Assembly: GCA_963765205.1 (NCBI GenBank)
Contig: CAVXVB010000009.1
Coordinates: 1,120,001 to 1,184,000 of the forward strand
Source of the DNA: an uncultured Verrucomicrobiae bacterium
Lineage (GTDB): Bacteria; Verrucomicrobiota; Verrucomicrobiia; Opitutales; JABDGR01
Direction of reading: 5' to 3'
DNA length: 64,000 bases
Shown: in pieces, positions 1-64,000 of the stretch
How the letters are laid out: every line of letters starts with the position of its first letter
Numbering within the stretch: the first letter of the stretch is position 1
Made by a program: the position numbers and the translations under genes
Notes under the pieces: generated by a model
Database searches by the model: none
Told to the model about the DNA's origin: nothing
The model's input: the letters and a program-made list of their open reading frames with translations, nothing else

Positions 1-1248
1 TCAGTCTTCACCGCACTGCTCGTGGCGCGCGTGGCGGCGGACACCTTCCTCGACACCTTGAACCGCCGTTACGTGCGCGCCCACGCCGCCGCGCCGCCGG
101 AGGGCCTGCGCGCTGTGATGGATGACGCCACCTACCGGCGCGCAGTGGACTATACACTGGCCAAAAATTGGTTCGGCCAATGGCAGGGCTGGTATGAAGC
201 CGTCTGGCTCTTTGTCTGGCTCGGCTTGGGGTTGCTGCCGCCGGTTTATCATTTTCTCGCGGGGATTTTTGGCGCGTCGCTGTGGGGGCAGGCGGCGGCG
301 CTGTGCACGCTGGGCGTCATTTTGGCGCTGCCGGATTTGCCGTGGGGCTGGTGGGCGCAGTTCCGGCTCGAAGCGGGCTTTGGTTTCAATAAAAGCACTC
401 CCGCGCTATGGGTCGTGGATTTGTTGAAAGGCGCGGCGGTGGGCCTCGTGTTCGGCTATCCGCTGCTGTGCCTGGTGCTCTGGTTTTTCCATTGGCAGCC
501 GCAGTGGTGGTGGCTGTGGGCCTGGGCGGCGTTGATGATTTTCCAACTCATCATGGTCGCGCTGGCCCCGCGCCTGATCATGCCCCTGTTCAACAAATTG
601 ACGCCGATGCCGGAAGGCGAACTGCGCGAATGCCTGCTCGAACTGGCCCACCGCACCGGCTTCCGCTGCGCGGCGATTGACGTGATGGACGGCAGCAAGC
701 GCTCGACCCACTCGAACGCCTTCTTCACCGGCTTCGGGCGGTTCCGGCGCATCGTATTTTATGACACGCTTATTGCGCAACTTACCCAGCGCGAACTCGA
801 GGCCGTGCTCGCGCACGAAATCGGCCACTACCGGCGCGGGCATGTGCCCAAGATGTTCCTGCTTTCAGGCGTGGCCTCGCTCGTGGCGTTTGGGCTGCTG
901 GCCTGGTTGGCCGGGCAGGATTGGTTTTACACCGGCTTTCGTTTCCCGCCCTCCGCGGGGATGCCGGTGGCCCTGCTCTTGTTCGTGCTGGCCACCGGGC
1001 TGGTCACCTTCTGGCTGCATCCGCTCGGCAACGTGTGGTCGCGCCACCATGAATACGAGGCCGACGCCTTTGCCCGCGCCGCGCTGGGCGAGGCCGCGCC
1101 GCTCGTCACCGCCTTGCGCAAACTGCACGAGAAAAATCTCAGCAACCTGACTCCGCACCCAGCCTATTCCTTTTTTCACTATTCCCACCCCACACTCCTC
1201 GAGCGCGAGACCGCCCTGCGCGCGCCCGCGGCGTCCGCCGCCGCATGA
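1..1248 (+). CDS. M48 family (Ste24/HtpX-like) zinc metalloprotease; N-terminus probably starts before the window
   Basis: Multi-TM protein with NAFFTGFG, HEIGH zincin motif, EYEADAFA and YSHP motifs; the frame is open from base 1. Confidence 0.9.
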   Translation, partial: SVFTALLVARVAADTFLDTLNRRYVRAHAAAPPEGLRAVMDDATYRRAVDYTLAKNWFGQWQGWYEAVWLFVWLGLGLLPPVYHFLAGIFGASLWGQAAALCTLGVILALPDLPWGWWAQFRLEAGFGFNKSTPALWVVDLLKGAAVGLVFGYPLLCLVLWFFHWQPQWWWLWAWAALMIFQLIMVALAPRLIMPLFNKLTPMPEGELRECLLELAHRTGFRCAAIDVMDGSKRSTHSNAFFTGFGRFRRIVFYDTLIAQLTQRELEAVLAHEIGHYRRGHVPKMFLLSGVASLVAFGLLAWLAGQDWFYTGFRFPPSAGMPVALLLFVLATGLVTFWLHPLGNVWSRHHEYEADAFARAALGEAAPLVTALRKLHEKNLSNLTPHPAYSFFHYSHPTLLERETALRAPAASAAA

Positions 1249-2210
1249 ATCCGCCGCCGCCCGCCGCCCGCGCCTGCTCGCGCCGCCGGATTGTTTCGGC
1301 GGCGTGGTTCATGCTTTTAATTATAACTGCTTCCTGCTCCAAAAGCGCGCCACCCCCGCCTGCCCCGCCCGCCGTTGACTCCACCATCACGCTGCGTCTG
1401 GCAACCTATAACATCCGTAATTACAATTCAATTAATCGTCAAATTGACGGCGGATACAAACCCGACTGGCCCAAGCCCGAAGCCAAGAAAACCGCCCTGC
1501 GCGCCGTCATCCGCGCCGCCCATCCCGATATTCTGGCCCTCGAGGAAATGGGCCTGGAGCCGGAGCTGGAGGAACTGCGTCGCGACCTCGCCGCCGAAGG
1601 GCTGACCTACACCTACTCCGCGCTCGTCCACGGCCCGGACCCTGACCGCCACGTGGCCCTCCTCTCGCGTGTGCCGTTCGCGGCGGTGCATCCGCATGAA
1701 AGTATTTCCTATAAGAACGGTGGCGTGGAAAAAATGGTCAGCCGCGGCCTGCTCGAAGTGGACCTCGTTACCAATGGCCGGCCCTGGGCGCTCTACGTCG
1801 TGCATCTTAAAAGCCGCCTTGATACCGCCGGCGACCCGCAAAGCGCCACCCAGCGCGACGGCGAGGCCCGCGTGGTGCGCGACGTGGTGCGCCAGGAGCA
1901 GCCGCTGGCGACCGGCCTGGTGGCCGTGGTCGGCGATTTCAACGACGCGCGCGATTCGCCGCCGCTCAAGCGCTTTACCGAACTTGACGGAAAACCGCTG
2001 CTGACCATTTCGCCCGATGCCGACTCCCGCGGCGAAACCTGGTCCTCCGCCTACGCGCGCGCCGATGAATACGACCGCTCGGATTACATCCTCCTATCGC
2101 CCGCCCTCGTGCCGCTGCAAAAAGCTCCCGGTGGCATCGAGGACGTGCCCGAGAGCGAAACCGCCAGCGACCACCGCCTTATCTGGGTGGACCTGGTGTT
2201 TCCCAAGTAG
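1245..2210 (+). CDS. Endonuclease/exonuclease/phosphatase (EEP) family lipoprotein
   Basis: ATYNI, DILALEE, VGDFND, DYIL and SDH motifs; lipobox-like TASC. Confidence 0.85.
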   Translation: MNPPPPAARACSRRRIVSAAWFMLLIITASCSKSAPPPPAPPAVDSTITLRLATYNIRNYNSINRQIDGGYKPDWPKPEAKKTALRAVIRAAHPDILALEEMGLEPELEELRRDLAAEGLTYTYSALVHGPDPDRHVALLSRVPFAAVHPHESISYKNGGVEKMVSRGLLEVDLVTNGRPWALYVVHLKSRLDTAGDPQSATQRDGEARVVRDVVRQEQPLATGLVAVVGDFNDARDSPPLKRFTELDGKPLLTISPDADSRGETWSSAYARADEYDRSDYILLSPALVPLQKAPGGIEDVPESETASDHRLIWVDLVFPK

Positions 2211-2289
2211 TGTGAAGTGTGGAATTTAACGGGTGGAGTTGGAGTAATTTTCCTTTAGATGGTCGCAAGCCATGGGCGCAGCGTCATTT

Positions 2290-2434
2290 TAGAACCTATC
2301 TCAAATTCGATTATATGCAGAAATTTGACCCATTTTTATGGATCCTGGAAAGCGGCTTCCCTCTAGCGCGCTATCCGAGGTTGGTAGAAAATGGGTAGAT
2401 TTTTGCTTGTTCGTCGAATTTGAGATAGGTTCTA
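2290..2434. mobile_element. MITE-like non-autonomous element, about 141 bp, with IS5-like ends
   Basis: Perfect 19-bp terminal inverted repeats GAACCTATCTCAAATTCGA (2292-2310 / 2414-2432) flanked by TA on both sides; no ORF. Confidence 0.7.
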
Positions 2435-2512
2435 GTGTATATGCGCGCGGTTCCGTTTTGCCTTTGTTTTCTTTTTTTTAATTCTTTATTCTTAATTCCG
2501 CCCTTTCTTCCC

Positions 2513-4036
2513 GTGCCCACCGCCAACACCGCCGACGAATTCCTTGCCCTGGCCGCCGAATATCAGTTGGGCGCGCTAGACACCGAGGGTTTCCATCCGC
2601 TGACAGCGCATTTGTCCGACCAAGCGCGGCGGGATTTGCCGGCGGCGTTGCGGGCGCTGCAAGCCGTGGACGTGCTGGCGCTGGAGAAATCTCGGGAAAA
2701 GGCCACGGGCGTCGCGGAACTGGCGGAGGCGGTGGCCGCGACTTTCGCGGCAGGCCGACGGGTTTTCCTCTGCGGCTGCGGCGCGACAGGGCGCCTGTCA
2801 CTCACGGCCGAATGGCTGGGCCGCGCCGGGATGCTGCCCGCCAAATTGGCGGCGCGCGTCATCGGGTTCATGGCTGGGGGCGACGCGGCGCTCATCCGCT
2901 CGATTGAGAATTTCGAGGACTTTCCCGACTATGGTGCGCGCCAGCTTGACGAGCTGGGCTTTAGCGGGGGTGATCTGCTGATCGCCGCGACCGAGGGGGG
3001 CGAGACGCCGTGGGTCATCGGCGCCGCCGAGCGCGCGGCCGCGGTTTCGGGCCACGCGCCGTGGTTCCTGTATTGCAACCCGGACGCGCAACTGCGGCGC
3101 GTGGCCGCACGCTCGCGCCGGGTGCTGGACGACGCGCGCATTCGCAAGCTCAACCTTCACGTCGGGCCGATGGCACTGGCCGGGAGCACGCGGATGCAGG
3201 CCAGCACGGTACTGCTCGCTGCCGTGGGCCTCGCGCTGAAACACCACCGCGATCCCGAAAAAATCCCTGCCGCCCTCGCGGCGTTTTTGGAATTCACGCG
3301 CGCCGCCGATTTTGCCGCGCTCGCCCCGCTGACCGCCGCCGAGGCAGATATTTATAAAGATAACCGGCTCACGCTCTACCGCACGCGCTCCGCCGGACTG
3401 ACGACGCTGACCGACACCACCGAGCGCGCGCCGACGTTCAGCCTCGCCGCGTTTGAAAACACCCTGGCCCCGGCCCAGCCCGCCAGCCTGACCTACCTGC
3501 ACCGGCCCGGCGCGCGCGACGCCCCCACCGCCTGGCGCGCGCTGCTGCGGCGCGAACCGCGCACGCTCGAATGGTCTGGCCTCGAAAAACTCACCGCGCG
3601 CGCGTGGCTCGAGGGCTACGATTTTTCCGACCGGGTTTTGACGCGGCGCGCGACCACGGCGATCGTGGAGGTGGAAGTCGGACTCGAGGCCATCAGCCTG
3701 CGGCTGGGGGAAATCAAGTCCGTCTTTCCCCGTCCCACCGGCGGCCAGCTCACCGCGCATTTGTTTTTGAAGCTATTGCTCAACGCGCACTCGACCGCCG
3801 TCATGGCCCGGCTGGGCCGCTGCCAGGGCAATCTGATGACCTATGTGCGCCCGAGCAATCTGAAGCTGATTGACCGAACGGTGCGCTATGCGCGGCATTT
3901 GTGGAAGCAGGAAACCGGGCGGGAGATTGCCTACGAAACCGCGGTGCGCGCGCTCTTCGCCATCCGCCCCACCCTCGCACCCGACGAGCCGGCCGTGCTG
4001 CGCGTGCTGGAGTATTTGCGGGCGAATACGAAGTGA
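2513..4036 (+). CDS. SIS-domain protein, long MurQ/glucokinase-regulator-like
   Basis: CGCGATGRLS, IENFED, GSTRMQAS and GNLMTYVRPSNLKL resemble MurQ motifs; GTG start chosen. Confidence 0.7.
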   Translation: MPTANTADEFLALAAEYQLGALDTEGFHPLTAHLSDQARRDLPAALRALQAVDVLALEKSREKATGVAELAEAVAATFAAGRRVFLCGCGATGRLSLTAEWLGRAGMLPAKLAARVIGFMAGGDAALIRSIENFEDFPDYGARQLDELGFSGGDLLIAATEGGETPWVIGAAERAAAVSGHAPWFLYCNPDAQLRRVAARSRRVLDDARIRKLNLHVGPMALAGSTRMQASTVLLAAVGLALKHHRDPEKIPAALAAFLEFTRAADFAALAPLTAAEADIYKDNRLTLYRTRSAGLTTLTDTTERAPTFSLAAFENTLAPAQPASLTYLHRPGARDAPTAWRALLRREPRTLEWSGLEKLTARAWLEGYDFSDRVLTRRATTAIVEVEVGLEAISLRLGEIKSVFPRPTGGQLTAHLFLKLLLNAHSTAVMARLGRCQGNLMTYVRPSNLKLIDRTVRYARHLWKQETGREIAYETAVRALFAIRPTLAPDEPAVLRVLEYLRANTK

Positions 4037-4039
4037 AAT

Positions 4040-5491
4040 TTAATCCCGCCCGCCCGCGCCGAGGACGTGGACGTTGGCCATGGTAATGCCGCTGAGTATT
4101 GCGCCGGTGATGCCCAGAAAGCCCTGGTCGGTGCCGCACAGGAACAGATTCGCCAGGTGCGTGCGCCCGTCACGCACTTTGCGCGAGGCGCCGTAAATCG
4201 CGCCCGCGAGGTGCCCGGTGAAATGCAGCACCGTGCGGGGCGTGAACATATCCGTCGCCAGTGTGCGCACGGGCAGGGTTTCCGGGTTTTTTCCTCCGAG
4301 AAATTTCCGCGCCTCGGTTTGGAGAAGGTCGAACCAGCGTTTTTTTTCAGCGGCGTAGGCCTCCGCGTCGGGCGCGAGTTGCATCCACTGGTCGAAATTG
4401 GCCTGCGCGGTCACGCGCAGAATCCCCTCGGGCAACTGGCGGCCGCCGCTGTAGTGATAATTGTTGGGCACGCAAATCACGCCGCTGCGCGGGTCCACCA
4501 GATCGTCGGGCCGCGCGTAATGCAGGCGCTCGGCGTCGTTGAAGAAAATGATCGTCTCGTCCCAGCCGAATTCGCGCGGCTGGCGGTCGAACAGTGTGAT
4601 GGTCTCGACAAATGAAAGGCGACCAATGGATTGTGTTTCGATTTGTGTCGGCTGGTCGTCGCACAGCCGCAGCGTTTCGACGAGGCCCGCGCTCGAAATG
4701 ATTTTGTCGGCGGTGAGCATATGGCCGTCGTCCAAGACGATTTCCGCGACGCGCCCGGCGCGCGCGCGCAATTGCGCGACGCCGCACTTCATGCAGCGCT
4801 CGCCGCCCAGCGCGCGGTATTTATCGGTGAGCGCGCGGAGGACGCGGCGCACACCCTCGAAGGGCCGCGCAAAGCCCTCGAAGTAAAGCGCCTGCCACAT
4901 GATGCAAAACTGCGGCCACTCCATGTCGTGCTCCTGCGCGCTGCCGTAATACATCAGCGGCAGCAAGAGCATGTCGGCCAGCACGGGGTCGCGCAGAAAT
5001 TCGCCGAGGACGGCGCGGGCGGAGCGCGGCGCGGCGTCGAGCGCAACCGCTTCCGCCGCGGCGGCACGCATAGCGGTGGCGAGGCGGCGAAAGTCGTCAA
5101 TTTCGGACGGAAAGGCGCGGGCGACTTCGCTTTCGAGCACGGCGAAATCGTTGGTGAAGCGCAGGCTCTCGCCCGGCCAGGCGATGCGCGAGCCGCGCTG
5201 CTCGGCGAGGTCGAAGTCCTCGCGTGTGAGGCGGAGCTGGCGGAAAACCTTGGTCAGCGGCGCGCCCTTGGCGCGGGGGCCGGGGGGCACGAAGTTCGTC
5301 ATCGCGTGCAGGCCCACGTCGTGCTTGTGCCCGTCCTTGAAATAAAAGCTGTTCAGGCCGCCCGGTGCGTTGTGGCGTTCGAGGATGACGACTTTTTTCT
5401 CGAAGAGCGCCAGCCGGATGCCCGCGGCGAGGCCGGACATGCCCGCGCCGATGATGACGGCGTCGTAGTGCGAATGGGCGGGCATGGCCAT
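4040..5491 (-). CDS. Phytoene-desaturase-like FAD-dependent oxidoreductase
   Basis: N-terminal IIGAGMSGLAAG, ERHNAPGGL, TPRT...GAIYG and C-terminal GITGAILSG. Confidence 0.85.
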   Translation of the reverse strand: MAMPAHSHYDAVIIGAGMSGLAAGIRLALFEKKVVILERHNAPGGLNSFYFKDGHKHDVGLHAMTNFVPPGPRAKGAPLTKVFRQLRLTREDFDLAEQRGSRIAWPGESLRFTNDFAVLESEVARAFPSEIDDFRRLATAMRAAAAEAVALDAAPRSARAVLGEFLRDPVLADMLLLPLMYYGSAQEHDMEWPQFCIMWQALYFEGFARPFEGVRRVLRALTDKYRALGGERCMKCGVAQLRARAGRVAEIVLDDGHMLTADKIISSAGLVETLRLCDDQPTQIETQSIGRLSFVETITLFDRQPREFGWDETIIFFNDAERLHYARPDDLVDPRSGVICVPNNYHYSGGRQLPEGILRVTAQANFDQWMQLAPDAEAYAAEKKRWFDLLQTEARKFLGGKNPETLPVRTLATDMFTPRTVLHFTGHLAGAIYGASRKVRDGRTHLANLFLCGTDQGFLGITGAILSGITMANVHVLGAGGRD

Positions 5492-5582
5492 GGAAGTAGC
5501 GCGGAGCGGGGAGCGCGGAGTGCGGGAGAGAGATGTATAAACGCTCAACACTTAACGCTCAACATTCAACGTTCAACCTGGC

Positions 5583-6326
5583 CTAAGCGCAGGCGCAGGC
5601 CATGCTCGGCAACTCTGGCGCCAAATGCCAGGTGTGCGCCACATCGCGCATGATTAGTGTGTGGTCGTAAATCACGCTGTTTTCCGGAAAAATTTTCCGT
5701 TCACTGAAAAAACTCGAATACACTTCACCCACAGCCAGAGGGGATACACACCACCCAGTCGTTTCCAGCCGCAGGCCGTCCAGGCGGCCCACGTCACGTG
5801 TGACCGAATAACCGACGGAGCCGCCCTCGAAAAACGCCGACGCTGCGGCGAGGGACTTGAAACACGAATCGTTGGGCAGATCCGCCACCTGCCGTCCCAC
5901 CACATGAACCTGCACAGTGCGGTCGTTCGACTCCATTCGAAAATCAAATGCCTGGCCGTCGTCCCGAACCTCTAACCGGGCGGGATGATGCTCACCGGGG
6001 AAAATGCGCCCGCCCGCCAGGCGGTTCAGAGACGATCCCGTGTCGCGCCGGGGAATGTAGACGCCTTCCTTGGTCGCACCGCTTGCGTCCGTCCATTCGA
6101 CGGAAATGCGATGAGCCGCGTTCTCGCTCGAGATGCCCAGAAAACCGGGAAATGCTGCCGGACGGATTTGCTCCAGCCGAATAAGGCAGACCCCGACCAC
6201 CGCATAATCGTGGAAAAGTTTGGGACGGAATGGCGAGGGCAGGAAGCGTTGGACAACTTCAGGATCGGCGCGGAAATTAACCAGCAGCCGCCGTTTGATC
6301 TTACCCGCAAGGACAGGAATACGCAT
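5583..6326 (-). CDS. DUF2071-like protein
   Basis: RRLLVNFRADP...GVCLIRLEQIRP...SENAAHRI pattern. Confidence 0.7.
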   Translation of the reverse strand: MRIPVLAGKIKRRLLVNFRADPEVVQRFLPSPFRPKLFHDYAVVGVCLIRLEQIRPAAFPGFLGISSENAAHRISVEWTDASGATKEGVYIPRRDTGSSLNRLAGGRIFPGEHHPARLEVRDDGQAFDFRMESNDRTVQVHVVGRQVADLPNDSCFKSLAAASAFFEGGSVGYSVTRDVGRLDGLRLETTGWCVSPLAVGEVYSSFFSERKIFPENSVIYDHTLIMRDVAHTWHLAPELPSMACACA

Positions 6327-6445
6327 GGTGGAACAACGCAGCAAATCCAAACTAGCCTACCGCACCCAAGACACAACCATGAATTGGGTATCAGCGGCAG
6401 GGAAAAATTTTCACGTCGCGCTAAGTTGCCTTTACATTCAAACTT

Positions 6446-6838
6446 TCACGCCACATTCGGCAACTTCACCGGATTGCGCTGGTGGATGCAGATTTTGCCG
6501 CCGTCGGGGTCGCAGATGATGGCCATGCGGCAGACGGGAGTGTGCGTCGGCTCGATGGCGAATTTCACCTCGGCGGCTTTGAGTTCCGCGATGGCCTGGT
6601 CAAAGTCGGCGACTTCGAGGGCCACGGCGCCGCCGCCCGGCCCGGGCTTCCAGTCGTCGCCGTCGGCCATGTTGGTGATGGCGAGTGTGTGCGGGCCGAG
6701 TTCGTATTCGATCCAACCCTTGGCGCCGTCCACCCAGGTCTTGGCGGGCTGGAAGCCGAGGATTTTCTCATAAAAATTCCGCGCCCGCGGCAAGTCGGTC
6801 ACGGAATAGCAAACGAAGGCGAATTCGAGGATTTGCAT
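6446..6838 (-). CDS. VOC/glyoxalase family protein
   Basis: VTDLPRARNFYEKILG and DPDGGKI motifs. Confidence 0.85.
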   Translation of the reverse strand: MQILEFAFVCYSVTDLPRARNFYEKILGFQPAKTWVDGAKGWIEYELGPHTLAITNMADGDDWKPGPGGGAVALEVADFDQAIAELKAAEVKFAIEPTHTPVCRMAIICDPDGGKICIHQRNPVKLPNVA

Positions 6839-6967
6839 GGGGCAGAGGGTGAAGTTTGGAACGTGGACAGCGGAGTACGGAATGTAAAACACAAAATGTG
6901 AAATGCAAAATGCGGACGCGAACGTGGGTAGAGATTTGATATTCCGCGCCTAACACTCAATCAAAAA

Positions 6968-6991
6968 GCGCGGGCTGAAGCACCACGCTAC
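6968..6991 (-). repeat. GTAG-type REP, single copy
   Basis: GTAGCGTGGTGCTTCAGCCCGCGC on the minus strand; near-identical to the pair at 23971-24042. Confidence 0.7.
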
Positions 6992-6992
6992 G

Positions 6993-7232
6993 TCATTCCC
7001 GGCCTGCGCGCTTGGCGGCGTCAATTTCTTCGGGCGTAGTCGTGAATTTTTGGGAATCGCGAAGTCTCTTTGCCCTAAGCCTGATCGCCTCCGGCGTTTT
7101 GGCTTCGGCCCCATAGGCCTCCTCAAATATGATAAGAATCTCGCTGTTGAGACTACGCCGGTTTTTTGCCGCGCGGCGCTTCAATGCACGGTGCAAAGAG
7201 GAAGGAACGCCTTTGAGAGTAATGGTTGCCAT
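6993..7232 (-). CDS. Arc/FitA-like ribbon-helix-helix protein (antitoxin-like)
   Basis: MATITLKGVPSSLHRALKRRAAKNRRSLNSEI. Confidence 0.8.
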   Translation of the reverse strand: MATITLKGVPSSLHRALKRRAAKNRRSLNSEILIIFEEAYGAEAKTPEAIRLRAKRLRDSQKFTTTPEEIDAAKRAGRE

Positions 7233-7291
7233 AGTGGAACCATAATGGAACCGTTTTGGTTGTCAACGATTTTTGATGTAAAGCCAGAATC

Positions 7292-7801
7292 CTACTTTTT
7301 CCAATTAATTTTGTGAACGTGTTGAATTAAAATCTGCTCGAAGCCCTGCATCTGCTCGGTGTCCTCGAATACCCGCTTAGGAATCACTGTAAAATTACGT
7401 TCACCATAGTAAAGAATGTAAGACCGAGGATCCACAATCGCCCGTGTATACATGCTCCATTGGAGATGTGAGTCAATGCCCTTGGTGCGGAAGTGAATGT
7501 CGTCAGATGAGAACGTAAGGGCATAGTCATCTCGAAATTTTAGTTCACGGCGGAAAAGCCATCGTGGTAAAATGAAAAAGGCCGCAAACAGGAGAAATGT
7601 AAACAATCCCGATCCTATTAAACTGAATACTCCCAACCAATGCAGTGTCGGCTCGAACAAACAATAACTCCCGAATGCGACTAACGCCATGACAACAAAA
7701 ATATCCATCCGGAGGCGCAAGATGGATGCATAATGTGAGCGTAGAGCACATACATAATCAGCCTCCGTGTAACGAAACGAAAGACTGATTGTTTGATTCA
7801 C
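7292..7801 (-). CDS. YcxB-like membrane protein (AT-rich)
   Basis: Two TM segments and C-terminal FTVIPKRVF. Confidence 0.75.
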   Translation of the reverse strand: MNQTISLSFRYTEADYVCALRSHYASILRLRMDIFVVMALVAFGSYCLFEPTLHWLGVFSLIGSGLFTFLLFAAFFILPRWLFRRELKFRDDYALTFSSDDIHFRTKGIDSHLQWSMYTRAIVDPRSYILYYGERNFTVIPKRVFEDTEQMQGFEQILIQHVHKINWKK

Positions 7802-7848
7802 AAGTTTATCCTCCGTGTTAAAAAATTTTCACGGGTGTCAAACAAATC

Positions 7849-8113
7849 TCACTTCCCAAACTTCGGCAGCAAATACTCCGCGCAGCTATCGAGGGTGGCC
7901 AGCTTGGGGTAATCGGCTTCGGGGACTTCGATGCCGTATTTTTTGCGGAGTTCCATGACGATGTCGAGGAAGTCCATCGAGTCGAGTTCGAGCTGCTCGC
8001 GCAGGCGGACCTCGGGCTTGATGTTGTTCAAGTCCTCGTCGGGCGCGATGTCGGCGATGATCGCCAGGACAATTTTTTTGAACGTCGTCGGCAGTGGTGG
8101 CGGTGGCGGGCAT
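7849..8113 (-). CDS. Acyl carrier protein, with an apparent 1-bp frameshift in the homopolymer at 8073-8079
   Basis: LELDSMDFLDIV phosphopantetheine site; removing one base joins MPATATTADDVQK to IVLAIIADIAPDEDL. Confidence 0.85.
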
Positions 8114-8280
8114 GGGTTTAGAGAAGTACTCAGCGTTTGGGTGCCAGGAAAGTGAATCGGCGCCTCGGATGACGGGCGGGCCGGCAGGCGGCTCTACTTC
8201 TTTTTCTTGGCGCTCTTCTTGGCGCTCGTTTTGGAGCTGGTTTTGCTGTGCTTGCTGGATTTTTTGGTAGCCATAAATGG

Positions 8281-9570
8281 TTAGGGAAAGGAGGTGACGA
8301 CGACGGCGGAGTTGATGCCGAGCATGCCGAAGGAATTGTTGAGGATGGCGCGCACGCGGGGGACGGCCCGCGGCTGGCCAACCACCAGATTATGCAATTC
8401 GCACGCGGGGTCAAGGTTATCCAAGTTTATTGTTGGATGAACCAAGCCGTCGGCAAAGGTGGGCAAATTGCCGGCGAGTTCGAGCGCGCCGGCCGCGCCC
8501 ATGGCGTGGCCGATGAAGCTTTTGGTGTTGTTGAAATAAGTGTCCGCGCACGCTTCAAAGACGCGGCGCAGCGCGGCGCATTCCTGCGCGTCGCCCTGGT
8601 GCGTGGCGGTGGCGTGGGTCGAGACAAGGCCGATGTCCGCGGGGGCGAGACCACTGCGCGCGATGGCGGCGGCCATGCACTCGGCCTGGCGGTCGGGGTT
8701 GGGCAGCACGGCGTCGGTGGCGTCGGAGTTCATCTGGTAGCCGGCGATTTCACAAATAATGCGCGCGCCGCGGGCGAGGGCGTCGCTCAGGCGTTCGACG
8801 ACGTAGAGCGCGCCGCCCTCGGAGATGACGATGCCGTTGCGGTCGCGGTCGAAGGGGCGCGAGGCTTTGTTGGGATCGTCGTGGTGGGCGAGCGCGCCCT
8901 GGGCCTTGAACGCGGCGAAGATGCCGAAGGTGTGGATGCTTTCGCTGACGCCGCCGGCGAGGGCGACGTCCACCTCGCCGAGGCGCAGCATCTGCGCGGC
9001 CTGGATGAGGCCGGCGTTCCCGGCGGCGCAGGCGGCGCCGATGGTGTAATGCGGGCCGGTGAGGCCGAGATTGATGGTCACTTCACCCGCGGGGTTGTTG
9101 GCAACGGTGCGGGGGTTGTGGTGGTGCGTCCAATATTTCGTGTCGTAGTTGAACTGCGAGATGTTATAAATTTCGTTCTCGGTCTCGACGTTGCCGTGCT
9201 CGGTGATGCCGATATAAACACCGGCGCGGGCGCAGTCGAGCCGCGCGAGGTCGAGTCCGGCGTCGGCGAGGGCTTCGCGCGCGCAATAAATGGCGATGCT
9301 GCCGGCGCGGGTGCCGTTGCGGACCTCTTTGCGCTTCTGGTATTTCAGCGCGTCGTAATTGCAGGCCCCGGCGAGGATTTCGCCCATGTAGCGGATGGGC
9401 AGGCGCTGGATATTCGGCCGGCCGGCGAGGAGGTTGGCGCGGAATTCGGCGAGCGTGTTGCCGTTGGGCGCAGTGAGGCCGAGGCCGGTGACAACGATGC
9501 GTTCGGCGGCGTTTTTGGGCCGCACGCGCAGGCGCGGGGCGGCGGAGGAAGAACTGGCGGAAGAAGACAC
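8281..9570 (-). CDS. Beta-ketoacyl-ACP synthase (FabF/FabB family)
   Basis: AACAAG catalytic Cys, THATAT, KSFIGHAMGAAG and NSFGMLG. Confidence 0.92.
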   Translation of the reverse strand: MSSSASSSSAAPRLRVRPKNAAERIVVTGLGLTAPNGNTLAEFRANLLAGRPNIQRLPIRYMGEILAGACNYDALKYQKRKEVRNGTRAGSIAIYCAREALADAGLDLARLDCARAGVYIGITEHGNVETENEIYNISQFNYDTKYWTHHHNPRTVANNPAGEVTINLGLTGPHYTIGAACAAGNAGLIQAAQMLRLGEVDVALAGGVSESIHTFGIFAAFKAQGALAHHDDPNKASRPFDRDRNGIVISEGGALYVVERLSDALARGARIICEIAGYQMNSDATDAVLPNPDRQAECMAAAIARSGLAPADIGLVSTHATATHQGDAQECAALRRVFEACADTYFNNTKSFIGHAMGAAGALELAGNLPTFADGLVHPTINLDNLDPACELHNLVVGQPRAVPRVRAILNNSFGMLGINSAVVVTSFP

Positions 9571-9617
9571 AGGGAAACGACCTTTTTAGCAGAATGCGCC
9601 GCGCGGGGAAGCCTTTT

Positions 9618-10387
9618 TCATGGGCTGCGGTCATAATCCGGGGAGGCCTCACCCCAGTCGTCGTCTTTTTTGTCGTCGTCATACGCGGGTGGTGGGACGG
9701 GCGGTAACGGCGTACGTTTTTCGCGGCGACTTCAATAGCATCAGCGAGATCGCACATCAAACCGATCATGGACTCCAAACGGGCCACTCTTGCGGCATTG
9801 AAAAAATCGCCCCATTCACGATGGCGGATCCAGTCGTTTTCAAGGATAAAATTGCCGATTTTGGCGGAAGGTTGATCAATATTTTCGCGCAATTTAGGCG
9901 TGAGCAAGGTATGCAAGGTTGCGACATCGTTGGCCTGTATGCGCCACTGTTGGTCGAACTCAGCGTCACCAATTTTAATTTCCTGATTACCCAGCAATTC
10001 GCCAATCTTTGTGAAGATTGTTTCCGGCGTCAGAGAGAAGGTGAATGAGTTGGCCTGCGTGGTCACCGCCAATTCCACCCACACTTGTTTCCCCTTTCCG
10101 TGGCCAGTGACATATCTGGAAAACCTCACTGTCCGTCCCCGCAGCTGCCCCTGGATGCCAAATTCCATGGATTCAGCAAACATCTGATTGTTGCATGAGC
10201 GAGCGAGCGACGGAATGCGGCAATCCGGCGTGACCGTGAACCCCAACCGTTCCGCGAGCGCGCGCAGACTTCCCTTTACGCGCGAATATTGCCATAAAGT
10301 GAGCACCCATGCCAAGACCACAATCGCCCCAATAGCCAGCCCGACCTCCCAGCTCGGCGGCTCGCCTCTCGCAGCAATGACAAACAT
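9618..10387 (-). CDS. Hypothetical membrane-anchored protein, paralog of 11824-12510; probable 1-bp deletion at 9717-9721
   Basis: Shares LRALAxRLGF..TPD.RIP...RSC and REWG.F motifs with the paralog; adding one base gives a C-terminus PPVPPPAYDDDKKDDDW ending at TGA 9618 and removes a long overlap with the KS gene. Confidence 0.6.
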
Positions 10388-10447
10388 ATAACAAACTTTC
10401 GCCGCTTTCCTGGGTCATGGCAAGCCCATCCCCGCCAAAGTTTATAA

Positions 10448-10819
10448 TCACTTCCCGGACGTGATCCACCAAGTGTTGCCAAAGGGGTCGAGCACGCCGC
10501 CGGAACGGCCGTAGGGCTGGTCGGCGAGCGGGCTGACTGGCGTCGCGCCCGCGCGCAATGCCCGCGCATAGGTTTCGTCGGCATCCGGCACATAGACAAA
10601 CAGGCCCGCCGGGCGGTGCGGGTATTGCTCGGTGGCATCCGCCAGCATGATCGTGGAGCCGCCGATATTAATCTCGGCGTGCATGATCACGCCGGGCGCG
10701 CGGGGCACGCGCAATTGCTCGACCGCGGTAATCGTTTTTTGAGTGAAGTGGATGAACTTTTCCGCGCCTTCCACGATGAGGTAGGGCATCACGGTTTGAT
10801 AGTGAGGTGGGAGGGGCAT
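10448..10819 (-). CDS. VOC family protein (PhnB-like)
   Basis: VMPYLIV, IMHAEINIGGSTIMLAD and YGRSGGVLDPFGNTWWI. Confidence 0.85.
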   Translation of the reverse strand: MPLPPHYQTVMPYLIVEGAEKFIHFTQKTITAVEQLRVPRAPGVIMHAEINIGGSTIMLADATEQYPHRPAGLFVYVPDADETYARALRAGATPVSPLADQPYGRSGGVLDPFGNTWWITSGK

Positions 10820-10942
10820 GGGAGGATGGATTGGGCCGGTTCCAACCGGCAGTATGGGCGGCAGACGATTTATGAAAGCAAGGCCGCCGATTTTATCAAG
10901 TCCCAACCCATGGGGAAGCCGTTTTGACCGAGTTTGGACTAA

Positions 10943-11824
10943 GAGCTTATCCGTAAATAAAAGTTGTTCGTCTGCAAACAATAAGCGCGCTGGCGAGACA
11001 GAGCAAGGCTTCGTGGGAGGCGGCGGTTTTCTCAAACCGCACGAGGAGTTTGCGGTAGCGGTTGAGCCAGGAAGCGGTGCGTTCCACCACCCAGCGACGG
11101 GCTTGGCCGGTGGATCGGCGCGGGGCTGGTTTGGCTCCGCGGGCAGGCACATGCGGACGGTAGCCGTATTGGCGCATGGTGCGCAGGCCCGGTTTCCCCC
11201 AGTAACCCTTGTCGGCACACAAATGGGCCGTGCGCCGGTCGTGGCGCTGGCGCAACGTGCGGCGCACCAGCGTCACGTCGTGTTCATTGGCCCCGGCGAC
11301 GATGAGCGACAGCGGGACGCCACGGGCGTCCACCAGCACGCTGCGCTTGCTCCCATTTTTTTCCCCGGTCGGTGGGGTTGGCTCCCACCGCTTCGCGCGC
11401 CAGAGGGGCCTTGACCAGGGAGCCATCGATGCTTTGCCACCGCCACGCGATGCCCTCCAATTCATCGTAGTCGGCCAGACCGGCCCGCCACAACGCCTCG
11501 AAGAATCCGGCGGCGTGCCACTGCTGAAAGTATTTGTGCACGGAACTGGCGCTGCCATACCGGGCCTTGGACAGCGCTTTCCACTGGCAACCCGTGCGCA
11601 GCACGTAAACCACCGCCTCGAAGATGCGTCGAGGCGCGAGGGCCTTGCGGCCCGCGCCTGCGGCGCGACGGTAGCGCCCGCCCGCCTTCCGGCCGGCGCG
11701 CGCGGGAACCAAAGGCTCGACTTTGGCCCAGAATTCATCAGAGATTTCCCAGGAGGATAGTCGCGGCATCCCCGCAGTTTATCCCGCCGCCTTCTCAACG
11801 CAATCCTTATTTACGGATAAGCTC
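10943..11824 (-). mobile_element. Complete IS5-family insertion sequence, 882 bp
   Basis: Perfect 18-bp TIRs GAGCTTATCCGTAAATAA (10943-10960 / 11807-11824); 3-bp TAA duplication (10940-10942, 11825-11827). Confidence 0.93.
10947..11769 (-). CDS. IS5-family transposase in two overlapping frames joined at an A-rich slippery site
   Basis: OrfA has YVLRTGCQWKAL and WQSIDG; OrfB has ADKGY and RWVVERTASWLNRYRKL; GGGGAAAAAAATGG near 11353-11366. Confidence 0.9.
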
Positions 11825-12510
11825 TAAGCCTTATCGGCGATGGCTTCGATGGCATCGGCCAGGTCGGACATCAGCGGAAGCATGCTCTCATACCGCCCTA
11901 TTCGTTTGGCGTTGGGATAGGTGATGAAGTTGCCCCATTCGCGATAACGCAGCCAGCCGAATTCAAGGCAAAATTCCGCGATATAGGCCAGCGATTCGTC
12001 TATTTCTTTGCGCAATCCGGGTTTCAACAACGTTTTCATCTTATTGGCGTCGTTTGTGAGGATGCGTAAACGTCGGTCAAGCTCCTCGTCCCCAATCTTG
12101 ATTCTGAGACCAGCACGCGATTCTGTCACATTCGCGGAAATGTTGTTCTGATGAATACAGAAGGTGAATTCGTTGGCCCGCACGGCCACCGCCATTTCCA
12201 TCCAGTAATTATTGCCCCTAGCCTTAGGCGTGGTGAATACGGAAAATCGAACCTGTTTGCCTCGCAACTGCCCGGTGATGCCTACCTCATTTGGCAAATC
12301 GCCATTATTGAAAAGTCCATCGAAAATCCGCGTTTTGCACGACCGCTTGATGCCAGGAATGCGAACATCCGGTGTGGTAGAAAAGCCCAATCGGCCTGCC
12401 AACGCGCGTAAGTTTTTCTTCGTGCGCAACTTTTGCACGAATACAATTCCAACAAACGCCATGATCAGAAGCAAAATCAAAGCCATGATTTTGTTTATGG
12501 CCATAATCAT
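11824..12510 (-). CDS. Hypothetical membrane-anchored protein, paralog of 9618-10387
   Basis: N-terminal TM; shared motifs with the downstream paralog; relatively AT-rich. Confidence 0.7.
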   Translation of the reverse strand: MIMAINKIMALILLLIMAFVGIVFVQKLRTKKNLRALAGRLGFSTTPDVRIPGIKRSCKTRIFDGLFNNGDLPNEVGITGQLRGKQVRFSVFTTPKARGNNYWMEMAVAVRANEFTFCIHQNNISANVTESRAGLRIKIGDEELDRRLRILTNDANKMKTLLKPGLRKEIDESLAYIAEFCLEFGWLRYREWGNFITYPNAKRIGRYESMLPLMSDLADAIEAIADKA

Positions 12511-12570
12511 CCAGAAGGCAAACTAATCACCATCCACATTCAGAGAATGCCATTTCGACCTATCACTGGC

Positions 12571-12957
12571 CTAACGCGCCTCCCACAAAATCAGTCCAAA
12601 TCGAATGGCCATCAGCACGAGCAAAATGACATAGGGCCAATGCCGGCTTTCGAACAATGGCCTGCGGTTGGCCGCTTTGTATATGTTGACCTGTTGCTCT
12701 TCGATAAAGGCCCGGCCCGTGTTCGTCAGGGTGGGATAAAAATTGCCTTCGTGCTCCTGCACTTCGGCCAATTTTTCCGAAATCACCAGGCCCCAGCCCT
12801 GCAAAAAATCCAGTTCCTGCCAGTGATGCCGCTGGATTAATTGCTTGGTCAGCACCCCGAGGGGCCGACGCCCGCGCACATCCGCGGGGTTGCGGTTTTG
12901 TTCCGCATCCACAGCCACCAGGATGATTAACGCAACCTCTTCGCTGGAAAGAGCCAT
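12571..12957 (-). CDS. Hypothetical protein with C-terminal TM
   Basis: 128-aa ORF, co-oriented, fills the gap after leuD. Confidence 0.55.
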   Translation of the reverse strand: MALSSEEVALIILVAVDAEQNRNPADVRGRRPLGVLTKQLIQRHHWQELDFLQGWGLVISEKLAEVQEHEGNFYPTLTNTGRAFIEEQQVNIYKAANRRPLFESRHWPYVILLVLMAIRFGLILWEAR

Positions 12958-13062
12958 AAAGTCCTCGCAGAGGATTGATATGGGTTACTCTACCCGATTG
13001 CAACCTCGTCTGCGACATGACCTCCGCCATTCCCATGACCTCGCGTCCATTCATCGTTCCCT

Positions 13063-13662
13063 TCAATGCACATAGGCGAGCGACTGGGCGACGCGGGCGA
13101 CCTGGGGCAGGCCGTCGAGCAGATCGGCGATGGCGTCCCACTTGCCGTTGACGAGGGCCATGTGCGCCGAGTCGGGCAGGCAGGCCGCGTAAGTTTTCCC
13201 CGCGCAGGTGACCAACTTGTTTTGCACGTCCACCAGGATTTCGGCGGCGGAATTTTTTTCGATCAGCGCGGCCAGGGCCAGCAAATCGGCGCGGGCCAGC
13301 TTCAGGCAGGGCATCCCGAGCGTGATCGAGTTGCCGAAGAAAATCTCCGCGAAACTTTCCGCGAGAATCGCGCGGAAGCCAAAACGATAGAGGGACTGCG
13401 GGGCGTGCTCGCGCGAGGAGCCGCAGCCGAAGTTCGAGCCGCTGAGCAGGATGCTCGCGCCCCGGAAGCGCGGGTCGTTGAGCGGGTGCGGCTTGTCCGA
13501 GCCGTCGGCGTTTTTGCGCTCGTCGTAGAAGGCGAATTCGCCGAGGCCGTCGAAGGTGACGCACTTCATGAACCGCGCCGGGATGATGCGATCCGTGTCA
13601 ATATCGGCGCCGGGCACGAACACGCCACGGCCGGTGACGGAGGTGATTTTGGAGAGGGACAT
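13063..13662 (-). CDS. leuD: 3-isopropylmalate dehydratase small subunit
   Basis: DIDTDRIIPARF, NFGCGSSREHAP and SFAEIFFGN. Confidence 0.97.
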   Translation of the reverse strand: MSLSKITSVTGRGVFVPGADIDTDRIIPARFMKCVTFDGLGEFAFYDERKNADGSDKPHPLNDPRFRGASILLSGSNFGCGSSREHAPQSLYRFGFRAILAESFAEIFFGNSITLGMPCLKLARADLLALAALIEKNSAAEILVDVQNKLVTCAGKTYAACLPDSAHMALVNGKWDAIADLLDGLPQVARVAQSLAYVH

Positions 13663-13671
13663 GGGAGGGAA

Positions 13672-13766
13672 ATTTATGATTTCAGATTTATGATTTATGA
13701 AATGATCGCCGCAAACCGAATGGCGAAATTACTTTTTTTCATAAATCTTAATTCCTAATTCTTAAA
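13672..13766. repeat. Inverted degenerate heptamer arrays (ATTTATG)n / (TCWTAAW)n between leuC and leuD
   Basis: About 4 units per arm; the right arm overlaps the leuC stop. Confidence 0.55.
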
Positions 13767-15161
13767 TACTTCTCTGGCGTCACTGATGACGCCGGTGACG
13801 GCGGCGGCGGCGACCATGGCGGGGCTCATCAAGATCGTGCGGCCGGTCGGGCTGCCTTGGCGGCCTTTGAAATTGCGGTTGCTCGAACTGGCGCACAATT
13901 GGTCGCCGACGAGTTTGTCCGGGTTCATGGCCAGGCACATCGAGCAGCCCGCGCCACGCCATTCAAAGCCGGCGGCGCGGAACGTGTCCGCCAGGCCCAT
14001 TTCCTCGGCGAGTTTGCTCACGCCCTGCGAGCCGGGCACGACGATGGCCTTGACGCCGGCCTTGACGTGGTGGCCCTTCACCAGTCGCGCGACTTCCTGC
14101 AAATCCGAGAGGCGCCCGTTGGTGCAACTGCCCAAAAACACGACGTCCACCTTGGTGCCCTTGATGGGCTGGCCGGGCGAGAGTTTCATGTGCGTGAAGG
14201 CCTCGCGCGCGGTGGCGCGGTCTTTTTCCGGCAGCGAATCCGGCTCGGGCAATTTTTCGTGGATGAACACGGCCTGGCCGGGATTGATGCCCCACGTCAC
14301 CGTCGGGCTGATATCTTCGGCGCGGATGTTGACGACTTTGTCGTAGGCGCAGCCCGCGTCGGAGGCCGTGGCACGCCAGCGGAGGACGGCCGCGTCCCAG
14401 TCCGCGCCCTTGGGGCAATAAGGCCGGCCCTTCAGGTAGGCGAACGTGGTCTCGTCGGGGTTCACATAGCCGCAGCGCGCGCCGCCTTCGATGGACATGT
14501 TGCACACCGTCATGCGTTCTTCCATGGTGAAGCGGTCGAAGACCTCGCCGCCGTATTCGTAGGCGAAGCCCAGGCCGCCGTTGACACCCAGCAGGCGGAT
14601 GATGTGCAGAATCACGTCCTTCGCGTAGACGCCGCGGCCGAGTTTTCCGCCCACATTGATGCGGCAGACCTTCATTTTGTCCAACGCCATCGTCTGCGTG
14701 GCGAGCACGTCGCGCACCTGGCTGGTGCCGATGCCGAAGGCGATCGCGCCGAACGCGCCGTGGGTGGAGGTGTGCGAGTCGCCGCACGCGATGGTCGTGC
14801 CCGGCTGGGTGATGCCCTGCTCGGGGCCGACGATGTGGATGATGCCCTGGTGGCCGCTATTGAGGTCGAAGAACGTGATGCCGCAATCGCGGCAGTTCTT
14901 GCGCAAATCCTTGATCATCGCGTCGGCCAGCGGGTCGGAAAACGGCTCGGCGCGCTCGTCGGTCGGGACAATGTGGTCCACGGTCGCGAAGGTGCGCTTG
15001 GGGTAGAGCACCTTCAGGCCGAGGTCGCGCATCATGCCAAAGGCCTGCGGGCTGGTCACCTCATGGATGAGGTGGGTGCCGATGAATAACTGCGTCTGCC
15101 CGTTCGGCAGCGTGCGAACGGCGTGCGCGTCCCAAACTTTTTCGAAAAGACTTTTGACCAT
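13755..15161 (-). CDS. leuC: 3-isopropylmalate dehydratase large subunit
   Basis: [36 protein letters not shown] and [10 protein letters not shown]. Confidence 0.98.
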
Positions 15162-15338
15162 GGCGATTGCGGTGGAAAAGGGTGATTGATGCCACTCAAT
15201 TTAGCCCCGCATTTCCGCCCGGTCAAGTCTTTATTCTCAATTTAGTCTCAATTGGGGCGACTCTAAATATTCACCGCAAAGGAGCAAAGAATGCGAAAAA
15301 GAACCTGGAGGTCATATTCTGCTCTTCGCATTTTACCA

Positions 15339-16433
15339 TCACTCTTTGGCCTCTTTGAACTCCTCAAGCTTCCAGCGGGGTTGGCCGCAGGCGGCGGCGA
15401 TTTCGTCGAAGGCGGCGATTTCCGCGGCGGAGAAGAGCAGACCGCCGAAGCGCGCGCATTTCGCGGCGGCCTGGGCTTCCAACTGGCCGGGGACGAGGCA
15501 GTTTTCGTTGCCGCCGGCGAGGATGTCGCGCAGCACGGCCTTGACGTTCGCCGCCTGCGAGCGGCCGCCGGCAAACGCGCCCGCGGACATCGCCTCGGGA
15601 TGGATGACCTGGAAAAAGAAACAGGGGGTGTTCTTTTCGCCGGGGCTGAAGGCGCGGCAGCGAAGCGTGGGCAGCGAGCCGCCGATGAACGCGGCGACGA
15701 TTTCGTTGATGAGCGAAAGGCCGTAGCCTTTGTGCTGGCCGAAGGGCAGCAGCGCCGCGACCTTGGCCGGGTCGGTCGTGACTTTGCCGTCCTTGTCCAC
15801 GGCGGCGTCGGGCGGGAGTTGCTTGCCTTCGCGCAACAATTGTTGCACGCGGCCCATCGCGACGACGGACGTGGCCCAGTCCACCACGATGGGAAAGCCG
15901 AGCGCCTCGGTGGTCGGGAAGCCCCATGAGTGCGGGTTGGTGCCGAGCGTCGCCCGTCGGCCGCCGAACGGGACGACTTCGGCGAGCGCGGCGGTGCAGT
16001 TGGTGTAGGCGAGGTAGCCGCGTTGGGCGGCCTCCATCACGTAGCCGCCGCCCCAGAGATAATGAAAGGCGTTGTCCACCGAGACCTGGCCGACGCCGTA
16101 TTTATCGGCGAGGGCGATGCACGTCTCAATGGCCTCGACCGCGACGGCTTGGCCAAGCTTTTTATTCGCGTTCCAAATTTCCGCGGCGGCGAAGCGGCTG
16201 GGGATTTTCTCGACCTGCGCGCCGGGGACGCAACCGCCCGCGCCGGAGCCGAAATGGTCGTCGAGGTGAAGGGCCTTGAGGCCGTTGTGCGTGCGGATGC
16301 CGTGGCGCGACGCGTTCTCGGCGACGCGGGTGGCGGCGGCGGCCTCGGCGGCGGTGTAGCCGCGCTTTTGGTAGGCGGCGGCGAGGGTGGCGTTGTGGCG
16401 CGCGGGGGGGACGACGTGGAAGGTTTCAGGCAT
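15339..16433 (-). CDS. Ldh_2 family (malate/L-lactate/ureidoglycolate dehydrogenase-like) oxidoreductase
   Basis: HGIRTHN, LGTNP, VVDWATS and HKGYGL motifs. Confidence 0.85.
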   Translation of the reverse strand: MPETFHVVPPARHNATLAAAYQKRGYTAAEAAAATRVAENASRHGIRTHNGLKALHLDDHFGSGAGGCVPGAQVEKIPSRFAAAEIWNANKKLGQAVAVEAIETCIALADKYGVGQVSVDNAFHYLWGGGYVMEAAQRGYLAYTNCTAALAEVVPFGGRRATLGTNPHSWGFPTTEALGFPIVVDWATSVVAMGRVQQLLREGKQLPPDAAVDKDGKVTTDPAKVAALLPFGQHKGYGLSLINEIVAAFIGGSLPTLRCRAFSPGEKNTPCFFFQVIHPEAMSAGAFAGGRSQAANVKAVLRDILAGGNENCLVPGQLEAQAAAKCARFGGLLFSAAEIAAFDEIAAACGQPRWKLEEFKEAKE

Positions 16434-16488
16434 GAATGGAAAATGGAAGATGTAAAATGGAAAAGAGAAAACCAAGACTGCCGATAAA

Positions 16489-17466
16489 TCAACGCGGCAG
16501 GGGGATGGGGACTTGGTTGACTTGCGCGAGGGGTTTTTTGCCGCGGAGGGCGAGGAGGAGGTTCTCGACCGCCATGCCGGCCTGGCGCTGGACGCTTTCG
16601 TAGGTGCGCGAGGCGACGTGCGGCGTGATGACGCAATTTTTCGCCTTGAGCAGCGGGTGGTCGGCGGGCGGCGGCTCGACATCCAGCACGTCCGCGCCGT
16701 AGCCACCGAGCTGGCCGCTCTCGAGCGCGGCGAGGAGCGCGGCGTTGGACACGAGTTCCCCGCGGCCGCAATTGATGAGCAGCGCGCCTTTTTTCATCAG
16801 CGTCAGGGAACGCGGGTTGATCATTTCCTGCGTCTCGGGCGTGAGGTTGGTGTGCAGCGAAACAACGTCGGAGGCCTTGAGCAAATCGTCGAGGCTCGGG
16901 GCGCGGCTGACTTCGTAGGTGGTGGCGAATTTTTCGTCCCAATAAACGTCATAGCCGAGGGGGATCATGCCGAAGGCCTGCCCGCGAATCGCCATTTCCT
17001 TGCCGATGCGCCCGAGGCCGACGATGCCGAGGGTCTTGCCGAACAGTTCGTGGCCGGTGAGGCGCTTCCACTGGCCCGCGCGAGTGTAATTGATTTCCTC
17101 GACGAAATGCTTGCTCAGGCACAGCATCAGGCCGAAGCAATGCTCGGCGACGGTGGTGTGGTTGACGCCAGGCGTGAAGGTGATGGGGATGCCGTGCGCG
17201 GTCGCGGCGGCCACGTCAATTTTGTCCACGCCGATGCCGTATTTGGCGATGATGCGCAGGCGCGGCAGGGACTTCTCGATGACGGCGCGGGTGATGGCGT
17301 CGTCACCGCAGAGGAAGGCGTCGAACGAGCCGGCCAGTTCGAGCATTCGCGATTCGGGCAACGGGCCGCGCTCGCAAACGAGTTCGAGGCCGGCGGCGGC
17401 CAGTTTATCGTGGTGCGGACCGGGGGTGTCCTGCAACGAGGTGGTGGTGACCAAAACGCGTATCAT
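16489..17466 (-). CDS. D-2-hydroxyacid (phosphoglycerate-dehydrogenase-like) dehydrogenase
   Basis: GIVGLGRIG, LINCGRG, DVLDVEP and TPHVA. Confidence 0.9.
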   Translation of the reverse strand: MIRVLVTTTSLQDTPGPHHDKLAAAGLELVCERGPLPESRMLELAGSFDAFLCGDDAITRAVIEKSLPRLRIIAKYGIGVDKIDVAAATAHGIPITFTPGVNHTTVAEHCFGLMLCLSKHFVEEINYTRAGQWKRLTGHELFGKTLGIVGLGRIGKEMAIRGQAFGMIPLGYDVYWDEKFATTYEVSRAPSLDDLLKASDVVSLHTNLTPETQEMINPRSLTLMKKGALLINCGRGELVSNAALLAALESGQLGGYGADVLDVEPPPADHPLLKAKNCVITPHVASRTYESVQRQAGMAVENLLLALRGKKPLAQVNQVPIPLPR

Positions 17467-17674
17467 GGAAGAAGGGAAAGGGTTTCACGATAGGCGGCGA
17501 AACGAACGAGGCAAGGCCAAAGCCGTGCGGCAACAGAGGCTGGCCGGTTGGCTGGTTTTGCTACCGCGGAGTTTCGATTTAGGCGCATTTTTCCCCCGAT
17601 TTTTAATTTTGCCTTTTGCGTTACAGATTCTACCTTCTACCTTTCACCTCCTACCTCCCCCTTCTCTCCCCTCC

Positions 17675-18938
17675 ATGTCCCTCCCCACTCCCGTCACCCT
17701 CTGGCTTGAACAAATCCTTCGGCTTTGGCGACCGGCTCGGCCTCGCCGGTCCCGGCCACATCGCCGCCTTGCGCAAGTATGGCCAGGGCTTTTCCGGCAT
17801 CTTTGCCCAGCAGTCCATCCGCGAGATGACGCGCACGCAGCGCAGCCCGGAGGAAGTCATCGCCGCCGCGCAGCGCAGCCTCGCCGCCGCGAACTTCACC
17901 GACCCGTGGGGCGCGGACGCCGACCACCTCAAGACCACCGAGGACATAGACAAGACGGCCGCGGCGGGTTTCACGTTTTTCACGCTCGACCCCTCGCCCT
18001 TCGTCAACAACAAAGCGGACAAACTCGGCAAGGCTGCGCTCGCCGCGGAAGTCGCCGCGCTGCTCAAGGACGGGGTGTTCCCGAAGGGTTTCGACGCGGA
18101 GTATCTGAAAGGCTCGCACGACGCCGGCAAGGACGGCGGCAAATTGAAATTCGAGCGCGAGGGCCTGCACCGCGCCGCAGTGAAATACGGCCGCGCCATC
18201 AAGCAGGTCGCTCTGCTGTCGGCCCATCTGAAAAAAACGGTGAAGCGGCCTTATGAAATCGAGGTTTCCGTGGACGAGACCGACACGCCGACCAAACCGC
18301 TCGAACACCTGTTCTGGGCGCTGGAGCTGCGCCGGCGCAAGGTGAAGCACGTCGTGTCGCTCGCGCCGCGCTTCATCGGCGATTTTGAAAAGGGGATTGA
18401 TTACAAGGGCGACCTGAAGAAGTTCGAGAAGCAGCTCCGCGTCCACGCCGCCATCGCGGAAAAATTCGGGCCGTATAAAATCTCCATCCACTCCGGCTCG
18501 GACAAGTTTTCGATTTATCCGATTATCGGCCGCGTCTGCGGCACGCGCCTGCACCTGAAGACGGCGGGCACGAATTACCTCGAGGCCCTGCGCGTCGTCG
18601 TGCGCGTGGACCCGAAGCTGTTCGGCGAGATTGCCGCGTATGACGCCGGACGCTTTGCCCAAGACAAGCAGAGCTACCATATTTCCGCGACGGACGCGGG
18701 CGTCGCCGCGCTGGCGAAAACCAAGCCCAAGGATTACGAGCGCGTTTACCTGAACGAGACGACCGGGCGCCAGTTGCTCCACGTCACTTTCGGCTCGACG
18801 CTGACGCTGGGAAAAACGGACTCCGGCCGCCTCTTCAAGGACGCGATACTGGAAATCCTGACCAAGCACGCGGACCTGCACTGCGAATTTCTGACCAAAC
18901 ACATCGGGGAGCATTTGCGTCTGTTGAATGCCGGCTAA
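17675..18938 (+). CDS. uxaE: Tagaturonate/fructuronate epimerase (UxaE family); apparent extra base near 17702
   Basis: SFGFGDRLG, QQSIREM, GADADHLK, EVSVDET, HSGSDKFS and HLKTAGT; removing one base joins MSLPTPVTL to GLNKSFGFGDR. Confidence 0.85.
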
Positions 18939-18942
18939 GAAG

Positions 18943-18977
18943 GGGCAAAGGGACAGAGGGACAAAGGCACAAAGGGA
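18943..18977. repeat. Degenerate (GGACAGAG)x4 array, reverse complement of the 19401-19500 array
   Basis: gggcaaag ggacagag ggacaaag gcacaaag. Confidence 0.75.
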
Positions 18978-19006
18978 AGAAATCCAACTTCACAGGCAAC
19001 AAAGAT

Positions 19007-19378
19007 ATGACCGCTGCCATCAAGACATTCCGCGATTTGCTCGTCTGGCAAAAAGCGATGGCTTTGGTGACGGAGGTCTATCAGGTCAGCCGTCTTTTCC
19101 CAAAAGAAGAAATCTATGGGCTGTCCGGCCAAATGCGGCCTTGCGCGGTTTCCATTCCCTCCAATCTCGCTGAAGGCTACGCCCGGCGTTCGCGCGCGGA
19201 TTATACCCGTTTTGTGCAGATTGCCACCGGCTCACTTTATGAATTGGACACCCAACTCGAAATAGCCATGAACTTGGGTTATCTTTCCAAAGTGCGTTTT
19301 GCTGAAATTCATGAACGCACCCGTGAAATTGAACGGATGCTCTCCAGTCTCCACCAAAAATTGACCCGGCCATCGTAA
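19007..19378 (+). CDS. Four helix bundle protein (23S rRNA IVS-encoded / Avd-like family)
   Basis: FRDLLVWQKAM, FPKEEIYGL, SIPSNLAEG and GSLYELDTQL. Confidence 0.92.
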   Translation: MTAAIKTFRDLLVWQKAMALVTEVYQVSRLFPKEEIYGLSGQMRPCAVSIPSNLAEGYARRSRADYTRFVQIATGSLYELDTQLEIAMNLGYLSKVRFAEIHERTREIERMLSSLHQKLTRPS

Positions 19379-19400
19379 CCTGCTAGACCGCAACGAAGTC

Positions 19401-19500
19401 CTCTGTCCCTCTGTCCCTCTGTCCCTCTGTCCCTCTGTCCCTCTGTCCCTCTGTCCCTCTGTCCCTCTGTCCCTCTGTCCCTCTGTCCCTCTGTCCCTCT
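19401..19500. repeat. Perfect tandem repeat (CTCTGTCC) x12.5
   Basis: Counted directly; ends 6 nt before the next ATG. Confidence 0.97.
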
Positions 19501-19506
19501 TCCCCC

Positions 19507-19875
19507 ATGTCCCTCCGCGAACTCGACCCCAACCGCAAACGCGACCCGCAAACGCTGGTCGAGGAGGCCGTGCTAGACTTCACCCTGGGCGACTTGCAAT
19601 CGGCCATCAGAAAAATTAAGGATGCGCTGGCGGCGGACGCGGAATTTTTCCCCGCCCACCACGCGCTCGCGGAAATATATTTCTCCTCGCGCGATTTGCC
19701 GCAGGCCCTGGCCGCCGCGCTTAAGGCGCGCGAGCTGCGCCCGGACGACATCCACATCAACACCTCGCTCTCGCGCATCTACATGGAGATGGGCGACAAG
19801 CCCCAGGCCGAGCACTTCGGCGCGCAAGCCCGGATGCTGGGCTGGAAAGAGGATTTGAAGCAGCCAAGACAATGA
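19507..19875 (+). CDS. TPR-repeat protein
   Basis: Helical TPR-like pattern (AHHALAEIY, INTSLSRIY). Confidence 0.75.
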   Translation: MSLRELDPNRKRDPQTLVEEAVLDFTLGDLQSAIRKIKDALAADAEFFPAHHALAEIYFSSRDLPQALAAALKARELRPDDIHINTSLSRIYMEMGDKPQAEHFGAQARMLGWKEDLKQPRQ

Positions 19876-20378
19876 CACCGTTAAATCTAGATTATTTTTT
19901 GGCCCTCGAGCAAGATCTTGAACGATATTCAAGATACATCGAATTTCATGAGGACAATTTTAAGACCTATTCACTGGAGCTTGTCAGATTACTTTTGGCC
20001 GCAGGATCTGAAGTAGATGTCGCGCTAAAAGAATTATGCCATCGAATCGATCCAACCAAGCACCCAAGGAAAATTCCCGAGTATAGAACGATTGTTTCAA
20101 GCAAATTTCCATCCATAGAGAGAGAGTCAGTCCTCATAAACCGATACCATATAAAATTAGAACCTTGGTTGGGATGGTCAAAGTCAATTCCGACTTGGTG
20201 GGACTCATATAACAAAGTGAAACATAACCGATTAAAAAACTATCGAGAGGGTAATTTAGGTAATGTGCTTAACGCGGTTTCTGGTCTGGGCGTTATTATG
20301 CAGCACTTATCCGAGAATAAATTCGAAAACTTTAAAGGGGAGTTCTTCAGCGGTTTACATAAAAGACTCTATCCTTGA
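19872..20378 (+). CDS. Hypothetical AT-rich protein
   Basis: 168-aa ORF overlapping the upstream stop (ATGA); WWDSYNKVKH motif. Confidence 0.7.
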   Translation: MTPLNLDYFLALEQDLERYSRYIEFHEDNFKTYSLELVRLLLAAGSEVDVALKELCHRIDPTKHPRKIPEYRTIVSSKFPSIERESVLINRYHIKLEPWLGWSKSIPTWWDSYNKVKHNRLKNYREGNLGNVLNAVSGLGVIMQHLSENKFENFKGEFFSGLHKRLYP

Positions 20379-20397
20379 GAGAAGAAAGCAGCGTCTT

Positions 20398-20879
<482 letters not shown>

Positions 20880-20883
<4 letters not shown>

Positions 20884-21962
20884 TTGTTGCCTTTGATGAT
20901 GATCCATAAATCCACGGCGAAGAAGATGACGACGATGACTTCGAGCCACAACATGCGTTGCTCGTTGGTTTCGGCGTGGACGACGCTGTAGAGCCGGTCA
21001 ATCTGGGCCAGCCGCTGCTCGACGCTGGCGCGCCATTGATCGAGGTAGAAGCGCTCGCGCGCGCCGAGGTAAACGCGCGCCAGGTGCCAGTCGCCGAAGA
21101 ATTTCGTGATGTGCGTGATTTCGTCAGTGAGCTTGGTCACGTCCATGCGGAAGTGGCGCAGGTGGCGCAGCGAGATGGAGGGCGATCCGAAAAGCGGCAG
21201 GCGCGGGCGATCCAAATCATCGTAGGCGCGGTCGAGGTATTCGTCGAGGCGGCGGTCCATCACACGCAGTTCCTCGAGCTGGAGGTTGGCCAATTCGATG
21301 GCGTAGAGCACGTCGTCCAGGTAGCCTTCGAGGTCGGCGACGAGCGCGGCATCCCAATCCACCACGACCAGGTCGGTGTTTTCAAAGGAGCGCTGGATGC
21401 GGAGGACTTCGACAACCTGGGCCTCGCTGAGGCGCTCCGGCGCGGTTTCGCTGAGCAGGCCGGCGGCGGCGCGGCGGTTTTCATTGAGCCATTGGGTGGC
21501 GTCGCGCGGGCCGCCGAGGTCGGACAGGCAAAAGACGGTGTAGGCCTCGGGGATCATCTCGAAAGTCGAGCGGTTGGTCATATATTCCTCGAGGCTGGCA
21601 CAAACTTGGGCGCACAGGTCGCGGGCCACGGTATCGAGCGTGCGGCCATCGTCGAGGACGGGATGGTGGTAGGGCATCAGCTCGCCGAGGGTGGCGGCAG
21701 CGTGGGCGACGCGCATCATGACCGTGACGACGCCGACATCGTAAATGCGGACGAGCAGGCGCACCGGCTCGCAGCGCAGCGGGGACGACAGGGGCGCCGG
21801 GGCGATGGCCAGCGGCTTGTAGAGGGGCATGTCCTTGGGCAGCGTGTGGTCCATCCGGATTTCGAACGGGAAGGGCTTCTCGGACAGGACTTCGCGCACG
21901 CGCGCCGTGACGATCTCGTTCGCCACGTCAAAGGCATACAAGTAAACGACTTCGCCTTTCAT
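20880..21962 (-). CDS. Conserved hypothetical protein, RMD1/DUF155-like, with C-terminal TM
   Basis: 361-codon ORF with C-terminal LEVIVVIFF; the family call is tentative. Confidence 0.65.
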
Positions 21963-22050
21963 CGCCCCCCACTGTATCGAAGACCGCGGCGCTTGTCCAC
22001 CCCGGTGGGTTGACAGGGGCCGGGGAGGGCGGGTAATCTGGCCTCTGCCT

Positions 22051-23049
22051 ATGATCAAGCCCAAGTTCACGCTGGACTTCGAGAAGCCGCTGCATGAGCT
22101 GGAATTGCAGTTGCAGGACCTCCGCCGGCAGGCGGAAGAGGATCTGCTCGACCTGAGCGAGGAAATCCGCGCCGTCGAGGGGAAGCTGGAAGCCGCCAAG
22201 GCCAGAATCCATAAAAACCTGACTTCCTGGCAAAAGGTGCAGTTGGCGCGCCACCCGCAGCGGCCCTACGCGCTCGATTACATTAACCTGATTTTCGAGG
22301 GCTTTCAGGAATTGCACGGCGACCGGCTCTATCGCGATGACCAGGCGCTCATCGGCGGCCCGGCCTTCCTCGACGGCCAGCCCGTCATGCTGCTCGCCCA
22401 GCAAAAGGGCCGGAATACGAAGGAGAATCTGCGCCGCAATTTCGGCTGCCCCAATCCCGAAGGCTACCGCAAGGCCCTCCGCCTCATGCGCCTTGCCGAA
22501 AAATTCCATCTTCCCGTCATTTCGCTGGTGGACACGCCCGGCGCCTATCCCGGCATCGGCGCCGAGGAGCGCCACGTCGCCGAGGCGATTGCCGTCAATC
22601 TGCGCGAGATGAGCATCCTCGGCACGCCGATCATCGCGACCGTCATCGGCGAAGGCGGTTCCGGTGGCGCGCTCGGCATCGCCGTGGCCGATGTCGTCCT
22701 TATTCTGCAAAACGCCTACTACTCGGTGATCTCGCCCGAAGGTTGCGCAGCGATTTTGTGGAAGGATCGCGCCCACGCCCCGCGCGCGGCCGAGGCCCTG
22801 CAAATGACCGCCGACAAGCTCCTGAAAGCCGGCATCGTGGACGCCATCGTGCCCGAGCCCCTCGGCGGCGCGCACCTCGACCCCGCCGCCGCCGCGAAAA
22901 ATTTGAAAGCCGCGCTGCTGCAAAACCTCGCCCGCCTCACCGCCCTGCCGCCCCAGACCCTCCTCGACCAACGTTATCAAAAATACCGCAAACTCGGCGT
23001 CTTTCATGAAACCCACCCGGCGGCGGCGAAGATTGCGGTGGCGGGTTAG
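22051..23049 (+). CDS. accA: Acetyl-CoA carboxylase carboxyltransferase alpha subunit
   Basis: LARHPQRP, PEGYRKA, DTPGAYPG, GEGGSGGAL and ISPEGCA. Confidence 0.98.
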   Translation: MIKPKFTLDFEKPLHELELQLQDLRRQAEEDLLDLSEEIRAVEGKLEAAKARIHKNLTSWQKVQLARHPQRPYALDYINLIFEGFQELHGDRLYRDDQALIGGPAFLDGQPVMLLAQQKGRNTKENLRRNFGCPNPEGYRKALRLMRLAEKFHLPVISLVDTPGAYPGIGAEERHVAEAIAVNLREMSILGTPIIATVIGEGGSGGALGIAVADVVLILQNAYYSVISPEGCAAILWKDRAHAPRAAEALQMTADKLLKAGIVDAIVPEPLGGAHLDPAAAAKNLKAALLQNLARLTALPPQTLLDQRYQKYRKLGVFHETHPAAAKIAVAG

Positions 23050-23109
23050 CGAGAAGCATTACATCGGTTCGCCGCCAAGACGCCAAGGGCGCAAAGCAAA
23101 TTTTGTCCC

Positions 23110-23889
23110 TCACCACTGCAACCGCAACCCGTCATACGCGAGGCGGATGTTGGGCGGCAGGGTCGCCTCGGTGGCGTCGTGGTCCACTTGGAAGGTCATA
23201 TGCGTGAGGTAGGTTTGCGGCGCGCCGATGGCTTGCGCGACGGCGACGGCTTCGGCAATCGTCATGTGCGAGTGGTGCGCGTGCGGGCGCAGGCCGTCGA
23301 GCACCACCACGTCGGCCCCGCGCGCGAGCGCCCGCGCCGGTTCGCCGACTTCCTTGCAGTCGCAATAATAGACGAACTTACGCCCGGTGCCCGCTTCCTC
23401 GAAGACGAGGCCGAGCGTCTCCCAGTCAAAATGCGGCAGCAAAATCGAATGGATGACGCCGCCGGGGACTTCGAGGCGGCGGGGCATTTCGCGCGCGCCA
23501 AAACAGGGGTAGCCTTTCGAGGCCGGGCGCGCGCCCATCGCGTAGGGGTAGATTTGCCGCACGCGTTCGAGGCCCGCGGGGGTGCTGTAAACCGGCAGCA
23601 CATGGTCGGGCAACTGGTCGCAAAAGCGGCGCAGGTCGTCCATACCCAGGATGTGGTCGGCGTGGCCGTGGGTGAGGATGAAGAGGTCGAGCGCGCGGAT
23701 GTCCTCGCGGATGCACTGGAGGCGGAATTCCTGCGCGGCGTCCACCTGGATGCGCGTGCCGCCCAAGACGATGTGGATGCTGGAGCGGGTGCGCCAGTTG
23801 CGCGGGTTGGCCAGGTCGAGGGTGCCGGGCGGCTGCGCGATCATCGGCACGCCTTGCGAGGTGCCCGTGCCCAGAAAGATGACTTCCAT
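23110..23889 (-). CDS. MBL-fold metallo-hydrolase (PhnP-like)
   Basis: LGTGTSQGVP, THGHADH and HMT motifs. Confidence 0.9.
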   Translation of the reverse strand: MEVIFLGTGTSQGVPMIAQPPGTLDLANPRNWRTRSSIHIVLGGTRIQVDAAQEFRLQCIREDIRALDLFILTHGHADHILGMDDLRRFCDQLPDHVLPVYSTPAGLERVRQIYPYAMGARPASKGYPCFGAREMPRRLEVPGGVIHSILLPHFDWETLGLVFEEAGTGRKFVYYCDCKEVGEPARALARGADVVVLDGLRPHAHHSHMTIAEAVAVAQAIGAPQTYLTHMTFQVDHDATEATLPPNIRLAYDGLRLQW

Positions 23890-23970
23890 AAATGGGATCC
23901 TCGGTGGGCAGTGAGGAGGGCGGTGGCTCCAGGAGGCGGCCTGGATCGTGGCTTCGAACTGATGCAACTT

Positions 23971-24042
23971 GTAGCGCGGTGCTTTAGCCCGCGCTCTGCA
24001 GCACCCTTAAGAAAAGATGCGCGGGCTGAAGCACCGCGCTAC
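23971..24042. repeat. GTAG-type REP doublet (inverted pair)
   Basis: GTAGCGCGGTGCTTTAGCCCGCGC (23971-23994) and an inverted copy (24019-24042), 23/24 identical. Confidence 0.85.
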
Positions 24043-24085
24043 GAATGGGTGAACGGGCGTTTTCATGGCCGTTGGCAGACGCGCC

Positions 24086-24454
<369 letters not shown>

Positions 24455-24490
24455 TCACCCCACCCACTGCAAAGGAAAAAATTCAGGGGG

Positions 24491-25138
<648 letters not shown>

Positions 25139-25205
25139 CTACTGTACCTCGTTGTGAAGACAAGCCAAACCACGGATGGCAATGTATTGCAAAAACCCAA
25201 AGCCA

Positions 25206-25277
25206 TTCACCGCTAAGACGCCAAGGAAGTCATTTGTGTAAAAACATTCTTTGCGCCCTGCGCGCCTTCGCGGTGAA
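25206..25277. repeat. Imperfect palindrome of the CACCGC...AAGACGC family
   Basis: TTCACCGC...GCGGTGAA ends; related copies near 15271, 23072 and 36201-36295. Confidence 0.6.
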
Positions 25278-25304
25278 AAAACCAGCTTAAAAATGCCTGC
25301 CCGC

Positions 25305-25679
<375 letters not shown>

Positions 25680-25822
25680 TTAAAATGTCGTTGACGCGGG
25701 GGGTGGCCGGCCAACGACCGCCCGTTCACGCAGGCCGAGACCGGCGGCGGGCAACCAAGAACCAAGCAAGCCCCGTGCCAGTTAAGGCGTGGCCAATAGC
25801 AACATCAACCTCATGTCCATGG

Positions 25823-25847
25823 GTAGGGACGCCTTTCCAAGGCGTCC
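25823..25847 (+). repeat. GTAG-type REP-like hairpin
   Basis: GTAG-GGACGCCTT-TCC-AAGGCGTCC. Confidence 0.6.
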
Positions 25848-25852
25848 GCAAA

Positions 25853-26752
25853 CTACCAGAAGCCATCGCTCTGACCTGGTATAACCGTCTTGCCCACATT
25901 GAACTCCAAATTTCGAGAACCATTGGGATTGATAATGGATTCGATCTTCAAATCGAACGTGCCGTCTTTCTGAAGCGAGATTTCAATCAAAAAACGCCCA
26001 TAAACCTTACCGCCACGACTTTCGAGGTAAAAACCGCTCCACGCAGGTCTGGAACGCGACATAATCGGCCCCATCGTGTATTCAAGTTTTGCGTTATATC
26101 CGCTTTCTGGAGCTTCATAGTGAAAAGTGTCCGGTTGGCATTCTATAAAGCCTCCGTCAATCGCTTTCATCACAAACGCCCATTTGAAAGATCCATCCTG
26201 AAACATTTGCCCTGATTGTTTGATGTTGACCCGAAAATCACCGACTGGATTGCTCTCGCTTACATTGCCCTGGATAAGATCAATGGTGTAATCTTTTTCG
26301 TCTGGGCTTATGACATAGTGCTTCTCGGACACGATCCACGGCTCGACGCCACTCAATTTCCACATGGGAAAGATGAAGGGCTTTTCCGCAGAGTTCTCGC
26401 CAATAGGGACTACGGTGTTGCCGGGAAAATCCCTCACGTCTTTGTCAAATGCATAACCATCCTTGTGAAAATCATATCTTGGAGTGTACCCGTTTGCAAG
26501 GACACCGAATCCGCCTTGGTTGTCTGTGCTGGTCTTGTATTCATTGATGCCTTGCCCATAGCCTCTCAGATATGATGTCGTAACCGTTACATTAACGCCG
26601 GCAATAGGCGCTCCATTTTGATCAATAACCTTACCATATATGTGTGTCCACTGAAATGGTGAGACAGCCGTTCCAATTTCAATCATATCACAGCCCGTTT
26701 GCCCAAATAAGACAAAAAGTGTTGCGATTAAGAAGAGTAAACAATTTTTCAT
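25853..26752 (-). CDS. AT-rich putative lipoprotein with carboxypeptidase-regulatory-like beta domain
   Basis: Signal peptide with QTGC; IYGKVIDQNGAPIAGVNV...TDNQGGF. Confidence 0.7.
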   Translation of the reverse strand: MKNCLLFLIATLFVLFGQTGCDMIEIGTAVSPFQWTHIYGKVIDQNGAPIAGVNVTVTTSYLRGYGQGINEYKTSTDNQGGFGVLANGYTPRYDFHKDGYAFDKDVRDFPGNTVVPIGENSAEKPFIFPMWKLSGVEPWIVSEKHYVISPDEKDYTIDLIQGNVSESNPVGDFRVNIKQSGQMFQDGSFKWAFVMKAIDGGFIECQPDTFHYEAPESGYNAKLEYTMGPIMSRSRPAWSGFYLESRGGKVYGRFLIEISLQKDGTFDLKIESIINPNGSRNLEFNVGKTVIPGQSDGFW

Positions 26753-26757
26753 CGATT

Positions 26758-29118
26758 TCACTCCTTCGCCAATTCCTTCAATTTTTTCAAGTCCAGCTTG
26801 CCGGTGCCGAGGATGGGGATGGCGTCTACTTTTTTGATGATGCGGGGAATCCAGAGGTTCGCCAGGCCTTTCGCGGAAAGTTTGCCGCGCAGTTCGTCGC
26901 CCTTGATGTCCAATGTCGTAAGGAGCACCAGCGCCTCGCCTTTCGCCGCGTCGGGGCGGGCAGCGATGGCGACGTGGGAGGCCGCGTCGCCGGGCGCCAG
27001 CCCGAGGGCTTCTGCGACCGCGGCCTCGACCGTGCCGTGCGGGACCATTTCGCCGCCGATTTTCGAAAAGCGCGAGAGGCGGCCTTCGATATACAAAAAG
27101 CCGTCCTCGTCCAATTTTGCCAAATCGCCGGTGACAAACCAGCCGGTATTGAAGGCCGCGGTGGTCGCCTCCGGTTGTTCGAGGTAGCCGGGGAAAATAT
27201 TGACGCCTTTGAGCCAGAGGATGCCGACATCATTGAAACCCTTGTCCGCACCGGTGTCGGGATCCACGATGCGCGCGGCCGAGCCGGGAAAGAGCTTTCC
27301 GACCGAGCCGAGGCGTTTTTTCAGGCGCACAGACTCGGCGCTTTCGCCAGGCAGCGCGGGGAGGTTGACGGCCACAACCGGCGAAGTCTCCGTCAGCCCA
27401 TAGCCTTCGCAGTATTGGCTGCCGAAGTGTTTTTCCCATTCCTCGTGGAAACCGGCCGGCGTCTTCTCCGCGCCGGCGACGACGAACTTCACGGTGACGA
27501 ACTGGCGCGGCTCGGCCCGCTTGAGGTAGGCGCGGAAAAACGTCGGCGTGCCCAGCAGCACGGTGGCTTTTTCCCCCGCGATGGCGTCGAGGCATTTGTG
27601 CACATCGAGCGGCGAGGGCACGGTGACGACGCGCAGGCCGCGCTGGATGGCATACCACAAATTAATGGTGAATCCGAAGCTGTGAAAAATCGGCAGGTTG
27701 GCGAGCAGGATTTCATGCGCGGGCAGGATGCCGCTGGCGTCAATCTGCGCGCAATTGCCCAGGATGTTGCGGTGCGTGAGCACGACGCCCTTCGGCTCGC
27801 CGGAGCTGCCGCTGGTAAAGAGCAGGCCGGCTTCGCGGTCGCCGCCCTCGCGCGGGACGCGCCCGAGGCGCAGCAGAAAGCTGGCGGAGCAAAACTTCGC
27901 CGCCAGCACCCAGCCCAGCAGCTTGAGTTTGGAGAGCGCGGCGATTTCGTCCCGCAGATTGAGCACGCGCTCCGACCACGGCAGGTCGTGGATACGCGTG
28001 GTAATTTTCTCGCGGAAGGTTTTGTCGGTGATCGTGGTCTTGATGCCGGCCTTGTGCAGGGAATGTTCGAGCGCGCCCTTGCCGATGGTGAAATTCAAGT
28101 TGACCGGCGTCTTGCCCGCGAGCATGACCGCGTAGTTGGCGACCAGGCCGCCGAGGCTCGGCGGCAGGACGATGCCCACGCGCGGCTCCGGCACCTCGCG
28201 GCGCAGGCGTTGGGCGAGCGCGAGCGAGAGAGCGAGGAGCTTCACCGGGCCGATGCGTTGCGCGTGGTCGGTGGTGTAATCCACAATCGCGTCGCCCCCG
28301 GTGTAGCCTTTCAGCGCGCGCACCAGCGCCTCGCCCAGATGCCCGGCGAATTCCGGGCGCTCGATGAATTTCGCCTCATCGAGGTCCAGCAGCGGCGCGC
28401 CGGGCGGCTGGCGCGGCGGCGAAGGCGGTGCGACGGGCGCGGGTGCCGCCGGGGCGACCGCCGGGGGGGGCGGCGGAATGGCCAGGGGCGCGTTAACCGG
28501 GTCGCTGGGCTGGGCCAGCGCGACGAGGGCCTGGCGGAGGTTTTGCACCGTGGCGGCGTCCGCCGCAATCGGCGGGCCGAAGCGCAGCACGACGGGATAG
28601 GGCAGACGCAATGGCCATTTCCAAAAAAACTTCCCGCGCTCGAAGCTGAAAATCGAACCCCACACGCCCGCCAGATGCACCGGCACCACCGGCCGGCCCG
28701 AGTGCCGCGCGAGTAAATTGAAACCGCCCTCGATTTGCTGCAATTCGCCCGTGCGCGAAATCTGGCCCTCGGGAAAAATCAAAATCGCCGCGCCTTCCTC
28801 GAGCAGGCGCGCGGCTTCCTTGAGCGAGGCGCGCGCATTGTCCGGGCTGATCGGCAGCGTGCCGAAGACGCGGAAAATCGCGCGAAAAAACGCGTGGCGC
28901 ATGAACCCGCCCCACGCCAGCGTCCGCAGCGGCCGCGGGCTGGCGGCCACCAGCAGCACCACGTCCACATACGAAAAATGGTCGGACGCCACCAGCACGC
29001 CGCCTTCACGCGGCAGATTTTCCAGACCCTCGATCCGCACCTTGTAAAAGAGGCGCACGATTGGCCGCGCGCACGCGGTGAGGATTTTGGCAAGCCAGGT
29101 TTGGGAATCGGCGGGCAT
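26758..29118 (-). CDS. Aas-like acyltransferase (PlsC) / acyl-ACP synthetase fusion
   Basis: HFSYVD and FPEG acyltransferase motifs; LFTSGSSGEPKG, GYGLTE and TGD AMP-binding motifs. Confidence 0.9.
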   Translation of the reverse strand: MPADSQTWLAKILTACARPIVRLFYKVRIEGLENLPREGGVLVASDHFSYVDVVLLVAASPRPLRTLAWGGFMRHAFFRAIFRVFGTLPISPDNARASLKEAARLLEEGAAILIFPEGQISRTGELQQIEGGFNLLARHSGRPVVPVHLAGVWGSIFSFERGKFFWKWPLRLPYPVVLRFGPPIAADAATVQNLRQALVALAQPSDPVNAPLAIPPPPPAVAPAAPAPVAPPSPPRQPPGAPLLDLDEAKFIERPEFAGHLGEALVRALKGYTGGDAIVDYTTDHAQRIGPVKLLALSLALAQRLRREVPEPRVGIVLPPSLGGLVANYAVMLAGKTPVNLNFTIGKGALEHSLHKAGIKTTITDKTFREKITTRIHDLPWSERVLNLRDEIAALSKLKLLGWVLAAKFCSASFLLRLGRVPREGGDREAGLLFTSGSSGEPKGVVLTHRNILGNCAQIDASGILPAHEILLANLPIFHSFGFTINLWYAIQRGLRVVTVPSPLDVHKCLDAIAGEKATVLLGTPTFFRAYLKRAEPRQFVTVKFVVAGAEKTPAGFHEEWEKHFGSQYCEGYGLTETSPVVAVNLPALPGESAESVRLKKRLGSVGKLFPGSAARIVDPDTGADKGFNDVGILWLKGVNIFPGYLEQPEATTAAFNTGWFVTGDLAKLDEDGFLYIEGRLSRFSKIGGEMVPHGTVEAAVAEALGLAPGDAASHVAIAARPDAAKGEALVLLTTLDIKGDELRGKLSAKGLANLWIPRIIKKVDAIPILGTGKLDLKKLKELAKE

Positions 29119-29485
29119 GGAGGCGTGGGCAAAGAGAAGCGGAGCGCGGCGGCCGGGTTGGGTGCCGCGCGCGGACGAGCCGAACCTAACAAGTCCCGCG
29201 CCGCCACCCAAGCTGATAAGCCACACTAACGCAAATATGTCGAGTCCGGGAAAATGGTGCATGGGAGGAAATGGGTTGCCATTCCTCCGTTGCATACCGG
29301 ATGCCAGCACACCGAAATCTTTTGGGCCAAAACGACGCAGTTAGCTTTAACTTCATGCCGGGCAATGTGTTAAAGAGACAAACAACACTGCGCGCAAATT
29401 TAAGCGCGCGCGCGACACCGGCACAAAACGTCCGTTGACAACAGAAAACGCCTGCACGATCCAAGCTGACCGACCGCCCATCCAA

Positions 29486-29935
29486 CTACGGCTGGCCGCC
29501 GAAAGTTACATAGTCATCCACGTCAAGCAGGTCGAAAAACGTGACCAGATCGGCGCGTTTGGGGGCGAGTTTCGTTTGCGCTTCGTTGTAATAGGTGCGC
29601 ATCTCCACGTTGCTCGGGGCGCGCTGCTCCATCAACGATGACCACAAATGAATTTCGCCCGGGCAGCGGTGGTGCTTGGCGTGCTTTTCAATCCAAGCCA
29701 GAATTTCGCTGTCGCTCCTGCCCTTGGCGACTTCCTTTTGGAGTTTGGCGGCGTCAATGCCGACGAACTCGAGGAATCGCTGGTCGAGCGGGCAATTATA
29801 ATTGAACTCGCCATTGGTCTTGGCGATGGTGGCGCGGCATTTGTCCAGCACGCGGGGGAGGACGGCGAAGCCGCCGAGGCGCACGCGCGGGCTGCGCGGC
29901 GCGCGTTTGGTGAGGTCGGGTGCGAAGATAGCCAT
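29486..29935 (-). CDS. DUF5069-like protein
   Basis: PRSPRVRLGG..LPRVLDKCRA...CPLDQRFLEF. Confidence 0.75.
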   Translation of the reverse strand: MAIFAPDLTKRAPRSPRVRLGGFAVLPRVLDKCRATIAKTNGEFNYNCPLDQRFLEFVGIDAAKLQKEVAKGRSDSEILAWIEKHAKHHRCPGEIHLWSSLMEQRAPSNVEMRTYYNEAQTKLAPKRADLVTFFDLLDVDDYVTFGGQP

Positions 29936-30043
29936 GGGGGGAAGGTAGGTAAGAGTTAAGAAGGCAGAATTAAGAAATCAAAGCTAAACTTCAAGCGCGC
30001 AGCGGTCAAGCGATACTTTAAACGGGCGTTTGCAAAAATTGGG

Positions 30044-31816
30044 TCACATACGTTCCAGCGTTTCCAGCCCAAGCGTGCGCAGGCCGGTCTCCAGCACGCG
30101 GAGGGTGCGCGCGCAGAGCAGGAAGCGGCGTGCGCGCACGGGCGGTTCCTCGACCATCACGCGGTCGGCGCTGTAAAACGTGGAAAATTCGCCGGCGAGT
30201 TCATACAGATATGTGCAAAGAAAATGCGGACGCAAGTCGGCCAGCGTGGCTTCCAGCACCGATGGCAGCGCGGCGAGCTTGCGCGCGAGCGCGATTTCCG
30301 CGGGGGTTTGGAAAACATCAGCCACGGCTTCGTCCGTGGCATCGTCGGGCGAGCGGCCCGCCTTGCGGAAAATGCTGTGCAGCCGCGCGACGGCATAGAG
30401 CAGGTAGGGGGCCGTGTTGCCGTCGAGCGCCAGCAATTTGTCCCAAGCGAATTCGTAATCGGAAGTGCGGTCCTGGCGCAGGTCCGCGTATTTCACCGCT
30501 CCAAGGCCGACGACGCGCGCGATGTGGTCTTTCTCCGCGTCGGGCAGGTTGGGATTTTTTTCGGCGACGATGGCGCGGGCGCGCACCTGCGCCTCCGCCA
30601 GCACGTCGAGCAGCTTGAGCGTTTCGCCGCTCCTGGTTTTGATGGCGCGGCCGTCCTCGCCCAGAATCGTACCCCACCACACGTGGCGCAAGCGCGGCAC
30701 CGGCCGGCTCGCCGCATGGAACCATTTGTCCGCGGTTAAAAACAATTGCTCGAAATGGTCGCGCTGGCGGCCGTCGGTGAAGTAAATGATTTCGTCGGCG
30801 TGCCACCGCTCGACGCGGTAGAGCACCGTGGCCAGGTCGGTCGAGGCGTAGTTGCTCGCCCCGTCGCTTTTGCGAATGATGAACGGCTGCTCCTTAAAGC
30901 GTGGGTGCTCGGGATGGAAAACCACCAACGCGCCTTCGCTGGTTTCGGCGAGCTGATATTTCGTCAATTCATCGTAAATGTGTTCGACTTTATCCCGGTA
31001 AAAAGATTCGCCCAGCGTGTGCTCGATGGTGACGTCGAGCATTTGGTAAACGGCCTCGGCGGCACGGTTGCTGACGGCGACAATTTGCTCCCAGATGCGC
31101 GTGTTTTCGGGATCGCCGTTTTGGAGTTTCACCAATTCCGCGCGGGCGCGCTCGGCCCCCGCGCCGCCTTTGTCCTGCGCCTTGGCCGCGCCAATTTTGT
31201 AGAGTTGGTCGAGCAGCCCGACGGCCTCCTCCGGGTCGGCGGGGAGCTGGATTTGCGATTCTTTCAGTTCGAGAATCAGCACGCCGAAATTCGTGCCCCA
31301 ATCGCCCAGGTGGTTGTCGCGGATGACGCGCGCGCCGCAAAACGCCAGGAGGCGCGAAATCGCCTCGCCAATGACCATCGGGCGCAGGTGGCCGACGTGC
31401 ATTTGCTTGGCGACATTCGGTGAGGGGTAATCCGCCACGATCGTGTGCCCGTGATACAGCCCGCCCGCGCCTTCGCGAAACGCCGATTCGTTGCGGTAGC
31501 GCCGCAGCCACGCGAGCAGAAACGCCGGCGTGAGCTTAAAATTGATGAAGCCCGGGCCGGCGACTTCGATTTGCATAAGCGCGGGGTCGAGGGCCGGGTC
31601 CGCGCGCAGGGTTTCCGCGAGCGCCGTGCCGAGCGTGCGGGGATTTTGCTTCTGTGCCTTGGCGAAACCGAGGACGCCGTTGGCCTGGAAATCGGCATGG
31701 CGCGGGTCGGCCGGACGAATGTCGGGCGCGAAGCCGGCGGCAAAGCCGGGCGTGCGCGCGGCGGCGGCGCGGACGACGCCGTCCAGCTCGCGGGCGGGAT
31801 GAAACCAGATGTCCAT
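30044..31816 (-). CDS. argS: Arginine--tRNA ligase
   Basis: SPNVAKQMHVGHLR, NHLGDWG, KSDG, GNTAPYLLYA and terminal LERM. Confidence 0.98.
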   Translation of the reverse strand: MDIWFHPARELDGVVRAAAARTPGFAAGFAPDIRPADPRHADFQANGVLGFAKAQKQNPRTLGTALAETLRADPALDPALMQIEVAGPGFINFKLTPAFLLAWLRRYRNESAFREGAGGLYHGHTIVADYPSPNVAKQMHVGHLRPMVIGEAISRLLAFCGARVIRDNHLGDWGTNFGVLILELKESQIQLPADPEEAVGLLDQLYKIGAAKAQDKGGAGAERARAELVKLQNGDPENTRIWEQIVAVSNRAAEAVYQMLDVTIEHTLGESFYRDKVEHIYDELTKYQLAETSEGALVVFHPEHPRFKEQPFIIRKSDGASNYASTDLATVLYRVERWHADEIIYFTDGRQRDHFEQLFLTADKWFHAASRPVPRLRHVWWGTILGEDGRAIKTRSGETLKLLDVLAEAQVRARAIVAEKNPNLPDAEKDHIARVVGLGAVKYADLRQDRTSDYEFAWDKLLALDGNTAPYLLYAVARLHSIFRKAGRSPDDATDEAVADVFQTPAEIALARKLAALPSVLEATLADLRPHFLCTYLYELAGEFSTFYSADRVMVEEPPVRARRFLLCARTLRVLETGLRTLGLETLERM

Positions 31817-31831
31817 GATCGGAGAAGTGAT

Positions 31832-33028
31832 TTAACCCGCGCGGGCGAAAGACTCAATCGCCGCGGCGACTTCGGCGCGCTCGGCGGCCGTGAGTTCGGG
31901 GAAAATGGGGATGCTCAAAACCTCGCCGGCCAAGAGGTGCGAGCGCATGCAGTTTTCGCCGCCGCGGCCGACGTTCTGGAAACATGGCTGCCGGTCGAGC
32001 GGCACCGGATAATAGATGTCCGAGCCGATTTTACGTTCCGACAAATAGGCGACGAGGGCGTCGCGCCGGCCGGGGTCGTGGACGCGCAGGGTGTATTGGT
32101 TCCAGATGTGGTCGTTGCCAGGATTAGCGGCGGGCAGCGTGATTTTGGGCGCAGGACTCGCTGGAGCCGTGGTGGCGTGCGCGGGGTGCAGGTGGCAATC
32201 CTCCGGGCGGGCGACAGCGATGCCGGGCACCCGCGCGAGCTGCTCAGTATACCACGCGGCGTTGGCCTGGCGGGCCTGGGTGTAGCCGGCATAATGCGGC
32301 AGCTTGGCACGCAGCAACGCGGCCTGGAGGGCATCGAGACGGAAATTGCCGCCGATGAAGGGATGATGATACTTGGGCTTCATCCCGTGCAGCCGCAGCA
32401 CGGTTGCGCGCTCGGCAAAATCAACGTCGTGGGTGCAGAGCAAACCGGCGTCGCCCAGCGCGCCGAGATTCTTCGACGGGTAAAAACTATACGCGCCGCA
32501 AGTGCCAAGCGTGCCGGCCTGGCGGCCCTGATATTTCGCCCCGAAGGATTGCGCGGCGTCTTCGATAACGGCGAGTTTGTGCGCCCGCGCCAGCGCCAGC
32601 ACGCCGTCCATATCCGCCGTCTGGCCATAAAGGTGCACGGGAATGATGGCCTTGGTGCGCGCGGTGGCTTTTTTCGCGGCGTCGGCCACGTCAAGGTTGA
32701 AGCAAGCCGGGCACACGTCCACAAACACCGGCGTGGCGCCCACGCGCGCGACACACCCGGCGGTGGCAAAGAAAGTGAAATTGGGCACCAACACCTCGTC
32801 GCCCGGCCCGATGTTGAGGGCCATGAGGGCGAGCAGCAATGCGTCCGTCCCCGAGGAAACGCCCAGCGCATGGGGCACGCCGAGGAACTGGGCGCACTCG
32901 CGCTCGAACGCGGCGTGCTCGGGGCCGAAAATATAATAGCCGGAATACAGCACGCGCTCGAAGGCGGCCTTCAAGTCGGCTTCGAGGGCGAGGTTCTGGC
33001 GTTTCAAATCCAACAGGGGAACAGGCAT
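31832..33028 (-). CDS. DegT/DnrJ/EryC1/StrS aminotransferase
   Basis: SSGTDAL, VHLYGQ, EDAAQS and SFYPSKNLG. Confidence 0.95.
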   Translation of the reverse strand: MPVPLLDLKRQNLALEADLKAAFERVLYSGYYIFGPEHAAFERECAQFLGVPHALGVSSGTDALLLALMALNIGPGDEVLVPNFTFFATAGCVARVGATPVFVDVCPACFNLDVADAAKKATARTKAIIPVHLYGQTADMDGVLALARAHKLAVIEDAAQSFGAKYQGRQAGTLGTCGAYSFYPSKNLGALGDAGLLCTHDVDFAERATVLRLHGMKPKYHHPFIGGNFRLDALQAALLRAKLPHYAGYTQARQANAAWYTEQLARVPGIAVARPEDCHLHPAHATTAPASPAPKITLPAANPGNDHIWNQYTLRVHDPGRRDALVAYLSERKIGSDIYYPVPLDRQPCFQNVGRGGENCMRSHLLAGEVLSIPIFPELTAAERAEVAAAIESFARAG

Positions 33029-33304
33029 GGCTTAACGAAGAACATCCGCAGGCTCCGTGGCAAATGGATTTATTACTTGCATGCCGTGGTTCTCGCCGTT
33101 GGGCGACGCAGCCAGTCAGTAAAGATTCGGGCATTTTACGGGTTTGCAGTATAAAAGAAGAACTTTGCGGTCATCAAGGCAACCGCCCCACGAATGGTCG
33201 TCACCTTCTCCAAAACATTGGATAACATCCGGCGAATAAATGCCACTTGCCTTGCTCCCGGAAGCCAGATAGGCACAGCTTCTGCCGCTCATCACCCATT
33301 CCCC

Positions 33305-34135
33305 ATGGCCAATTATTTTTTCCTCGGCGCCGACGGCAAAGAATACGGCCCCGTAAGCGCGGAGCAAATCTGCCAATGGCGGGCCGACAACCGCGCCAAC
33401 GCCCAATCCCAGGTCCGCTCCACTGAGGGTGGCGGTTATGTGCCGCTCGGCACCGTGCCTGAGCTGATTGAGGGCGGAACTTTGCCGCCGACCCCGGCGC
33501 CCACGTCGGCCTACGCGCCCACGCCGGCGTCCGGAGGCGAGCAGGAAACCATCAAATCCCTGACCACGACTTTGGCCTCGTCCAGCGGCTGGATGAAACT
33601 TCTCGCCGTTATGATGTATATTGTGGGCGGTCTTTACGTGCTGAGCATCTGGGGCATCCTCATCGCGTGGGCGCCCATCTGGCTAGGTGTCATCGTGTGG
33701 CGGGCGGCCGTCAAGGCGGACGCCGCGCGCGCCAGCGGCCGCAAGGAGGATTTGAACGGCGCCCTTGATGGCGTGCGCTTTTATTACAAATTGATGGGCA
33801 TTTTGAGCATTGTTGGCCTGGTCTTCATTCCGGTCGTCATCGGCCTGCTGGCGGCGATGGCGATTCCCGCATTCGCCAAAGTTCGCCAGCAGTCCCGCAT
33901 CAAGGTCATCTCGAACAATTTGCGCCAATTCGCCAGCGCCTCCCAAGGGTATATGTTGCAGCATGGCGCCACACAGGCCTCCTACACCGACATCGTCGGC
34001 ACCGGAACGGACAAACTCATTCGCAATCTCGCACCCGTCGTGGACGAAAATTACACGACCCTGCACCTGACGAAGGATGCCACGCAAATCTCGCTCACCA
34101 GCGCCGTCGTCGGCAACGTCACTTACAACCTCTGA
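33305..34135 (+). CDS. GYF_2 (DUF4339) + DUF5362-like TM + pilin-like C-terminal domain protein
   Basis: GADGKEYGPVS; GWMKLLAV...WAPIWLG; IGLLAAMAIPAFAKVR...NNLRQ. Confidence 0.75.
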   Translation: MANYFFLGADGKEYGPVSAEQICQWRADNRANAQSQVRSTEGGGYVPLGTVPELIEGGTLPPTPAPTSAYAPTPASGGEQETIKSLTTTLASSSGWMKLLAVMMYIVGGLYVLSIWGILIAWAPIWLGVIVWRAAVKADAARASGRKEDLNGALDGVRFYYKLMGILSIVGLVFIPVVIGLLAAMAIPAFAKVRQQSRIKVISNNLRQFASASQGYMLQHGATQASYTDIVGTGTDKLIRNLAPVVDENYTTLHLTKDATQISLTSAVVGNVTYNL

Positions 34136-34198
34136 CGGGGAGCTGGCGGCAGCCGCCCGCTCTTTGAAACTATAATCAAGAGTCTGCCACCGCCAGAT

Positions 34199-36082
34199 TC
34201 ATGAACTGACTTCCGCCCCGGTCTGGGCGGCGTCCGCCGCCGCTTTGTCTCTGACGTTTTGGAGGCGCTGGCGCTTGAAGCCGGCGATCTTTTCCTTGCG
34301 CGCGGCTTCGGCCTGGGCCTTGACCTCGGCTTCGATGGCGAATTCCTCGCGGATGGCGTCGAGGTCTTCCATGTCCGGCGGCACGTTGGCAATCGCCTCG
34401 GCCATGGTGGAGAGGCCGGCGCGGACTTTTTTCATGCTGTCCTGGTGGAGGGTGGACATGCCGTTGAGCATCGCGACGCGCTTGAGCAGGGCGGTCTCGG
34501 ATTCCTTGTTGATGGCCTCGATGAGGCCTTCGCTGGTGGCCATCAATTCGTGGATGCCGACGCGGCCTTTGTAGCCGCTGCGCCCGCAGGCCGGGCAGCC
34601 TTCGGGATTGGCGCGGAAAATCGGCCCCTGCCACTGCAGCGCTTTTTGCAAAATCTCCGCCTCGCGGCCCGTGGGTTCATACGATTGCTTGCAGGCCTTG
34701 CATACCCGGCGCATCAGGCGTTGCGCGCACACGCACACGATGGCCGCCGAGACCATGAACGGCTCGACTTTCATTTCCGTGAGGCGCGCCACCGTCGAGG
34801 GCGCGTCGTTGGTGTGCAGGGTCGAAAAAAGCATGTGGCCGGTGAGGGCGGCCTCGACGGCAATGCCGGCGGTTTCGTGGTCGCGAATTTCGCCGACGAG
34901 GATGATGTCCGGGTCCTGGCGCAAAAACGCGCGCAGCGCGGCGGCGAAGGTCAGGCCGATTTTGCGGTGCATTTGCATCTGGCAGATGCCGGGCAGCGTA
35001 TATTCAATCGGGTCCTCGGCCGTGCGGATGACGATGTCCGGCGCGTTGATTTCATTGAGCGCGGAATAGAGCGTCATGGACTTGCCCGAGCCAGTTGGCC
35101 CGCAATGGAGCACCATGCCGAAGGGCCGCTGGATGAGACCGCGGTAAAGCGCGAGGTTTTCCGGCTCGAAGCCCAGCGCCGGCAGCGGCAGCGTGGACTT
35201 CTGCTTGTCGAGGATGCGCATGACTACGCCTTCGCCATAGTTGAGCGGCGCGGTCGAGACACGCAGGTCAATGTCGAGATTCTTGCGGGTGAATTGCTTG
35301 AAGACGATGCGGCCATCCTGCGGCAGGCGCTTTTCCGCGATGTCCAGGTTGGCCATGACCTTGAGCCGCGCGATGAGTGCGCCGGAAACCTTGGCGGGAA
35401 CAGTGAGTTTTTCGTGGCAGTTGCCGTCAATGCGCACGCGCACGCGCGTGGTTTTCTCGGACGGCTCAATGTGGATGTCGCTGCCGCCGGAATAAAAGGC
35501 GTCCTCGATGATGCGGTTGACCAACGTGATGACCGGGGCGGACTCCTCGTCCTCGAGCGCACCCTCGCTGATCTCGGCCTCGTCGAATTCCGACTCCATG
35601 CCGAGCGCCTGGAACACGTCGCCAAAGCCGACGGAGGTGGCCTGCTCCTTTTTGTCTTCGAGCAATTCGAGCAGCTCCGCCTCGGGCGCGAGCAGGAGGG
35701 AAACTTTCTGCTTCGTGATTTCGGCGATTTTGCGCGTGACCTGGAGGTTGAAGGGGTTGGCCAGCGCGACGATGATGAACGGGCCGGCCGAGCCAACGGG
35801 CAGTACTTTGTGCTCGCGGCAGAAATCGCGGTCCAGTTTTTGGAAGGTCAGTTCGTCCACCTGAAAATTACGCACGGGAAACGGGCTGAGGCCGAAGGCG
35901 CGGCTGCGGGCCGTCAGCAGCGCAAAATCGGAAACCTTGAATTCGGACTGGAGCAATTTGCCGAGGCTCTCGCCGGAAATGTCCTCCTGGGAATCGAGCA
36001 ACGCGGCGGCCTGCGTCTCGGTCAATTTACCGAGAGTCTTGAGGCCGGTCACGACGGCCGCCTGGATGCGGGCGAGGGGCAT
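34199..36082 (-). CDS. PilB/GspE family secretion ATPase
   Basis: [45 protein letters not shown] and a tetra-Cys motif. Confidence 0.95.
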
Positions 36083-36200
36083 GGGGAGGGGGGGAGAATT
36101 AGAAATGCTGAGTGCTGATTGCTGAATTCTGAAGGAAGACCGCGCCCTGCGCAAGGATGAGTAGCATGGGGGTTTGGGGGGCCGTTGTGAAACTATCTTT

Positions 36201-36295
36201 CACCGCTGAGGCGCAAAGAACACCAGGAATAAATTCTGCCCATTCTGTCAATTCGGACAAAAAAGCTCCTTTGCGTTCTTTGCGTCTTGGCGGTG
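36201..36295. repeat. Imperfect palindrome of the CACCGC...AAGACGC family
   Basis: caccgctgaggcgcaaagaac pairs with gttctttgcgtcttggcggtg. Confidence 0.6.
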
Positions 36296-36344
36296 CCTTG
36301 GCTTGGGCTTTAAACACAACCCGCCATCTGACTTTCGACTGACC

Positions 36345-37676
36345 TCACCGGCCCGGCACCAATTCCGGATACAACAACCCCAATTCGTCGAGCTTGCCGG
36401 AGGCGGGCAGCCGGGCGGGGTCGAGCTTGAGGCTTTGCAACACGTTCGCGGTTTCGGCACCAAGGCGGCGGGCGGCATCTTCGATAAATTCACGCTGGCG
36501 GTGCAGCAAATACGCGCCGAGGCCGGCGGGCGCGGGGGCGTCATAGCCGAGGATTTGGGCGGCCTGCAGCGCAGACAGGGGTTCGTCGCGCTCGGTGGCG
36601 GCAATGCGGCGCGCCACGTCCACCACTTCGGTGTAATTGCCGGGCCACGAATGGCCGAGCAGCACGGCGACGGCGGCGGGGGAGAGGCGGGCGCGCATCG
36701 GGTTTTCCTCGCGGCCGGCAAAGATGGCGAGGTGCTGTTTCAGGTAGGTGGCGAGGTCGGTCAGCCGATCGCGCAACGGGGGCAGGACGACAAGGTGCTT
36801 TTTGACGAGGTTGAAAATCTCGGGGCTGGTCTCAGGCAGCAGTTGCGGGTAGCGCGTGATGTCGAGAAAGAAGACCCAGGACACTTCGCGCCCGGCGGGC
36901 AGAAACTTCGGGTCCGCCGCCAGCAATTTTTGCAGCAGGTCCACCTGGCTGCGCGTGGCTTCGCCAAAATCCGTGACCGCCACGAGTTTGCTGACCTGGC
37001 TCTGGCCGGGCAGCTCGCGGATGGTTTGCAGGACTTCGAGCGATTCGATCTGCCCGATGGAAAATTGATGAATGGGCAGGTTGGCAAAGCCAAACCAGTC
37101 GGAAAGCTCGCAGGTGATCAGTTCGAGTTCCGCGCCGGGCGGCGCGCCGACAAAGAGATAGCGGTCCATGCGCGTCGCGTCCCACAATTGTTTGGCAAAG
37201 CGTTGCGAGGCGTCCGTGCCGTCGGCCAGATGTTTGAGCGGGGGATGGGTGGACGGAGCGCTCTCGGCGGCCTGGTCGAGCGCGGCTTGGGCATGGGAGC
37301 GTTCCTCGTCGCTCATGGGTTGTACGAAACGGCGGACGTGGTTGATGAAAACCTTGATGTCGAGCGGTTTTTCCAGCACGAGAGTTACGTCCATGTTGGC
37401 GACTTTGACCAACTCGGGCGTGTTCATCAGACCGGAGACCATGATGATGGGGAGGTTGGGCAGGCGCGAGCGGGCGCGTTCCATGAAGTCCGCGCCGTCC
37501 ATGACCGGCATTTTATAATCGGCCACCACGAGGCCATATTCCTCGGAGTCGAGGGCCTTCAGCGCGTCGAGGGGGCGCGTCACCATTTCAGCGCAAAAGC
37601 CCTCCTGCACGAGCAGGTCGCGCAGCATTTCGGCGTAATTTTGTTCGTCGTCGAGGACCAGGATTTTTCCAGACAT
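36345..37676 (-). CDS. Response regulator with degenerate NtrC-like AAA+ domain
   Basis: REC domain (LDDE, DYKMP, KP); LPPLRDR and SWPGN retained, but no Walker A or GAFTGA. Confidence 0.85.
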   Translation of the reverse strand: MSGKILVLDDEQNYAEMLRDLLVQEGFCAEMVTRPLDALKALDSEEYGLVVADYKMPVMDGADFMERARSRLPNLPIIMVSGLMNTPELVKVANMDVTLVLEKPLDIKVFINHVRRFVQPMSDEERSHAQAALDQAAESAPSTHPPLKHLADGTDASQRFAKQLWDATRMDRYLFVGAPPGAELELITCELSDWFGFANLPIHQFSIGQIESLEVLQTIRELPGQSQVSKLVAVTDFGEATRSQVDLLQKLLAADPKFLPAGREVSWVFFLDITRYPQLLPETSPEIFNLVKKHLVVLPPLRDRLTDLATYLKQHLAIFAGREENPMRARLSPAAVAVLLGHSWPGNYTEVVDVARRIAATERDEPLSALQAAQILGYDAPAPAGLGAYLLHRQREFIEDAARRLGAETANVLQSLKLDPARLPASGKLDELGLLYPELVPGR

Positions 37677-37859
37677 GGAGGGTCTTTTTTATACGGGAGT
37701 TTGAATTCTACTCAGAGAAGCGGCGGCAAAGCAACTCTGTCCCGCAAAATCTTTCACCCACCAGAACACAGGGGAAGGCCCGGTGAGTTTGAGCAACTTC
37801 GTTAAAAAATTGTAATCCGCTTGCCTTGGGCACGGTCGGCGCGGCAATCTTCCGGCATC

Positions 37860-39068
37860 ATGTTTGACGCCGCGCGCTGTGGGCTGTTGCTGGCCGGATT
37901 GCTGCTGGCCGGTTGCGCCACGCCCGCCCCGCCGAGCACCGGCGTGGCCCGGCTTGCTCCTTTCCAAGGCGCGCTCACCCCCGACGAATGGCGCGCGGCG
38001 CTAAACGGGCGCTTTGCCCCCAACGGCGCCGCCCAGAACTATCTTGAAATCACTCCCGACGGCCACGCTCTCGCCGTGCGGATGGATGCGGATAAATCAC
38101 CGTCATTCTTTTATTTGCAGACGCGCGCGCCGGACGCCCCCCGCCCCACCCCGCCGTCCGGCGCGCGCTATTGGCGCCCGCTCAGTGAATTGGGACCGGC
38201 GACACCCGACCACCCGCTGGCCGGCTTGCGCGTGGCGCTCGACCCGGGCCATCTGGGCGGAGCGTGGGGCCCGATGGAAGCGCGCTCGTTCAGTTTTAAC
38301 GGCGACCCGCCCGTGCAGGAAGGCGACCTCGCCCTGCGCGTGGCCCAATTGCTCAAGCCGCGCCTGGAAGCCCTCGGCGCGCAAGTGACCATGGTGCGCG
38401 ACCGCCCCGGCCCGCTCACCGGCGAGAAAATCGAGGATGTCCACCCCGCCAACTGGGCCGCCATGGAGGCCTTCCTCAACCGCGAAATCCACGCGCGCGC
38501 CCAGCGCGTCAACGAAGTCCTCCAACCCGACCTCGTGATCTGCCTGCATCTGGACGCCGTGGACTGGCCTGATCCGCAACACCCCGCCCTGGTGGACCGG
38601 CCGCAGCATTTTCATATCATGGTCAACGGCTCCTATGAACCCGCCGAGGTGGCTAATGAAGAACAGCGGCTCGCCATGGTCGAGCGCATCGCCAGCGGCG
38701 CGGGCGACGAGGAATTGGCCGTGGCCCGCGCGATGGCCGCGGGCGCCGTCCCCATTTTCGGGCAGCCCGCCTCGGGTTATTCTAGCCCCGTCGGCATCGC
38801 GCTCGGCGGCAGCGGCTACGTCTGGGGCCGCAATGTGCTGGCCGACCGGCTCTACCGCTGCCCGGTGATTTTCCTTGAACCCTATGTCGCCAACAGCCTC
38901 GAAGGCTACGCGCGTATCCAGGCCGGTGAATACGCCGGCACGCGGGTCTTCAACGGCGTGGCGCGCAAAAACATCTTCGTGGAATACGGCGACGCCGTCG
39001 TCGCGGGCCTGGTCAAGTATTACGGGGAACGTCCGCCCGGTGCCAGCCCGGCGGCCGGCCATGGATAG
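37860..39068 (+). CDS. N-acetylmuramoyl-L-alanine amidase-like (Amidase_3) lipoprotein
   Basis: LAGC lipobox; LDPGHLGG, EGDLAL, LHLDA and FLEP. Confidence 0.75.
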   Translation: MFDAARCGLLLAGLLLAGCATPAPPSTGVARLAPFQGALTPDEWRAALNGRFAPNGAAQNYLEITPDGHALAVRMDADKSPSFFYLQTRAPDAPRPTPPSGARYWRPLSELGPATPDHPLAGLRVALDPGHLGGAWGPMEARSFSFNGDPPVQEGDLALRVAQLLKPRLEALGAQVTMVRDRPGPLTGEKIEDVHPANWAAMEAFLNREIHARAQRVNEVLQPDLVICLHLDAVDWPDPQHPALVDRPQHFHIMVNGSYEPAEVANEEQRLAMVERIASGAGDEELAVARAMAAGAVPIFGQPASGYSSPVGIALGGSGYVWGRNVLADRLYRCPVIFLEPYVANSLEGYARIQAGEYAGTRVFNGVARKNIFVEYGDAVVAGLVKYYGERPPGASPAAGHG

Positions 39069-39108
39069 ACTCTTGACTTTAGCCGCCTGAGTGTGTGTTT
39101 TTCCCGGG

Positions 39109-39561
39109 ATGAATATGCGCACCGCGTTTCGCCCTGCCCTGCTTTTGCTCACCCTCGCCCTCGCCGGCTGCTCGACCGAAATTGCGGTCAGCCCGCAGGG
39201 CAGCAATATCGCCACGTTCAAAAAGGACGTTTTCACCGGCGGCCTGACCATGACCGGCGACGTCAAGGGCAGCATCCCGGACGCCTTCCAGGCCGGCATC
39301 CGCTCGCTCGGCGACCTCAACTATTTCCACACCGGTGACTCCACCGACAAAACGATTGTTTACGGACGCGGCGTGCTCGACGTGTATGTGGAAATCGACC
39401 TCTCGCCGTCGAAGGACGCCGGCATGACCACCGTCGCCGTTTACGTCAGCCCCGGTAAACTGCCCGACGCCCAAGCCATTTTCGCCAGCATCGTCAATGA
39501 ATTGAACACGCCCGCCCCGTCGCCCGCAGCCAATGGTCGCAGCCGCCGTGGGGGCGGTTGA
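39109..39561 (+). CDS. Hypothetical lipoprotein
   Basis: LAGC lipobox; host-like codon usage. Confidence 0.7.
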   Translation: MNMRTAFRPALLLLTLALAGCSTEIAVSPQGSNIATFKKDVFTGGLTMTGDVKGSIPDAFQAGIRSLGDLNYFHTGDSTDKTIVYGRGVLDVYVEIDLSPSKDAGMTTVAVYVSPGKLPDAQAIFASIVNELNTPAPSPAANGRSRRGGG

Positions 39562-40241
39562 TTGTTCGAGGGACCCGGTCGGTAACTGCTTACCCACCAC
39601 CGCTTCGCGCATCGGGCGGGTGGCGACCGGGGGTAAGCTCGGGAACAGGCGCACCAAGCGAGGAGTCATCTGCGAGAATCTGCGCAATCTGCGGTTCCTT
39701 CCTCTTTCCAGCCCGAAACTCGAAACCCGAAACACTGCGTGGGATTTAACCCCCCACCCCCATGCCCCGGCAACCCCAAAAACGCGAATCTTCTTCAGTT
39801 ATAAAGCCCCAAGTTGCCACCCCCAGTCATCAATCCATTCTTTATCGCGACACACTCTCCCAGTCGGCATTCCCTGCCTGCTACCCGGCATTTTATGTCG
39901 AGAGAAAAAACAATTCGAGGGCGGGTTTATTCCTTAAGATATTTTCTGCCAAGGCGTTGGCAGTTTCCCCGAATTCCTGGCATGGGAAATGATGACTACA
40001 CAGCCACATGAATAAATTACCCGCAATTTTCAAGCCCGTTCGCGCTATTCTTGGGCTTGGTGGCGCTTTGTTTTAACGTGGGCACCGGCGCTGCGGCAGT
40101 TTTGCCAAATTTTGCATTCCGACGAGGGCATGTCACTTATAACTCAAAAAATAATAAATTTTGTAGCAAGAATATCAGTAATTCAGCACTCCATTCCACC
40201 CTTGCTGCCTTCCAACATTCTGCCAGAATTCCAACCGATCC

Positions 40242-41180
40242 ATGAACACCCCGGCAACAAAGCCCTTGGCAAATCGCCTCCCATCCTTTTGGGGGCTGGT
40301 GTCGCTCGGTCTCCCGATTAGCTATCTTGTTCTTGGGTATCTAGTTTGCTGTTTTGCGAAAAATAGCGATAACCCCGACATTAGTTCACTGTCTTTCATC
40401 ATTTTTATGTTTGCCCTAATGGGGGGCGGCCTCGTGGGACTTTTCGGAGCTGCGGCCGCGATTCGCGCGATTATGAAAAAGGAGAAATGGATTGCAATGC
40501 CTCTCGTTGGCCTGCTGCCGAACCTGGCATGGATCACCATTGGCTGTTGTGTTGGCTACTCGATATTGCCCAAGATTAGGCTAACGGAGGCAGCCCCGGA
40601 ACAGTTGGCGCCAACGCCGATGCTGGCTAAGGTTGATGCCGCACCCAAGGAGATAGCGCCGTCAATCATCGCCCAACCCATCGCTTCTCCCGCGCCGAAA
40701 CCCGACGCTGCGCCCGTCGCCGAAAGTCAACCCAAAGCCGACCCGCAGACCGACTTGAAAACCGTCATCCCGGACCTCGTGCGTTTAGTGCGGGCGGGCG
40801 ATAATCTGCGGATGGTGCAAACATACACACCGCCCGAAATTTGGGCCAAAATTGGCCCCGAGTATACCCAGCAATTTCAAAAAATAGTACAACCAAAGCT
40901 GGACGCGGCGAACCGAGATCCCGAAATGGAACGGCGATGGCGCATGATTAGCGAACCCGCAGCCGGATCTTATGAGGCCCTTGAAAAGCAGACCCCGACT
41001 TTTAATGCCAACGGCGACGAAGCCACTTACATCTTCACACTGCCGGAGGCGACCGATTTGGTCAATGGCACCTACACAGGCACGAGCACCGGCCCCAAGA
41101 TCCCCTTGGTCTTTGTTAAAATCAACGGTAAATGGTATTTTAAACAGCCCCCGGAAATTCCACAAGAGAGGCCTATGTAA
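40242..41180 (+). CDS. Hypothetical membrane protein
   Basis: Three N-terminal TMs, Pro/Ala linker, C-terminal FVKINGKWY. Confidence 0.65.
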   Translation: MNTPATKPLANRLPSFWGLVSLGLPISYLVLGYLVCCFAKNSDNPDISSLSFIIFMFALMGGGLVGLFGAAAAIRAIMKKEKWIAMPLVGLLPNLAWITIGCCVGYSILPKIRLTEAAPEQLAPTPMLAKVDAAPKEIAPSIIAQPIASPAPKPDAAPVAESQPKADPQTDLKTVIPDLVRLVRAGDNLRMVQTYTPPEIWAKIGPEYTQQFQKIVQPKLDAANRDPEMERRWRMISEPAAGSYEALEKQTPTFNANGDEATYIFTLPEATDLVNGTYTGTSTGPKIPLVFVKINGKWYFKQPPEIPQERPM

Positions 41181-41725
41181 TGCCCGTGATTTTTCAAATG
41201 AGCATGGTGGAAAACAAACTCAATTTTAAGGCCAGCTTTCTTTATTTGAAGCTGATCATTATTAAGTGTTCAATACTCGGTGGCGTAATGTTGTTTCCTT
41301 TGTTGCTCATAGGCTGCGTGCCAATACCGCAGCATGAAATGATAACCTCGACTGGTGGAGCAATAAGGATTCTTCCCAGTTATAGCGACGCGATAGTCGA
41401 TGTGCTCACAAATACGTCAGATCCGAGCCAGAAGCCAAACATCGACGTGGATCGTTCGTATGCGGTTTCACCTTCGGGTAAGCGGTATAGCTTCGGAGTT
41501 CAAAATAGTGAATTTTTTGATAACATGAATAAAAGCAGTCCTACACCTTGGATGCGAAAGCTGCTTTCTTTCCATGGTTCTTCTCGAAAAAATGACGATG
41601 GAAACGCGACTGGTAATTGGGAATTAAATCTTTACTTCACCGGCCCAACGTCTCTGCCACCCATTCATGCCGAATATCGCATGTGGACATTTTGGTGGTT
41701 CCCGCTTTTTGAGCGCCCGTTCTAA
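41180..41725 (+). CDS. Hypothetical AT-rich lipoprotein-like protein (start uncertain)
   Basis: LLIGC lipobox-like; 181-aa ORF. Confidence 0.55.
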   Translation: MPVIFQMSMVENKLNFKASFLYLKLIIIKCSILGGVMLFPLLLIGCVPIPQHEMITSTGGAIRILPSYSDAIVDVLTNTSDPSQKPNIDVDRSYAVSPSGKRYSFGVQNSEFFDNMNKSSPTPWMRKLLSFHGSSRKNDDGNATGNWELNLYFTGPTSLPPIHAEYRMWTFWWFPLFERPF

Positions 41726-41868
41726 GGCCCAGCAGGGGCCAAGCAGAAGGTTGCGCGCGGATATTAATCCCTTTGTCGCCTCAGCCCCCTCAGTCGCCAA
41801 CGCCTTCCGCAAACCGGCGTGTTCCTTTCCGTTTGACAGCCACCCACTTCTGCCCTAACGTTCGGGAT

Positions 41869-42756
41869 ATGAAGGTTATCCGTGCCAAGAGCGCCGGCTT
41901 TTGCTGGGGCGTCGAGCGTGCCATTGACATCGCGCGCGAGTTCGCCGTCAAGTCCCACCGCCAGGTTTACACCGACGGGCCGCTCATCCACAACCGCCAG
42001 ATGATGGAAAAGCTGCTGGCCGACGGCATCAACGAGGTCGGCGACTACCAAAGCCAGTCCGACATCGCCATCGCGGAGGATAAAAAGAAAAGCGCCGTGA
42101 TGGTCGTGCGCGCCCACGGCATTTCGCCCGAGCGCCGGGGCTATTTGAAAAACCTCGGCATGGAATTCAAGGATGCCACCTGCCCGGACGTGGGCATCAT
42201 CGCCGGCAAAATCCGCATCCACGCGAAAAAAGGCTACACCACCGTCATTTTCGGCGACCCGAAACACCCCGAGGTCATCGGCCTCATGGGCTACACCGAA
42301 GGCAGCGGCCACGTCATCAACAACCAGGCCGACATTGACGCGCTGCCCCCGCTCGGCGACAAAGTGTGCATGGTCACGCAGTCCACCATGTATACCGACG
42401 AATTTGAACGGCTCTCCCGCTACCTGAAATCAAAATATCCCGCCGCGCTGGTGTTCGACACGATTTGCGGCGCGACCAAGGAACGGCAGAGCGACGTGCT
42501 GGTGCTCGCGCAGGAAGGCGCGCAGGCCATCGTCGTCATCGGCGGCCGCCACTCGGCCAACACCGTCAAGCTCGCGGCCCTCGTCGAAAAACAAGGCCTG
42601 CCCTGCTTCCACGTCGAGACCGCCGCCGAGCTGGACCTCGAACAATTGCGCAAATACTCCGTCGTCGGCGTCACCGCCGGTGCCTCGACCCCCGGCTTCC
42701 TCATTGACGAAGTCTGCCAGCAACTCGAGGAACTCGGCGCCGCCGTCCCGGCGTGA
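41869..42756 (+). CDS. ispH: 4-hydroxy-3-methylbut-2-enyl diphosphate reductase
   Basis: GFCWGVERA, LIHN, RAHG, DATCP, HPEV, TICGAT and TAGASTP. Confidence 0.97.
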   Translation: MKVIRAKSAGFCWGVERAIDIAREFAVKSHRQVYTDGPLIHNRQMMEKLLADGINEVGDYQSQSDIAIAEDKKKSAVMVVRAHGISPERRGYLKNLGMEFKDATCPDVGIIAGKIRIHAKKGYTTVIFGDPKHPEVIGLMGYTEGSGHVINNQADIDALPPLGDKVCMVTQSTMYTDEFERLSRYLKSKYPAALVFDTICGATKERQSDVLVLAQEGAQAIVVIGGRHSANTVKLAALVEKQGLPCFHVETAAELDLEQLRKYSVVGVTAGASTPGFLIDEVCQQLEELGAAVPA

Positions 42757-42765
42757 GGGGGGTTA

Positions 42766-43386
42766 CTATTGCGTTTGGAGAAAGTTGAATAATTTCCGCA
42801 GCGCCCGGGCGCGGTGGCTGATTTGGTTTTTCACGTCGTCGCCCAGTTCGGCGAAGGTTTTGTCGAAGCCCTCGGGGAAAAACACCGGGTCGTAGCCGAA
42901 GCCGCCGCCGCCCGCCGGTGTCCGCCCGATGCGCCCGCGGCACTCGCCTTCGAATATCTTTTCCTCGCCGCCGGGGCCGAGCAACGCGAGCACGCATTCG
43001 AACCGCGCCGCGCGCGCGGCGTCGGGAATAATTTCCAGCGCACGCAGCAATTTTTCCGTGTTTGCGCCGTCCCGCGCGCCCGCGCCCGCGTAGCGCGCCG
43101 AGTGCACCCCCGGCGCGCCGCCCAGCGCCTGGACTTCCAACCCGCTGTCGTCGGCCAGCACCCACGCTCCGGTTCGCGCGAACTTGCGTAGCGCACGCGC
43201 CTTGAGCAGCGCGTTGCCGGAAAACGTCCCCGCGTTTTCATCCACCGGCGGCATCCCGCCCAGCGCCGCCGCGCCAGCCACCGTCCACGACAGCGCCGCC
43301 GCCGCGAACATCTGCTGGAGTTCCCGCAGCTTGTGCGCGTTGCCGGTGGCCAGATAAATCGTGGTCTCCATATCATTCCTCCCCAT
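42766..43386 (-). CDS. rdgB: RdgB/HAM1 non-canonical purine NTP pyrophosphatase
   Basis: ATGNAHK, ADDSGL, GFGYDP and KNQISHR. Confidence 0.95.
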   Translation of the reverse strand: MGRNDMETTIYLATGNAHKLRELQQMFAAAALSWTVAGAAALGGMPPVDENAGTFSGNALLKARALRKFARTGAWVLADDSGLEVQALGGAPGVHSARYAGAGARDGANTEKLLRALEIIPDAARAARFECVLALLGPGGEEKIFEGECRGRIGRTPAGGGGFGYDPVFFPEGFDKTFAELGDDVKNQISHRARALRKLFNFLQTQ

Positions 43387-44502
43387 CAGGGATAAACCAC
43401 TCGTCCGCGCAGCAACTGGTCGTCGCCCAAGGTGGCGTGCCGCACGTCGGCCAGCGTATAGGCGTCGGTCAAACGTTCGCAGAACGACCCGCTGAAAGCG
43501 GGCTGGGAGTTTTCATCGGCAAAAAACTTCGGCGCGCGGTAGGCGAACAAATAATTCATTTCCCGTGCCCGCAAAAACGCGCTCAACAAGGTCGGCCCAC
43601 CTTCGAGCAAAACCGCCGGCATTTCCACGCCTTCGCAAAATTCCCGCAACGCGGGAATCCAATCGTAGCCAAACAGCGCGGGCGCCGGAAAAACTTCCAC
43701 GCCCTGCTTTTCCAATTCCGCCTCGCGCTGGCGGTCGGGCCGGCGGCCGGCCAGCACCACGGTTTGCTTCCGATACTCGTCCGCATAAACATGGGGCAGC
43801 GGTTTCGTCACCGTCCGCAAGGTGCGGTCGAAAATGAAGCGTTGCGGGCACCACACGCTCGTGCCGATTTCGGCTGGTGAGCCGTGGGTTGTCCGCCAGC
43901 ACTGTGCCCGCGCCGACGCCAATCGCCGGAAACAGCCGCCGCCAGCGCATCGCGTCGCGCCGCGCCGCCGCGCCCGTGATCCACTGGCTCTCACCCGTGC
44001 TCGTCGCCACGCGGCCATCCAGCGTCGTCACGATTTTCCCGGCGATCAGCGGCGTCTCTTTGGTGATCCAATGATTGAAAATAAAATTCAGATCGGTGCA
44101 TTCCTCGGCGAGCACGCCCTCGACCACTTCAACACCCGCGGCGCGCAACAGCGCAAACCCGCGGCCCAAATGCTGCGGGTTCGGATCCGCCGCGCCGGCG
44201 ACGACGCGCTTGATCCCGGCGCGAATGATGGCCTCCGTGCAAGGCGGCGTGCGGCCGGTGGTCGAGCACGGTTCGAGGGTGACATACAGCGTCGCCCCCG
44301 GCGCCGGCGCGCGGCCCAGGTTGGTGAGGGCCACGACTTCCGCGTGCGGTTCGCCAGCGCGCGCGTGATAACCATCGGCCACCACGCGGCCGTGCTCGAC
44401 GATCAGGGCGCCGACCATCGGATTCGGATGCGTCGCGCCCCAGCCGCGGCGGGCGGCTTCGAGGGCGCGGCGCATCAAGCCCGTCTGGTTTTCGGCGCTC
44501 AT
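43386..44502 (-). CDS. ribD: Riboflavin biosynthesis deaminase/reductase; apparent extra base at 43868-43870
   Basis: PNPMVG, HAE, TLEPC...PPC and SQWITG in one frame; LEGGPTL in a second frame. Confidence 0.92.
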
Positions 44503-44523
44503 GGTTCGGCTATAAACAAAATT

Positions 44524-45156
44524 TCAGCCGCGCACGAACATGTTTGTGGCGCGTTCGCGGGCCAGGGTCGTGGCCGGGCCGTGGCCGGGATACAAAACCG
44601 TGCCGCCGGGCAGCGTGTAAATTTGCGTGCGAATCGAATTTTCCAGTTGCCGCCAGTCGCCGCCGGGCAAATCCGGCCGGCCCACCGCACCCGCGAAAAT
44701 CGCATCGCCGACAAATGCGGCGTTCGCTTCCGCATTATAAAACACGACGTTGCCCGGCGCGTGGCCGGGAACATGGCGCACTTCGAAGCGCAGACCCGCG
44801 ATGTCCAAAATTTCTCCAGCCTTGATAAAATGGTCCACGCGCGCCGGTTCGATGTCGAGCCCCGGCAGCATGAACCCCGCCTGCTGCATCGGGTTCTCGA
44901 TCCAGTCGCGGTCGTCGGCGTGCGCGTAAACAACGGCGCCCGCCGCGCGGCAGGCCGCGGCATCGGCCATGTGGTCCCAGTGGCCGTGCGTGAGCAGCAG
45001 CGCCGTCAGCCGCCGATGGCTTTGGGCCAGGGCCGGCAAAATCGCCGTGAGCGCGCCCGGCGGGGCGTCCACCAGCACGGCGTCGTCGCGGCCCGGCGCG
45101 AAGAGCAGGTAGGCGTTGGTGTCGAGCGGAGGAAGGGGAAAGGTCTGAATCTGCAC
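44524..45156 (-). CDS. MBL-fold metallo-hydrolase (glyoxalase II-like)
   Basis: THGHWDH, PGHAPG, GDAIF and PGHGP. Confidence 0.9.
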   Translation of the reverse strand: MQIQTFPLPPLDTNAYLLFAPGRDDAVLVDAPPGALTAILPALAQSHRRLTALLLTHGHWDHMADAAACRAAGAVVYAHADDRDWIENPMQQAGFMLPGLDIEPARVDHFIKAGEILDIAGLRFEVRHVPGHAPGNVVFYNAEANAAFVGDAIFAGAVGRPDLPGGDWRQLENSIRTQIYTLPGGTVLYPGHGPATTLARERATNMFVRG

Positions 45157-45321
45157 AGGGCGCAAGGCTGGCCGCGCGGCGCGCCCGCTGGCAACAGGAA
45201 ACTGGCGGGGCTTTGGCCTATTTTCGCCGGGGCGATTTTTCGCTTTGCCCGGCCGGGCAATTCCCGCTTTGCTGTTCCCTTTGGCCGGGACGCTCCCAGC
45301 CCCGCCCACCACTTTTCCTCC

Positions 45322-46422
45322 ATGAATAACCTGCGCATCGCCATCCTGCCCGGTGACGGCATCGGCCCCGAAGTCATGGCCGTCGCCCTGCAAATTTTGG
45401 CGAAATCCGCCGCCCAGCACGGTTTCACCGTCGAGCACGCGACCTGGGACGTGGGCGGCATCGCCATTGACCGGCATGGCTCGCCCCTGCCCGCCGCCAC
45501 GCTCGACGCCTGCCGCGCGGCCGACGCGATTTTGTTCGGCTCCGTCGGCGGCCCCAAATGGGAAAAGCTCCCGCCCAAGGAGCAGCCCGAGCGCGGCGCG
45601 CTCCTCCCCCTGCGCAAGGAATTCAAATTGTTCGCCAACCTGCGCCCCGGCCTGCTCTACCCCGAGTTGGTGGACGCCTCGCCGCTCAAACGCGAACGCA
45701 TCCCCAACGGCATTGACATGGTCTGCGTGCGCGAATTGACCGGCGGCATTTACTTCGGCCAGCCCAAGCAAACGCGCACCCTCCCTGACGGCGACATCGA
45801 GGCCGTGGACACCATGGTTTACAAAAAGAGCGAAATCGAGCGCATCACCGAAGTCGCCTGCCGCGCCGCGCTCGGCCGCGGGAAACGCCTCTGCTCGGTG
45901 GACAAGGCCAATGTGCTCGAAACTTCCGTCCTCTGGCGCAAAACGGTCGTGGACTACGTCGCGAAAAACTATCCCGCCATCACGCTCTCGCACCTTTACG
46001 TGGACAACGCGGCGATGCAGCTCGCGCGCGACCCCAACCAGTTCGACGTGATCGTCACCGAAAACATGTTCGGCGACATCCTCTCCGACGAGATGGCCGT
46101 CGTCTGCGGCTCGCTCGGGATGCTCGCCTCGGCCAGCCTCGGCGCGGGGCACAACCGCCACGGCTTCCCCTTCGGTCTGTATGAGCCGGCCGGTGGCACC
46201 GCGCCCGACCTCGCGGGCAAAAACCTCGCCAACCCCTGCGCGCAAATTTTGAGCGTCGCGCTCATGCTGCGCCACAGCTTCGGCCTGGAAGCCCCCGCCG
46301 CCGCCATCGAAAAAGCCGTCCGCAACACTGTCACCACCGGCACCCGCACCGGCGACATCGCCTTCGGCCAACCCTCCGTCGGCACCAAGGAAATGGGCGC
46401 GGCCATCCTCGCAAAACTCTGA
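45322..46422 (+). CDS. leuB: 3-isopropylmalate dehydrogenase
   Basis: GDGIGPEV, RELTGGIYFG, DKANVL and NMFGDILSDE. Confidence 0.98.
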   Translation: MNNLRIAILPGDGIGPEVMAVALQILAKSAAQHGFTVEHATWDVGGIAIDRHGSPLPAATLDACRAADAILFGSVGGPKWEKLPPKEQPERGALLPLRKEFKLFANLRPGLLYPELVDASPLKRERIPNGIDMVCVRELTGGIYFGQPKQTRTLPDGDIEAVDTMVYKKSEIERITEVACRAALGRGKRLCSVDKANVLETSVLWRKTVVDYVAKNYPAITLSHLYVDNAAMQLARDPNQFDVIVTENMFGDILSDEMAVVCGSLGMLASASLGAGHNRHGFPFGLYEPAGGTAPDLAGKNLANPCAQILSVALMLRHSFGLEAPAAAIEKAVRNTVTTGTRTGDIAFGQPSVGTKEMGAAILAKL

Positions 46423-46545
46423 ACATCCAACACTCAACATCCAACGCCCAATATCGAACATCCAACATCCAATAAAAAGGCAAAAACGCTTGGCTGCCTT
46501 TCATTGGATGTTGGATGTTGAGCGTTCGATGTTGGATGTTGAATT
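46422..46545. repeat. Inverted heptamer arrays (AACATCC)x7 / (TTGGATG)x6 between leuB and alaS
   Basis: Read directly; the spacer also pairs (AAAGGCA/TGCCTTT). Confidence 0.85.
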
Positions 46546-46551
46546 TTGATC

Positions 46552-49500
46552 ATGACTTCTTCCCAAATTCGCCAGTCGTTCCTCGACTTCTTCCGGTCGA
46601 AGGGCCACACCGTCGTGCCCTCCTCGTCGCTGCTGCCGGACTCGCCGAACCTGCTCTTCACCAACGCGGGCATGAACCAGTTCGTGCCGATCTTCCTCGG
46701 CGAGCGCCGCGCGGACGTCTCGAAATGGGCCGGCGCGACGCCGGGCCTCGACACCCGCGCCGCCGACACGCAGAAGTGCATCCGCGCCGGCGGCAAACAC
46801 AACGATCTCGAGGACGTCGGCCTCGACACCTACCACCACACGTTTTTCGAAATGCTCGGCAACTGGTCCTTCGGCGACTATTTCAAAAAGGAGGCCATTG
46901 ACTGGGCTTGGGAATTGATCACCGAAATTTGGAAATTTCCCGCGAACCGGCTCTACGCCACGGTTTATAGCCCCGATAAATCGAAAGGCGACCCCAGCGA
47001 CTTCGACCAGGAGGCCTGGGACGTGTGGGCCGGCCATTTTCGCCGTGCCGGACTCGACCCCAAAATCCATATCGTCAGCGGCAACAAAAAGGACAATTTC
47101 TGGATGATGGGCGACACCGGCCCCTGCGGCCCGTGCAGCGAATTGCATGTGGATTTGACCCCGGCAGGCGACACGCAAGGCGCGCTCGTCAATAAAGGCG
47201 ACGCCCGCTGCATCGAAATCTGGAACCTCGTCTTCATCCAATTCAACGCTAGAATCACCAAGTATAAACGCGAGGAAATTGTCTCGGGTCATTATATCGA
47301 TATTCCAATCGAATGGGCGTTCGACCCATTATCTGCGAAACACGTGGACACCGGCATGGGCTTCGAGCGTGTGACGAGCATCATCCAGGGCACCAAGAAT
47401 TTCACCGATTTCCCAAACGCGAAAATCTCGAACTACGAAACCGACATCTTCCGCCCCATCTTCGACGAAATCGAAAAACTCAGCGGCAAGCAATACACCT
47501 CGACATTACCGCAGCCTGTCTCAGCGCCAGCTTCTCCTTCTTCCTATTCTTCTCCGTCATCTTCCACCACGGAAAAAACCGTCGTTTCTCCCGCCCCCGG
47601 TCATGCGCTCGATTCTTCTGTCCCGGGGAGCGCGACCGTCCCGGTCGCCGCCGTCGGCGTCCCGCCGACGGCACCAGCCGCCCCCGTCCTTTACCACAAG
47701 CGCCGCCTCCCCCACTTCGAACGCCCCTGGTCGAAATACATGGCCACCTTTTCGACCCACGAACGCCGCCCCCTGTCCCCCCGCGCCCGCGATTTGGTTC
47801 TCAAAAGCCTCCTCTTCGGCCATCACCAAAACCGCTACCAAATCTATGTGGCCTGCGTCATGCCCGATCATGTCCATTTGCTTTTCGAACCGCAAATCAA
47901 GGAGCGATCCCAGAATGACAACCCCGTTTTTTGGGGGCTAACGGATATTTTGCATTCCATCAAGTCCTTCACCGCGCACGAAATCAACAAGCTGGAGGGC
48001 GGCAGCGGACAAGTTTGGGAAAATGAATCTTTCGACTGGCAGATTCGCGGCGAGGCGGATTTGTGGGAGAAATTCAAGTATGTCTGTGCAAATCCCGGGA
48101 AGGATGGTTTGGTCAAGGAAGGCGAGGATTACGCGTGGTTGTGGACGCCCGACCAAGCATCTACTGCGCGAGACGCGCAGCAGGGCGACCGGGACGGTCG
48201 CGCTCCCCGGGACGAAGAATTCCCGACCAAGGAACAAATCCAGATTGACGTGGCCTTCCGCGTCATTGCCGACCACATCCGCACCCTGAGTTTCGCCATT
48301 GCGGATGGCATCCTCCCCGGCAACAACGACCGCAATTACGTTCTGCGCCGAATTTTGCGCCGGGCAATAAGTTATGGACGCACTCTCGGGTTCCAAGAAC
48401 CGTTCTTTTATAAATTGGTTAATGTTTTGGCTTCAACAATGGGAAGTGTTTTTCCTGAAATTCGAACTAATCTTACGAAAGTAAAGGATGTGATCTTTAG
48501 CGAAGAAGCGTCGTTTAATAAAACCATCGATCGTGGTTTAGCAATTTTAACTCATGCAACTGAACGTGGATCTCAAATAACTGCTGCGGCTGGTGGTGAA
48601 TATACTTTTCACATTAAAGACCCAAATGGGGTTTCCATAAAAGTCCACGCTGTAAGGCTCGCAAATTTAATCAAAGGCGAAACTAAAAATTGTATAACTG
48701 GAGAATTTGCCTTTCTTCTCTATGACACCTACGGCTTTCCTGTGGATTTGACCGCATTAAAGGCTCGTGAACGTGGTTTGCTTGTCGATTTCGAGGGATT
48801 TAACATTTGCATGGAAATGCAGCGCGCCCGCGCGCGCGCCGCGCAGAAAAAGACCGTCATCGAACTTTCCCAAATCGAAGCCAAGACGCCGACGCATTTT
48901 CTGGGCTATGACCACAATCACATCGGCGCGGATGTGCAGGAGGTCGTGGTGGTGAAGGACAAGACGGTCGTAGTCGTGAACAATTCCGTTTGCTATGCGG
49001 AGATGGGCGGGCAGGCGGGCGACACGGGCGAACTGGAAAGTTCCGGCCACCATTGGCGCATCACCAACACGCAAAAATCCGGCGCAACCTGGCTGCATTT
49101 CATCGAGGGCGGCGAAGCTCCGCAGGCGGGCGCGCATGTGACGGTCAAGGTGGACGGCCCCCGCCGCGCCGCCATCGAACGCCACCACACCGTGACGCAC
49201 CTGCTGCACTGGGCGCTGCACGAGGTGGTCAGCCGCGACGCGACGCAGAAGGGTTCCTCCGTCGGGCCGGACAAGTTGACCTTCGACTTCAACAGCGCCG
49301 CGCTGACGCCCGCGCAAATCGCGGAAATCGAAAAACTCGTCAACGCCCGCGTGCGCGAAAACGCGCCGGTCTCATGGGGCGATTTCCCCTACGCCGACGT
49401 GAAGGGCCGCCCGGAGGTCATGCAGTTTTTCGGCGACAAATACGGCGACGTCGTGCGCGTCGTGCAAATCGGCGGCCACGCCGATAAAGACGCGCACGGC

Positions 49501-50235
49501 AAACTCCACCCGCGCCTCGACGGTTACTCGATGGAATTGTGCGGCGGCACGCATGTGCGCCAAACCGGCGACATCGGCCTCTTCAAAATTCTGCACGAAA
49601 GCGCCATCGCCGCCGGTGTGCGCCGCATCGAGGCCGTCGCGGGCGAAGCCGCGGCAACCGCCGTCGTCCAACTGGCCCAGGAAGCACGCGAACTCGAAAA
49701 GTCGCTCGCCGACCTTGGCGGAAAATTTTCCGGCGCGGCGATTCCCCTCCCCGCCGGCACGCCCGACATTGAAACCGCGCAAGCCCTCGATCAACGCGTG
49801 CGCGACCTCCAGCAAGCCCTCACCGACCAAAAAGCCGCCATCGAAAAATCCCGCCGGGCCGAGCAGCAGAAAAACGCCGCCGGCCTCGCCGACAATCTGG
49901 CCGCCGCAGCCATCGTCAAAGGCGCGCTCAAATTCATCGTGGCCGTGGTGGACGCGCCGCCTGGCAGCCTGCGCGACATCGCCGTGCAGGCGGGCAAAAA
50001 AATCGGCCCCGGCGTCGTTGTCCTCGGCTGCGCGGCGGACGGCAAAACCGGCGTCGTCGCGCTGTGCTCGCCGGAGGCTATTGCCGCGGGCCACGCCGCC
50101 GGGAAAATCGTCGGCGACCTCTGCGCGCGGTTGGGCGGCAAAGGCGGCGGTAAGCCGGACTTCGCCCAAGGCGGCGGCAAGGACGCCGCGCAACTTGACG
50201 CCGTGTTAAAAAACTTTCGTGAACAAATCCGCTAA
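46552..50235 (+). CDS. alaS: Alanine--tRNA ligase with a large in-frame insertion (1227 aa)
   Basis: LFTNAGMNQF, FEMLGNWSFGDY, DTGMGFER, LYDTYGFP, HTVTH/ELCGGTH editing site and GGKGGGKPDFAQGG. Confidence 0.97.
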   Translation: MTSSQIRQSFLDFFRSKGHTVVPSSSLLPDSPNLLFTNAGMNQFVPIFLGERRADVSKWAGATPGLDTRAADTQKCIRAGGKHNDLEDVGLDTYHHTFFEMLGNWSFGDYFKKEAIDWAWELITEIWKFPANRLYATVYSPDKSKGDPSDFDQEAWDVWAGHFRRAGLDPKIHIVSGNKKDNFWMMGDTGPCGPCSELHVDLTPAGDTQGALVNKGDARCIEIWNLVFIQFNARITKYKREEIVSGHYIDIPIEWAFDPLSAKHVDTGMGFERVTSIIQGTKNFTDFPNAKISNYETDIFRPIFDEIEKLSGKQYTSTLPQPVSAPASPSSYSSPSSSTTEKTVVSPAPGHALDSSVPGSATVPVAAVGVPPTAPAAPVLYHKRRLPHFERPWSKYMATFSTHERRPLSPRARDLVLKSLLFGHHQNRYQIYVACVMPDHVHLLFEPQIKERSQNDNPVFWGLTDILHSIKSFTAHEINKLEGGSGQVWENESFDWQIRGEADLWEKFKYVCANPGKDGLVKEGEDYAWLWTPDQASTARDAQQGDRDGRAPRDEEFPTKEQIQIDVAFRVIADHIRTLSFAIADGILPGNNDRNYVLRRILRRAISYGRTLGFQEPFFYKLVNVLASTMGSVFPEIRTNLTKVKDVIFSEEASFNKTIDRGLAILTHATERGSQITAAAGGEYTFHIKDPNGVSIKVHAVRLANLIKGETKNCITGEFAFLLYDTYGFPVDLTALKARERGLLVDFEGFNICMEMQRARARAAQKKTVIELSQIEAKTPTHFLGYDHNHIGADVQEVVVVKDKTVVVVNNSVCYAEMGGQAGDTGELESSGHHWRITNTQKSGATWLHFIEGGEAPQAGAHVTVKVDGPRRAAIERHHTVTHLLHWALHEVVSRDATQKGSSVGPDKLTFDFNSAALTPAQIAEIEKLVNARVRENAPVSWGDFPYADVKGRPEVMQFFGDKYGDVVRVVQIGGHADKDAHGKLHPRLDGYSMELCGGTHVRQTGDIGLFKILHESAIAAGVRRIEAVAGEAAATAVVQLAQEARELEKSLADLGGKFSGAAIPLPAGTPDIETAQALDQRVRDLQQALTDQKAAIEKSRRAEQQKNAAGLADNLAAAAIVKGALKFIVAVVDAPPGSLRDIAVQAGKKIGPGVVVLGCAADGKTGVVALCSPEAIAAGHAAGKIVGDLCARLGGKGGGKPDFAQGGGKDAAQLDAVLKNFREQIR
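47620..48213 (+). mobile_element. REP-flanked RAYT (Y1 HUH transposase) module embedded in frame in alaS
   Basis: RRLPH, VMPDHVHLL, IKSFTA, VWENESFD and YVCANP; perfect 30-bp inverted repeats at 47620-47649 and 48184-48213. Confidence 0.88.
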
Positions 50236-50239
50236 ATCC

Positions 50240-50515
50240 ATGACCTCCGCCGAAAAAGCCGCCTGGCGCGCCCGCGCGCAAACGCTCAAGCCCGCTGTGA
50301 AAGTCGGCCGCAGCGGCGTCACCCCTGCCTTGGTCAAGGAACTCGATCTCGCCCTCCGGCGCATGGAGCTGGTCAAGGTGCGCTTTTCCGAAGGCCGCGA
50401 CCTCCTGCGCGACCAGTGCGCCGAACTCGCCGCGGCGACCCAATCAGACTGCGTCGGCGGCCTCGGCCATGTGGCGTCCTTCCACCGACCTTTGGCCACC
50501 AAGAAGCTGGGTTAG
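50240..50515 (+). CDS. YhbY/CRM family RNA-binding protein
   Basis: RARAQTLKPAVKVGRSG...ELVKVRF. Confidence 0.88.
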   Translation: MTSAEKAAWRARAQTLKPAVKVGRSGVTPALVKELDLALRRMELVKVRFSEGRDLLRDQCAELAAATQSDCVGGLGHVASFHRPLATKKLG

Positions 50516-50611
50516 CGGCGCCGGTGGCGGCCTAATCCCCAAGGGCGATATTTGGCGAACATACTGCGCAAAAGATTGCGCCGCGCCAGGCAGGCGGGTT
50601 TAATCCGGGAT

Positions 50612-51364
50612 ATGCCGGATGATTCCGCCCCACCCTTCTCCCGCCCTGATGGCCGCGCCGTGAACCAAATGCGCGCGGTGTCGTTCGCGCCGGGGATTGC
50701 TCCGCACGCGCATGGCTCCGTCCTGGCACGGTTTGGGGACACGGCGGTGATCTGCGCGGCGATGATCGAGGACCGGGTGCCCCCGTGGATGACGCAGCAG
50801 CGTGTGCCCGGCGGGTGGCTGTCGGCGGAGTATTCGCTGCTGCCCTACTCGACGCTCGAGCGCAAGCCGCGCGACATTGCGCGCGGCAAGCTGGACGGGC
50901 GTACGGTCGAAATCCAGCGCCTCATCGGCCGGGCGCTGCGCGCGGTGGTGGATTTGTCCAAGCTGCCGGGGATGACGCTGTGGGTGGACTGCGACGTGCT
51001 CCAGGCCGATGGCGGGACGCGCACAGCGGCGATTTCCGGCGCCTATGTCGCCGCGCGGCTGGCGGAGCAAAAGCTGCGGGCGGAGGGCAAACTCAAGGCG
51101 AGCATTTTCACTGATTCGGTCGCGGCGGTGAGCGCGGGTATGTGGCGCGGGCGCGCCGTCCTTGACCTCAATTACCTCGAGGACCGGGACGCCGCGGTGG
51201 ACGCGAACATTGTGCTGACCGGCGCGGGGCGCTTCGTCGAAATTCAAAGCTCAGGCGAAGAGGCGACGTTTTCCGGCGAGGAGCTGGACGCGCTGGTGGC
51301 GCTGGCGCGGCTGGGCGCGGCGGAAATCACCGCGGTGCAGCAACAGACGCTGGGAGCCGGATGA
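50612..51364 (+). CDS. rph: Ribonuclease PH
   Basis: RPDGR, EYSLLP, EIQRLIGRALR and QADGGTRTA. Confidence 0.97.
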   Translation: MPDDSAPPFSRPDGRAVNQMRAVSFAPGIAPHAHGSVLARFGDTAVICAAMIEDRVPPWMTQQRVPGGWLSAEYSLLPYSTLERKPRDIARGKLDGRTVEIQRLIGRALRAVVDLSKLPGMTLWVDCDVLQADGGTRTAAISGAYVAARLAEQKLRAEGKLKASIFTDSVAAVSAGMWRGRAVLDLNYLEDRDAAVDANIVLTGAGRFVEIQSSGEEATFSGEELDALVALARLGAAEITAVQQQTLGAG

Positions 51365-51450
51365 CGGTCCCGATGATTTTTGGAATTGTCAAAGCAGCCG
51401 AGTCGCGATAATCAAGACCGTTTTGCCCCTCGCCACAACGCTCCGCCCGC

Positions 51451-52635
51451 ATGAACATCCACGAATACCAGGCCAAACATCTTTTCCGGGACTACGGGGT
51501 GGCGGTAGCGCGGGGCGCGGTGGCGAAAACGCCGGAGGAAATTGACGCCGCCCTGGCACAATTGCCGGCGGGGAAAATAGTGGTGAAGAGCCAGATTCAC
51601 GCGGGGGGGCGCGGCAAGGGCAAGTTTACCGATGGTTTTGCCGGGGGCGTGAAAATCGCCGGCAGTGCGGCCCAGGCCAAGGAGTTTGCCCTGCGGATGC
51701 TGGGCAACACGCTCGTCACCCACCAAACCGGCCCGGCGGGCCGCAAAGTGCAGACGATTTTTTTCACCGAGGCCACGGACATTGCCAAGGAATACTACCT
51801 AGCCATCCTGCTCGACCGCGCCACCAGCCAGCCGGTCATTATTGCCTCGACCGAAGGGGGCATGGACATTGAGCAGGTCGCGGCGCAGATGCCGGACAAA
51901 ATTTTGCGCCGGCAAGTGGACCCGGCGCTGGGCCTGCGCGCGTTCCAAGCGCGGGAAATCAGCTACCGACTGGGCTTGGGCGAAGAGCAAATTAAGCAAT
52001 TCGGCAAGCTGCTCGAAGGCGTCTACAAGCTTTTTTGGGACAAGGATTGCGCGATGGTCGAGATCAACCCCCTCATCGTCACGCCGGCCGGGCGGGTGGA
52101 GGCGCTCGACGCCAAGGTGTCGTTTGACGACAACGCGCTGTTCCGCCACCCTGATATTCAAGCGCTGCGCGATCTGAACGAGGAGGACCCGAAGGAGATC
52201 GAGGCCTCGAAATCCAACCTCAATTACATCGCGTTGGACGGCAACATCGCCTGCCTGGTCAATGGGGCGGGCCTGGCGATGGCGACGATGGACATCATCC
52301 AATACTTCGGCGGCACGCCGGCGAACTTCCTCGATGTGGGCGGCGGGGCGACGGAGGAGCAGGTCACCGCGGCGTTCCGCATCATCTTGAGCGACCCGGC
52401 GGTGAAGGGCATCCTGGTGAACATTTTTGGGGGCATCATGAAGTGCGACATCATTGCCCGCGGTGTCATCGCTGCGGCGCGCACCACGCAGCTCCAAGTT
52501 CCGCTGGTGGTGCGCCTCGAGGGCACCAACGTTGAGCTGGGGCGAGAAATCCTCGCGCAGAGCGGCCTCGCCCTGACGGCGGCCGACTCGCTGGCGGACG
52601 CCGCGCAAAAGATCGTGGCGGCATTAAAGGCGTGA
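51451..52635 (+). CDS. sucC: Succinate--CoA ligase beta subunit
   Basis: [30 protein letters not shown] and NIFGGI. Confidence 0.98.
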
Positions 52636-52766
52636 ATGGCAGATGGAAAAAAGGAAAATGGAAAAAATCGCACCCCCCTCACCAATGTCATTTCCAGCCA
52701 CATTTTTAATTTTTCCGCTTCCCTCTTCTTTTTCCATTTTCCATTTTCCATCTTCCATTTTCCATC
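52635..52766. repeat. Inverted heptamer arrays (AATGGAA)n / (TTTTCCA)n between sucC and sucD
   Basis: About 4 degenerate units on the left and about 5 on the right. Confidence 0.7.
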
Positions 52767-52773
52767 CCTACCC

Positions 52774-53648
52774 ATGAGCGTCCTGGTCAATAAAGGCACC
52801 CGCCTGCTGGTGCAAGGCATCACCGGTAAAGCCGGCAGCTTTCACGCACAGCAATGCCTGGAATATGGGACGAACGTTGTCGCGGGCGTCACACCTGGGC
52901 GCGGGGGGCAGAAGTTTTTGGACGGGTGCCGATATTCAACACGGTGCGCGAAGCCGTTGAGCACACGGGCGCAAACGCCTCGATGGTGTTTGTGCCGCCG
53001 GCGTTCGCCGCGGATTCCCTGCTGGAGGCGATGGACGCCGGGTTGCCGCTGATGGTCTGCGTCACGGAAGGCATCCCGGTGCGCGACATGCTGCTGGTCA
53101 AGGATCGCCTGGCGCGCAGCGCCACGCGCCTGATCGGCCCGAATTGCCCCGGCATCATCACGCCTGGCGAATGCAAAATCGGCATCATGCCGGGCTATAT
53201 TCACCGGCCCGGCAAAGTCGGCATTGTTTCGCGCTCCGGCACGTTAACTTACGAAGCCGTCTGGCAAATCACGAAACGCGGCCTGGGGCAAAGCACCTGC
53301 ATCGGCATTGGCGGCGACCCCGTCAACGGCACGAGTCATCTCGACGCCGTGCGTTTGCTCAATGAGGACCCACTCACGGAAGCCATCATTATGATAGGCG
53401 AAATTGGGGGCTCCGCAGAAGAAGAAGCCGCCGCCTATATCAAAGCGGAAGTGCGCAAGCCCGTGGCGGGGTTCATTGCCGGGGCCACCGCCCCGCCCGG
53501 CCGCCGCATGGGCCATGCCGGGGCCATTGTTTCCGGCTCGAGCGGCTCGGCCGCCGCCAAAATCGCGGCCATGCGGGAGGCTGGGATCGCGATGGCGCCC
53601 ACGCCTTCGGACATTGCGGACACGTTGTTAAGTCGTTACCTCCCCTGA
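52774..53648 (+). CDS. sucD: Succinate--CoA ligase alpha subunit; apparent 1-bp deletion near 52924
   Basis: VQGITG and GVTPG in one frame; [15 protein letters not shown] and RMGHAGA in a second frame. Confidence 0.95.
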
Positions 53649-53898
53649 CTGCACCCGTTAGGAATACATTAATGATTGACCCCGTTATACATAGGGATAA
53701 TCATCCATATTAGCAAGGCTATTTGCGGTGCGTTCCGCACCCGTCACAGGCGCTGTCTGCGAGGCACGGAAAAAATTCGAACGAGTGTTGGAAAATTGCT
53801 TGCGCTTTTAATGTAGTGGGCTTATGTTAATCCAGTCGTCTTTATAAATTGACGATAATGGATACCAACCAAGAACAAATCCAGCAACAAAACAAATT

Positions 53899-54105
53899 AT
53901 GGCTAAGAAACGCAAAATTCGCGCGCGTGCCCCCGGCATGACGCAAATCTCCATCAGTCTTCCCGAAGGGCTCGTGGGCAAAATCGATGAGATGGCGGAG
54001 GTGGAAAACCGCAACCGTTCGAACTTCATCGCCACTGTCTTGGAATCCTTGGCGGGCGAACGCGGGGTCAAAGCCGCCGAAGGCTCGAAGAAGTTTGGTG
54101 GTTAA
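53899..54105 (+). CDS. CopG-like ribbon-helix-helix protein
   Basis: TQISISLPEGLVGKIDEMAEVENRNRSNFI. Confidence 0.8.
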   Translation: MAKKRKIRARAPGMTQISISLPEGLVGKIDEMAEVENRNRSNFIATVLESLAGERGVKAAEGSKKFGG

Positions 54106-54244
54106 TTCCCTGGGCTGCCCGCAGACGGGATTCATCGGATATGCTTACCGGCAATTCGTGTGGGGATCCTCCCCAGGAGGATTCTCCGGGGAGTTATCTG
54201 GTGTTTTTATATCGATGGATTTTCGTCGGCGGCTACCGCAATCT

Positions 54245-54280
54245 CAGGCAGGCAGCAGCACGCTGCCTGCCTGTTTTTTT
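54245..54280 (+). terminator. Intrinsic terminator
   Basis: 12-bp stem CAGGCAGGCAGC/GCTGCCTGCCTG, 5-nt loop, then T7. Confidence 0.85.
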
Positions 54281-54286
54281 GTCTAA

Positions 54287-55093
54287 TCAGGGGCCGGTGG
54301 TTTGTCGCGAATTCCACCAACCGTTATTGAGGGAAGGGCCCAGCCAGCCCACGAGATATTGGGCGGCGTCGCCGCCGTAGAGATTGACCCCGCCGAGGCG
54401 CGCGGGCAGTTCGGCGGTGACAGAGCCGTCGCACCACGCGACATGGGTGAAACCCTGGTGGCGGAATTGCACGCTGGGGGTCAAGACGGCGCCCAGTGAA
54501 CCATCGGGATTCACGGCCTGAAAAGGCTCACAAAACGGATATTCCTGGAGGCCGTGGGCGCGAGGCAGGCCAGTGTCGGTGAACATGATGGTGCGCGCGG
54601 GGTTGGTCACATTGGTGATTTTTTCCGGGGTAAAGCGATTGGCGGGGGTGCCCCCGATATACATTTCATTATAACCGAAATCACCCGCACCCGCTTCAAA
54701 GCTTTCGGGGCTGGCCGGATAGCGCTGAAAGAGCGGACACAGCAGCGATGCGCCGCCGTCCCGCAGGTAGGGATAGAGGTAGCCTTGGGCGGGGTCGAAC
54801 CTAGCGTGGATGGTGGCCCGCCCGCCATGCCAGCGAATCAGGTCGTTGGGTTCCTGGGCCGGGCAGAAGGACCCACCGTGGTCGGCGGCGTAATGCAAGT
54901 TCGCCTGGGCCAGCAGGCGCAGGTTGGCTGCGGACTTGGCCGACCAGACCCGCTCGCGCGCCAGCTGCCCCGCCCAAGCGAGCAAGCCGGCCAGCACCAG
55001 CCCAACGAAGAGACCCACCAGCACTTCAAGGACGGTCCAGCAGGGCCGCGGCGACACGGGCCAATGTCCTTCTTCATGCGCTTGGTGGCCCAT
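54287..55093 (-). CDS. Prepilin-type (pseudopilin-like) protein with H-X9-DG C-terminal motif
   Basis: WTVLEVLV hydrophobic helix, NLRLL...YAAD and RHQGFTHVAWCDG. Confidence 0.8.
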   Translation of the reverse strand: MGHQAHEEGHWPVSPRPCWTVLEVLVGLFVGLVLAGLLAWAGQLARERVWSAKSAANLRLLAQANLHYAADHGGSFCPAQEPNDLIRWHGGRATIHARFDPAQGYLYPYLRDGGASLLCPLFQRYPASPESFEAGAGDFGYNEMYIGGTPANRFTPEKITNVTNPARTIMFTDTGLPRAHGLQEYPFCEPFQAVNPDGSLGAVLTPSVQFRHQGFTHVAWCDGSVTAELPARLGGVNLYGGDAAQYLVGWLGPSLNNGWWNSRQTTGP

Positions 55094-55110
55094 AATGTCT
55101 CATCCTAATA

Positions 55111-56632
55111 TCAGTGCGCGAGCCGCTTCCACCCGACCAAGCCGGCGAGGAACGCCAAGGCCAGAACGGAGATGGTTAAGAGCCAGCCGGTAGAAAACCC
55201 GCGAGTGGATTCTGACGGCAATGGCGCCAACACATTTCCTGCCAACGGCATGCGGGAGGGAGACACTGAAGAACTGGCAGAGTCAGTTTCCGCGCCTGAA
55301 CCAGCCACCCGTGAACCAGAAGAGCCTGCGGCTGACCGGGAGGACGCAGCGACATCGGCAGCACCCATCGTGACCGAGCTTCGCGCAGAGGAAGCGGGAG
55401 ACCCACCGGGAGACGCGAGCGGGGCGTCGGTAGTATTGCCGCCATCCACCGCAACGTCGGCGGAGGGCATAGCGGCATCCAAAGATGGAGAGGATAAATC
55501 GGCGGGGGTGACGTTGGCATAGTTCGGCAGGGAAAAGCTCAAACCAGAATAACCATTAACGACGGAAGCAGGCGCGGTCCGCACAGTAATGTGGGCAGGA
55601 TTATTGATCTCCATGCCGGCGGCGGAAACCGACTCATTCGCGCCGCCCAACTGAGCGGAATTAACCGCCACCGGCGGTGTGGTTGAGTTGGCCGCAGACG
55701 GATTGGGCGGAGGTGCGACATTGAGCACCCCTATGGCCTGCACTTCCGGCCCCGGCGAGCCGGAAGTCGGCCAAGGGTCGTAGATCGGATGCCCGTAGGC
55801 GTCGGTCGAATACGCGCCGTTGCCGACCACCGCAACCAAACGCACGAAACGCACATTTTGCAAATCGAGCAGGCCGGCGGCAACGAGCGGGTGCTGGCTA
55901 AGTTCGGCCAAGTCAAACGGCACGCCCCAGGAAACTCCATAACCGTTCACCGCCTTGCCGAAGAGATTGTAGATCAGCGTGGGATTGGACACCATGTAGG
56001 ACCAGGGGTTTTGCAGCGGCTTCGGATTCGTGTCCACAGCGGGGAAGCGCGCGAAATTCACGCCGTCGCTGGAAACTTCGACGTAGGCGAGCTTGGAAAA
56101 TACCTGGTTGGCTTGGCCCCGGACACTAAAGGCGTTGCCAAACACGACAAAATCAGGTCCCGGGCCGTCGGCAATCGGCGTGGCAAAGCCGAGAGTGAGC
56201 GAGCCGGGCGCGGCGTCTTCGGCAATATCGGCGGCGGAAAGGTCGCCAGAGGGAGACCACGCCAAAGACATTCCCCGTCACCGCTCCAAGCGCCGTGGTA
56301 GGATCAAGAAAATCCGCATCAATCACGTCCGGCCGCGCAGGCGCGTAATTGACGACCGACGAGGCCCACTCGACAAACGCGGGATTGACGGTTTGTTCGA
56401 GGTTTTCTCCGCCATAGGGCGCGATGCCCGGGCCCGCCGGGCCGACGAAGCCGGGAATTGGCTCGTCCACAGCCGAACCATTACCCGGATCATAACCAAA
56501 GGCATACGGCCCAGCGGGTAGCGGTGGTGGCCAGTTGGGCGAGATCAATTGTGCGGGCAGAGCGCCGCACTCCCCCAGCGCCCAAACGAGCGCAAGGAAG
56601 AATTTTACCGCCCGGTAATTGCGTGCGTTCAT
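55111..56632 (-). CDS. Secreted/surface protein with Ser/Ala-rich stalk and C-terminal TM anchor; apparent extra base near 56248
   Basis: Signal peptide; VSL(G)D...LTLGFATPIADGPGPDFVVFGN...VEVSSDG; two ORFs join by removing one base. Confidence 0.75.
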
Positions 56633-56647
56633 CAGTTCGGTAAATTG

Positions 56648-57736
56648 CTACTCACATGTATGAACTGCCTGGCGCCGGCGTTGCCACCAAGCCACCGCGC
56701 CGGCCGCCAGCGCCGCCAAGAGCGCGGAAGACGCCGGCTCTGGCACATCTTGCACCGTGTCGTAGCCGTAGACAACTGTGCTGCCGTTCGAGAAATCCGA
56801 CTGCCAGACATAGCTCACGTAACCGGTGCCGTTGGTGGAAAACGTACTGAGCGTGTAGGCGCTGTCGGGATCGGCCGCCGCATCCTCGGGGTCAAACATG
56901 CCGCTGAGTCCACTTGCCGGGTTATACCAAAAAAATCCCGGCGCCCCGTAGCCCGCCGCCCAGATGCGACCCTCGGCATCCACCGCAAGGCTGCCAACCA
57001 CATCTGCGGAAAATGTATAGAGGAGCTGGCCTTGGGCCAACGTTAACACCGTCGAGTGGGCCACGGCGTTGAGCACCTGCGCCGCGGTGAATTCGTAAAC
57101 ACTGTTGTTATCGTTGTCGCCGACATAGAGGCTGCCCCCGCTGTCCACCGCCAGGCCTGCGCTGTATTGCCCGGCCGGGTCCACGACCAATTGCTGAGTG
57201 CCGTTAAGCGTAACATAGCTGATCGCGTTGTTTCCGTTGATGTCGTTCTCGCCGGCGACGTAATAGCTCGATCCACTGGCGGGCGCGGCGGAGAAATTTT
57301 GGATGGTCACGTTGCTGGTGTAATTTGGTGTGGCCGGATTCGAGGGGTTGAACTGGTAAACGGGCGTGTTGACGAACTGCCCCGCGCCGACCACCGCTGT
57401 GGTGCTGTTGAGCACGCTGATGAAACTAGGGTCCACATCCGGCGGCGTGGCAAATTCCGTCAGATTGCTCAATCCGAAGCTGTTCTGCAAATACAGCGTG
57501 TTGTCATTGCCGTAAACCAACTGGCCGTCGGGCAATTGGGAAAAAGCCAGCGCGCCGCCGTGTTCGGCGGACGTGGTCAAGTCCGGTAAATCAAGCGTGA
57601 CCCAGGCATGGGCGGGGCTGGTCAGGCCGAAGGCCAGGCCCAGTCCGGCAAGCGAAAAGCGCCGCAGAATGACGCCGCAGCAGGCAAATCTCTTATTAAA
57701 ATAAATCTGTTTTGAAAAGATAAACATGGGAGGCAT
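56648..57736 (-). CDS. PEP-CTERM surface protein, probable beta-propeller
   Basis: Signal peptide (AHA); repeated GLAVDSGGSLYV-like blades; VPEPASSALLAALAAGAVAWWQRRR. Confidence 0.88.
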   Translation of the reverse strand: MPPMFIFSKQIYFNKRFACCGVILRRFSLAGLGLAFGLTSPAHAWVTLDLPDLTTSAEHGGALAFSQLPDGQLVYGNDNTLYLQNSFGLSNLTEFATPPDVDPSFISVLNSTTAVVGAGQFVNTPVYQFNPSNPATPNYTSNVTIQNFSAAPASGSSYYVAGENDINGNNAISYVTLNGTQQLVVDPAGQYSAGLAVDSGGSLYVGDNDNNSVYEFTAAQVLNAVAHSTVLTLAQGQLLYTFSADVVGSLAVDAEGRIWAAGYGAPGFFWYNPASGLSGMFDPEDAAADPDSAYTLSTFSTNGTGYVSYVWQSDFSNGSTVVYGYDTVQDVPEPASSALLAALAAGAVAWWQRRRQAVHTCE

Positions 57737-57903
57737 GCGGCCCGTGACGCGCGGGCCAGCGCAGACGCTTCCCCGATGTATCCGCCCAGGCGCAAAGCGC
57801 GAAACCCCCGGGCGCAAGCACACCTGAAATAGACGCGCTCCATCCCCGAGTTGATCATCCTCCTTGGCCCGGACGTTTAATCGCGAAAGCATCCGAGGTT
57901 AGC

Positions 57904-58054
57904 ACCCGCCCAACTCGTCTTCTGGCTTCCGGTAAAGGCCGCCTGCGCCTTCCCACCCCGCCTACGGCGGGACAGTGGCTCTGGCAGGCGGCGCGACCGG
58001 TTACAGCGGCGCGACCGCGTCCGATTTGCACGGACTTCCGTTTGCTGGACAGGT
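57904..58054 (-). promoter_or_regulatory. Cobalamin riboswitch
   Basis: Minus strand: AAACGGAAG-TCCGTGCAAATCGGA-CGCGGTCGCGCCGCTGTAA...GCCACTG...GGGAAGG...AAGCCAGAAGAC; P1 ACCTGTCCAGC/GTTGGGCGGGT. Confidence 0.9.
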
Positions 58055-58173
58055 TTGGTGAGCGCGCAACCTCCACGCAGGAGGCCACGCACCATTAAAA
58101 AGAACGCCCAAAATGTGCGCCTTAAATTGATTGGACGCAAACAAAATTCACCACGACCCGCCGGGCGGCTTTA

Positions 58174-59694
58174 TTATTGCGTCGTCGCCGGCGGCGCGCT
58201 GGTTGGGCTGGTCGGCGAGGTTGCCGAGGACGTGGGCGCGGTGGCCGATGCGGCTGGCCCCGGCGGCCCACCGCGGCCCCGGCCTCCCCTACCTCCGGCG
58301 GTGGCGGGGGGCGCTTCCACAGTCTGGCCGTTTACGACCACGTTGCTGAAGGTGAAATTCGCCACTTCTCCGCGCGAAAGCGTGGGGTTCCGAAGCGTGA
58401 CATTGATGTTTTCGAACTTGAAATCAGTGAGGGTGTCGCCGAGGGTTCCCGCCGCGGGGTTGGCCACGTTGCCGCGAATCGAGCCAAAGGAGCCGAAGCT
58501 GCCGGTGATGTTGCGAACCGTGATATGGTCTGCCGTGCGTGCCGGCCCCGGCTGGCCCTGCAGGTCGAAGAATTGCGTCCACGGCGCGACGGTGATGATG
58601 CTGCCGGTGCCACTGAGCTTGACGCCGTCCACAGTGATGTTCGAATAATGTTGGGGCGTGTCGGGGCGCATCTTGAGGTTGAGCATCTTGGCGTTGCCGG
58701 TGATGGTGCAGTTGCGCACGATGACGTTGCGCACGATCGTGTCCTCGCTGCCGCAGGTGAGCAGGCCATTGCCGTCGCCGATGGTGCAGTCCTCGATGGT
58801 GATGTTTTCGTCCGGCAGATCGCCCAGTTTGTCCGCCAGCGGGCCTTTGCTGCCCTTGATCCCGATGTCGTCGTCGTTGTTGGAAATCTGGCATTTCTGG
58901 ACGGTGACGTTCTGGCAGGTGTCAATGTCAATGCCGTCGGTGCTGGGGCTCATGCCGCCGGTGGAGGGGGAAGCGGCGTTGATGTGTAATCCGACGACGT
59001 GGACGTCATGGCAAAGATAGAGGTGCAAATTCCAAAAGCCGGAATCCTGGAAGGAAATGCCCTCGACGCGCACGTCCGAGCAGTGGTCAATGAACATCAG
59101 CCGGGCGCGCTCAACATCGAGGTTCGTCGTGGCGGGGTTGGCGCGGCGCCGCGCATAAAACAACGCCCAGAAGGGCGCGCCATTGCCGTTGAGCTGGCCC
59201 GTCCCGCCGATGCGCACATGGTCCATGTTCGAGACATTGACCAGTGCGAGGCGCCACGGCTCGGAGTGCCCTTCGATGCGTGTCATTTGCTTCGGGTAGT
59301 CCTCGATGTTCGGCGAGCCGAGCAGTTCCGCGCCCTCGTCGAGGTAAAGCTCGACGCCCTTTTTAAGAAAGATCGAGCCGCTCAGGAACGTGCCCTTGGG
59401 GATTTCGAGGATGCCGCCGCCGGCCGCGGTGGCCGTGTCAATCGCCTTTTGAATGAAAGCCGTGTTCATGGTCGTGCCGTCGCCCACCGCGCCGTAGTCG
59501 GTGATGAGGTAATGCTTCAAATTGTCGGGCGTGGCATCGGCCGATTTCGATTCCGCCGATTGGGCGTTGGAGGCCGCGGGCGCGGACGCTTGCGGCGCGG
59601 CCGGAGGCGCGCTTTGCGCCAAAGCCAGCGCAGCCCAGCCAAACGGGAGAATTGAAAAATAAACAAGCACCTTGCGGGAATGCGATAAGGTCAT
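58174..59694 (-). CDS. Glycoside hydrolase family 28 (polygalacturonase-like), secreted
   Basis: DYGAVGDG, FWNLH, STDGIDID, NDDDIGIK and CGSE. Confidence 0.9.
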   Translation of the reverse strand: MTLSHSRKVLVYFSILPFGWAALALAQSAPPAAPQASAPAASNAQSAESKSADATPDNLKHYLITDYGAVGDGTTMNTAFIQKAIDTATAAGGGILEIPKGTFLSGSIFLKKGVELYLDEGAELLGSPNIEDYPKQMTRIEGHSEPWRLALVNVSNMDHVRIGGTGQLNGNGAPFWALFYARRRANPATTNLDVERARLMFIDHCSDVRVEGISFQDSGFWNLHLYLCHDVHVVGLHINAASPSTGGMSPSTDGIDIDTCQNVTVQKCQISNNDDDIGIKGSKGPLADKLGDLPDENITIEDCTIGDGNGLLTCGSEDTIVRNVIVRNCTITGNAKMLNLKMRPDTPQHYSNITVDGVKLSGTGSIITVAPWTQFFDLQGQPGPARTADHITVRNITGSFGSFGSIRGNVANPAAGTLGDTLTDFKFENINVTLRNPTLSRGEVANFTFSNVVVNGQTVEAPPATAGGRGGRGRGGPPGPAASATAPTSSATSPTSPTSAPPATTQ

Positions 59695-60222
59695 GACGGA
59701 GGGGGTAAAAGGGGGTAAACTTTCCTCCTCCATTATCCCATTCGCTCGAAAAGGCAATGGCTTTCGAGAGGCCAAATGGCTGACTTGGAGCAATTGACGC
59801 ATTTTGTGGCGCTGGGCTTTTATAGATGGCAGTATAACAATGTCCCAGCCCGGCAGGGCGAAATAAAATATCTAAAATTGATAGAAATTTGCCTTTTAGG
59901 GTGTAGGGGGTTGGGGAGTTGATTCAAGGAATCTATGGACACTCACGCTTCGGGTTGGGTTCGTGCGGCCCAGACGGATCACCTACGAAATATTTCCAAT
60001 TCGAGACTCTACCCCCCTCCCCACACATACCCCCCCACACACAGACAGACTTGTCTCCCTGCCCCCCTCTCTCCTAACCGGCTTGGTCGCACCCAGTTCG
60101 ACCCAGTCCAACTCAATCCGATCAGAATTGCATGGGGGGCCCATCCAACTTCCGCCTCCACCCTTCGTCCTCATCTCCCTTGTCCTTTCCATCATTTCCA
60201 AGCTTCCCTTCTACCTCCCATC

Positions 60223-60320
60223 TTCTAACTTCTAGCTTCTAACTCCCGATTCTTGACTCTGACTTCTGACTTCTGATTCCTGTATTCTGACTCCTACCTT
60301 CCTCCTTCATCCCTCATCCT
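60223..60320. repeat. Degenerate heptamer tract (TTCTRAC/TCTGACT/TCATCCT)
   Basis: About 14 degenerate units directly before the cobA start. Confidence 0.6.
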
Positions 60321-60324
60321 TCCA

Positions 60325-61854
60325 ATGTCTGCTTCCGTTTACCTCGTTGGCGCCGGCCCGGGCGACCCCGGCCTCGTCACCCTCCGCGCCCGGGAACTCA
60401 TCGCCCGCTGCGATGTGCTCGTCTATGACCGGCTCGTCAACCCCGAGCTGCGCGCCTGGGTCAAGCCTGGTTGCGAATTGGTTTACGTCGGCAAAGACCC
60501 GCACCTGCACGCCATCCCCCAGGATGAAATCGAGGACTTGATCGTCGCCCGCGCGAAAGCCGGCAAAATCATCGTGCGCCTCAAGGGCGGCGACCCGTTT
60601 ATCTTTGGCCGCGGCGGCGAGGAGGCCCAGCGCCTCGCGCACGACGGCGTGGCCTTTGGAATCGTACCCGGCGTCACCGCCGCGCTGGCCGCCGCCGCCT
60701 ACGCCGGCCTCCCCCTCACGCACCGCGACTACGCCTCCTCGCTCTGCTTCCTCACCGGCCACGAAGACCAGGAGAAACACGCCCTGCGCGTGGACCTCAA
60801 AAAATTCGCCAACCTCGGCGGCACGCTCTGCCTCTACATGGCGATGGGCCAGCTCGAACGCATTACCGCCGAGCTGCGCGCCGGCGGTCTCGCCGCCGAT
60901 ACTCCCGCCGCCGTCGTCCAATGGGCCACCACCCCGCGGCAAAAAACCCTTTTTACCTCGGTTGGCGAACTCGTCACAGCGGTGGCGCAGGCGGGCCTCG
61001 GCGCGCCCGCGGTCGTCATTATTGGCGCAGCGGTCGCGGCCACGCACAGCATCAGCTGGTTCGAGGCGCGCCCGCTGTTTGGCCAACGCATCGTCGTGCC
61101 CCGCGCCCGCGAACAAGCCGGCGAACTGCGCCACAAATTCGAGGAGCTGGGCGCCGACGTGCTCGAACTGCCCCTCATCGAAATCCACCCGGACATTGAC
61201 CCCAAGATCGCCGACGACATTTTCGGCGAACTCGCCACCTACGAATGGGGCGTCTTCACCAGCCCGAACGGCGCGCGCTATTTTCTCGAGGAAGTGATGC
61301 GCCGCTGCCGCGACGTGCGCGCGCTCGGGCCCATGAAATTCGCCTGCCTCGGCGCGGCCACGGCTCGTGAAGTCGAAAAACACCACCTCGAAGTCACCCT
61401 CCGCCCCAACGTCGCCACCGCCGACGCGCTCACCGACGCGCTCATCGCACACGACTCGCTGGAAAATCTCCGCGTCCTCGTCGTCACCGGCAGCCGCAAC
61501 CGCGAGACCCTCCCCCACCGCCTCGAAGCCGAAGCGCGCGCCATTGTGGACCTCTTTCAGGTTTACCGCACCGACCTGACAGATTTGTCGCGCGACCCCG
61601 CCGCCGAATCCTTCCGCGCCCACGGGGCCGCCGCCATCGCCTTCACCAGCGCCTCGACCGTCGAGTCCTTCGTCCAACAAACCAAGCATCTCGCCCTCGC
61701 GCCCGGCGCGCGCCGCCCGCTGGCCTGCGCCATCGGCCCGCTCACCGCCGCCGCCCTGCGCAAACACAAAATCCCCGTGGACATCGAGGCCCCCGAACAT
61801 TCGCTGGACGGCCTTACTGAAGCGGTGCGCGCGAAACTTGCCATCAAACCGTAA
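60325..61854 (+). CDS. cobA: Uroporphyrinogen-III C-methyltransferase / uroporphyrinogen-III synthase fusion (CobA-HemD)
   Basis: VGAGPGDPGL, RLKGGDPFIFGRGGEE; HemD motifs FTSPNG, FTSAST and AIGPLTA. Confidence 0.95.
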   Translation: MSASVYLVGAGPGDPGLVTLRARELIARCDVLVYDRLVNPELRAWVKPGCELVYVGKDPHLHAIPQDEIEDLIVARAKAGKIIVRLKGGDPFIFGRGGEEAQRLAHDGVAFGIVPGVTAALAAAAYAGLPLTHRDYASSLCFLTGHEDQEKHALRVDLKKFANLGGTLCLYMAMGQLERITAELRAGGLAADTPAAVVQWATTPRQKTLFTSVGELVTAVAQAGLGAPAVVIIGAAVAATHSISWFEARPLFGQRIVVPRAREQAGELRHKFEELGADVLELPLIEIHPDIDPKIADDIFGELATYEWGVFTSPNGARYFLEEVMRRCRDVRALGPMKFACLGAATAREVEKHHLEVTLRPNVATADALTDALIAHDSLENLRVLVVTGSRNRETLPHRLEAEARAIVDLFQVYRTDLTDLSRDPAAESFRAHGAAAIAFTSASTVESFVQQTKHLALAPGARRPLACAIGPLTAAALRKHKIPVDIEAPEHSLDGLTEAVRAKLAIKP

Positions 61855-62097
61855 CTTTTGCCGATTTCCAAAACCCATTATAGTTGCGCGCCCTCCCGGG
61901 TTGGCCCGGCGCGCATTTCCAGGGCGCACGGGCGGCATTAACTTTGCGCTAATTAGGCTCTTAGGCAGATAAAATATAAAGGATTTTTTTGGATTATTTC
62001 CTCCAATTGGATTATACTCTTTTAACCCCCGCACCCCAGCTTGGGCGCCGCCCTTTTCTTTTGTCGGCCAGCGGCGTCTCCAGACTTATTTTTCATC

Positions 62098-62739
62098 ATG
62101 CGCCCGCGCGTTAAAATTTGCGGCCTCACCCGCCCCGCCGACGCGCGGCTGGCGCGGGAATTGGGGGCCGACTATTTTGGGATCGTCCTCCATGCCGCCT
62201 CCCCGCGGTATGTTCCGGATGCGTCGCTGGATAAGCTGCTGGCCGCCTTTCCCGCCGGCCAGCGGGTCGCCGTCAGTGTCGCGCCCGAACCCGGTCAATT
62301 GAAAAAGCAACGCGCACAAGGCTTCGACTTTTTCCAGGTGCATTACGACCCCGGCGAAGTCGGGGACGCCGCACTCATGGGCTGGCTGGACGAAGTGGGC
62401 GTGGAGCGCCTTTGGCTCGCGCCGCGCTTGCCGCCAGGCGAGGACTTTCCCGCCGCCGCCCTCGCCGCCGCGCAAACTCTGCTGCTCGATACTTATCAAA
62501 AAGGCACCTATGGCGGTTCCGGCCGCACGGGTGACTGGTCGCATTTCCGCGCCCTGTCGGAAAGCCACCCCACGCACCACTGGGTGCTCTCCGGCGGCTT
62601 GCGCCCGGAAAACATTCGCGCCGCCCTGCGTTCCTCCGGCGCGAGGACCATTGATGTCAACAGCGGCGTCGAAAGCGCCCCCGGCGTCAAGGACGCCATC
62701 CTACTGGACTTGCTCTTCGCCAATTTGGCGGAGGATTAA
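62098..62739 (+). CDS. trpF: Phosphoribosylanthranilate isomerase
   Basis: VKICGLT, GGSGRTGDW, LSGGL and DVNSGVESAPGVKD. Confidence 0.95.
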   Translation: MRPRVKICGLTRPADARLARELGADYFGIVLHAASPRYVPDASLDKLLAAFPAGQRVAVSVAPEPGQLKKQRAQGFDFFQVHYDPGEVGDAALMGWLDEVGVERLWLAPRLPPGEDFPAAALAAAQTLLLDTYQKGTYGGSGRTGDWSHFRALSESHPTHHWVLSGGLRPENIRAALRSSGARTIDVNSGVESAPGVKDAILLDLLFANLAED

Positions 62740-62754
62740 TCCCTGACCAGTTGA

Positions 62755-64000
62755 TTAGCGGTTCGATATTGCATCGCTTTTCTGCACCGCTTCCGTAACC
62801 AATTCCGTGTGGGCGGCGATGGTATGGGAAACACGGTTGCCCGTCAGCGGGTCGTAGATGCGGGTGGAGGTTTCCGGAGCGTAGATATAGAACATATTGA
62901 GTTCGCCCGGTTTGAGCTGGGCCTTCAACTCCGCAATCGTGCCCACGGGTTTTTTATTCACTTCCATGATGACCGTGCCGGAACGGAACAGGTTGTAGTA
63001 GGGGGATAATTTAGGATCGACTTGTTCAACGACCAGCCCATTGACATATGAGGGCATGGCATCGTCGCGCAGGTCGGGAGTCAGCGGCAGGAGCGACACG
63101 CCGGTCAGCAATTCACCATTGTTGCGCGCGGGGGCCGCCGGCGGGGATGGAACAACCGGAGGCGTCGCGGGGGCGGGGTTCGTTTTGGCCGGGTAGAGTT
63201 TGTCATAGTCACCCAAAACCACATTGAGGACTTTCGGTTTGCCATCGCGCAAGACCGTCAGGTTGATGGCGGTGCCGGGATCGTCCATCGCGACGAGGTA
63301 GCTCAGCTTCTCCGGGGTATCCACCTCGTTGTCGTTGACTTTGACGACAGCATCATAGCGCTGAAGGCCCGCCTTCGCCGCGGGGGAGCCTTCTGTTGTC
63401 TCAGTCACAATGGCGCCATGGGTATTGGGTATGTCCATGATTTGGGCCAGATTGTGATCCACCTCCTGGGATACCACCCCAAGCACACCGTGGTTGACCT
63501 TGCCGTCTTTGATCAGGTCGTCCGCCACATGGCGGGCGAGGTTGGAGGGAACCGCAAAACCGATGCCGATGCTGCCCCCATCATTCGAAGAGGAAAGGAT
63601 TTCCGAATTGAGGCCGATGAGGCGGCCCTGCACGTCCACCAACGGGCCACCGGAGTTGCCTTCGTTGATGGAGGCATCGGTCTGGATGAAGCTCTCAATG
63701 TGAACCTTTGAGTCGCTGGGGTCGTCTGAAGAACTGACCTGGCTGCGACCGATGGCGGAGATGATGCCATGGGTCACGGTGAGGCCAACGTCCATCGGGT
63801 TGCCAATGGCAAAGACAATGTCACCGACGCGTGACTTGTCACTGTCCGCCATTTTGATAGTCGGCAGGTTCTGGGCGTTGATTTTGAGGAGGGCGAGGTC
63901 GGTCGCTTCGTCACTGCCAATGATTTGGGCGGGATATTCGCGACCATCCGGCATTTTAATCAGGACTGCATCCACCTTGACGGTGACCGATCGGCCGCCA
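62755..64000 (-). CDS. HtrA/DegP family serine protease with PDZ domains (N-terminus outside the window)
   Basis: TDLALLK, IQTDASINEGNSGG and GIGFAVP; two PDZ-like regions. Confidence 0.95.
   Translation of the reverse strand, partial: GGRSVTVKVDAVLIKMPDGREYPAQIIGSDEATDLALLKINAQNLPTIKMADSDKSRVGDIVFAIGNPMDVGLTVTHGIISAIGRSQVSSSDDPSDSKVHIESFIQTDASINEGNSGGPLVDVQGRLIGLNSEILSSSNDGGSIGIGFAVPSNLARHVADDLIKDGKVNHGVLGVVSQEVDHNLAQIMDIPNTHGAIVTETTEGSPAAKAGLQRYDAVVKVNDNEVDTPEKLSYLVAMDDPGTAINLTVLRDGKPKVLNVVLGDYDKLYPAKTNPAPATPPVVPSPPAAPARNNGELLTGVSLLPLTPDLRDDAMPSYVNGLVVEQVDPKLSPYYNLFRSGTVIMEVNKKPVGTIAELKAQLKPGELNMFYIYAPETSTRIYDPLTGNRVSHTIAAHTELVTEAVQKSDAISNR

Follow-up and report, generated by a model that had tools for sequence, protein, structure and literature searches.

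The alaS gene of this uncultured Verrucomicrobiae bacterium carries a complete REP-RAYT-REP unit in its reading frame. Within the window (the whole 64,000-nucleotide stretch of DNA that was analyzed), the insert consists of 708 in-frame nucleotides (47518-48225) located in the loop that separates the aminoacylation domain of alanyl-tRNA synthetase (AlaRS) from its tRNA-recognition domain. The insert holds a REP-associated tyrosine transposase (RAYT) domain bracketed by inverted REPs. We believe that this is probably a frame-locked, mobile, and non-splicing cassette which is tolerated in a surface loop of AlaRS and whose RAYT is likely behind the REPINs of the genome. The initial annotation had described a whole REP-RAYT-REP unit in an AlaRS loop with the REPs read as linkers, and NCBIfam, the repeats, and the predicted fold agree with that description. 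The HUH motif, the tyrosine, the 30-bp repeats, the inner hairpins, and the open frame were all found where it had placed them.

The host gene and its insert

Profile matches place alaS with its insert at 46552-50235 on the plus strand, giving 1,227 amino acids from the ATG at 46552. The single open frame (46546..50235) comes to 1,229 amino acids when started at the TTG at 46546. Host part 1 (46552-47517, plus strand) is the AlaRS aminoacylation domain, which can be aligned to human AlaRS (4xem) until about residue 300 and ends in ...GKQYTSTLPQP. Host part 2 (48226-50235, plus strand) contains, by Pfam and NCBIfam, the tRNA-recognition, editing (tRNA_SAD), and C-terminal DHHA1 regions. Pfam matches on the whole protein were limited to tRNA-synt_2c, tRNA_SAD, DHHA1, and Y1_Tnp. 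With TIGR00344, the NCBIfam model for bacterial alanine--tRNA ligase, the protein scored 735.7 bits against a cutoff of 457, and the match was split in three (model positions 1-254, 262-375, and 369-847). Without the insert, alaS is ~70-84% identical to alaS of the same genus and family (80-84% for the N-terminal and 67-77% for the C-terminal host part). The insert-bearing gene is the orthologue of its relatives' alaS.

The empty alleles that the initial annotation had suggested looking for were present in relatives of the same family. Five of them (G001, G003, G004, G008, and G009), read directly, have ...STLPK(x)-GSTGDT-EQEKIDVAF, and in a sixth (G007) alaS model positions 1-380 were matched gap-free. 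The cassette is absent, with a GSTGDT loop instead, in 6/6 family relatives whose alaS spans the site. Since the relatives have GSTGDT at the insert position, the 708 nucleotides replace 18.

Alignment with other fusions showed that the insert opens with a lineage-specific, Ser/Pro-rich linker of 34 codons (47518-47619, plus strand), the final 8 nucleotides of which (from 47612) prolong the inverted repeat. In the other fusions at this AlaRS site (site A), STLPQxx runs nearly directly into the REP. The left REP (47620-47649, plus strand) is the outer arm of a perfect 30-bp inverted repeat, is read as VPGSATVPVA, and has a GGAG head followed by a 7-bp stem with a 3-nucleotide loop. It is followed by the left inner hairpin (47650-47672, plus strand; 10-bp stem, 3-nucleotide loop) and the RAYT domain (47674-48183, plus strand). 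The right inner hairpin (48161-48183, plus strand) has a stem sequence unlike the left one, with the hairpin itself retained. The right REP (48184-48213, minus strand), read as GDRDGRAPRD, is the inverted copy of 47620-47649, and four linker codons (48214-48225, plus strand; EEFP..TK) precede the host sequence in the alignment. The inverted repeat is perfect over 30 bp and reaches 46 nucleotides at 85% complementarity. Folding of the single-stranded DNA gave two adjoining hairpins per end, with z-scores of -2.6 to -4.5 compared to shuffles.

Between the outer ends of the inverted repeats, the cassette is 594 nucleotides long, which is exactly 198 codons. There is no stop in the cassette and no in-frame ATG, GTG, or TTG between host part 1 and the RRLPH motif. 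The RAYT is an internal domain of the 1,227-amino-acid frame and has neither the start nor the stop of an independent gene.

The initial annotation had looked to HMMER for tRNA-synt_2c and Y1_Tnp. The former was found, while the Y1_Tnp match was weak (18.9 bits, under the cutoff of 23), and the RAYT (HUH/Y1) assignment is based on NCBIfam, fold, and motifs and not on this sub-threshold match. The NCBIfam model NF047646 (REP_Tyr_transpos) gave a narrow pass for the insert alone at 80.4 bits against a cutoff of 80, with 81.3 bits in the genome scan and 76.4 bits for the whole 1,229-amino-acid protein. In the AF2 model of the insert, core residues 68-215 had a pLDDT above 90. Foldseek against the PDB returned 4er8_A (E. 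coli TnpA-REP) as the best match (E 4.1e-7; TM 0.64 on target), followed by the TnpA proteins of ISDra2, IS200, and IS608; phmmer of the insert sequence against PDB chains returned nothing at E <= 0.01. The HVH of the HUH motif lies at 47869-47877 and the catalytic tyrosine at 48079-48081 (YVCANP). Across 133 embedded domains and 120 shorter relatives, conservation of the HUH and Tyr columns is 99-100%; among the embedded ones, 99% retain HUH and 100% retain Tyr.

Among 61 strongly conserved columns, the alaS copy of the RAYT is off consensus in 4. The changes R122W and W142G are radical, and other copies show 95-100% conservation at these two positions; equal or greater deviation was seen in only 21/248 domains. 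The terminal branch of this copy is also long (0.21, compared to a median of 0.097). Due to the four off-consensus columns and the long branch, the RAYT domain of this alaS may be weakened. Three other RAYT-like ORFs were found in the genome, all sub-cutoff and none adjoining a REP. A model of fusion residues 1-785, built with 49 aligned site-A fusions, had a mean pLDDT of 58.6 and a pTM of 0.47, with even the conserved catalytic core below 50 pLDDT, and is too poor to place the RAYT on AlaRS.

The genome assembly comprises 12 contigs and is 92% complete. Misassembly at the junctions had been a concern of the initial annotation; contigs of X1, a public run, span 47333-47648 and 48050-48495, are free of differences there, and bridge both junctions, with X1 possibly being the source sample of the genome and thus a non-independent second assembly of maybe the same reads. 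One X1 contig links 47496 to 47623 through 21 different letters. The initial annotation had also argued for selection on the fusion from a frame that stays open in an assembly with many indels. There were none at the locus compared to the X1 contigs, and the only indel-ridden stretch that we met was the first ~8 kb of another contig, C7. This argument is not needed.

C7 contains a second alaS-like stretch (C7:3-2430) with at least five frameshifts, which is ended by the contig edge. It is ~95% identical to P0241, an 883-amino-acid AlaRS the named relatives of which carry an Actinobacteria or Thermoleophilia label, and has only 29-50% identity to alaS of this lineage. Neighboring genes in C7:1-8000 also look broken. 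By its sequence, the C7 alaS is foreign and frameshift-ridden. It was ruled out as a back-up gene by its frameshifts, its truncation at the contig end, and its foreign identity, and it is not the uninterrupted second alaS that the initial annotation had named as counterevidence.

REP population and related insertions

The initial annotation had proposed a genome-wide count of the REP. Our REP pattern occurred in 26 copies in this genome, two of them in alaS, and in 0 copies in the reversed control; 40 relatives without this RAYT had 0-2 copies each. The 24 copies outside alaS are spread over 16 REP/REPIN loci. As judged from stop-to-stop frames only, none of these loci is deep inside a long open frame, and they are outside such frames or at their edges. 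There are about nine REP doublets of ~155 bp each. Thus, as is typical of RAYTs, the inverted REP hairpins are also dispersed in the genome. The two 30-bp alaS arms share one sequence, which is also that of other REP copies in the genome, and three REPIN arms of 45 nucleotides are mutually identical. Between the REPIN arms and the ends of the alaS cassette, the exact match is limited to the outer hairpin, and the inner hairpin sequences differ. With the pattern used here, a sizeable REP population was found in only 3/6 genomes carrying an embedded RAYT.

Proteins of at least 299 amino acids matching the RAYT domain at E <= 1e-5 numbered 1,160, and in the best 120 of these the domain was located at two fixed AlaRS sites, in ThrRS, and in MetH. 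In a sample of the phylum, an embedded RAYT was present in 6/401 genomes, each time in an open frame of 730-1230 amino acids. Examination of 80 metagenome loci yielded 47 AlaRS, 14 MetH, and 7 ThrRS hosts and 1 HrpB-type helicase, with 11 loci being hostless. The hosts of the clade are AlaRS (two sites), ThrRS, MetH (two sites), and RecG-like and HrpB-like helicases. REPtrons had been described in the initial annotation as normally free-standing and intergenic. This does not extend to the present clade, which is embedded in a host protein in 69/80 metagenome loci and in all six genomes of the phylum sample; intragenic location is its rule and not the exception. The insert-bearing alaS was the sole alaS in 3/3 other nearly complete genomes.

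A REP core was present on both sides in 32 metagenome loci. The left REP was in codon phase 0 in 32/32 of them, and the length was a multiple of three in 30/32. Identities at codon positions 1/2/3 were 0.76/0.86/0.44 for the RAYT and 0.82/0.81/0.79 for the REPs, and REP hairpins at two loci had a compensatory stem change. These patterns indicate that selection acts on both the RAYT protein and the DNA hairpins. Mean pairwise identity was 78% for the RAYT domain and 83% and 69% for the host parts, and RAYT and host identities were correlated with a Spearman coefficient of 0.33-0.35 over 2346 pairs.

In the ML and FastTree host trees, alaS of this genome and its nearest fusion (P0135) were nested among empty alleles (SH-aLRT 96-99 in the ML tree), a placement that needs a transfer or several losses. 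However, a tree uniting all insert-bearing genes was not rejected by the AU test (with treekit, p-AU 0.49; with IQ-TREE -fast, p-AU 0.18 and delta lnL 30), and we therefore dropped the claim that gain by transfer is demonstrated. In the RAYT tree, this alaS copy takes a basal position in the site-A clade, which is expected under long co-descent. The flanks LPQ and EQIQ are common to this genome and the fusion clade, whereas the empty alleles have LPK and EQEK; this sharing, at two or three positions only, is at most a hint of co-conversion. The cassette may have first reached this alaS lineage by transfer or by descent with several losses elsewhere.

Proposed mechanism and alternative explanations

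We propose that the cassette is expressed together with AlaRS, in one transcript and one protein, with the double-hairpin REP ends and the Ser/Pro-rich stretch forming disordered linkers. The RAYT would be a separately folded domain hanging off the loop that joins the aminoacylation domain to the tRNA-recognition domain and, because of this, AlaRS would stay functional and the fusion protein would charge tRNA. Through its location in alaS, the transposase would be expressed steadily and would need no expression signals itself. The same location would shield the cassette from decay, since an essential gene would be ruined by any imprecise deletion, frameshift, or stop within the cassette. Most likely, the 16 extragenic REP/REPIN loci were produced by the embedded RAYT or are maintained by it to this day. 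By analogy with E. coli TnpA-REP, an active RAYT domain would act here on single-stranded REP hairpins, which it would cut and join. We are evenly divided on a broader proposal, in which an HUH transposase lineage of Verrucomicrobiota and neighbors gave up its own genes to become frame-locked cassettes, with their hairpin ends but without start or stop, in essential or housekeeping enzymes, and in which the AlaRS-RAYT fusion is itself an active REPIN-maintaining enzyme.

The cassette could instead be an old insertion with a transposase that is dead in this genome, its frame kept by the need for alaS and the REPINs being relics. The R122W and W142G changes, the other off-consensus columns, and the long branch would fit such a history, and the correlation between RAYT and host identities is as under long vertical co-descent. 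We nevertheless consider this unlikely: the HUH and Tyr residues are intact, the 30-bp arms match each other and other REP copies, the three 45-nucleotide REPIN arms are identical, the REP is abundant here but not in relatives lacking the RAYT, and in the RAYT clade the third codon position varies freely whereas the first two are conserved. We are more doubtful still that the HUH domain was recruited for a host function in AlaRS, e.g., nucleic-acid hairpin binding, and is no longer mobile. The conservation of the domain is on par with that of the host parts and mostly tracks the host gene, and the abstract of PMC5581495 holds RAYTs to be generally single copy and vertically inherited. However, AlaRS, ThrRS, MetH, and the helicases have no obvious common need for one clade, and the presence of the same clade in at least five unrelated hosts disfavors an AlaRS-specific function. 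All six family relatives manage without the cassette, extragenic REPINs bear the same REP, and the REP hairpins are kept at the DNA level with compensatory changes that would be needless for a protein linker. Between the two options raised in the initial annotation, a non-splicing parasite in an essential gene is a better fit to these at least five unrelated host proteins than a domesticated nuclease.

Elements in essential genes usually splice, and IS200/IS605-family transposases occur in self-splicing IStrons according to the abstract of PMC4227781. Removal of the insert ahead of the mature protein, be it as an intein, an intron, or an IStron-like RNA, is still very improbable. Over 44000-52000 on both strands, no Rfam family, including group I/II intron or IStron ribozymes around the transposase, reached the gathering score. 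No Pfam intein/Hint family was matched; the insert begins VSAP and ends PTK, followed by E, such that the junction residues P/V and K/E are not the Cys/Ser/Thr nucleophiles of inteins and the terminal His-Asn of an intein is missing. Moreover, the frame is held in dozens of diverged copies with a fixed REP phase, which argues against removal at the RNA level since a removed element would not need the frame. An assembly artifact, or a decaying alaS backed up by another one, would draw on the second alaS-like stretch on C7 and on the 12-contig, incomplete assembly. This has very little credence in view of the X1 contigs matching across both junctions and the same architecture in dozens of independent assemblies; the C7 copy is frameshifted, cut by the contig edge, and foreign, while the insert-bearing gene (on contig C9) is the orthologue. 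We therefore retain the frame-locked, non-splicing cassette as the probable explanation.

Comparison with known systems

RAYTs and REPINs are a model for the long-term, vertically inherited coexistence of mobile DNA with bacteria. A gene-less RAYT that is read as a domain of the sole AlaRS would be an extreme form of this coexistence, as it would need no promoter of its own and its loss or breakage would be lethal. With REPtrons such as E. coli TnpA-REP (PDB 4ER8), the alaS cassette has in common the HUH/Y1 fold, inverted flanking REPs, a single cognate copy, and extragenic doublets of ~155 bp. Classical RAYTs, in contrast, lie between genes with their own start and stop, whereas the alaS RAYT is an internal domain and its REPs are translated in one set codon phase. 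Their head is GGGGAG, as opposed to the GTAG or CGTC tags given in passages of PMC3733652.

TIRtrons/TIRYTs (subclass 2.1 of Quentin et al.; PMC6006769) also have a RAYT-like gene between long inverted repeats with G-rich heads. The comparison was by head consensus alone: the head of the alaS cassette, GGGGAGCG, fits the TIRtron consensus GGGGWSAS, as quoted in a passage of PMC3733652, in 7/8 positions only. In passages of PMC6006769, TIRtrons are described as free-standing, unlike the alaS cassette. Passages of PMC3733652 describe in-frame REPs and Rickettsia palindromic elements (RPEs) that are translated in functional proteins, with tRNA synthetases and genes of the verrucomicrobium Opitutus terrae among the examples. 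Those are short non-coding repeats alone, whereas here a whole autonomous unit including the transposase is in frame. REPs inside genes are thus known, and in the main texts of the open-access papers covered we found no description of an in-frame RAYT within the gene of a host protein.

IStrons, which combine a group I intron with an IS200/IS605-family transposon, likewise have a relative from the same transposase superfamily made harmless in genes. In these, a ribozyme removes the element from the RNA (abstract of PMC4227781), while the alaS cassette has no Rfam ribozyme match and keeps the frame instead.

If the fusion is made as we propose, a ~200-residue nuclease and translated DNA hairpins are tolerable in the core translation machinery, and AlaRS, ThrRS, and MetH would offer natural permissive insertion sites for protein engineering. 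There is also a consequence for annotation, as pipelines label such fusions “alanine--tRNA ligase-related” or discard long ones. The closest parallel in lifestyle is with inteins, which are also in-frame selfish inserts at conserved sites of essential proteins, with fixed insertion sites, with a patchy distribution among relatives, and with damage to the insert killing the host gene. Inteins splice, whereas the alaS cassette has neither a Hint fold nor the nucleophiles and would remain in the mature protein; the enzyme of inteins is a homing endonuclease, and that of the cassette is an HUH transposase. A DNA transposase would thereby stand beside inteins as a second way of living inside an essential gene. 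If the broader proposal above is true, such cassettes would live as inteins do but without splicing, and theirs would be the first transposase to borrow its expression and inheritance wholly from an essential host protein.

Anatomy of the alaS insert

The alaS frame runs open, without a stop, from 46546 to 50235 on the plus strand. Its start is likely ATG 46552, since relatives open with MTSxQIRQSF, and this gives a protein of 1,227 aa. The initial annotation had read 47518 to 48225 as a REP-flanked REP-associated tyrosine transposase (RAYT) fused in frame, and its positions for the inverted repeat, inner hairpins, HVH motif, and tyrosine were all borne out on the sequence. Its expectation for the domain searches held in part. 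Three AlaRS domains were matched in Pfam, the NCBIfam alaS model scored 735.7 bits (cutoff, 457), and the REP_Tyr_transpos model NF047646 reached 80.4 bits with the insert alone (cutoff, 80) and 76.4 bits with the whole protein. However, Pfam Y1_Tnp stayed at 18.9 bits on the same protein, under its cutoff of 23.

We modeled the 236-aa insert with AlphaFold2 from an alignment of 62 shorter relatives. The core (residues 68 to 215) was predicted with a pLDDT of >90, and the linkers on either side were of low confidence. The best solved-structure match of the model was 4er8_A (E value of 4.1e-7; TM score of 0.64 on the target), the E. coli REP-associated tyrosine transposase with a bound REP hairpin. 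The ISDra2, IS200, and IS608 transposases followed. Judged by HMM score and predicted fold, the insert is a RAYT.

An alignment with human AlaRS (4xem) places the insert between residues ~300 and ~309, after the final helix of the aminoacylation domain and before the first helix of the tRNA recognition domain. From outer end to outer end, the 30-bp arms span 47620 to 48213, which is 594 nt, or exactly 198 codons. Each cassette end, as single-stranded DNA, forms two adjacent hairpins with 7-bp and 10-bp stems and 3-nt loops in both (z-scores of −2.6 to −4.5 against shuffles). Reading the sequence from the AlaRS part to the RAYT motif RRLPH, we found no in-frame ATG, GTG, or TTG.

Other parts of this region also vary. 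At 47242 to 47298 (AlaRS residues ~233 to 251), the aminoacylation domain holds a further lineage-specific stretch, ITKYKREEIVSGHYIDIPIEW, which is missing from human AlaRS in the 4xem alignment and has other letters in contigs from other metagenomes. About 40 extra residues lie at 48556 to 48678 (AlaRS residues ~671 to 711), the place (site B) where other lineages carry a RAYT; they are predicted to fold as a short beta-hairpin and show neither a REP nor a RAYT signature, and three other genomes (G003, G007, and G032) also have 145 to 253 nt of extra sequence at this spot. Between the leuB stop and the alaS start (46423 to 46545) is an imperfect palindrome of ~120 nt, with AACATCCA and TGGATGTT octamers flanking an A-rich loop. 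Rfam returned no match for it, and its 10-mer AACATCCAAC has 56 copies in the genome against roughly 8 by chance (a rough estimate). The palindrome may represent a terminator or another small family of repeats.

A clade of embedded RAYT domains read through their REPs

A protein search with the 170-aa domain (E value of ≤1e-5) matched 302 proteins of 93 to 298 aa (47 to 72% identity, typically ~205 aa, some named RayT by JGI) and 1,160 proteins of 299 to 2,000 aa. We sorted 240 of the matching proteins, holding 253 domains, by host. AlaRS accounted for 90 domains at the site used in our genome (site A), 23 at site B, ~115 residues further on, and 2 elsewhere; 12 were in ThrRS, 10 in MetH, 1 in another host, and 115 in proteins of <300 aa, some of which are fragments of fusions. 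Nine AlaRS proteins carry two RAYT domains, and database annotation already uses [quoted passage not shown] for such proteins. Among 401 genomes sampled phylum-wide, six had a close relative (E value of ≤1e-20), every one within an open frame of 730 to 1,230 aa. Three of these are AlaRS with a site B domain, and two appear by eye, from helicase motifs, to be RecG-like helicases. Host frames at 80 metagenome loci with the domain were AlaRS (47), MetH (14), ThrRS (7), and an HrpB-type helicase (1), with no host domain at 11. The insert-bearing alaS was the sole alaS in all three other nearly complete genomes checked. On two metagenome contigs (L155 and L162), an in-frame RAYT comes after the S-methyl_trans domain at the MetH N terminus, and a stop comes 5 to 7 codons later; either metH is split there or the cassette has retained a stop.

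With the REP core pattern GGGAGCGCG-N3-GTCCCG (≤2 mismatches), inverted cores were found on both sides of the domain at 29 of 47 AlaRS loci and 3 of 7 ThrRS loci; MetH, HrpB, and most host-less loci had no match to this pattern. The left core started in codon phase 0 at 32 of 32 loci, and the core-to-core length was divisible by three at 30 of 32. Translation of the ends gives the recurrent peptides GSATVPVASVGVPPTE (left) and ARDAQQGDRDGRAP (right), and many fusions have extra translated REP doublets. In a comparison of our cassette with eight of its relatives, the identities at codon positions 1/2/3 were 0.76/0.86/0.44 in the RAYT, showing selection on the protein, and 0.82/0.81/0.79 in the 30-bp REP arms, showing selection on the DNA itself. 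At two loci (L088 and L091), the stem had changed on both sides together. Taken together, these sequence patterns are those of a cassette built for being read through.

The ~205-aa “free-standing” relatives in alignment A1 (P0001 to P0120) are also called with a translated REP inside the open reading frame. Their left ends carry an invariant or nearly invariant GSA, and their right ends are TAREARALP-like. Hairpin read-through may thus be general to the clade, beyond the embedded copies.

REP population, empty alleles, and history of the insertion

We searched the long REP pattern GTCCCGGGGAGCGCGNNCGTCCCGNNCGC (≤2 mismatches) in the source genome and 40 relatives. The source genome has 26 copies (12 forward and 14 reverse), a genome-wide count that includes the two alaS arms whose family the initial annotation had proposed to count; the reversed control had none. 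One relative (G006) had a single copy, and the other 39 had zero. A shorter pattern likewise gave 26 copies, against 0 to 2 in each of the 40 relatives. The copies outside alaS are arranged as about nine convergent doublets of ~155 bp, plus singletons, and the REPIN (REP doublet) arms have two hairpins each and are of two types that pair with each other. None of the 16 extragenic REP/REPIN loci lies deep within a long open frame. Three other RAYT/IS200-like frames of this genome (C9:1288856-1289236, C9:1098005-1098295, and C5:557959-558183) scored 61.5, 45.5, and 30.6 bits, all under the NF047646 cutoff, and lie away from every GGAG-type REP copy. The alaS-embedded RAYT is therefore the sole candidate REPIN partner in this genome. 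Among five other genomes with embedded RAYTs, the short pattern had 18 copies in G196, 11 in G375, 2 in G319 (both flanking its RAYT), and none in G213 and G334, whose REPs may differ from the search pattern.

An alaS match was present in 39 of the 40 related genomes. The empty alleles that the initial annotation proposed to look for do exist: five relatives of the same genus or family (G001, G003, G004, G008, and G009), read directly, have ...STLPK(x)-GSTGDT-EQEKIDVAFRVIADH at the insert place, and a sixth (G007) gives one uninterrupted match to alaS model positions 1 to 380. In G002, G005, and G006, this place is unassembled, so they stand outside the count. Apart from the insert, our alaS on contig C9 is 80 to 84% (N part) and 67 to 77% (C part) identical to those of genus and family relatives and groups with them on the tree, and it is thus the orthologue. 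Compared with its kin, this organism carries the cassette as an insertion, and does so in its native alaS. Within the GTDB family, our genome alone has the RAYT (1 of 10).

Two relatives have related elements. In G006, of the same genus and with no RAYT found, one REPIN-like doublet lies beside a tRNA gene (C157:1700-1900; L071, ~1380-1540), and alaS is unassembled at residues ~66 to 383, the stretch in which site A would lie; this genome may also carry the cassette. G003, the closest relative with an empty allele, has a distant RAYT-like frame (L051, C63:8109-8720; 42% identity over part, in an open frame of 303 aa), and a REP-like GGGAGCGCCGCCGTCCCGGCGGC lies ~300 nt off. This is a related, apparently free-standing REPtron within the same genus.

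On the RAYT tree, host and site labels required 18 changes versus 113 when shuffled, so the domains cluster by host and site. For 70 site A fusions (2,346 pairs), RAYT and host identities correlated with a Spearman coefficient of 0.33 to 0.35, a strength similar to that seen between the two halves of the host (0.31), although one exceptional pair has RAYTs 99% identical and host C parts only 70% identical. This implies mostly vertical descent with some exchange. The closest fusion (P0135) is 86% identical to ours in the host and 74% in the RAYT. On the host tree, both group with the empty G003 allele, and the clade that encloses them consists of empty alleles from the family (SH-like support, 96 to 99). 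Its sister group is 85 fusion rows, all picked for having the domain, so that the sampling of that group covers fusions only. Such nesting would need a transfer into the same site or three losses, each restoring GSTGDT. However, a tree with all insert-bearing genes together, where empty alleles are a basal grade, was not rejected (p-AU of 0.49 and, in a second test, 0.18 with a delta lnL of 30), and on the RAYT tree, our copy and P0135 lie at the base of the site A clade. These results do not choose between a single old insertion and a later transfer; either would fit the sequences, and gain by transfer should not count as demonstrated.

Alternative explanations and relation to known systems

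We favor, as moderately probable, a joint reading in which AlaRS would stay functional and tolerate the translated cassette as a loop domain, the essential role of the host gene would guard the cassette's frame, and the RAYT would be the putative present or recent REPIN-mobilizing enzyme of this genome. A frozen passenger is one alternative. Across 133 embedded domains, the HUH histidines are present in 99% and the tyrosine in 100%, and our copy keeps its catalytic residues and ends intact, which speaks against such a passenger. Yet 4 of 61 strongly conserved columns are off consensus (L57I, R122W, I137V, and W142G), a deviation equaled or exceeded in only 21 of 248 domains, and its terminal branch is 0.21 versus a median of 0.097. 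The domain may therefore be weakened, and for this reason we keep the passenger reading, which we consider unlikely. Less likely still, the insert might be a domesticated domain, and its removal by splicing is very unlikely; against splicing, Rfam gave no match in 44000 to 52000, no intein family was found, and the junctions lack nucleophile residues.

An artefact, finally, is very unlikely. The assembly holds at this locus. Contigs from X1, a public soil metagenome run containing 74% of sampled words, match 47333 to 47648 and 48050 to 48495 with zero differences and zero gaps, bridging both junctions, and a third matches 47813 to 48006. X1 is possibly the sample of origin, so these contigs are a second assembly rather than independent DNA. 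A single X1 contig (depth, 5) joins 47496 to 47623 via 21 other letters and reads as a related allele with the REP almost straight after STLPQ and no 34-codon Ser/Pro linker.

The second, uninterrupted alaS that would have spoken against the initial annotation was sought by genome scan. The only other copy, at C7:3-2430, consists of alaS pieces that are cut by the contig start, fall in at least four changes of frame in the scan, and have at least 5 frameshifts. They are 29 to 50% identical to alaS of this lineage and ~95% identical, over residues 75 to 325, to an ordinary 883-aa AlaRS (P0241) whose named, more distant relatives are labeled Actinobacteria or Thermoleophilia. We rejected it as a backup gene; its high foreign identity and many frameshifts at a contig end make it look like uncorrected foreign sequence. 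Within 1 to 8000 of C7 (L080), partial aroE, gspE-like, and PSD-domain genes also look broken, and genes past ~9.7 kb look whole. The start of C7, probably a chimeric contig end or one left uncorrected, could inflate contamination or duplication estimates and illustrates how a second alaS can mislead.

In the open-access literature searched, we found no description of a host gene with a RAYT inside its reading frame. Published accounts describe REPs translated within genes, among them tRNA synthetases as well as Opitutus terrae genes (PMC3733652), and RAYTs that partner REPINs, are present in single copy, and are inherited vertically (PMC5581495, PMC8049555). The window contributes a clear-cut tie of an embedded RAYT to a REPIN population that is spread across its genome and lacking in relatives.
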